A stretch of 29,594 nt of DNA. Origin: Dehalococcoidia bacterium (GTDB taxonomy: Bacteria > Chloroflexota > Dehalococcoidia > Lucifugimonadales > UBA3495). The notes under the pieces were generated by a model, which saw only the letters and a program-made list of their open reading frames with translations, did no database searches and was not told where the DNA came from. This document shows, piece after piece, positions 1-29,594 of the stretch (positions are counted from its first letter, which is position 1; every line of letters starts with the position of its first letter). Location: positions 1 through 29,594 of the forward strand of contig JASLXV010000060.1 in assembly GCA_030740155.1 (NCBI GenBank). Direction: 5' to 3'. The translations under genes were made by a program, and so were the position numbers.

Positions 1-175
1 TGTGACCTAGTGGCTGAGCGATGGTCGAGAACGGCCTTGTGGGGTGCCTGGGAATCTGACTCTCATGATGTTCGTCAGTGAAGACGGGTGCCCTGATTCT
101 TCAGAGCAAACATCCCTCCGAACCAGTGCCCGGCGGTTTACGGCGTCGGGTCCCAACCCCCCTGAATATTCCCTC

Positions 176-274
176 CCCCCTATAACCCCCCTTATACAAT
201 GGAATATGCATATAGGTAAACCGCCCAAAACCGGGTTTACCTATATGCATATTCCATACGGAGGTTATAGGGGG
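176..274. repeat. Long AT-rich inverted repeat (cruciform/hairpin)
   Basis: Perfect 24-bp arms ATGGAATATGCATATAGGTAAACC (199-222) / GGTTTACCTATATGCATATTCCAT (234-257) with an 11-nt loop; outer 12-bp arms CCCCCTATAACC (176-187) / GGTTATAGGGGG (263-274). Confidence 0.9.
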
Positions 275-285
275 TGGAGAAGTAC

Positions 286-312
286 AAAAAAAAGGGCCGC
301 CCTGGGCCACCC
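286..312 (-). terminator. Rho-independent terminator
   Basis: Minus strand reads GGGTGGCCCAGGGCGGCCC followed by T8: a GC hairpin plus U-tract. Confidence 0.7.
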
Positions 313-455
313 CATCGGTGGATTACTTGATCCCGGGGGAAGTACCGGCAGCCCTTCAGTCCACCGTTGGCGATGAATCAGGCTCGTCGCCTCATCGATG
401 TCTCTCGGCTCAGAGAGCATCTCAGCCTACCGCCGTACCAGCTCTCGCTCTAAGG
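286..455 (-). ncRNA. Candidate structured non-coding RNA or attenuator (unassigned family)
   Basis: No credible ORF. Three consecutive stems (397-406/413-421, 371-376/392-397, 316-322/360-366) plus a long-range complement (342-352/429-438), ending in an intrinsic terminator. Confidence 0.35.
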
Positions 456-492
456 TGAAGCGGAAAGGTTTAATTGCGTAACGCTCGTCAGG

Positions 493-608
493 ACGAACGG
501 GGAAGTGGCCATGCCCGCGAATGTTCTCCCTGCCGTGGGGGTCCCCCGTTTGGGAGGATTTCCCAGTTCTCAGGGGTTTTCCCCGTTCGTGGTGAGCCTG
601 TCGAACCA
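493..608. repeat. REP-like repeat pair (CCGTTCGTGGTGAGCCTGTCGAACCA type)
   Basis: CCCCGTTCGTGGTGAGCCTGTCGAACCA at 581-608; 12-bp inverted partner ACGAACGGGGAA (493-504) / TTCCCCGTTCGT (579-590). Confidence 0.65.
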
Positions 609-647
609 CGGCGGCTGGTTATTGGATAGGCTGTTGACACCCCCTCT

Positions 648-673
648 GTCATTCCGGCGAAGGCCGGAATGAC
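648..673. repeat. REP-like palindrome GTCATTCCGGCGAAGGCCGGAATGAC
   Basis: Perfect 11-bp stem with GAAG loop; a related copy lies at 25096-25122. Confidence 0.75.
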
Positions 674-786
674 GATAGTGGGGAGGGGATAACGAACAGT
701 TTCGCCGAAGTAAAGCTAACTGCAGGACGGTACACCAAAGATCGCCACCCGCAGGGGCGCTCCGGGATTCCGCCTGGTGAAGGGGG

Positions 787-2463
787 CTAGACGCTGACTG
801 GCGCCCGCCACTCTCCGTAAACCTCCCGCAACACGTCGGACACCTCGCCGATGGTAGCCTCGGCTTGAATGGCTTCCAGCGTGGAGGGCATCAGGTTGGC
901 GGCGTCTTGGGCGGCGGCCTTCAGTGCCTGAAGCTTTTGGGAAACCGCCCGGCGGTCCCGGTGGCGGCGCATGGACCGCAGCTCGGCCTTGGCCTGGCGG
1001 GCCACGCTTGGGTCGGGGTGATGGAGGGTGAAGGGAGGCGGCGCCTCGTTGGTGAAGCGGTTCACGCCCACGATGACCCGGTCACCGCGCTCCACCTCTC
1101 GCTGGAAACGGTAGGCCTCTTCGGTGATCTCCCGCATAACCCATCCCGATTCGATGGCCCGCAGCATCCCCCCGTGGGATTCGATGCGCTGGAGGTACTC
1201 CTCCACATCCTCCTCGATGCGGTTGGTGAGGGCCTCCACGGCGTAGGAGCCTCCCAGGGGGTCTATCACCTCGGCCAGTCCGCTTTCGTAGGCGACGATC
1301 TGCTGGGTACGCAGGGCCAGGGTCGCGGCCTCCTCCGAGGGCAGGGCGTGGGCCTCGTCCATCGACGCGGTGTGCATGGATTGCACCCCCGCCATGGCCA
1401 TGATAACCGTGTGCAGGGTCACCCGCACTATGTTGTTCTCCGGTTGCTGGGCCGTCAGGGTACTGCCCCCGCTGCCGGCCCCAGTGCGGAAGATCAGGGA
1501 GCGAGGGTTGGTGGCCCCGTATTCATCTTTGAGCCAGCGGGCCCACAGCCGCCGGGCGGCCCGGAACTTGGCCACCTCTTCCAGGATGTTGTTGAAGACG
1601 CTGAAATTGAAGGCGATACGGGGAGCGAACTCATCCACGGTCAGGCCTCGGGACAGGGCCTCGTCCATGTAGGCCCGGGCATTGCCAAAGGCGAAGGCCA
1701 ACTCTTGGACCAGGCTGGACCCGGCCTCCCGGATGTGATATCCGCATATGTTGATGAAGTTCCACCGTGGCATGTGTCGGACGCAAAACTCGAAGAGGTC
1801 CACCGTCATTCGAATGGAGGGACCGGGCGGAAAGACGTAGTTCCCCCGGGCGATGAACTCTTTGAGTATGTCGTTCTGGGTCGTGCCTCCCACCTGGTCG
1901 AGGGGCAATCCTTGGGCCTGAGCCACCTTCACGTACATGGCGAGGGTGGAGGGAGCCGAGGCGTTGACCGTAAGGGATGGGGTAACCTGCCGTAACGGCA
2001 GGTCTTTGAAGAGGGCTGCCATCTGGCGGATGCTCGGACAGGAGTTGCCCACTTTGCCGACCTCACCCACGGCCTCGGGGTGGTCCGGGTCCATGCCCAA
2101 CTGGGTGGGCAGGTCAAAGGCCACGTTCATGCCGGTGAGGCCCTGCTGGAGCAGGTGCTGGAACCGTCGGTTGGTCTCCTCGACGGTGTCGTAGCCCGCG
2201 TACTGGCGCATGGTCCAGAGCCGGTCCAGGTACATGCCGGGGTGAATTCCCCGGGTGTAGGGGTACTCGCCGGGAAATCCCAGGTCTCGAAGGTAGTCAC
2301 TGCCAGCCACGTCAGCCGGGGTGTAGAGGGGCTTGCGGGGGGCGCCGGAGGCGGCCGGGGAGGCTCCCGGCGAATCGTCGTGCCGGTCCAGGGACTTCGC
2401 CAGCTTCCGGTCGTACTCCTCGCAGGCCTCCTGGAGGGTTTCCGCGGCCTTGTTCTTCCGCAT
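787..2463 (-). CDS. Acyl-CoA mutase large (substrate-binding) subunit, methylmalonyl-CoA mutase family; no B12-binding domain
   Basis: Motifs [62 protein letters not shown] at 2463 is preceded by AGGAGG. 558 aa with no DxHxxG domain. Confidence 0.93.
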
Positions 2464-2523
2464 GGTCTTGCCTCCTGTTCCCGTGGTGGGCACGGGACCG
2501 CCACGCCGGGTGGAGCCGTACTC

Positions 2524-2532
2524 ATCGTATCA
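2524..2532 (-). promoter_or_regulatory. Putative extended -10 promoter for the mutase gene
   Basis: TGA-TACGAT (TGn + TAnnnT) on the minus strand, about 60 nt upstream of the start. Confidence 0.4.
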
Positions 2533-2963
2533 CAGGGCGCCGCGCCGTGGCCAAGGCCGGGGGGCAGGGCGGGCCCGCCCTCATGGTGTTCGAGGATGGG
2601 CGGACAGATTACCGGTCGACGTCGTGCGGGACCGGCGGGAAAGTTATGGTATGCTGTCCCAAAATCTCCTCATGCGCGGCGTCAACGACCTACTTGTTTG
2701 CGCCCTCGAAACCCCTCGCTGACCTAAGCGCGAGCGGCGCATTAATCAAGCTCCGTCTTGGCTTTGGCTGGCACCTTCGTACTACCGTTTCTCGGTACAA
2801 ATGCCGACCTTTGGGCCAGACTTTTAACAAAACAAGATCAGACGTAACGCCGATTACATTGCGCCCAGCCACGACTCATAATTCAAGCCATGGGAGGCGC
2901 CGCTCAATCCGGGACCGCCACCCTGAAATGGGACTGCCTGGATTGGACTCAAGGAGGCCAAGA

Positions 2964-3635
2964 ATGAGTGAATTGAAAAAGGTGCCCTTCTTTGGCGTTG
3001 TCGCAGACCCTCAAAGCTACCTGAACATCATCTACCTTCTGTTGGGTTTGCCGCTGGGCATCGCCTACTTCGTAACCCTGGTGACGGGCATATCCCTGGG
3101 GTTCGGGCTGGCCGTCATTTGGGTCGGCGTTCCCATCCTGCTTCTGGTCTTCCTGATTTCATGGGCGTTCTGCCAATTCGAGCGCGTATTGACGATCGGC
3201 ATGCTCCGGGAAGACATACCGCCCATGGCCCGCTCCGGGCAATCCGAGGCCGGCGGCTCGAATCTCAGCGGCGAAGAGCGCTTCTTCATCGGGGTGTGGC
3301 GGCGGTTCAAGGCGCACCTGTCTGACCGGCTGACCTGGACCGGCATGGTTTACTTGTTCCTCAAGTTTCCCGTGGGCATCGCCACTTTCACCATTGCCGT
3401 GACTCTGGTCTCAGTTTCCATCGGCCTGATCTTCGCGCCCGCCTACATGTGGACCAGCGATCCGTTCGAGTTTTCATGGATTGGCCTTGGTGATCGGACC
3501 GTTGACCCCTTCCCCTGGTCGTGGATACTCACGCTTATCGGCATACCGGCATTCTTCATCTCGCTCCATATCATGAACGCCACTACCTTCCTATCGGGGA
3601 AGATGGCCCGGGTGATGCTGGGGGAAATGAACTGA
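2964..3635 (+). CDS. Stand-alone 'Sensor' domain (putative sensor) membrane protein
   Basis: AAGGAGG RBS before ATG 2964. YLLLGLPLGIAYF...GVPILL...FER...TWTGMVYLFLKFPVG matches the membrane sensor domain usually fused to DesK-type kinases; about 4 TM helices. Confidence 0.8.
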   Translation: MSELKKVPFFGVVADPQSYLNIIYLLLGLPLGIAYFVTLVTGISLGFGLAVIWVGVPILLLVFLISWAFCQFERVLTIGMLREDIPPMARSGQSEAGGSNLSGEERFFIGVWRRFKAHLSDRLTWTGMVYLFLKFPVGIATFTIAVTLVSVSIGLIFAPAYMWTSDPFEFSWIGLGDRTVDPFPWSWILTLIGIPAFFISLHIMNATTFLSGKMARVMLGEMN

Positions 3636-3660
3636 GGACGCCTGGCCCGGCGGTGCGTAT

Positions 3661-3688
3661 TTGAAACTCGGGGACCGTGTGCTAAGCT
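3661..3688 (+). promoter_or_regulatory. Putative sigma70 promoter for the CapA-family gene
   Basis: TTGAAA-N16-TAAGCT with extended TG. Confidence 0.45.
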
Positions 3689-3754
3689 CTAGCTGGGAAC
3701 GGCCGCGCTTAAACCCGGGGCGCGGCCCAGTTGGCTCGGGAGGTGCCGGTCGAA

Positions 3755-4894
3755 ATGGTTCAGAACAAAGAGAAGGCAATCACACTGGTGGGCGTGGGGG
3801 ACATCAGCCCCAACCGGGACGATCCGGCCTCGATTTTTCGTCACTGCCGCGACGCATTCCGCGCCGCCGACATAGTTTTCGGGCAGATGGAGAGCCCCCT
3901 CTCCGATAGGGGCACACCCCAGTTCATCCCCCATGTACCCTGCCGGCTCGCGCCCAAGAATGTCACCGCCCTCACCGAGGAGGGCGCCGGGTTCGACGTG
4001 ATGTCCTTCGCTTGCAACCACGCCATGGACTATGGAGAGGAAGCTTTCCTCGATACCCTGGATGCTCTCGCCAATAACGGCATAGCCGTGGCCGGCGCGG
4101 GCCGGAACATCCAAGAAGCCAGGAAGCCCGTGGTCCTCGAAAGAGACGGCACCAAGTTCGGCGTGTTGGCCTACCTCTCCATCTTGTCTCCCGGCCTGGA
4201 GGCGGAAGAGGAAATTCCCGGCTGCGCCCCTTTGCGGGCATCCCATTACTACCGGCAGGTCGACGTCCAGCCGGGCACCCCTCCCGCCATCATCATGGCG
4301 GTGGCGCCGGAGCACCTGCAGGCGATGGAGGAGGACATCAAGAGACTGAGACCCCAGGTGGACGTGGTGGTGGTCTCCATGCATTGCGGCGTTCACTTCG
4401 TGCCCGTCGTGGTGGCCATGTACCAGAAAGAAGCGGCCTACGCGGCAATCGATGCCGGAGCGGACCTGGTGCTCCAGCACCACGCTCATATCCTCAAGGG
4501 CATCGAGGTTTACAAGGATAAGGCCATCTTCTACGGCCTGGGCAATTTCGCCCTGGAGCACAGCCAGCCGGCCTCCCAGGCCGCACCTCTGGGGACGACG
4601 GCGGCGCGTCTACGGGACTTCTACCACATCAAGCCCATTCCGGGATATGAAAGATACCGGTACCATCCCGACGCCATCAAGACCATGATCGCCAAGGCCT
4701 ATGTGCAAGACAAGAAGATCCAGAAGGTGACCTACATCCCTGCCTACGTCAACCCCGACCTGGAGCCCGTGGTGGTGAAACGAGGAGATTCACAGGCCCA
4801 GGAGGTCTTCGACTACGTTCAGAAGATCTCGGAAGAAGAGGACCTGAACGTCAGCTTCTCTTGGGACGGCGACGAGGTCTTGATTTCGGGCTAG
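3755..4894 (+). CDS. CapA/PgsA-family metallophosphoesterase (poly-gamma-glutamate synthesis-like)
   Basis: Motifs VGD, ACNHAMDYG, VSMHCG, AGADLVLQHHAH, YGLGNF; GGAGGT upstream of ATG 3755. Confidence 0.88.
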   Translation: MVQNKEKAITLVGVGDISPNRDDPASIFRHCRDAFRAADIVFGQMESPLSDRGTPQFIPHVPCRLAPKNVTALTEEGAGFDVMSFACNHAMDYGEEAFLDTLDALANNGIAVAGAGRNIQEARKPVVLERDGTKFGVLAYLSILSPGLEAEEEIPGCAPLRASHYYRQVDVQPGTPPAIIMAVAPEHLQAMEEDIKRLRPQVDVVVVSMHCGVHFVPVVVAMYQKEAAYAAIDAGADLVLQHHAHILKGIEVYKDKAIFYGLGNFALEHSQPASQAAPLGTTAARLRDFYHIKPIPGYERYRYHPDAIKTMIAKAYVQDKKIQKVTYIPAYVNPDLEPVVVKRGDSQAQEVFDYVQKISEEEDLNVSFSWDGDEVLISG

Positions 4895-4926
4895 CGTGTG
4901 GCTAGCCCGGTTACGATGGGGGGTCC

Positions 4927-4949
4927 TCTCCCCCTTGGGAAGGGGGAGA
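4927..4949. repeat. REP-like hairpin between convergent genes
   Basis: TCTCCCCCTT-GGG-AAGGGGGAGA, a perfect 10-bp stem of the CCCTCTCCC/GGGAGAGGG repeat style. Confidence 0.6.
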
Positions 4950-4988
4950 TAAGAGAGGGGATCACCCCAACCGGGCAATCCGCCGCCG

Positions 4989-6929
4989 CTACTCGATGTC
5001 TTTAAGGAACTCTTCCATGCCCAGCCGCTTGAGGGTCTCGGGAGTGGGCAGCCCCGTAGCCACGTTCCAGCCCATCTGGCCATAGTACTCGTCCACCATG
5101 GCGGGAAGATAGGGCTTGATGCTCAAACCCTTGGACGGGCCGGCGGGTGGCGCCTCCAGGTGTTTCTCGGAGATGTCGAACTCGTCCTGCTTCTGAAATC
5201 CCCTCCTGGCGTACACCAACCGCATCAGGTTGGTGACCCGCTCGCCGACCGTGAGGGCCTCCGGCAGGTCGAAATCCTCCCACCCGACGCCCTGGGCCAG
5301 GGAATCGGCGGTGAGGCGCAGGGAATCCGGGACGCCCCGCGCGGCGAACATGCAGACGCCCAGGCAGTCCCAGAACAGCTTGGCGAACTGGGTCTTGCGG
5401 ACCGGGTCCACCTTGGCGATGGCTTCCTCGGCGTTGTGGGCCACCCCCGGAGTGCTCTCTGGGTAGCCCAGCTCCGGGTTGCCCACCATGTCGATGCCCG
5501 ATCCCTGGATCGAGGGCCCGGTGCCCGCTATCAGCTCGCCGAAAAAGGTGCCCCAGAATTGGCGGTGGTCGTGGGCCACCACCCCGGCGCCCTTCACGTC
5601 CAGCACCTTGCTGCGCATCTTCTCCACCAGTCCCTTTTCGCTGCCCAAGGCCTCGGGAAGGGCCTTGGAGCCCAGGGCCAGCTTGGCGCCGATCCCCTCC
5701 CTCCGGATGGCCCGGTTGATCAGTTCCATGGCCGATTCCCAGTTGCCCCACGTCAGGTCCAAGCCGTCGGTGTCCTCCTGGGTGAGGATGCCTTCGTTGT
5801 AGGCCTCGTACACCGCGCCCATGATGGTGCCGAATTGGCCCGACTCCAGCCCCATGCCGTCGTAGAAGTCGGTCATGATCACGATGCCGTTGGGGTCGTC
5901 CACGCCGATCATGCCGGCGGCGCCCTCCATGTTCTCGGCGCCTCCGCAGGGGCTCCCCACGAACCCGGCGTAGGGGCCGTCAGTTATCTCCACGTCGTAG
6001 GCGCAGGATATCTTGCAGTTGTAGGACGGCTGGGGGGTAATCTTCCAGCGGGCGCAGGCCTCAACGTAGTTAAGGGAATACTGGGCGCCCCATTCCGGGT
6101 CGGTCATGTTCTTGCCCGCGACCCTCAGGGTCTTGCCCAGCCGGTTGTAGTATTCACGGCTCTCGCCCCCGTCCTTCAGGCCCATCGCCGAAGGCGGGAC
6201 CACGAAGCTCTTGGCGGGGTCGGGCATCAGGTTTTCCTCCCACTCGGCGGAGGTCTTCACCAGCCCCTCGGGGTCGAAAACGGGAACGGCGCCGGTGCCC
6301 CGCACCGCGATGGCCTTGAGGTTCTTGCTGCCCATCACGGCCCCCGGACTGCCTTTACCGGAGCCGTGGTTGCGGTCCGCCTTCACCATGGCCCCGGGAA
6401 GCACCGCCTCGCCGGCGGGGCCGATGCAGGCCACGCTGATGAACTCCTCGTCCCCCAGCTCCACCTTGAGGCGGCGCTCGGTTTCCCTGGTGTTCACGCC
6501 CCACAGGTGGCTGGCGTCGCGCAGCTCCACGTGGTCGTCGTCGATCCAAAGGTATTGAGGCTTCTCGGCCCGGCCCGTGATGTAGATGCCTTCGTGCCCG
6601 GCGTGCTTCAGGTAGGCCCCCCAGAAGCCGTGGCCGTGGCCCACCCCGGCGGAGTAGGGTATGAGGAGGTTGTAACAGATGGTGGCCCAGTCGGAGGAGT
6701 TGTTGGCGGGGGTCCCCGTCAGTGGCCCCGCCATGAAGATGAGGGGTGCGTCGGCCTCGGTAGCCTCGGCCTTTGGGGGTGCGTCGCGCAGCAGCAAGTA
6801 TATGCCCAGGCCGGTGCCGCCCACGTACTTGCGCAGGATATCCTCACTGGGCAGGGGCTCCCTGGTGATCGTGCCCTGATCCAGGTCTACACGCAGGATA
6901 TGAGGCCGGTATCCTCCACGAATCGCCAT
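4989..6929 (-). CDS. Aldehyde:ferredoxin oxidoreductase family protein (W/Mo-bis-pterin), paralogue 1
   Basis: ILRVDL, YVGG, GPLTG, LKHAG, DASHLWG, ACIGPAGE, GAVMGSKNLKAIAVRG, DCLGVC, YYGQMGW; AAGGAGG RBS before ATG 6929. Confidence 0.92.
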   Translation of the reverse strand: MAIRGGYRPHILRVDLDQGTITREPLPSEDILRKYVGGTGLGIYLLLRDAPPKAEATEADAPLIFMAGPLTGTPANNSSDWATICYNLLIPYSAGVGHGHGFWGAYLKHAGHEGIYITGRAEKPQYLWIDDDHVELRDASHLWGVNTRETERRLKVELGDEEFISVACIGPAGEAVLPGAMVKADRNHGSGKGSPGAVMGSKNLKAIAVRGTGAVPVFDPEGLVKTSAEWEENLMPDPAKSFVVPPSAMGLKDGGESREYYNRLGKTLRVAGKNMTDPEWGAQYSLNYVEACARWKITPQPSYNCKISCAYDVEITDGPYAGFVGSPCGGAENMEGAAGMIGVDDPNGIVIMTDFYDGMGLESGQFGTIMGAVYEAYNEGILTQEDTDGLDLTWGNWESAMELINRAIRREGIGAKLALGSKALPEALGSEKGLVEKMRSKVLDVKGAGVVAHDHRQFWGTFFGELIAGTGPSIQGSGIDMVGNPELGYPESTPGVAHNAEEAIAKVDPVRKTQFAKLFWDCLGVCMFAARGVPDSLRLTADSLAQGVGWEDFDLPEALTVGERVTNLMRLVYARRGFQKQDEFDISEKHLEAPPAGPSKGLSIKPYLPAMVDEYYGQMGWNVATGLPTPETLKRLGMEEFLKDIE

Positions 6930-6997
6930 GGTTTTCCTCCTTGCTTCGGGGGCGGCGACGGCGCCGTCCCGCACCAACTGGCGTCGGTGATGCGCCG

Positions 6998-8896
6998 CTA
7001 CGCTTCCGCCCTTCCCACCTGGACGCCTTCCATGCCTAGCCGCTGCAGCGCCTCCTGGCTGGGCGCACCGCTATCCTGGTCCCAATCGAGGCACTCGTAG
7101 TACTCCTGGAACCACCTTTCCAGGTGCGGCCCGGCGGGAATAACCCTGCCCTTCATGGGCCCGGCATCCAGGCCCGCCAGCATGCGCGGACTGATGTCGA
7201 AGTCGTGCTCCCGCTTGTAGCCCAGGTGAAGGGCCATCAGGCGCTGCAACGTGACCAGGCGCTCGCCGGTAGTCAATGCCTCCTCGCGGGAATAGCCCTC
7301 CCATCCGGTGGCGGCGGAAAGCGCCTTGATGGCGGGATCCCAGGTGCCGGGCGTGCGCTTCAGGGCGAAATGGCAGACACCGATGGTATCCTCCCAGAGC
7401 TTCTTGAACTGCCCTTTGTAGACCGGCTCAACCATTCCGTCAGGACTCATGGGGTCGACAAACTCGTAGCCCAGATCGGGAGCACCGGCCCGGGGCGGAA
7501 GAACCAGCCCCAGCTCCGTCTGCCACACCGGCCCGGCGCCGGCGATGAGCATCTGGAATATGAGGCCCGGGTGAATCCGCATGTCGTGGTCGTTGAAGCC
7601 CGTTCCCTTCATGTGGATTGCCAGGTCTTCGATGCCCAGTTCCCGGCCACATTCCCGGGGCGGCTTGGCCAGGGAAGCGCCGATGCCTTCCCGGCGCACC
7701 GTCTTCTCCAACAGCTCGATGACGGCCTCATAGTTGCCCCAGGTGAGGTCCAGGCCGTCCACCTCGTCCTGGTTGAGGCGCTCGGTGTTGTAGGCCTCCA
7801 TCACCATGGCGATATTGCGGGGCACCTCTCCCCCGTCCAGTCCCAGCCCGTCCACCATGCCGGTAATGGCCAGGGCAACGCCGGGGTCGTCGATGCCCAG
7901 GTTGGGGCCGGTCTGCTGAATGATCTCACCGCCGTAGCCTGAGACCACGGTTCCGGCCACGGGCCCGGTGGTGATCACCGTCTCGTGGTGGCAGGTCATG
8001 TCGCAGTTGAATCCCCCGACGGGGCGCACCTTCCATTTGGGAGTGTCCTCTTCCCAGCGGTCCTTCCAGTGATATTGGAAGTCCGGATCGCTATAGTTCT
8101 TCCCCTGGACGTTGCCCCGGTCGGGGACGTTGGCGAAGGTGCCCGGGACCACCGAGTGGGAGTGCTGTGAGGGCGGCGGGCGCTCCGATGCGTAGAGGGC
8201 CCGGTTCCAGGTCTCGTAGGCCTCCATGAGGCCCGCGGGGTCGGTGATGGGTGCCCGGCCGGTGCCCCGCACGGCGATGGCTTTGAGCAACTTGGAGCCC
8301 CAGGCGATGCCGGCCTCGCCCCGGGCCGCGGTGTAGGTCCCGTCGGAGCGCACCGCAGCCCCGGTGATCAGGTTCTCCCCACCGGGACCGATGCAGGCGA
8401 CGCTGATCTGGAGAGGATCGCCCAACTCCAGCTTGATGCGTCGCGGCGTCTCGAAGGTGTCCATTCCCCAATAGGGAGCGGCGTCGCGCAACTCTACATT
8501 TTGGTCCTCGATCCAGAGGTACACCGGCTTGGGCGAAACGCCCCGGACGACGATGCCATCCCAACCGGCGTGCTTGAGCCGGGCGCCAAAATACCCGTGG
8601 GCGTGGCTCAGCCCCACGTGGTAGTCGGGGCACTCCCTCAGGTTGACCAGGACCCAGTGGGAGGCGTTCGGCACCATGACACCGGTGAGGGGGCCGGTGA
8701 ACAGGTAGAACGGGCAGTCGGGATCGACCGGGCGCATGGTGGGGGTTATCTCCTGGGCCATGAGGAACAGGCCGACGCCCGTGGCGCCGCCATAGGCCCG
8801 CAGCACCTCCTCCGGGGGCATGGGCACGGACCGGGTGGTCCCGCTGGTCAGGTCTACCTCCAGGATTTGGCCTTGGAACCCGCCTTTTACAGCCAT
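6998..8896 (-). CDS. Aldehyde:ferredoxin oxidoreductase family protein, paralogue 2
   Basis: ILEVDLT, GPLTG, LKHAGWDG, ACIGPGGEN, WGSKLLKAIAVRG, DGLGLD, DTIGVC, YYECLDWD; GGGAGGT RBS before ATG 8896. Confidence 0.92.
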   Translation of the reverse strand: MAVKGGFQGQILEVDLTSGTTRSVPMPPEEVLRAYGGATGVGLFLMAQEITPTMRPVDPDCPFYLFTGPLTGVMVPNASHWVLVNLRECPDYHVGLSHAHGYFGARLKHAGWDGIVVRGVSPKPVYLWIEDQNVELRDAAPYWGMDTFETPRRIKLELGDPLQISVACIGPGGENLITGAAVRSDGTYTAARGEAGIAWGSKLLKAIAVRGTGRAPITDPAGLMEAYETWNRALYASERPPPSQHSHSVVPGTFANVPDRGNVQGKNYSDPDFQYHWKDRWEEDTPKWKVRPVGGFNCDMTCHHETVITTGPVAGTVVSGYGGEIIQQTGPNLGIDDPGVALAITGMVDGLGLDGGEVPRNIAMVMEAYNTERLNQDEVDGLDLTWGNYEAVIELLEKTVRREGIGASLAKPPRECGRELGIEDLAIHMKGTGFNDHDMRIHPGLIFQMLIAGAGPVWQTELGLVLPPRAGAPDLGYEFVDPMSPDGMVEPVYKGQFKKLWEDTIGVCHFALKRTPGTWDPAIKALSAATGWEGYSREEALTTGERLVTLQRLMALHLGYKREHDFDISPRMLAGLDAGPMKGRVIPAGPHLERWFQEYYECLDWDQDSGAPSQEALQRLGMEGVQVGRAEA

Positions 8897-9208
8897 GACG
8901 GACCTCCCTGATTCAGCAAAGTTTCTACCATTTATAGATTCCTCTGAGAGATTCCTCGCCGGAGGAATGCTGTCGGCTACCGGTTTCCTCGTCGATCCCC
9001 GCGGCTGCGCCGGCGTAGGCCATAGTCCATAGCGAGGGATGACGGGATACCCCATACGCCCAAGGCGGTCGCCATGACGCCGGTGGCGTTGATGCCCAGG
9101 GGTTTCGAGGAGCCTGGTTCCCCTATTTTGGTCCAATAATGTAGGAGGGGGCGGTGTCGATCACCCGTGGACCGAGGCTGAAGAAGAAGGCTCCTCCGGA
9201 TACCGCCA

Positions 9209-9237
9209 ATCCTACTCGCGCCGCTGCCACAGGTCAA
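9209..9237 (-). promoter_or_regulatory. Putative sigma70 promoter for the AOR pair
   Basis: TTGACC-N17-TAGGAT on the minus strand. Confidence 0.6.
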
Positions 9238-9252
9238 GCAGAACACCGGCGG

Positions 9253-9320
9253 CCTCACCCAGCCCAGGCTTCGCCAGGGCATCCCTCTCCCAGCGGGAGA
9301 GGGACCGAGGGTGAGGGAAC
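9253..9320. repeat. 68-bp REP-like element, copy 1
   Basis: CCTCACCC...CCCTCTCCC-AGC-GGGAGAGGG...GGGTGAGG; 60/68 identical to 27119-27186 by manual alignment. Confidence 0.85.
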
Positions 9321-9328
9321 GTGCGGTG

Positions 9329-10083
9329 CTACGATCCTTGCACCGGCGGCGATGGTTTCACCACGGCCCCGTCGACCAGTTGCACGGTCCGGTTGCACAT
9401 TCCGGCCAGGGTCAGGTCATGGGTTGCCACCACCACGGTGGTCCCCTGCTGCACGACGATATCGCGCAAAATGGTGGCGATGGCCCCGGCCGTGGTGGTG
9501 TCCAGCTCGCCGGTGGGCTCGTCGGCGAACACCACGTCGGGCGCGGCGACCAGGGCCCGGGCGATGGACGCCCTTTGCTGCTCTCCGCCCGAAAGTTCGT
9601 AGGGGCGGTGCCGGGCCCGGGGGCCCAGGCCCACCAGGTCGAGGGATTTCAGGGCCAGCCGGCGGCGCTCCCGCCACGAATAGCCGCTGATGTGCAGGGG
9701 CAGCTCAACGTTTTCCAGCGCCGAGAGGAGGGGCATCAAGCCGAACGACTGGAAGACAAAACCGATCTTCCGGCGCCGTAGCTCCACCAGGCGGGACTCC
9801 GACAGAGTAGCCAGATCGCTGCCTTGGAAGAAGACCTTGCCTCCGGTGGGCCGGTCCAGGCCGGACATGAGGTTCAATAGGGTGGTTTTTCCCGAGCCGG
9901 AGCGGCCGACAACGGCAAGAAACTCCCCTGGAAAGATATCCAGCGTGACCCGGTCGACGGCGGTAACCGACGTCTCACCGGACCCGAAAACCCGGGCCAG
10001 GTCTCGCGTCGAAATCATGGGCGCGGGGGCCGCGCCGTGGGGTCCGGATTCAATCGGCGGGGCACTCCCCTCCGGCGCCTCTT

Positions 10084-10087
<4 letters not shown>
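9329..10087 (-). CDS. ABC transporter ATP-binding protein (LolD/MacB-type)
   Basis: Walker A GRSGSGKTT, Q-loop GFVFQ, signature LSGGEQQR, Walker B FADEPTG, H-switch ATHD; ATGA overlap with the upstream gene. Confidence 0.93.
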
Positions 10088-11088
<1,001 letters not shown>

Positions 11089-11131
11089 CTCATCTATCCA
11101 TCTCCCCGCGTTTCTCGGAAATTGCGCGCCC

Positions 11132-14100
11132 TCACCCTTCGCCGATGCGCAGGACCTGCTGGACTTCCAATCTGAAGGTGATCCAGGCCAGCCAGGCCAC
11201 CGTACCCGCGGTGACTCCGGCCAGGACCAGATACGACACCAGCAGGGTGGTCCAGTTGGTTTGGAGGACCATGGGAGGAGTCACCCTGGCCCCTTCCTCG
11301 GCTCTCTCCATCAAAGGCAATAGGCTGGCGCCAACCCATTGGCCGGCCAGGCTACCCAGCCCGATGCCACAGGCCACCACTAGAATAACACTGAACCACA
11401 CCACCCCCGTGAGTTGCGCCTTGGACGAGCCGAGGGTCCGCATGATAGCAAACTCGGTCTGGCGGTCGCGGGTATCGAGGTAGGAGAAGAGCATTATCCC
11501 CGAGGTGGTGGCCAGGGCAACTACCAGGAACACCAGCACCAGCAGGCCGCCCCAGCCGGCGTTGACCAGTGGCCGATCGAAGGTTTGCGATACCATTTCC
11601 CAGGCCACCACGGTTTCCCGCAGCCGCAGACCGCGCTCTTCCAGAGCGGCCACTATGGGGCCGGTGTCCCCGTCCGGGTCCCGCAAGCTGACCCACAGCT
11701 CGTCGGACCCACCCAAGGGCCTGGGGCTGTGGAGGTTCGCCTGTGGAGTGAAGATATTCAAGTCTACGACGGCGAACGGGTCCTCCCTTGGGTCCAGAGT
11801 GGGGAAATAATCGGCCACCGCCACTGCCTTGAATGGCAAGGAGTAGGTGGATAAGCTCAGGTTCAGCGTGTCACCCACCCGGGCTTCAGCCGCCTCGAGA
11901 AACGACCTGCTTACCACCGCCGGAATCGGCTCTTCCGGACTGCCCGCCCGGAGACCCCGGAGCCCGACGCCTCCGGGGGCCCAGCTAAACACCGCCGACC
12001 CTCCTCTCCCCTCCGGGCCTGCCAACTCGCTGGCGTCCAGGGCGTAGAGGCCGGGCCGGGAGTAGTCCTCGGTCACGTGCCATTGCCCGCGCCATTGAAC
12101 GAGGTCCCCGAAATCGGCAATTATCTCCTCTGCTTCGCCCGTCAGGGCCGACAATCGCCACAGAAACAGGGCTCCAGGGTCCTGGGGCCCACCCCTGCTG
12201 CCGAGGTAGATGGAGAACAGGGTGAAGGGCGGCGTCACTTTGGGAGGCTGCTCCCGGCCCCGGCGACCGAAAAGGGGTACCGGCACGAGTTCGGCTTCCA
12301 GGCGTCGCCAGCCGCGGAAATTCAAGCCTCCCAGGAGGGCGTCGAAGTAGTATCCGTTGGCGTCCCGGAGCCTGGCCAGGACCGCCAGTCCGGGGTCGGG
12401 CCGGCTCGGCTGGACCCAGAGCGCCAGGCCGCCGGCCTCATGGGGGAGATCGATGCCATCTTTCGGAGATGGCTCGGCCGCCGGAGGTGGGGTGATGGGA
12501 GCGGTGAGGTCGGCCAAGGACTTCCCTCCGGCGAAGTCGGGGCGATACCAGGCCACCCGGCTGAAATTCTCCGCGTCCACTTCGAGGACCGCAACGCTGG
12601 TGGTGATGAAACCGCTGGTCAACAAAGAGCCTCGGTCGCGCCGCCCCTCGGCGGCCCCGGCCACCGCTTCCATCTCGCCCGCCAGGTCCGCGAAACCCGG
12701 CGCGTCCACCGCGCCGGCCGTGCCCGTATGCCGGATGCGCAGGTCGGCCCCCGCGGCGTACAGGACCCGCTCCCGCTGGCTGCGCTCCAGGGTGGAGCTG
12801 AAGGCGCTTCCGATGACTCCCAGGCCGGTCGCCAAGGTAAGCAGGATGATCAGGGCCCCGGGCATGATGGGGTCTCTGGATACGTGTCTCAGCCCGTGCA
12901 CCAGCCAGGAAGGGCCCACCGGCTCGGTGACTCGGGCTACCAGGGACAGGACGATGGGAAAGACGCGCAACACCAGGAGGCCGATCGCCAGAAGCTCCAG
13001 TAACGGGCGGAACAGGCCGATGTAGTCGATCTGGAGTTCCCGGCTATCCAAGGTCTGCACCAGGAAGGTCTCCCGGGTCTGGGTCTGCCACCAGAGCGCG
13101 CCAATCAACACCAGCAGCAGAACGTCCAGGTAGTAGCGATGAATAAAGGGCGCCCGAGGAGGCCTGGCTTCCGTTTGGCGAAACTCGACGATGCCCTGCC
13201 GGGCCGCGACCAGGGTCAACACGGTGAGCGCTCCGACCGCCAGAAGGCCTCCCGCCAGCCCCAAAAAGAAAGCGAGGGGGGAAAGGGAGACCGGGACCGA
13301 CGCCAGCTCCCCGCCGCCGCCGAGCCCAAAAAAGAACCGCCCCAAGAGCCGGACCACGGCCAACGCCATCAAAGGCCCGAACACAACCGCGGGGACGGCC
13401 AGGAGCGAGCCTTCCGCCAGCGCGAGCAGCCCCACCTGTGAGGTGGTGGCCCCCCGGCTCTTGAGCATCGCTATCTCGGTGCCCCGGGATTTGACCACCA
13501 GTCCCGAAACCAGGCCCAGGTAATAGACAAGTATGCCGGTGACCAGAAAGACGATCATGAAGAGGGGAATGCGGGCCAGCCTCAATTGCTCTTTATAGTC
13601 GTCCAGCACCCGGTCCAGCTTGATGGCGATGCTGGCGTTATTCAGATTGGCGGGCACGTCGCGCCTGATGGAGCGGGCCAGGCCCTGGAGGTCGTTCACG
13701 TCCCTGGCCCGGACCCCTTGGCGGTCCAGGTAGAAGAACCAGGTGGTGTCAATGAACAGCGATGGGTACCGGCCGAGCATCCGGTTCAGAATGGCTTCTT
13801 CCGTGGTGAACAGAGGGATATAGGTCCAGCGATCACTCTTGAAGCTGAACTCCCGGCTGGCGCCGAACCAGAACTCGTCCTCGGGGTCAACCCGCTCGAA
13901 AACGCCCACAATCTTGGCCTGCATCGAGGGTGGGCCGGTGGAGGACGACACGGTGAAGGACGAGGCGGGGAAGATCTCCATCTCGTCGCCGACACCGAGC
14001 TGGAGCAGCTCCGCCCCCAACGTATCTATGGCTACCTCCATCGGTCTTTCGAAGTCAGCCTGGGCCACGGACAAGCCGGAATAGGGCCAGCTCCCCTGGA

Positions 14101-14551
14101 CCATTCGGATGCGGTCCGGCAGCAGCCCAGTGAAGTATTGGACATCACCCCGCGGCCGCGTGTCGTCGGCCAGCTCCAATTGCGGGTGACCCTTGAAGAA
14201 GAAGGTGGGGCTCTCGAGAAGGTGAGCCCGGTCTCGCAAATAGGACTGGAAACGCGACTCCACCCGTTCCTCGGTGAAGCCGAGGCCGGCCCGGTAGGCG
14301 GCGACCCGTCCCGCGGCCGTGGGCGGAGCATCCTGGCCGATGAACGTCCTGACCAGAATGTTGGTTTCCTCGGCGCTGGCCTGATCCAGCGAATGGCGCA
14401 GGGCAGCCTCCGACAACAGGTCGGAGAAGATGACGCCGCTTGACATCAACGCCACCGCTATCAGGATTCCCAGGAACAGGACCAGCTCCAGCCGCCAGCC
14501 GGAGATGGTCCGTTTCAGGGCGATGATGTAGGCCAGTGGCAAGAGGGACAT
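11132..14551 (-). CDS. Large FtsX-like ABC permease
   Basis: Two FtsX-type repeats (RGTEIAMLKSRGAT; RQTEFAIMRTLG), GADL motif, large extracytoplasmic domains, multiple TM segments. Confidence 0.9.
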   Translation of the reverse strand: MSLLPLAYIIALKRTISGWRLELVLFLGILIAVALMSSGVIFSDLLSEAALRHSLDQASAEETNILVRTFIGQDAPPTAAGRVAAYRAGLGFTEERVESRFQSYLRDRAHLLESPTFFFKGHPQLELADDTRPRGDVQYFTGLLPDRIRMVQGSWPYSGLSVAQADFERPMEVAIDTLGAELLQLGVGDEMEIFPASSFTVSSSTGPPSMQAKIVGVFERVDPEDEFWFGASREFSFKSDRWTYIPLFTTEEAILNRMLGRYPSLFIDTTWFFYLDRQGVRARDVNDLQGLARSIRRDVPANLNNASIAIKLDRVLDDYKEQLRLARIPLFMIVFLVTGILVYYLGLVSGLVVKSRGTEIAMLKSRGATTSQVGLLALAEGSLLAVPAVVFGPLMALAVVRLLGRFFFGLGGGGELASVPVSLSPLAFFLGLAGGLLAVGALTVLTLVAARQGIVEFRQTEARPPRAPFIHRYYLDVLLLVLIGALWWQTQTRETFLVQTLDSRELQIDYIGLFRPLLELLAIGLLVLRVFPIVLSLVARVTEPVGPSWLVHGLRHVSRDPIMPGALIILLTLATGLGVIGSAFSSTLERSQRERVLYAAGADLRIRHTGTAGAVDAPGFADLAGEMEAVAGAAEGRRDRGSLLTSGFITTSVAVLEVDAENFSRVAWYRPDFAGGKSLADLTAPITPPPAAEPSPKDGIDLPHEAGGLALWVQPSRPDPGLAVLARLRDANGYYFDALLGGLNFRGWRRLEAELVPVPLFGRRGREQPPKVTPPFTLFSIYLGSRGGPQDPGALFLWRLSALTGEAEEIIADFGDLVQWRGQWHVTEDYSRPGLYALDASELAGPEGRGGSAVFSWAPGGVGLRGLRAGSPEEPIPAVVSRSFLEAAEARVGDTLNLSLSTYSLPFKAVAVADYFPTLDPREDPFAVVDLNIFTPQANLHSPRPLGGSDELWVSLRDPDGDTGPIVAALEERGLRLRETVVAWEMVSQTFDRPLVNAGWGGLLVLVFLVVALATTSGIMLFSYLDTRDRQTEFAIMRTLGSSKAQLTGVVWFSVILVVACGIGLGSLAGQWVGASLLPLMERAEEGARVTPPMVLQTNWTTLLVSYLVLAGVTAGTVAWLAWITFRLEVQQVLRIGEG

Positions 14552-14653
14552 CAATCCCCGCTCCGATAATCTTGCTTACTATCCGGCTTCTCTGACAACT
14601 TGCTGCTTCTTCCCGTCTCGGCGGTGTTGGTGGTGAGTGGTAGAGTGATTTCT

Positions 14654-17600
14654 TCACTCCCCGGTCCGCAGAATATCCGGCACCCGGAGCCGGCGGGCCA
14701 CCAGGGTGGCGAAGAGCAGGGACAGGAGGCTCGCCGCCGCCAGTCCGGCGAAGACCAGCGCCGCCAGCCACCCCTGGACGCTCACGTCCATCGGGGGAAG
14801 CACGGGCCGCCCGGAGGCGGTGATGTCCAGGAATCCCAGGACCCACCGGCCCAGCCCGAAACCGATGGCGCCGCCGGCCCCCAGGCCCAGCACCGCCACC
14901 AGCAGCCGTTCCAGGCCCAAGGATAGGAATATCTGTGCCCTGGAGAACCCCAGCGCCCGGGCCACCGTCAGGTCCACCCGGCTGGTGTGTATGGCCACCG
15001 CCGCGTGCATGGCCAGAGTCAGGACCACGGCCACGGTAACCGCCGACAGTCCCAGAATGGTGAGGCCGTTCCAACCGCCGCCGGCCAGAGGGTTGCGCCG
15101 TGTCATCTCGACCTGAGCATCCCGGTCCTGGACCGAGACGAACCCCGGCAGAACCTCCGCCAGGTCGTGGACCACCTGTTCGCGGCCGGCCTGCTCCTGG
15201 GGCGAGACCCAGATTTCTTGGGGCGCTTTGAAACTTCCCTGGGGTGACCGATGGAGATACTCCCGGTAGTCCGCCAAGGCCACGAGAAGGAAGGGCCGGG
15301 ACGACGGGTCCAAGGTGGGGAAGTAGCCGGTGGTATCCATCACCACCAGGGGCACCACTTGCCTTCCCGCCCTGACGCGCAGCCGTTGGTCCACGTGAAA
15401 CATGGAGCCCCCGACGGTGGGGAGGGGAAAGGGCCCGTGGGGCAGGAATACGCCTCGAGGGGTGGTGCCGAGGGGCTCTTGCCAGGTGAATCGAAGGCCT
15501 GCCCGGCCGTTTCCGTCCGCTGGCGAAGTACGCTCGATGGTGTCCGCCGTCTCCCCTTCGATTGCCAGGGGCGTCCATCCCCCGATTTCCTCATACCCCT
15601 CGATGATGACTCCGGGGGGCGGAATGGACGGGCCTTGGACCGTGATGTCGTCCAGGTCGAGGATGCCCGGCGGCGCCGCGGTAAGCGCCTTCTTACTCAT
15701 GAAGATGGAGACCACCCTGGCCGGATGTTTCAACGACCGGCTCTCATCGGTCAGCGGCGCTTCGAAATAGCTCCATTCTGGTCCCTCGTCTCTAGAAGAG
15801 GGCGGTTGCGAGCCCGCCGGCGCGCCTTCCGGAGGGTCCCGCAGGTCGCCCAGCAGCACGTTGCGGTATCGCCCATCGCCGTCTTGGACCCGCGCCCACA
15901 GGTTCAGGCTCAGCCGGGTTTGTCCCAACTCCGGGATTTCCAGTTTCGCCCAGATGCCGATGCGCTCACCGCCCGTTGGAATTGCTATGCCAGTGCCGCC
16001 GCCCTGACCCGGAGTGGGTGACACCCAGCGGGTCCGGGTGATGGGACTGAGCAACTCCCGGAGGTCTTTGCCGGCGAAATCCTCCTTGAACCAGGCGGCG
16101 GCAGGCAGGTCGACCGGGTCAACGCCCAGTAGGGTGGCGGTATCGCCCGGGAACCCATCCAGCAGGTTCACGGTGTCACGGGCGATGGGGCTGACCGCCT
16201 GGACCCCCGGCGTGACGGCGACTGTTTCCAGAGATGAGTCGGAAAAACTCCGGCCCCGGACGGCTAGGTCACCCCCCAGGCGGTACAAAGCCTGCTCCAC
16301 GTGGCTCCGGGCCAGAGTGGCCTGAAAGCTGGCGCCGAAAACGCCCAGGGCCGCGGCCATCATCAGGATGACCACCAGGGCGCCGTGGGGCAGTGGGTCT
16401 CGCGACAGGCGGACCAGGGAGAAGGCCAGCCACGGTGGGCCGAAGCGGCTCCCGGCCCAGGCGAAGAACCGGACCAGCCACGGCAGGACTCTCAAGGCCA
16501 GCAACGCGGCCGCCAGGAGCCCGAGGACCGGCCCGAAAAGCAGGCTGGGGTCGGCTTGCAGGGTCCTGGTGGACACGTCACGCTCGATGAATCCGCCCCG
16601 GCTGCTGATCTGCCACCACAGCAGCCCCAGCGCCGCCAGCACCAACAGGTCCACGTAGTACCGGTGCAAAAGCGGCACCGTGGGCGGCCGGGCCCTGTCC
16701 CTCAAAGATTCCATGGTGCCAAGGCGGGCGCGGGTCAACGCCGAAGCCGCCAACACCCCGAGGGCCAGGAGGCCTCCGATGGTGCCCACGACAAACATGT
16801 CCGCCGAGAGCCCGACCGAAAGGCCGCCGGGGCCCACGCCCAATGGGTCAATGGTCCGCAGCAGCAGGTACCGCACGATGGCCAGGGCCAGGAAAGGCCC
16901 GGCCACCACGGCAAGAACGGCGATGGCCCCCTCGCCGAGGACCAGCAGGGTGCTCACCTGGAGGAGGCCGGCGCCCCGGCTTCTCAGAAGTCCGGCCTCT
17001 TCGGTCCGGGAGCGCGCCAGCAGCCCCATGACCAGGGCCATTGCATAGAGGATGACCACGACTATGAGGGCGATGAAGAGGTAAAGCGGAACCCGGGCCA
17101 GGTCCAATTCCTTCTGGTAATCCGCGAGGCTCTTATCGAGGCCGGTGATCACCAGAGAGCGGGGAAACTTCTTGTTGATGTCCGTCTCCAGCCCGGTGAC
17201 GTTATCCTCGGTCTGGTTGGCCGTGCTGGCGGTCAACACGCCGGAGTCGACGAATAGGAACCATCTGAAGTCGCCCACCATGGCCGGGTACTTCGTGCCC
17301 AAGCCCTCGAAGAAGTCGTCCTCTCGAAGGTAGAAGGGCAGCAGTAGGTCATCTTCGATCCCCTGCAGCCGGAAGTAGGCCAGGGAGTTCATCCAGTACT
17401 CTTCCCGGGGGTCCTTGGGCTCGGCCAGGCCCACCACGTTGAGCACGATTTGCTCCGAGGAGTCGGTCCTGAAGGGAAAGATGGACATCCGCGCGCCCAC
17501 CTGGAGACCGAGGCTGGAGGCGGCTCGATCCCCTATCACCGCTTCCAGCTCCAGCCCCCGGTCGTGGAGCACGGGAGCGGTTGCGGGCCACCTGCCTTCA

Positions 17601-18031
17601 ACCAGCCGGGAATGCTCCCGGAAGCCGGTGAGGAAGAAGGGCCGCCCGAAGGGCCCGCCGACCGGCGGGGGCTGTCCCTCTGCCGAGAACACCAGGTGCA
17701 GGTTTGGCTGGGTCCGGCCGAAGCGCTGGATATCTCGCACCAGGTAATCGAGGCGGGCCCTGGTGATCTCCTCGACGTCGGCCCGGAGCTTCCGGTAGTC
17801 GGCCGGCCCCAAGGGCCGGTTCTGCAGGATCACGTGGGCGTTCAGGATCGTGGGGGCGGTCGTGGCCAGCTTGTGGCGAAGGCCTCCTTCCGCCAGAGCG
17901 CGGGAGTAGACGGCGCCGACCGACATCAGGGTTACGGCGGCCAGTATCCCAAAAGAGCTGATGGCCAGAAGCATCCAGGAGGCGCGGAGGCGGCGCGCCA
18001 AGAGCCAGTAGAGCACACCGGTCCAGCCCAT
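14654..18031 (-). CDS. Large FtsX-like ABC permease (paralogue)
   Basis: RTEEAGLLRSRGA and RVDLTVARALG repeats, GGDL; collinear with the neighbouring permease. Start 18031 chosen, 18079 possible. Confidence 0.9.
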   Translation of the reverse strand: MGWTGVLYWLLARRLRASWMLLAISSFGILAAVTLMSVGAVYSRALAEGGLRHKLATTAPTILNAHVILQNRPLGPADYRKLRADVEEITRARLDYLVRDIQRFGRTQPNLHLVFSAEGQPPPVGGPFGRPFFLTGFREHSRLVEGRWPATAPVLHDRGLELEAVIGDRAASSLGLQVGARMSIFPFRTDSSEQIVLNVVGLAEPKDPREEYWMNSLAYFRLQGIEDDLLLPFYLREDDFFEGLGTKYPAMVGDFRWFLFVDSGVLTASTANQTEDNVTGLETDINKKFPRSLVITGLDKSLADYQKELDLARVPLYLFIALIVVVILYAMALVMGLLARSRTEEAGLLRSRGAGLLQVSTLLVLGEGAIAVLAVVAGPFLALAIVRYLLLRTIDPLGVGPGGLSVGLSADMFVVGTIGGLLALGVLAASALTRARLGTMESLRDRARPPTVPLLHRYYVDLLVLAALGLLWWQISSRGGFIERDVSTRTLQADPSLLFGPVLGLLAAALLALRVLPWLVRFFAWAGSRFGPPWLAFSLVRLSRDPLPHGALVVILMMAAALGVFGASFQATLARSHVEQALYRLGGDLAVRGRSFSDSSLETVAVTPGVQAVSPIARDTVNLLDGFPGDTATLLGVDPVDLPAAAWFKEDFAGKDLRELLSPITRTRWVSPTPGQGGGTGIAIPTGGERIGIWAKLEIPELGQTRLSLNLWARVQDGDGRYRNVLLGDLRDPPEGAPAGSQPPSSRDEGPEWSYFEAPLTDESRSLKHPARVVSIFMSKKALTAAPPGILDLDDITVQGPSIPPPGVIIEGYEEIGGWTPLAIEGETADTIERTSPADGNGRAGLRFTWQEPLGTTPRGVFLPHGPFPLPTVGGSMFHVDQRLRVRAGRQVVPLVVMDTTGYFPTLDPSSRPFLLVALADYREYLHRSPQGSFKAPQEIWVSPQEQAGREQVVHDLAEVLPGFVSVQDRDAQVEMTRRNPLAGGGWNGLTILGLSAVTVAVVLTLAMHAAVAIHTSRVDLTVARALGFSRAQIFLSLGLERLLVAVLGLGAGGAIGFGLGRWVLGFLDITASGRPVLPPMDVSVQGWLAALVFAGLAAASLLSLLFATLVARRLRVPDILRTGE

Positions 18032-18100
18032 AATCTTGCTATCCGCGACTCTGAGTTGGCCATCGGGCCATTCAACCATCCACGGGTTCCAATGGCAGGC

Positions 18101-18129
18101 ATATTACCCGGTGCTCATCGGCGCGTCAA
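18101..18129 (-). promoter_or_regulatory. Putative sigma70 promoter for the ABC operon
   Basis: TTGACG-N17-TAATAT on the minus strand. Confidence 0.55.
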
Positions 18130-18540
18130 CGCCGGGTTCGAGCCAGCCAGCCGCTTATCCCGATTTCCGACGAGCCGGACGGGCTCGCTTCGATGCTGCC
18201 AGGCACGAATCCCGCGGTGGCCCTTCAGGAATTGGCGGCAAACTGGGACAGTCGCGGTTTCTTGGGGTCGCTTCGAAGTTGCTGGGCGGGAGAGATGGCC
18301 CGGAGCGGCCGCGGGCGACGGTGGGGCTTTCCGGTGAATCCTGAGGGAGGACGTGGGTTCAGAGGCCCTTGATTGGTTTGGGTCGGCAAGACTGGCTCGC
18401 CGGTTAATCGTCGAGGACGCTAGGTTGCGCGACCGGACGGGACTGCATGGGGAAAGCTCAGGCCATTCCCGAGCCTTCAATACTCATTCAGCTTGGTTGT
18501 TGCGGGACGGCAACTGTCGGCAATTAGGTTGACTGAGCCG

Positions 18541-19017
18541 CTAGTCCCGTATGGGCGTCTCATAGAGGCTGAGCCGGACGCTCAGCGGCCCGAGGGGGCT
18601 CGTGAAAATCACCCGTATCTGAGATGAACCGAAAGTGGTGAACCGGCTCCCCAAGGGTTCGATGATAACCGGTGGGCTGATGTTGCAGGGATAGCCGGCC
18701 TGGGCCAGCCGCGTGGCGGCGTTGCCGGTGATCATATTGGCTATCTCTCCGATCGCCGAAAGGCCCAGCTCGTTGCTGGGGTTGTCGACCGGCTCGCCGA
18801 GCATCTGGCTCATGACCGCGTACGCCGTCTCCTGACTGAACCCGTAGAGCACGTTTCCTTCCAAACGGCCGCTGACACCGATCACCGCCGTGACGTCATC
18901 GGTGGTGAACTGGTTGGAAACGAGGTCCATCCCGGACAACTCGAGGCTGCATCCCAGTTCCTTCTCCCAGACGAGCTTGGTGGGCGCCAAGAACGAGTTT
19001 ACATACTCTTCTTTCAT
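18541..19017 (-). CDS. cheX: CheX-family CheY-P phosphatase
   Basis: 158 aa; DVTAVIGVSG.LEG, SAIGEIANMITG (E-x2-N catalytic motif), CNISPP; GAGGAG RBS. Confidence 0.9.
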   Translation of the reverse strand: MKEEYVNSFLAPTKLVWEKELGCSLELSGMDLVSNQFTTDDVTAVIGVSGRLEGNVLYGFSQETAYAVMSQMLGEPVDNPSNELGLSAIGEIANMITGNAATRLAQAGYPCNISPPVIIEPLGSRFTTFGSSQIRVIFTSPLGPLSVRLSLYETPIRD

Positions 19018-19506
19018 TCGGACTCCTCTCTAATGCGGTCAGTACCCAACATGTCCGGGACCAGGGCGAAACGAGGACCTTGCTGAAACCGTTTTCGCTA
19101 AACGCGAACCTCACCTTGGCTTCGCTCTTGGCCTCCGGAAGATCTCATTGTGCCCAGAATCGAGGCTAGGCGGCAAGAAATGGCAACGCCATTCATCGGC
19201 ATCGTTGCGTCTGCTGTCGCAAAATCCAGGAGCTTGATCGGGCTTTCGCGCCTCTCTGCCTTTGGCTGGTACTCCTTGCTTCCGCCGAGGTTGGCTCCCG
19301 GCCGGGTGCCGGAGGTTTGCCAGGCATGTAGACGGGCCCGTCAAGGGGATTTGTTAAGACCCTGCAATTGGAGCGTAACGGTAAGGAGTGCACAACAATA
19401 GAGGCACTTCCCCAACCGCGATTAGGAGTTTCTCCCATATTGGATGTCGCCTGGATTGGAATTTGCGATGGCGAGAATTGGAATCATCGCTCTCGAGGCG
19501 GCAGGC

Positions 19507-19543
19507 AAAGAAAGCCCCCCGGAGGGGACCAGGGGGATTTCTC
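19507..19543 (-). terminator. Probable intrinsic terminator after the tubulin-like gene
   Basis: Minus strand hairpin AGAAATCCCCCTGG...CCGGGGGGCTTTCT followed by T residues. Confidence 0.55.
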
Positions 19544-19578
19544 TTGGGGGAGTCGGCGCCGGCTTTGGGTCTTGCCGG

Positions 19579-20700
19579 CTAGAAGGTAGAGGGCTCCGGG
19601 ACGCCGTCGTTAAAGGGTCGCGGCGCGTCCGCGGGTTCCCAGTTCAATTCCTCCACCCGTCGCTTCATCTGCTCCAGTCTTGAGAAGTCGCTGATTCCCG
19701 ATACCAGGGTTACGGCTGAAAGATACTTGCTTCCGCTTTCGGGATAATCTCCGTATCTAACCTTGCCGACCGTGGTTATTTGCTCGAGGCGGGCCCGTCC
19801 TCTGGAGATTGGTTGAGTGTAAAGGTGTTCCGGCTTCCCATGTATCACCAGCGCCGCGGACCGGCCGCCGCTGACGTCGCACGGGAAGGTCAGCGCGCTT
19901 TTCGCGATGCTCCTCTCGATTATGCTCTCCAGTTCGTGGGTGCCGGGGTCGATCCCCTTGCGCCAGAAGCGGGCCTTGGACTTCACCACTTCGCTGCAAT
20001 ATCCGATCGTAGACACGTCGCCGATCAGGCCCAGCGTTGCCTTGATCTCCGACGAGCTGAAGACCTCCTGGGGTGAGGGCCTAACTTCCCCGGCATTCAG
20101 CAGCGTGGTTAGAGTCAGCGCCAATTTCTGATTCACCCGGGTGTACATGCGTTCCACGGATTCCCGGCTGACCAGGTTGTCCTCATACTGCTGATTGTCC
20201 ACCAGCAGGATGTTGTTGAAGTAGTGGCTCCAAAGCTCGAAGCTCTTGAGCGCATTCGAAAGACTTAAGGCCTCTTTGTCCGACGGCATGTCGCTTACCG
20301 AGGGGACGACCCCCAGCGCATACACTGGGGTGCCCCGGTAAACCCGGTTGAGTTCATTGGCCAGAACGTAGGAACCACCGGCCCCGGTCCCGCCGGCCAG
20401 CCCGGCGGCGATCCAGAAAGCCTCCGGATCAAACCGGTGAACGAGGATGTCAATCCTATCCATCACCTGGGACAGGGCTTTCTCGGCGATGCTTGCACCT
20501 AGCTCGATGTTTGCGCCGACGCCTCTGCCCTTGAGGGCATACCTGCCGATGAGGACCTTGTCGTGGATATTGTTAAGCCCCACCAGGTCCGCTTGTTCCG
20601 TGTTAATGGCTATCGCCTCATAGAGTTTCCGGTTCGTCCCCCGCAGGGTATTGGCTATCTTTCCACCGGCTTGTCCGTATCCAATCCATAGTACTCGCAT
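19579..20700 (-). CDS. Tubulin/FtsZ superfamily GTPase, CetZ-like
   Basis: IGYGQAGGKI (T1), AINT, KGRGVGAN (T3), AGLAGGTGAGG (T4), DN, SSSEIKATL (T7), STIGY, LTFPC, VRYGDYP; GGAGG RBS before ATG 20700; 373 aa. Confidence 0.9.
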   Translation of the reverse strand: MRVLWIGYGQAGGKIANTLRGTNRKLYEAIAINTEQADLVGLNNIHDKVLIGRYALKGRGVGANIELGASIAEKALSQVMDRIDILVHRFDPEAFWIAAGLAGGTGAGGSYVLANELNRVYRGTPVYALGVVPSVSDMPSDKEALSLSNALKSFELWSHYFNNILLVDNQQYEDNLVSRESVERMYTRVNQKLALTLTTLLNAGEVRPSPQEVFSSSEIKATLGLIGDVSTIGYCSEVVKSKARFWRKGIDPGTHELESIIERSIAKSALTFPCDVSGGRSAALVIHGKPEHLYTQPISRGRARLEQITTVGKVRYGDYPESGSKYLSAVTLVSGISDFSRLEQMKRRVEELNWEPADAPRPFNDGVPEPSTF

Positions 20701-20973
20701 CTCTTGAAGCCTCCCCTTATTGATCGGCCCATCGAGGCTGGGCCGGGCCGGAGCTACTGATCCGATAACCTCATACTGGGCCACCCGTGGCGGCAACGTA
20801 TCTGAGGCCAGGGGTCTCCTCCGCCTCTCCCGGTACTTCCCGCAAAGGACTCGGGGTTACCGGGTGGTGTCAATTATTTTCGGGCCGGCCAGTGGGTCTC
20901 GTGGTGCGTGGGTCACACCCTGGGCGGCTTGGCGCTCCGGCTTGCCGAGTTGGTCCCCGGTTTCAGCGCCCCG

Positions 20974-21165
20974 CTAAACCGGGTCGCTCTGAAGTTCCCG
21001 ATCCAGGTCGTCGACGGAATTCCGGAACTGCCGGGTCTCCTGGCAGTTCCGGCAGACTCCCCGGCTCACCGGGCCATTGGCCGGTTCAATGATCCAATGG
21101 TGGCGGCAAAGGGTTAAGGCTGCTTCCTTCTCTGCCACCGCGATGGGCTGCTGCTGGGCCAACAT
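20974..21165 (-). CDS. Small putative Zn-ribbon protein (CxHHW...CxxC)
   Basis: 63 aa, CRHHWIIEPANGPVSRGVCRNC...FRNS; strong AGGAGG RBS. Confidence 0.75.
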   Translation of the reverse strand: MLAQQQPIAVAEKEAALTLCRHHWIIEPANGPVSRGVCRNCQETRQFRNSVDDLDRELQSDPV

Positions 21166-21365
21166 TTCGAGTCCTCCTGGGCTCCTTGAAGTTGTGACTT
21201 GAGATTTTCGGACTGGGAATGCGGGTTCGATTGGTGGTCCGGAGGGCGGACAAGGTGGTGAAAGCTGACCGGGGGTCTTGGCGCCCCTGGGCCGGCAAAA
21301 TGAGGTGGGTAACGGGGATCTCCTCCGCCCACAATCTCTCGCACTATTCCCTTCCCTTTAGGCAG

Positions 21366-21395
21366 AACTTAGCGGCCTGGCTGCTGTTATGTCAA
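21366..21395 (-). promoter_or_regulatory. Putative sigma70 promoter upstream of the Zn-ribbon gene
   Basis: TTGACA-N18-TAAGTT with AT-rich sequence upstream. Confidence 0.45.
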
Positions 21396-21594
21396 CGATA
21401 TTAAAGACCAATTTTGGGCAAGTTCTAATCAAATGACCAAAATTGATCATTGTTCAGCCACGGAGCCCTGGTTGGTGGCCGGAGATATGAAGATGCAGGG
21501 GCCGGAGATAGCGATCGGTGCTTTGCTTTTGGTGGGGAGCAGCGGCCGGTTGCCGGGGGTCCGACCTTTAGGAATGCAGATTAGGACTCAGTTC

Positions 21595-21621
21595 AGTACT
21601 CAGTCGACCTGATTGAGTACT
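21595..21621. other. Hairpin at the bioB stop codon
   Basis: AGTACTCAGTC-N5-GATTGAGTACT, an 11-bp stem with one mismatch and no U-tract. Confidence 0.45.
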
Positions 21622-22633
21622 AGAGACTCGGGGTTTCTCCGCCCGCCGGACCGGCCTCACCCGCGGGTCCTTCGACCTCAAAGCCCATGTCCCGGATCAT
21701 CTGCCAGGCTTCTTTCGGGGATTGTCCCGGCGTGGTGAGGTACCCATCAACGAAGATGGAATCGGCGGGATAGAGCGCCAGCGGCTGCAAGCTTCGCAAA
21801 TGGTACTCCCGCCCTCCGGCCAGCCGGATTTCCTGGGCGGGACACAGGAACCGCAACAGATACAAGATGCGAAGGCACTGATGGGGTGTCAGATAGCTGA
21901 AGTGCTCGAAGGGCGTTCCCGGAATCGGGTGCAGGAAGTTGACCGGCAGCGACTCCGGCTCCAACGCCCGCAAGGCCAACGCGACTTCGATGATGTCGTC
22001 CGCGGTTTCACCCTGGCCGAATATGATGCCGGTGCAAAGATGAAGACCGGCGCGCCGGGCCGCATTGAGGGTGTCCAAACGGTCCTCGTAGGTGTGGGTC
22101 GTACACACCTGCGGATAGTACCGCCGGCTGGTGTTCAGATTGTGGTTGAGTTGCTCCACTCCCGCACTCTTCAATTGGCGGGCCTGCGACTCGGTGAGCA
22201 GGCCCACCGAGCAGCAGATTTCGATGTCGACCTGGCTCTTGATGGCTTGGCCCACCCGGACCAGATAGTCCATTTCCCGGTCCGTGGGTCCCTTGCCGCT
22301 GGCGACGATACAGTAGCGCCGGGACCGGGATTCCTTGGCTCGCCTGGCCCCCTCCAGCAGGGCCTCCTCGCTGAGCCAGGGGTATTTTTCGATTCCCGCC
22401 GTCGACAGCCGAGACTGGGAGCAATAGTGGCAGTCCTCGGAGCAGAGTCCGCTCTTGGCATTCACCAGCATGTGCAGGCGGACGCCGGCGCCCCGGAAGT
22501 GCCGCCGGACCCGGAACGCGGCGTCCAAAAGCTGGAGGATGTCGGCGTTGGGGCTTTCCAGGACGGCGTAGCACTGGTCTCGCGACAGCTCTCCCCCCGA
22601 CAAAGCTGTTTCAGCCAATACCTGGTAATTCAT
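21620..22633 (-). CDS. bioB: Biotin synthase (radical SAM)
   Basis: NAKSGLCSEDCHYCSQS (CxxxCxxC), YCIVASG, CCSVG, NHNLNTS, LCTG, PVNFL, IRLAGGRE, YLTTPG. Confidence 0.95.
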   Translation of the reverse strand: MNYQVLAETALSGGELSRDQCYAVLESPNADILQLLDAAFRVRRHFRGAGVRLHMLVNAKSGLCSEDCHYCSQSRLSTAGIEKYPWLSEEALLEGARRAKESRSRRYCIVASGKGPTDREMDYLVRVGQAIKSQVDIEICCSVGLLTESQARQLKSAGVEQLNHNLNTSRRYYPQVCTTHTYEDRLDTLNAARRAGLHLCTGIIFGQGETADDIIEVALALRALEPESLPVNFLHPIPGTPFEHFSYLTPHQCLRILYLLRFLCPAQEIRLAGGREYHLRSLQPLALYPADSIFVDGYLTTPGQSPKEAWQMIRDMGFEVEGPAGEAGPAGGETPSL

Positions 22634-22677
22634 CTCAGGCCACGGGTTCCTTGATGGAATGGGGCGCTACTCATCTT

Positions 22678-23619
22678 TTATGAGGGCCTGTTCGAGGGCA
22701 GACCGTTGCTGAGAGCCCTGATGTGCTCCGGAGTGACGCCGCAACAACCTCCGATCACCTGGGCCCCCAGGTTAACCCAATCCTGGGCGTGGCCGAGGTA
22801 TTCGGCGGCGGTGCTGGGGCGGACGATCATGGGACCGGTGTACAGCTGCCCGGGGGAGAATTCCATGGAGTGAGCGTAGGCGCCGACGGGAAGAGAGGTG
22901 TGCTGCCGCAATACCTGGATTCCAGGCAACGTGTCCTCGACTCTTGAGTGCATGATGAAGAAGGCGGAGACACCCATGGACTCTACCGCTTTGACCGCCT
23001 CCCCGATTCCCTCATGGACGTGTTTCCCACGAATGCCCAGGTAGAGGCCGCCTTCATCCTGCTGAAGTGTATAGCCAACCCAGATCGGCAGGCCGGTCTC
23101 GGATGCCGCTTGGACCGCCGCCTTGGTGTCGAGGGACCGGACCATCATTTCCAGCACGAAAAGGTCCACACCCTCGTCGGCCAGTATCTGAGCCTGCTCC
23201 CGGTAGTCGGCGAGGGCTGCCTCGTACGAAGGCGTAACGGTAGGGTCGAGCTTGGGGACGAAGGCGGACATGGAGCCGGCGACAACCACTCTCTTGGCGG
23301 AAGCCACGGTGTCCCGTGCTTCCCGGGCCATCCTCACCGCCAGCCGGTTGATCTCGGAGGTCTGGCCGGCGAGGCCCCCCGTTTCGAGTAGGGACCGCGA
23401 GGTGGAGAAGGTGTTGGTGATTATGACCTCGGCTCCGGCTCGAATGAAGTCTTCATGGATCTCGCGGATTACTTCCGGGTGGGTGAGGGTGGCCCTCCCG
23501 GACCAGGTTGCCGGGCACAGGGGCACCCCTCGCCGCGGTAGCTCCGTGCCGGTGCCGCCGTCCATGATGACGATGTTCCCCGCGATCAACCTGGATTGTA
23601 GTGATTCCGCCGGTGTCAT
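22678..23619 (-). CDS. Homocysteine S-methyltransferase family protein
   Basis: MDGGTGTEL, HEDFIRAGAEVIITNTF, VAGS, IGGCCGVTPEHI; AGGAGAGG RBS before ATG 23619. Confidence 0.9.
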   Translation of the reverse strand: MTPAESLQSRLIAGNIVIMDGGTGTELPRRGVPLCPATWSGRATLTHPEVIREIHEDFIRAGAEVIITNTFSTSRSLLETGGLAGQTSEINRLAVRMAREARDTVASAKRVVVAGSMSAFVPKLDPTVTPSYEAALADYREQAQILADEGVDLFVLEMMVRSLDTKAAVQAASETGLPIWVGYTLQQDEGGLYLGIRGKHVHEGIGEAVKAVESMGVSAFFIMHSRVEDTLPGIQVLRQHTSLPVGAYAHSMEFSPGQLYTGPMIVRPSTAAEYLGHAQDWVNLGAQVIGGCCGVTPEHIRALSNGLPSNRPS

Positions 23620-23744
23620 TGCCTCTCCTTCCATACTCGCTTGCTACTTTGGACCCCCATCCGCCAGCTTCATTTTGAGGTGGGTTGAAGGCCCTGACCT
23701 GAGGGTGTGTGTGCCCACGCTTGGCCAGCCCGTGGGGCGCCGCC

Positions 23745-24731
23745 TTAAATCCGGAACAGCCGTCGAGCGTTGTCCCCGGATATTTGGGCGATCTCGCCGG
23801 CTGGGAAACCAGTCTCCTCCAGCATCTGCAGCGGGGCCTGATCGTCCACGGGGAAGGGGTAGTCCGTGCCCATCAGCAGTTGTTGGCTCCCGACCATGTC
23901 CCGCAGATAGCCCAGGGCCGCCGGATGATGCAGGATGGTGTCGTAATAGAAGCGGCTCAGATATGCCGAAGGCGGCTGGGCCGGCGCTGCTTGGGGCCCC
24001 AAGTTTCGATAAATCCGGTCGAAGCGGCCGGCCTGATAGGGGAAAAAGCCTCCGCCGTGGGGCAGTATCAGATTCAGCTTGGGAAAGCGGTCCAGCGCGC
24101 CGCTGAACACTAGCGAGCCTGCAGTCAGGGTGGAATCGTAGAGGAATTGGGCTATGATTACCATGCCATGCTTGATGGCCCTGGGGTCTGGGATGGGCTG
24201 AGTCGGATGGATGAACAGGGGCACGTCTAGCTCGACGGCGGCGGCCCAGAACCGGTCCAGGTCCGCCTCTCCCAGGTTGGCGCCCTTCACGCTGGCGGCG
24301 ATCACTCCCCCAACGGCCCCACACTGCTTGATTCCGTGCTCCAACTCCGCCGCCGCCAGGTCCGCATCCTGAAGGGGCACCGACGCCAGCATGGAAACGC
24401 GCCCGGAGTGTTTCTGGGCCACCTCGCCCAGCCTTTCGTTCATCAGACGGTGCCAGAGCGCCCCTTCCTCCGGCGGCATCTCGTAGCCGAACAGGTCCGT
24501 CCAACCCGAGAGGACCTGGCGGTCCACGCCCTGGCGGTCCATCGTCTCCCAGCGCTTCTCCAGGTCCAGCAGGGTGTCAAAGAAGGGCCTGAGTTTCAGT
24601 CCGTAGTCGAAGCAGAGACACTGCCGGCCCGCCTCGGTTGCCTCCAGGTGGACGCCATAGCGTGAGGGGCCGTCCTCGACGGCCTTGAGGGTCGCCGGTG
24701 GCACGTGGTGAGCGTGCATGTCTACGCGCAT
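23745..24731 (-). CDS. Amidohydrolase_2 family protein (ACMSD-like decarboxylase/hydratase)
   Basis: N-terminal DMHAH, LFIHP, PHGGG, YYDT, GTDYPF; GGGAGG RBS. Confidence 0.92.
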   Translation of the reverse strand: MRVDMHAHHVPPATLKAVEDGPSRYGVHLEATEAGRQCLCFDYGLKLRPFFDTLLDLEKRWETMDRQGVDRQVLSGWTDLFGYEMPPEEGALWHRLMNERLGEVAQKHSGRVSMLASVPLQDADLAAAELEHGIKQCGAVGGVIAASVKGANLGEADLDRFWAAAVELDVPLFIHPTQPIPDPRAIKHGMVIIAQFLYDSTLTAGSLVFSGALDRFPKLNLILPHGGGFFPYQAGRFDRIYRNLGPQAAPAQPPSAYLSRFYYDTILHHPAALGYLRDMVGSQQLLMGTDYPFPVDDQAPLQMLEETGFPAGEIAQISGDNARRLFRI

Positions 24732-24989
24732 CCCGCCTCCCGTGTAACTTGATCCGGCTGGGCAGGCCGCTTCCCATCGGCGGCCGCGCCGGTCCGGCCG
24801 CGCCGGCCCTGTCCCAGTTAAGACGAGGGAAGACCGAGAAAGCTGCCGTTCGACAGAAGTCTACGGCAGTTTGTTCCCGGTGGCAATTTTCAGGCCACTC
24901 TACCTGAAGCCGCTCCGGGGAGCACTGTCCTGCCGGCCCGGAGGTTGCGCCGGGACTGGCCCACCGGCCAATCGCGCCAAGTTGTTGTT

Positions 24990-25160
24990 CTAGCGCACTG
25001 TCTCGTAAATAACCTTATCTAGGCGAATTCGTGCGACATGCTCAATGCCTATTCGTCCCCGACAGCATCGGGGCCGGTACCCAGAGAAGCGCTTTCTGGA
25101 TCCCGGCCTTCGCCGGGATGACGGGCCGCCTATCACGCCATTTACGAGACACCAGACTAG
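24990..25160. mobile_element. MITE-like element carrying a REP hairpin
   Basis: CTAG-N5-TGTCTCGTAAAT (24999-25010) ... ATTTACGAGACA (25140-25151)-N5-CTAG; internal CTGGATCCCGGCCTTCGCCGGGATGAC (25096-25122). Confidence 0.65.
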
Positions 25161-25375
25161 CGATAAGGTAAGCTAGGAGGGGTGAGCCGGCGGGCCGCTT
25201 CTCTCCCTGTTTCAGAATTGCTCCGGCCAAGCGGGCACGGACGCTTGCGTTACCGGCCCTGGATTAGGCTGCTAGACTCGATGCTTGGTTGAAGGGCCAA
25301 ATCCTCCTCATCCGGTATCTCCGACTGGGGTATTCCAGGGGTGAGAATAGGGCTCGTGTCCCGTCCTCCGTGGCA

Positions 25376-25404
25376 TTGACGCCCGCTCACGCGCGGGATA
25401 CCAT
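25376..25404 (+). promoter_or_regulatory. Putative sigma70 promoter giving a near-leaderless MFS transcript
   Basis: TTGACG-N17-TACCAT; ATG lies 8 nt after the -10 and there is no SD. Confidence 0.55.
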
Positions 25405-25412
25405 CCCTAGCC

Positions 25413-26728
25413 ATGGGCATGCGCTCGATATTTTCGGCCTTGAAACGAAAAGTGGGCGGGCAGTACCACGGATGGCGGGTCGTGGCGGCGACCTTTGGCG
25501 TCAACGCGGTGCACGACGGCACCTACTCTCCGGGATTCGTGATATTCTTCTTGCCCATCACCCGCGATCTTGGCCTCAGTCGCGCCGCCGCCTCGCTGCC
25601 ATTTACGGTAAACAAGATCATTCCAACGGTACTCGGCCCGTTCATGGGCGCGCTGATCGACCGCCTTGGCCCCGGGAGGGTGCTGTTTGTGTCGGCGCGT
25701 TGATTGGTGGGCTTGGGTTTGTAATGCTCAGCTGGACGACCTCCTACGCCCTTCTAATGATAGCCTTGGTCGGGTTCATTAGCCTGGGCATGAGGGCCTT
25801 CCTATCGTGCTCCTCCGCCGCGGTGGCGCGATGGTTCGCGAGAAAGCGCGCCCGGGCCATGGCAGCATCCAGCCTGGGCTTCTCGATGGGGGCCACCGTC
25901 CTGCCGCCGCTCCTTGCCGTTGGGGTGAGCGCGCTGGACTGGAGGACCACTGCGCTGATCGTGGGCGTGGGTATCTGGGCCGTCGTGCTTCCGCTGGCCA
26001 CCCAAATAGGCGGCTCTCCGGAGCGCCTGGGGCTGCGGCCTGATGGCGATTCGCCCGAGCGGCCGTCACCACCCTCCCGCGGGACCACTCCTCAACCGGG
26101 ACCGGCGCAGCCCGACCTGACGGCAGGGGAGGCGGTCCGGACGAGAGTCTTCTGGCTTCTCTCGATCAATATAGGCTTACAGACCGTAGTCGCCTCAAGC
26201 ATGGGCCTGCACCTGGTGGCCATCATGACCTGGAAGGGAATCGAGGAGACGACTGCGGGAGCCCTCGTGGGAGTAATGGCGATCGCCGGCATTCCCTGGG
26301 TGTTGATCGCGGGATGGGTTGGAGACAAGTGGCCCAAGGGAAGGATAATAGCCTCGGCCAACGTCCTGCGGGGTCTGGCGTGGTTTGCGCTGGTCGTCAC
26401 GGACGATCTCAGGGCCGGGCAGATGGCGCTTATCCTGGTGCTCTTCGCGCTCTCCGAGCCGATATACACCGTATACTCCGCGATGGTGGCCGATCTGTTC
26501 GGCCGACGGTACTATGCCACCGTCAGCGGATTGCTCGAGACCGTGGCCGGCGTGATGGGTATGGGGGCTCCCCTGCTGGCAGGCTGGACCTTCGACGTTA
26601 CTCAGAGCTACGCGTGGTTCGCCGCGCCGGTGGGATCGCTGATGTTGCTGTCGGCGCTGATGTTCTGGTTCATGCCGGACCGGCTTGCGCCCAGGACTGG
26701 AGCACCGAGGGGCATCGGTCCCGGTTAA
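25413..26728 (+). pseudogene. MFS transporter (OFA/MCT-like) split by a 2-nt frameshift
   Basis: The N-terminal part (YHGWRVV...GALIDRLGPGRVLF) is in one frame and the rest (GALIGGLG...ARWFARKRARAM...GWVGDKW...DLFGRRYY) is in the +2 frame. Removing one GT from TTTGTGTC (25686-25693) restores a single ORF. Confidence 0.8.
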
Positions 26729-27023
26729 GGCTCGATCCCGCACCGAAAGGCCTCGCCCTGGCGCACCACCGGCACTGCTTCGGGGCGTGCCGCCGTGGCT
26801 TGGCTAGTCCGCGATGTTGGGTAGTTTGGCCAATGGCCCCAACCCAGGAGAAAGGGCTTCCGGCCAACGGGCAAGTGTCGTCGCGGTTCGCTCCCGTGGC
26901 ATCGCTCCTCAGGCCAAACGGGAACGGACGCTTGCAATTGAGACGCGGTTGCCCTGGGGCCAGCCCACGGCCCTTTCCATCGAATGCGCCGGCTCCCCAG
27001 AATGAGACATCGTGGTGAAGACT

Positions 27024-27143
27024 ATGAAGGCCCTGCTGCTTCGGAATGCCGCTCCCGTCGAGAGGTCCCCGCTGGAGCCGGCGGAGATTCCCGTCCCCGA
27101 GCCGGAGGACCGGGAAGTCCTCACCCGGCCCAAGCTGCGCTAG
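27024..27143 (+). pseudogene. N-terminal fragment of a zinc-binding alcohol dehydrogenase (MDR)
   Basis: MKALLLRNAAPVERSPLEPAEIPVPEPEDREVL resembles a GroES-like ADH N-terminus; it runs into the repeat and stops. Confidence 0.65.
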
Positions 27144-27186
27144 GGCATCCCTCTCTCTTAGGGAGAGGGACCGAGGGTGAGGGAAC
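27119..27186. repeat. 68-bp REP-like element, copy 2
   Basis: 60/68 identical to 9253-9320, same orientation. Confidence 0.85.
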
Positions 27187-27249
27187 ATCGAGAAGGTTGC
27201 TTTGCTCGGGGGATGCCACCATCCGCGTCGCGGTTCAACGGTTTTCACC

Positions 27250-27683
27250 TGGGCCGGCCGCGGCCGCATCGTGCTGAGCGCCGACCACGGTTTTCTAGAC
27301 GTGGCCGATGGGACGAAGCATCAGATCAGAGGGTCCGACCCTCTGATCTGATGCTGAGGTTCAATCCTTCGGGGGACGCGAGGGTGCTTTACCTTCACGT
27401 CTGCGACGGCGCCCACGAGCGGGTCCGCGCGCGTTTTCGGGAGAGGTTCGGCGACCGGTTCCTGCTTATCACGTTGGACGAGGCCGAGGCCCTGCACCTG
27501 TTTGGCCCCGGCCCCATCTTGCCTCACACCAGGCGGCGCATGGGCGACCTGATCGCCATCTCCGCCGGAAGCGACGTAATCGAGTATCGTCCAGGAAGCG
27601 GACCCGCTCGAATAACCGGCGACGTCTCCCACCACTCCGGGCTGACGCCTGCGGAGATGCGGGTACCGCTGGTTATCGCCTAA
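27250..27683 (+). pseudogene. C-terminal remnant of an alkaline phosphatase superfamily (type I phosphodiesterase/NPP-like) gene
   Basis: IVLSADHGFLDV in one frame ends at TGA 27349-27351. It continues in another frame as PSGDARVLYLHV...RMGDLIAI...HHSGLTPAEMRVPL. The 5' part of the gene is missing. Confidence 0.75.
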
Positions 27684-27922
27684 ACAGGCCAGCTGGGCTC
27701 CGCAACCTCAATCGCGATAAGTTGTTGCCCTGAACAGGGCCCTTCGTGGTGACGAAGGGTGCGTGATTGAACGCTTTCGGGTGACTCTAACCCGTGACCT
27801 CAAGGTCCGCAAGCGGGACAACCGCTGGGTATTGGCACATTGGTGGGCGGTTGCGAACGGTCATGCGGCTGGGCAACGGGTCGATGTCACGGCCGCTCCC
27901 CAGCGGCGATTCCCCTGGTCAA

Positions 27923-28090
27923 TTACAGCCACGGCAAGAAATTGAGTGGCCCAGCCAGCATACGCCAAAAGAATTCTAATTTGCCAAACGGCTCAACCGT
28001 GTCTGATGTATGGATATACATCAAGCCAAAGATGAGCCAAAACCCAAACCCACCACTGCTGCCTTTAGAGGCAGCGACGTTCTTACCCAT
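27923..28090 (-). CDS. Small hydrophobic hypothetical protein (55 aa; below the ORF-track cutoff)
   Basis: GGGAGG-N6-ATG; MGKNVAASKGSSGGFGFWLIFGLMYIHTSDTVEPFGKLEFFWRMLAGPLNFLPWL*. Confidence 0.55.
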   Translation of the reverse strand: MGKNVAASKGSSGGFGFWLIFGLMYIHTSDTVEPFGKLEFFWRMLAGPLNFLPWL

Positions 28091-28147
28091 GAAGCGCCTC
28101 CCTAAGCTAATCCATGCGGCATATTCTTGCGTTACGTTGACTGAGTG

Positions 28148-28465
28148 CTAACACCGCTGGTTCCACACGCCGGACATGCCCTGGTACCGGGAAACCTGCG
28201 CTTGGGCCGCCTCACGCCGGGAGCGCTCCCGGGCGGTGGTTGGCGGCCCGGCGAGCGAGTTGAAAGCCGCCAGCACTCTTTTCCCTGCTCTGGCCAATAG
28301 TCTCCTCTGCCGCGCCGGGAGCCGGGTACGGCCCGCCGGGGCCGCCGCGGCGACGTGGGTTTGGCCAGGCGATTCGATTCGGGCCTCGGCTGGCGCCCGG
28401 CGGCTACCGTGCGCCGGGGAGGTCCCTGGGTGAACGGGCTGCGGTGTGCTTGTCAGTGTTGCCAT
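28148..28465 (-). CDS. Hypothetical protein (LAGPPTTARER motif)
   Basis: GGAGGG RBS before ATG 28465; basic C-terminal helix FNSLAGPPTTARERSRRE; downstream of the response regulator terminator. Confidence 0.55.
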   Translation of the reverse strand: MATLTSTPQPVHPGTSPAHGSRRAPAEARIESPGQTHVAAAAPAGRTRLPARQRRLLARAGKRVLAAFNSLAGPPTTARERSRREAAQAQVSRYQGMSGVWNQRC

Positions 28466-28615
28466 GCTATCCCTCCGTGGAGTCCCGTTCGAGTGATTCC
28501 GGCCGGCCAGGCCCACCCTGGTGCTTGCTGAATAACGGCTTGGCTTGCGGCTCTATTCAGAGTAACCCGCATTGGCAGCGGCGTAATCAGGAGAAGCGGC
28601 GGTCTTTACATAAGG

Positions 28616-28645
28616 AAAAAGGCTGACCGTACAGTCAGCCTTTTT
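28616..28645. terminator. Bidirectional-type intrinsic terminator after the response regulator
   Basis: AAAAAGGCTGAC-CGTACA-GTCAGCCTTTTT. Confidence 0.85.
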
Positions 28646-28674
28646 GTTGAAGGAGCCCTAGCACATTTGGGGGA

Positions 28675-29328
28675 TTAGAGCGTGATTATGCCCTTGCTCA
28701 TCGCCTTGGTGACCGCCTCCGTGCGGTGGTTCACCTCCAGCTTTTGGAAGATGTTGGTCACGTGGGTCTTGACAGTGCTCTCGCTGATGAAAAGGCCGGC
28801 GGCGATTTCCTTGTTGGCCGCCCCCTTGGCCATCAACCGCAGCACCTCCACCTCCCGTTCGGAGAGCGCCTGAGGTCCGCCGGTCTGGGATGCCTGGCGG
28901 GAAAGCTGGGCGAACCGGTCCAGCACCCGGGACACCATTCCCGGCTGAATCAAGGACTCGCCCCGGTTCACCACCCGTATCGCCTCGAATAGTTCGTTTC
29001 GGGAAGCGTCCTTCAACAGATAGCCTTTGGCGCCGGCCTCGATGGCGTCGAAGATGTATTCGTCGGTGTCATAGGTGGTGAGGACGAGGAACCGAACGTC
29101 GGGCTGGCTGGCCTGGATGCGGCGCATGGACTCGACGCCGTCCAGTTCAGGCATGCGCAGGTCCATCAGCACCACGTCGGGCTGCAGGGTGGCGGCTTTC
29201 TCCACCGCCTCCAGCCCATTCTCGGCCTCGCCCACCACCGAGAAATCCCCCTGCCTGGCCAGCATGGCGGCCAGTCCGTCGCGCACCACCGCGTGGTCGT
29301 CAACGATCAATATCCCAATCTTCTCCAT
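28675..29328 (-). CDS. NarL/FixJ-family response regulator (REC + LuxR HTH)
   Basis: IVDDH, DVVLMDLRMP, LTTY, GYLLK; LSEREVEVL...NKEIA...TVKTHV. Confidence 0.95.
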   Translation of the reverse strand: MEKIGILIVDDHAVVRDGLAAMLARQGDFSVVGEAENGLEAVEKAATLQPDVVLMDLRMPELDGVESMRRIQASQPDVRFLVLTTYDTDEYIFDAIEAGAKGYLLKDASRNELFEAIRVVNRGESLIQPGMVSRVLDRFAQLSRQASQTGGPQALSEREVEVLRLMAKGAANKEIAAGLFISESTVKTHVTNIFQKLEVNHRTEAVTKAMSKGIITL

Positions 29329-29538
29329 TTTTCAACCGTTCCCTCGGGAAAAATCATGGTCGGTCTGACGAGTCGTTCCACGTGCGGCGGGTGAGCCTCC
29401 CCCGCCCACCCCATTCAGTGCCCAGTCTACCAGCAAACGCACCCTATTCCCACCCATCCCGGTGGCCGCAAATGGGAGCGTAGCAGGGGGCATGCTTCGC
29501 GTGTTCAGGTGTCGCACGACCATTTGGCGGATGTATGG

Positions 29539-29594
29539 CTAGCCGGTAGGTATCTCCACCTGGACGAGGGTGCCTTTCCCTTCCTGGCTCTCTA
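29539..29594 (-). CDS. 3' end of a sensor histidine kinase (partial, truncated by the window)
   Basis: ESQEGKGTLVQVEIPTG* matches the HATPase C-terminal S-x2-G-x-G-T strand; directly upstream of the regulator. Confidence 0.7.
   Translation of the reverse strand, partial: ESQEGKGTLVQVEIPTG

Follow-up and report, generated by a model that had tools for sequence, protein, structure and literature searches.

A gene near one end of contig C60 of a Dehalococcoidia genome (G000) belongs to a clade that is annotated everywhere as methylmalonyl-CoA mutase (MCM), although it represents a further, conserved paralogue whose active-site wall is built differently. This raises the question of which substrate the encoded enzyme acts on. 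The window, meaning the whole stretch of DNA that was analysed, comprises 29,594 nucleotides. A first-pass annotation had placed an acyl-CoA mutase with a remodelled substrate pocket at 787-2463; these coordinates are correct, as a ribosome-binding site and the lengths of homologues fit an ATG start, and the strand, which was not given there, is minus. The longest frame covers 787-2493 and begins with a GTG at 2493 (568 aa). The ATG at 2463-2461, which yields a protein of 558 aa ending at the TAG at 787-789, is the likely start codon because it is preceded by AGGAGG and because homologues are mostly 557-558 aa long (range 554-597 aa among the 120 listed). Residue numbers used here follow the GTG frame, in which the alignment of the clade starts at M11; numbers in the ATG protein are lower by 10.

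The protein consists of one MM_CoA_mutase domain (PF01642, 649 bits vs a cut-off of 22.1) and also matches TIGR00641 (634.9 bits vs 303.8). This single domain bears out the earlier statement that a fused B12 domain is absent. The score for the MCM equivalog NF006944 (529 bits) is below the cut-off of 876, and this model describes the fused 721-aa form and penalises a split protein. An AF2 model of high confidence (pLDDT 95.5, pTM 0.94) was matched to the hydroxyacyl-type mutase HcmA (4r3u) with a TM of 0.94-0.96 and an rmsd of 1.5 A, and to MCM structures (1req/4req and human 2xiq) with a TMq of 0.89-0.92 (0.92 for 4req/1req). The gene encodes a real and intact large subunit of an acyl-CoA mutase, which is the substrate-binding TIM-barrel subunit. 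Its features are collected in Table 1.

Table 1. Positions of the mutase gene, its active-site codons and the elements flanking it in the window (residue numbers in the GTG frame)
Feature	Position	Strand	Basis or remark
Repeated segment at contig start	1..500		Outside the gene; 91% identical to C35:751-1262
Dispersed repeat of ~40 nt	575..614		Public DNA contigs of the organism break here
Perfect 11-bp hairpin, GUCAUUCCGGC-CUUC-GCCGGAAUGAC	648..673	minus	114 nt past the mutase stop; no U tract
CDS, acyl-CoA mutase large subunit	787..2463	minus	ORF list and translation
Ala376 codon, in place of Asn366; SMHTA, just past barrel strand 8	1366..1368	minus	Alignment and model
FRTGAGSGG, residues 335-343, barrel strand 7	1465..1491	minus	Alignment and model
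Tyr252-His253 codons (= Tyr243-His244), kept	1735..1740	minus	1req alignment; GYH in 120/121
Arg216 codon (= Arg207, carboxylate-binding), kept	1846..1848	minus	1req alignment; 121/121 sequences
Tyr98 codon (= P. shermanii Tyr89), kept	2200..2202	minus	Alignment to 1req and 5req
Shine-Dalgarno-like AGGAGG	2471..2476	minus	7 nt 5' of ATG 2463; read from sequence

In MCM, Tyr89 and Arg207 hold the carboxylate of the substrate, Gln197, Tyr243 and His244 serve catalysis and Glu370 binds ribose. HMMER alignments to 1req, 5req, human MCM and HcmA were employed to locate these residues, and the six motifs quoted in the first-pass annotation (MRQYAG, FIARGNY, FRTGAGSGG, SMHTA, FINICGYH and GMNVAFD) were all found in the translation. 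Alignment to P. shermanii MCM verified that Tyr89, Arg207 and Glu370 (E380) are kept, as are Gln197 (Q206), Tyr243 and His244, and that Gly, Gly and Ala occupy the positions of His328, Gln330 and Asn366. The Tyr89 column is anchored by the Y89F mutant 5req, which carries F there. With the pair of Y98 and R216 aligned in this way and present in 121 of 121 sequences, the claim that the ICM and HCM signatures are absent stands, and the mutase is therefore not of the ICM, HCM or PCM type. Within FRTGAGSGG, Gly338 takes the place of His328, Gly340 that of Gln330 and Ser341 that of Thr331, and the following S344 aligns to Trp334 of P. shermanii MCM. The matching positions read LRAHCQTSGW and SLHTNS in human MCM, and LRFHCQTAAA and SLHTNG in HcmA. 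Residues 338 and 340 are located inside strand E336-341 of the predicted model and residue 376 just after E372-374, on the same C-terminal face of the barrel that carries Y98 (E94-99) and Y252/H253 (after E247-250). From the MCM and ECM literature, we take His328, Gln330 and Asn366 to be residues of the substrate pocket; a full-text literature search by residue name returned nothing on the roles of positions 328, 330 and 366. As ICM- and HCM-type sequences conserve the same three residues, these may instead serve to position the 5'-deoxyadenosyl cofactor rather than to choose the substrate.

The disappearance of three otherwise invariant residues would also be expected of a decaying or non-functional paralogue, and the first-pass annotation had named decay as the implication if the substitutions were not conserved among homologues. 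Conservation was followed in 121 sequences, namely P0001 and 120 listed homologues of 72-99% identity, and the outcome spoke against decay. MRQYAG, (E)F[IV/T]ARGNY and GMNVAFD are present in all 121 and INICGYH in 120; FRTGAGSGG is found in 119, the other two being one-residue variants with both Gly intact, and SMHTA in 119 with SLHTA in 2. Mean column identity is 83% across 24 aligned clade members. The frame is intact and headed by a strong ribosome-binding site, the predicted model is of high confidence, every catalytic residue is retained, and exact matches exist among RNA-library contigs, so that decay is strongly disfavoured and keeps next to no probability.

A second MCM isozyme is a more serious alternative, in which Gly/Gly/Ala would tune kinetics, cofactor handling or stability while the substrate remains the same. 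The database name of the clade, the overall fold, which equals that of MCM, and the retention of all six residues from Tyr89 to Glu370 agree with such an isozyme. Nevertheless, His328, Gln330 and Asn366 are kept in 100% of 60 canonical split MCMs and replaced in 100% of 51 clade members (with G at 328 and 330). A total of 46 positions are fixed differently between these two sets, among them the inward-facing strand positions S114N, S239N, S241C, S285A, F287N and T331S, and to judge from the alignment these differences point to a diverged function of the clade. The low NF006944 score is in line with this, even though that model describes the fused form. The genome moreover already holds a canonical MCM: contig C93 encodes, all within 4 kb, an MCM large subunit (YR/H-Q-N), an epimerase (123.8 bits vs a cut-off of 114.95) and a small B12 subunit. 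Because of this separate cluster, the gene at 787-2463 is an extra paralogue, distinct from the ordinary MCM of the genome, and an isozyme with unchanged substrate is considered unlikely. Phylogenetic analysis placed the clade (support 100) inside a radiation of non-canonical mutases and away from canonical MCM. Its sister group consists of two clusters (P0122 and P0127; support 99) that are also Gly-Gly. A search for named relatives, ECM among them, in the nearest clusters yielded generic names only ('methylmalonyl-CoA mutase N-terminal domain'). The surrounding radiation displays many residue sets at 328/330/366 alongside Tyr/Arg.

The best explanation is an AdoCbl-dependent mutase large subunit, distinct from the MCM of the genome, that likely carries out a radical 1,2-shift of the CoA-thioester on a dicarboxylic acyl-CoA bulkier than methylmalonyl- or succinyl-CoA; a probability of roughly 0.55 is assigned to it. 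The bulkier substrate is favoured because the exchanged residues sit on the catalytic face in the model, because large side chains have become Gly or Ala, and because of the ECM literature. With three bulky polar side chains gone from the catalytic ends of strands 7 and 8, room would arise next to the migrating carbon, and the resulting pocket could accept malonyl- or succinyl-CoA with an alkyl, aryl or ring-derived substituent. The small B12 subunit would act in trans; the MCM cluster might supply it, or the small-subunit gene that accompanies a divergent paralogue called 'mutB'. The putative role of the enzyme would be a carbon-skeleton rearrangement during the degradation of branched or carboxyl-rich organic acids.

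To our knowledge, the characterised specificities of acyl-CoA mutases are few (methylmalonyl, ethylmalonyl, isobutyryl, pivalyl and hydroxyisobutyryl), and hexylmalonyl and benzylmalonyl have been proposed. Ethylmalonyl-CoA mutase (ECM) is a fused protein of large subunit and B12 domain that belongs to the ethylmalonyl-CoA pathway. In ECM (Ecm/MeaA), Tyr and Arg are reportedly kept, and the side chains at the His328 and Asn366 positions are smaller, which makes room for one more methyl group. The exchanges found here follow the same logic. Unlike ECM, the present protein is split, and neither crotonyl-CoA carboxylase/reductase nor acyl-CoA dehydrogenase was found beside the gene in the five loci that were scanned with Pfam. 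MCM (P. shermanii MutB, 1req/4req; human MMUT, 2xiq) is about 38% identical and shares the barrel fold and the six residues discussed above, whereas the present protein has no fused B12 domain and differs at His328, Gln330 and Asn366, and its gene is not clustered with an epimerase or a small subunit in the window, such a cluster in this genome belonging to the C93 paralogue. HcmA of Aquincola tertiaricarbonis is the top match both in sequence (478 bits) and in fold (41% identity). It has the same architecture, in which a free-standing large subunit (about 560 aa) depends on a separate small subunit for B12 binding. HcmA carries Ile at Tyr89 (MRQIAG), Gln at Arg207 (YMAQKEY) and His/Gln/Asn at 328/330/366, which is the reverse of the pattern found here, and a hydroxy-acyl substrate is therefore not expected.

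Two further systems provide parallels for a larger substrate. PMC5719088 describes ActD/MatB of actinonin and matlystatin biosynthesis as a split, HCM-like large subunit and proposed (2R)-hexylmalonyl-CoA mutase; ActD has no adjacent small subunit, like the present gene, and uses one encoded elsewhere. IaaGH is presented in PMC8360864 as a benzylmalonyl-/phenylsuccinyl-CoA mutase of anaerobic indoleacetate degradation that works with the family-III CoA-transferase IaaL, and a family-III CoA-transferase is also located near the present gene in 2 of 16 loci. ActD/MatB belong to secondary-metabolite clusters of actinomycetes that also encode a carboxylase/reductase and an epimerase, and IaaGH to a dedicated iaa operon in another group of organisms with another lifestyle, whereas neither Act/Mat-type carboxylase/reductase and epimerase genes nor iaa genes were detected in the window or in the five Pfam-scanned loci. 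In the part of PMC5395668 that was available, the SAR202 MCM is mentioned only within the propionyl-CoA pathway, and a literature search returned no paper pairing 'acyl-CoA mutase' with 'SAR202'.

Of the five different mutase large subunits that the genome encodes, three have non-canonical pockets; an ICM-like paralogue (MRMFAG, YIAQNEY) is found on contig C54. MeaB is encoded on C38. Three TIGR00640 small subunits (C93:29057-29443, C41:3675-4043 and C41:62956-63294) score above cut-off, all of them outside the window, which gives a ratio of large to small subunits of 5:3; the ratio is 4:2 in the relatives G813, G837, G840 and G956. Because these four relatives hold four large but two small subunits, a B12 small subunit is probably shared in trans, as judged from gene counts. 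One candidate source is found at the end of contig C41, where mutB is followed by a small subunit in an orientation that would be suitable for joining C60. This arrangement could alternatively mean that the present protein forms one half of a hetero-oligomer with mutB, as in P. shermanii MutA/MutB, with one active barrel and with the small subunit after mutB common to both. The order of mutase, mutB and small subunit is indeed observed in L015 (G710) and L141 (G827), and the residue losses are complementary: mutB is without Tyr89, Tyr243 and His244 and keeps His328, Gln330 and Asn366, the reverse of the present protein. The pair is, however, confined to these two of 16 loci, and G813, G837 and G840 carry the present gene without a mutB orthologue, their best match being a canonical paralogue at 43-45% identity. 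A join of C41 and C60 is unproven in this genome, as the contig ends do not overlap and an MR/MLE gene that runs off C41 has no continuation on C60; such a hetero-oligomer is considered quite improbable. A link through the MR/MLE enolase was likewise rejected, as the L015 copy shares only 33% identity with that on C41 and the two are thus different genes.

Gene context was compared in 16 orthologous loci, of which five were scanned with Pfam and the other 11 were compared by clustering only; L182 (G961) was dropped, as the ORF and motif filter found no gene copy there. A PNPOx-like gene is located upstream, together with GNAT and SbcC-like genes, in 9 of these loci, PDH-like E1 alpha/beta genes occur in 4, and an upstream esterase accompanies the CoA-transferase, which lies three genes upstream, in 2. 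The sole glyoxalase-fold (epimerase-fold) gene in the Pfam-scanned loci was found about 4 kb downstream in L143. Across the 16 loci, gene context yields no consistent pathway. The E1 genes of a PDH-like 2-oxoacid dehydrogenase and the CoA-transferase, whose top NCBIfam hits, of the carnitine, succinate-glutarate and mesaconate types, each score below cut-off, would suit a substrate that is not simply a bulkier alkylmalonyl-CoA. It could be a dicarboxylate of another chain length (glutaryl-type C5 or longer), or Tyr89 and Arg207 could hold some polar group instead of a free carboxylate. The variation at 328/330/366 within the radiation, while Tyr and Arg stay, would be compatible with this as well. 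In G000, however, the E1 genes are located on another contig (C32) beside an MFS transporter, and the synteny may merely mirror kinship among genomes of one family. The E1 genes were thus not retained as functional partners but treated as synteny among relatives, and a substrate of this kind is regarded as improbable.

The clade spans many marine Chloroflexota/SAR202-type sequences, and its members were also searched for in genome collections. A scan of the genome collection identified L015 as the only true orthologue. A search in the order sample of G000 at E <= 1e-150 returned none in 60 other genomes, with a best non-self match of 55% identity, and searches at E <= 1e-215 returned none in 300 genomes of the class sample and none in 400 of the phylum sample. 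At the same threshold, a single genome out of 101 was recovered from the order of G710, which was G710 itself, and orthologues came only from the family of G710 (18 of 202 genomes). A metagenome scan with the clade alignment returned 80 loci of 47-59% identity, none of which contained FRTG[AG]GSGG, and added nothing on gene context.

The first-pass annotation had stated that no gene for a small B12 subunit, MeaB or an epimerase is adjacent to the mutase gene. This is literally so in the window, but it is uninformative because the contig breaks at repeats, which are located 170-290 nt past the mutase stop codon, and ends 786 nt past that stop. Part of the segment at the contig start also matches C12:23383-23609 at 96% identity, and the segment has no match in the syntenic relative L015; being repeated, it hides the downstream context of the mutase gene. 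The dispersed repeat has at least 9 copies in the genome with up to 5 substitutions, and BLAST matches are located on C98, C38, C17, C56 and C74. In the public DNA contigs, a depth of 792 vs 18 and many loose ends at 570-613 were observed, and two of the loose-end strings map to other copies of the repeat on C23. The fold of 560-790 has a z of -2.76, and the hairpin within it, possibly a terminator or else a portion of a repeat, was not called in a consensus terminator scan. Scanned against Rfam, the window, L049 and L015 gave no match and hence no cobalamin riboswitch.

Should the enzyme act on the CoA ester of a substituted dicarboxylic acid, the known turnover of marine carbon would gain a new B12-dependent reaction and the widespread MCM annotation would be corrected. 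A more far-reaching proposal, which is put forward tentatively and with considerable doubt, is that in marine SAR202-type Chloroflexota the clade serves as a carbon-skeleton mutase dedicated to un-branching substituted succinyl- or malonyl-CoA intermediates, which would stem from dissolved organic matter that is rich in carboxyl groups, branched or alicyclic. Were this true, a B12 radical enzyme, and hence the supply of cobalamin, would be a point of control in the breakdown of recalcitrant ocean carbon, and the five mutase large subunits of the genome would form a small toolkit of such enzymes. Of practical value are a defined, expressible target and a short list of residues for mutation. RNA-library contigs from two runs of two studies match pieces of the gene without differing letters, which is only a hint that the mutase is expressed. 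The exact gene sequence was also found in seawater metagenomes of several studies.

The longest reading frame of the acyl-CoA mutase large subunit opens upstream of its likely translation start, ATG 2463, which would give a protein of 558 aa; this start is favoured because AGGAGG precedes it (2476-2471) and the homologues in the database list are mostly 557-558 aa long. Residue numbers follow the GTG frame (minus 10 for the ATG protein). MM_CoA_mutase is the sole domain (PF01642, 649 bits; TIGR00641, 635 bits versus a cut-off of 304), in agreement with the first-pass annotation, which had reported that a fused B12 domain is absent. AlphaFold2, supplied with a 115-sequence alignment, returned a highly confident model (pLDDT 95.5, pTM 0.94) that matched the 2-hydroxyisobutyryl-CoA mutase (HCM) large subunit 4r3u (TM 0.94-0.96, rmsd 1.5 A) and the methylmalonyl-CoA mutases (MCMs) 4req/1req (TMq 0.92).

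All motifs cited in the first-pass annotation were found in the translation. HMMER alignments with solved chains set the correspondence to P. shermanii MCM, and the Tyr89 column was anchored by 5req, a Y89F mutant that shows F there. Y98, Q206, R216, Y252/H253 and E380 correspond to Tyr89, Gln197, Arg207, Tyr243/His244 and Glu370 and are kept; the carboxylate-holding and catalytic residues of MCM, including the Tyr and Arg pair recognized at first reading, are therefore retained as judged by alignment. Replaced are His328 (G338), Gln330 (G340), Thr331 (S341), Trp334 (S344) and Asn366 (A376). Human MCM, P. shermanii MCM and HcmA carry H, Q and N in the 328, 330 and 366 columns, and the Gly, Gly and Ala found here bear out the exchanges described earlier. 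The model places G338 and G340 within barrel strand E336-341, A376 directly after strand E372-374, Y98 in strand E94-99 and Y252/H253 after strand E247-250, and the three substituted residues are predicted to share the C-terminal (catalytic) barrel face with Y98 and Y252/H253.

Conservation was assessed in 121 sequences, comprising P0001 and the best 120 database clusters. These clusters are 72-99% identical, and the named entries among them bear the labels Chloroflexi/Chloroflexota, SAR202 cluster or marine metagenome. MRQYAG, GMNVAFD and the Arg motif occur in 121/121 sequences, INICGYH in 120 and FRTGAGSGG in 119, the two others being single-residue variants with both glycines retained; SMHTA occurs in 119 and SLHTA in 2. 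When 51 clade members were set against 60 canonical split MCMs from other loci (the first 60 by name of 62 that qualified), 46 positions proved to be fixed differently. They include 328, 330, 331 and 366 as well as S114N, L113M, S239N, S241C, S285A, F287N, T163P, M165L and I167V, and the clade-specific changes are spread over several barrel strands. A decaying gene was rejected as an explanation on account of the motifs present in 119-121 of 121 sequences and these 46 fixed differences; the substitutions, whose conservation had been proposed as the test for decay, are conserved, Gly-Gly being present in all 121 sequences. The sequences form a diverged, selected subfamily, a marine Gly-Gly-Ala variant among the acyl-CoA mutase subfamilies.

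The protein would work like a split MCM/HCM-type mutase, moving the CoA-thioester carbon by the standard AdoCbl radical 1,2-migration. The free carboxylate of the substrate would be gripped by Tyr98 and Arg216, and with Gly, Gly and Ala in place of His, Gln and Asn, strands 7 and 8 would leave space at their catalytic ends for an extra substituent. In ethylmalonyl-CoA mutase (ECM), smaller residues stand in for His328 and Asn366, which lie next to the migrating carbon. Because isobutyryl-CoA mutase (ICM)- and HCM-type enzymes likewise conserve H, Q and N, these residues may position the 5'-deoxyadenosyl group instead of selecting the substrate. Precedents for bulky substrates are described for the proposed hexylmalonyl-CoA and benzylmalonyl/phenylsuccinyl-CoA mutases, ActD/MatB (PMC5719088) and IaaGH (PMC8360864). 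The window protein differs from MCM at three invariant positions, in equivalog score (from a model of the fused form) and in genomic association; from ICM, HCM and pivalyl-CoA mutase it differs in possessing the Tyr/Arg pair, so that it fails to classify with them, as had been concluded for ICM and HCM at first reading. ECM is set apart by its fused B12 domain. Family and fold are established, as are the completeness of the catalytic residues and the fixed changes at strand positions that face inward. Of the new-substrate proposal, the fixed non-MCM residues and the separation from the genome's own MCM stand, while the substrate itself is something we infer.

A search of 1.84 billion representatives yielded no close named relative, ten of the nearest representatives bore only generic cluster names, and no published work on this clade was found in the literature search. 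Residues at 328/330/366 are very varied among the listed sequences that retain Tyr89 and Arg207. A FastTree tree of 124 sequences (the query, 10 orthologues or clade members, 6 paralogues and representatives of 520-730 aa) recovered the clade with support 100 and, as its sister (support 99), the unnamed clusters P0122 and P0127, in which Gly-Gly is present and Tyr89 and His244 are lost. Both fall within a non-canonical radiation separate from the canonical H-Q-N types; the deeper nodes are weakly supported (8 and 52) and the placement was therefore taken no further.

The genome (3.6 Mb, 108 contigs) encodes five different mutase large subunits, three of them non-canonical. The subunit on contig C93 is canonical (MRQYAG, YIARGTY, LRFHTQTAG, SLHVN), with an epimerase gene over cut-off and a small B12 subunit gene within 4 kb; the window mutase is distinct from this housekeeping MCM. 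An ICM-like (Phe/Gln) subunit on C54 has no subunit gene adjacent, and one MeaB gene lies on C38. Two strongly divergent subunits on C41 each adjoin their own small subunit. One of them, a second paralogue here labelled mutB, has a residue pattern opposite to that of the window mutase: Tyr89 (VRQVMG), Tyr243/His244 of GYH (SISVRNTRE) and apparently Arg207 are missing, and His328, Gln330 and Asn366 are retained (LRFHVQTSG, SMSIN). Its small subunit always follows within a few nt in this genome and in the related loci L015 and L141, which leaves two readings of mutB, a mutase of a very different kind and a partner that is non-catalytic. The other keeps Tyr89, Gln197 and Arg207, with Thr/Gln at 243/244 and Ser/Tyr/Pro at 328/330/366.

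Within the family of G710, 18 of 202 genomes yielded the orthologue, and searches of samples of 60 (order), 300 (class) and 400 (phylum) other genomes yielded none. In the closest relative, L015 of G710 (89% protein, 86% DNA identity; aldehyde:ferredoxin oxidoreductase and PGA_cap neighbours shared), mutB starts 424 nt after the mutase gene and is followed 6 nt later by a 137-aa B12-binding small subunit. The corresponding pair in the present genome (87.6% DNA identity) sits at the extreme end of C41, whose orientation would permit joining to the window contig; an MR/MLE gene runs off this end and its continuation is absent from the window contig, leaving the adjacency plausible but unproven. 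Context was counted in 16 loci carrying the gene, one more fetched locus being excluded as the filter showed no copy. mutB and its small subunit lie downstream in 2, PDH-like E1 alpha/beta genes adjoin in 4, and upstream are a PNPOx-like gene in 9 (immediately in 6, most often following genes for an SbcC-like ATPase and a GNAT protein) and a family-III CoA-transferase, Fpg-like gene and HSL-type esterase in 2. G813, G837 and G840 carry the mutase gene and no mutB orthologue; these and G956 each have four large versus two small subunits, neither small one adjoining this gene. The gene is therefore usually an orphan large subunit that probably borrows its small subunit in trans, and its context offers no clue to the pathway. 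ActD is reported to have its small subunit supplied in trans (PMC5719088). Around several of the loci (L141:6037-9206, L144:6846-7868, L171-L181), luciferase-like monooxygenases, amidohydrolases, lactonases and family-III CoA-transferases form a paralogue-rich catabolic set as described for SAR202.

Seawater and marine DNA runs that contain the exact sequence come from at least 8 studies, and some of them may be the source of this DNA. Six gene-internal pieces with zero differing letters in RNA-library contigs from two studies hint at expression, with DNA carry-over possible.

Upstream, the gene is flanked by a divergent 'putative sensor' gene and, farther out, by a PGA_cap gene and a pair of genes for aldehyde:ferredoxin oxidoreductases. 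The contig stops 786 nt past the mutase stop codon, and this end together with the repeats at 1-614 leaves the following gene unreadable from the window. The earlier statement that no small B12 subunit, MeaB or epimerase gene is adjacent is thus true within the window and uninformative beyond it, as the contig breaks at repeats. A mobile element, a duplication or a mis-join may account for segment 1-500; the 110-aa ORF in it (44-376) has no Pfam match. Public seawater-run contigs with exactly the same DNA end at 570-613, and the 575-614 repeat, with ~40-fold excess depth in public runs, looks like a REP-type element together with the adjacent hairpin. CetZ proteins are known chiefly from archaea; the CetZ-type gene here lies in a Chloroflexota-type genome.

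Coordinates of the mutase gene, its paralogues and other features (window positions unless a contig or locus is named)
Feature	Position	Strand	Remarks
Repeat	1-500		Copies also on C35 (751-1262, 91% identical) and part of C12 (96% identical)
Dispersed ~40-nt repeat	575-614		At least 9 genome copies
Perfect 11-bp hairpin	648-673		Just downstream of mutase gene
Mutase large-subunit ORF, longest frame	2493 to 787	minus	GTG start, 568 aa; no subunit gene in window
Tandem aldehyde:ferredoxin oxidoreductase genes	4989-9136	minus	Tungsten or molybdenum AOR family; synteny maintained in L015
Tandem FtsX-like permease genes, then two ABC ATPase genes	11132-18079	minus	Permeases of 1140 and 1141 aa
Tubulin/FtsZ-family gene	19579-20796	minus	CetZ C-terminal domain match PF21011, 101 bits
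mutB	C41:63340-65064	minus	
mutB small subunit	C41:62920-63333	minus	
mutB, relative	L015:5565-7319		
mutB, relative	L141:11172-12890		
Third non-canonical large subunit	C41:2049-3593	plus	
Its small subunit	C41:3675-4043

Follow-up and report, generated by a model that had tools for sequence, protein, structure and literature searches.

A CetZ-family tubulin homologue with a variant T7 loop in Dehalococcoidia

The closest described relatives of the protein reported here are CetZ1 and CetZ2 of Haloferax volcanii (PDB entries 4B46 and 4B45). The tip of the CetZ1 M-loop is required in vivo for rod shape and envelope association; foci of a tip mutant are detached from the envelope in vivo, liposome binding in vitro is not abolished, and the authors favour subunit contacts as the role of the loop, while the E218A substitution yields hyperstable polymers (10.1101/2024.04.08.588506). 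CetZ is still called archaea-specific in papers of 2023–2026, among them PMC9856176, whose sections consulted here do not mention Chloroflexota. Bacterial CetZ-like genes are nevertheless on record: Santana-Molina et al. 2023 (PMC9871819) state in one sentence that Chloroflexota-Dehalococcoidia form "sparse paraphyletic groups" matching the CetZ C-terminal HMM, a mention that limits how surprising the present gene is. In their supplementary tree Dehalococcoides and Dehalogenimonas fall into one block, and a lone Dehalococcoidia tip outside it, near Halobacteria-like CetZs, may be the clade described below. The motifs of that clade were not found in the portions of the supplements covered here, and the portions of the paper covered give no analysis of residues, neighbourhood, distribution or function for these proteins. 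We found no other study of a bacterial CetZ, subscription journals and bioRxiv supplements lying outside the search, and no functional data on any bacterial CetZ in the literature searched. The word CetZ does not occur in the papers on Chloroflexota archaella that the search yielded.

The window, that is, the whole stretch of DNA analysed, comprises 29,594 nucleotides of a Dehalococcoidia bacterium assembly (GCA_030740155.1, contig JASLXV010000060.1). An intact reading frame of 373 codons, whose product we call P0001, lies on the minus strand at the position given in an earlier, purely sequence-based preliminary description (Table 1), and its ATG start follows AAGGGGAGG, which resembles a ribosome-binding site. 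P0001 scores 72.8 bits against Pfam Tubulin (PF00091, cut-off 33) and 101.1 bits against CetZ_C (PF21011, cut-off 21.6), so that both domains that define a CetZ are present above their curated cut-offs and chance is far exceeded. The best PDB sequence match is 4b46 (E 1.4e-56), followed by 4b45 (1.3e-37), with the top FtsZ at 3.3e-8. An AlphaFold2 (AF2) model built from a 65-sequence alignment has a mean pLDDT of 90.8, and with it Foldseek ranks 4b46 and 4b45 first and second (TM 0.80-0.81; E 3e-32 and 4e-29) and FtsZ below both (TM about 0.71, E 1e-23), a closest-structure result that holds for an alignment in which archaeal CetZs were included. P0001 is a bona fide member of the CetZ family by sequence and fold. 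With the two Haloferax proteins it shares the domain pair, the fold (32-35% structural identity) and the motifs GQAGGK, KGxGVG, SSEI with the catalytic Glu, LTxPC and RxGDYP. It differs from them in its bacterial host, in the lost T7 Asp, in an Ala in T4 and in a basic/aromatic M-loop about 15 residues shorter than that of CetZ1 and 7 longer than that of CetZ2; its pI is neutral (7.0), against 4.4-4.6 in two halobacterial CetZs. The epimerase, F420 and pilus genes that neighbour archaeal cetZ genes in the sections of PMC9856176 consulted are absent at this locus. P0001 was not assigned to the CetZ1 subfamily, which is defined by an M-loop of 14-26 aa, a place in the halobacterial clade and an acidic tail: the tree does not place it among the halobacterial proteins, its M-loop has about 14 residues in the model, and the tail is missing in many members of its clade.

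FtsZ shares the fold of P0001, but the genome's own FtsZ is only 17% identical to it. With 55.7 bits P0001 falls short of the 295-bit cut-off of the NCBIfam ftsZ model (TIGR00065), and it has no NxDxxD T7 loop, no FtsZ_C domain and no C-terminal FtsA-binding peptide. Aligned with the genome's FtsZ, which carries GGGGSNA, NVDFAD and LDVPSFLR, it lacks the FtsZ hallmarks, as the preliminary description had it. That description had also called the protein CetZ-type rather than FtsZ or TubZ and proposed a structural comparison with H. volcanii CetZ1; Pfam, PDB and plasmid matches, the Foldseek ranking and the tree all agree with it. The strings it listed (GYGQAGGKI, VLIG..KGRGVGANIELG, SSSEIKATL, STIGY, LTFPC, VRYGDYP) all occur in the translation, with one correction: the spacer in LNRVY(RGT)PVYALG has three residues, not two. 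To these points our analysis adds a second CetZ-like paralogue, a conserved small gene upstream and the prior mention in the literature.

Table 1. Position of the features discussed, within the window unless another locus is named
Feature	Position	Strand	Basis or remark
CetZ-family tubulin homologue, clade A (P0001), 373 aa	19579..20700	-	Pfam, PDB, AF2, Foldseek
Tubulin domain	P0001 residues 3-172		Pfam
CetZ_C domain	P0001 residues 180-349		Pfam
T4 signature loop LAGGTGAGG, residues 101-109	20374..20400	-	clade A alignment
T7 loop PQEVFSSSE, residues 210-218	20047..20073	-	clade A alignment
M-loop region K..ARFWRKGIDP, basic/aromatic, residues 240-253	19942..19983	-	alignment with CetZ1
63-aa ORF, CxHxW...CxxC (putative zinc ribbon)	20974..21165	-	273 nt upstream of cetZ, same strand
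Intrinsic-terminator-like hairpin	19515..19536	-	8-pair stem, T-rich tail, 43 nt past cetZ stop
cheX-like phosphatase gene, downstream of cetZ	18541..19017	-	Pfam CheX 61.9 bits
Second CetZ-like gene, clade B, 418 aa	L002:1495-2751 = G000:C50:42847-44103		Tubulin + CetZ_C

Phylogenetic analysis by FastTree (n=123) and by IQ-TREE (n=52, hand-chosen from those) gave agreeing trees. The IQ-TREE one is rooted on two bacterial FtsZ only and includes neither Haloferax CetZ1/2 nor any tubulin, TubZ or archaeal FtsZ row. P0001 belongs to a clade, termed A, of six rows with support 100/98 (100/100 with three sister sequences added; the only locus found for these three, L088, shows nothing but short-chain dehydrogenase, cupin and CoA-ligase genes). 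A node supported at 100/98 takes in clade A and leaves out FtsZ together with a Thermococcus CetZ (P0180), and since the Thermococcales proteins mark the boundary of the CetZ family (PMC9856176 section 3.3), clade A falls inside the family. The phylogeny proposed in the preliminary description is thereby answered for bacterial FtsZ, from which clade A stands apart; TubZ was set aside by similarity and context, not by the tree. Two further groups carry the same pair of domains in the same class: clade B (100/100), separate from A, which holds the second paralogue of this genome, and clade C (100/99), which groups with Nitrososphaerales proteins (98/88). Unlike A, both have a DxxD T7 loop, and they are 22-33% identical to it. 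Forced monophyly of A, B and C was rejected (p-AU 4e-14, for groups defined after the first tree and with four unnamed rows among them). The trees do not fix the branching order among A, B, C and Halobacteria, and so point to no particular donor. Clade C loci in the class sample are L011-L026, and one genome, G009, has three tandem copies on one contig.

CetZ_C proteins are found in 85 of 401 genomes of the class and in 74 of 121 of the family; in the sample of the phylum the 24 carriers among 301 genomes all belong to this same class. Clade A accounts for 28 of the 121 family genomes (this one and 27 further loci, 57-88% identical) and the weaker-scoring clade B for 60. Three further clade A genomes, at 52-56% identity, belong to another family outside the order. 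An order-level count of 1/201, this genome alone, proved to be a sampling effect once the family was searched. This patchiness (clade A in 28/121, CetZ_C in 85/401) indicates that cetZ is unnecessary for wall-less life. The dN/dS ratio against the nearest relative, L005, is about 0.10 (0.055/0.544, first 350 codons), and synonymous sites are saturated against L006. Among the clade A loci examined, three (L010, L058, L068) are frame-split, by assembly error or decay. Purifying selection and the presence of clade A in at least two families of the class point to an old transfer; of the horizontally shared protein initially proposed, the archaeal affinity stands, and the transfer is old rather than recent.

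The residues that distinguish clade A were counted in the 105 sequences of 320 aa or more and compared with 30 named or handle-bearing non-A rows and 80 unnamed rows. In T4, position 107 is Ala in 102/105 and Ser or Thr in 29 of the 30 named or handle-bearing rows. The T7 consensus is PQEVF[S/N]SSE, with an invariant Gln-Glu-Val just N-terminal to the site: Glu218 is kept in 104/105 and Glu212 in 105/105, and Asp occupies position 215 in only two. The equivalent of 215 is Asp in all 30 named or handle-bearing rows and in 53 of the 80 unnamed ones. P0001 itself reads QEVFSSSE, with Glu218 kept and Ser215 in place of Asp, just as had been noticed from the sequence. By T7 type, clades B and C are DxxD, Halobacteria DxxE (as are all seven named Halobacteria/Thermococci rows) and clade A SxxE, so that clade A shares the Glu and seldom the Asp. 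Both alpha-tubulin equivalents, D251 and E254, have been implicated in hydrolysis (PMC10319017, PMC10056924), and loss of the Asp probably slows GTP hydrolysis in clade A; that Glu212 stands in for it is a guess. The KARFWRK patch (residues 242-248), likewise picked out beforehand as basic and aromatic in a putative M-loop, aligns with the LLSRL tip of the Haloferax CetZ1 M-loop. Conservation here is high at W246 (103/105), G249 (103/105) and P252 (105/105) and lower at F245 (88/105), and the loop is the least confident core stretch of the AF2 model (block mean pLDDT 71). Since liposomes are still bound in vitro when the CetZ1 tip is mutated, lateral contact and membrane binding are equally likely roles of the loop in clade A.

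The 3.6 Mb genome, of 93.7% completeness and 7.65% contamination, contains a bacterial 16S gene and three tubulin-family genes: ftsZ, the clade A cetZ and the second CetZ_C gene, on another contig, whose product is 22% identical to P0001. This paralogue is very conserved (at least 120 homologues at 71-100% identity). The reading frame 3′ of it encodes 307 aa and has a hydrophobic stretch at the N terminus; the 254 of its residues that were scanned match no Pfam family. The canonical ftsZ, whose separate presence the preliminary description wished confirmed, directly follows ftsA, and with rsmH directly before them they form a reduced rsmH-ftsA-ftsZ cluster. In a tblastn search of this genome with 18 E. 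coli proteins, rsmH, ftsA, ftsZ and yhdE were found; ftsI, murC, murD, murE, murF, murG, mraY, ftsW, mreC and mreD had no match, and mreB and ddlB gave weak partial matches only, with no full-length mreB. Single queries can miss genes, as mraZ and rng also went undetected, so these absences are unproven in a 93.7% complete assembly. They fit what is reported of cultured SAR202, which form rods, cocci and discs with an S-layer-like coat and have no peptidoglycan genes, and of other Dehalococcoidia, likewise without peptidoglycan synthesis (PMC10444878).

Directly upstream of cetZ lies a small gene with a 63-aa product. Of the 27 family loci two are truncated; 20 of the remaining 25 have a homologue at the same place, and one non-match has only 362 nt of upstream sequence. 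The three loci of the other family have no homologue there. The four ligand-like residues are invariant in 19 aligned members, and it is from this CxHxW...CxxC pattern that the protein is read as a putative zinc ribbon; it matches no Pfam or PHROG family, and its Atlas neighbours are Chloroflexota clusters. Complex prediction with P0001 gave a score of 0.00 with controls not folded, and the result is evidence neither way. Downstream, the hairpin is supported by its position alone, as terminator-like sites are no commoner than in shuffles (4 found, 3.7 expected). The cheX-like gene beyond it was considered as a dedicated partner and rejected: in the clade A loci examined, only three genomes besides this one have cheX next to cetZ, it is frame-split in two of the three, and here the hairpin lies in between. 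We found no sigma-70-like promoter for cetZ, no common upstream motif by eye among the cetZ loci, and neither a tRNA nor an Rfam match anywhere in the window. RNA-library contigs from four runs in three studies cover cetZ and the upstream ORF by at least 99%, two of the runs having a single contig across the pair; cheX and most flanking genes have no cover. The runs were selected using 18400-21700, contigs cannot rank expression, and DNA carry-over is possible. The cover is consistent with transcription of cetZ and proves neither that nor a shared transcript. In one study only, contigs of two runs stop at 19547-19548, close to the hairpin, and we gave this no weight. At 25053-25150, a short non-coding stretch matches many unrelated RNA-library contigs with loose ends; it is probably a small repeat or RNA fragment. 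The minus strand further carries two aldehyde ferredoxin oxidoreductase genes in tandem (4989-9136) and an ABC system (9329-18079) in which two FtsX-domain permeases of 1140 aa and two LolD-like ATPases stand in tandem, in an order kept in L005.

What might such a protein do? Our proposal, which we judge could equally well hold or fail, is that P0001 forms a slow-turnover GTPase filament that serves shape, not division, in a wall-less cell. The gene would have been acquired long ago from archaea by Dehalococcoidia and inherited since. Reasoning from Haloferax CetZ1 and tubulin, we expect P0001 to bind GTP and to polymerise head to tail, with Glu218 of the next subunit completing the active site; without the T7 Asp, hydrolysis would probably be slower and the filaments longer-lived, and the aromatic-basic M-loop could serve lateral bundling, contact with the inner membrane, or both. 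The most likely task of such cortical filaments would be to determine whether the cell is a rod or a disc, or to switch it between the two, and to organise the envelope, in the way CetZ1 does in Haloferax.

An alternative is that P0001 mainly organises an archaeal-type motility apparatus, that is, the archaellum and where it sits at the pole, and that in this genome it is left over from that role or has taken on another. CetZ1 affects assembly of the archaellum and the chemosensory apparatus in Haloferax (PMC13644373), and Chloroflexota archaella are of archaeal origin (PMC12488501). Archaellin matches occur in 17 of the 28 family genomes with clade A and in 9 of the 93 without it (Fisher p 1e-7); counted by genus the figures are 7/10 and 4/17 (p 0.04). 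Kin are not independent, and these p values overstate. An ArlI-type ATPase is found in 9/28 against 5/93 (6 of the 14 checked by alignment). Clade B has no such link (16/60 versus 10/61, p 0.19). At class level, however, co-acquisition of cetZ with the archaellum did not hold up, the difference being non-significant (archaellin in 25/85 CetZ_C carriers against 65/316, p 0.11), and the co-occurrence could come from shared retention in one sub-lineage. No archaellum gene adjoins cetZ in the loci read. This genome keeps cetZ and scattered archaellin-like genes, one each on C92, C68 and C93 (two pass the cut-off, the third matches weakly), yet has no match for a T2SSE/ArlI ATPase, ArlJ or CheW. 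In G608 and G645 an operon arlB-G-F-H-I-J lies upstream of glmS, and here the same slot (G000:C93:40350-41150, mid-contig) holds a remnant only of the gene after arlJ, which suggests loss of the operon. Clade A is also present in the single-contig genomes G592, G658 and G598, which have no archaellin or ArlI, and since cetZ is intact in the first two, we favour a role wider than motility. A mainly motility-related role we think unlikely. The genome has two cheX genes (the one in Table 1 and L053:1375-1854) without a CheW match, and in L005 and L010 cheX is frame-split at differing offsets. Three adjacent ORFs at G000:C68:39418-41330 resemble minC, minD and minE in their motifs; MinD regulates CetZ1 localisation in Haloferax (PMC11621097).

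P0001 might instead be an accessory division protein that aids FtsZ in wall-less constriction, as the second FtsZ does in many archaea. Its fold is that of FtsZ, and there is no detectable septal peptidoglycan machinery, so constriction may need other help. Against this, cetZ lies outside the division cluster and its product has no FtsA-binding tail; the C-terminal tail, unstructured in the AF2 model, is missing altogether in 23 of 105 clade A members, which are 352 aa long and end right after the last helix; and clade A is missing from most relatives. We consider a division role quite improbable. A DNA-segregation filament like TubZ, with the 63-aa protein as adaptor, is very improbable. The conserved small gene directly upstream would suit it, and P0001 shares the tubulin GTPase domain with TubZ/RepX and PhuZ, but the similarity to RepX (E 3e-5) and to the PhuZ PHROG (E 0.06) is far weaker than to CetZ. 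As for the marks of a TubZRC system, P0001 has no TubZ_C Pfam match, all 33 of its plasmid matches are haloarchaeal, it has no phage match, and 18900-21700 contains no iteron-like repeat array. The gene stands in a chromosomal metabolic context, and four other copies of the small-protein family lie beside unrelated genes in the genome (G000:C69:13526, C61:6734, C20:2159 and C50:23037). Finally, an archaeal contaminant or chimeric contig, for which one could cite the contamination estimate of the assembly and a cetZ GC3 of 0.73 against 0.78-0.89 in eight neighbours, has next to no chance and was ruled out by synteny and distribution: about 12 kb of gene order is common with the Dehalococcoidia MAG L005 at 78-89% protein identity, contig composition is no outlier (rank 46/67 from the genome mean; GC 0.637 versus 0.626), the six loci found in the genome collection are all titled Dehalococcoidia or Chloroflexota MAGs, named homologues are Chloroflexota, Dehalococcoidia or SAR202 (one cluster member is titled "SAR202 cluster bacterium"), and clade A also occurs in single-contig relatives. 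Together with the 16S gene and the rsmH-ftsA-ftsZ cluster, this gene order confirms the bacterial host.

Clade A is a real, unstudied variant of the CetZ family. Its natural loss of the T7 Asp offers a direct test of that residue in GTP hydrolysis by the tubulin family, and as a non-halophilic CetZ with a pI of 7, P0001 should be workable in ordinary buffers, unlike the Haloferax proteins. A shape-determining CetZ filament would bear on how Dehalococcoidia and SAR202, wall-less, MreB-less and abundant in the ocean, make discs and rods. A bolder and rather doubtful extension is that, after loss of the wall and MreB, Dehalococcoidia took in CetZ from archaea on two or more occasions and the copies then specialised. 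Clade A would have become a slow-hydrolysing, membrane-hugging filament, regulated by a dedicated zinc-ribbon protein, which gives the cell an archaeon-like control over disc and rod shape and originally placed a borrowed archaellum. If this were true, an archaeal cell-biology kit would be operating in a bacterium.
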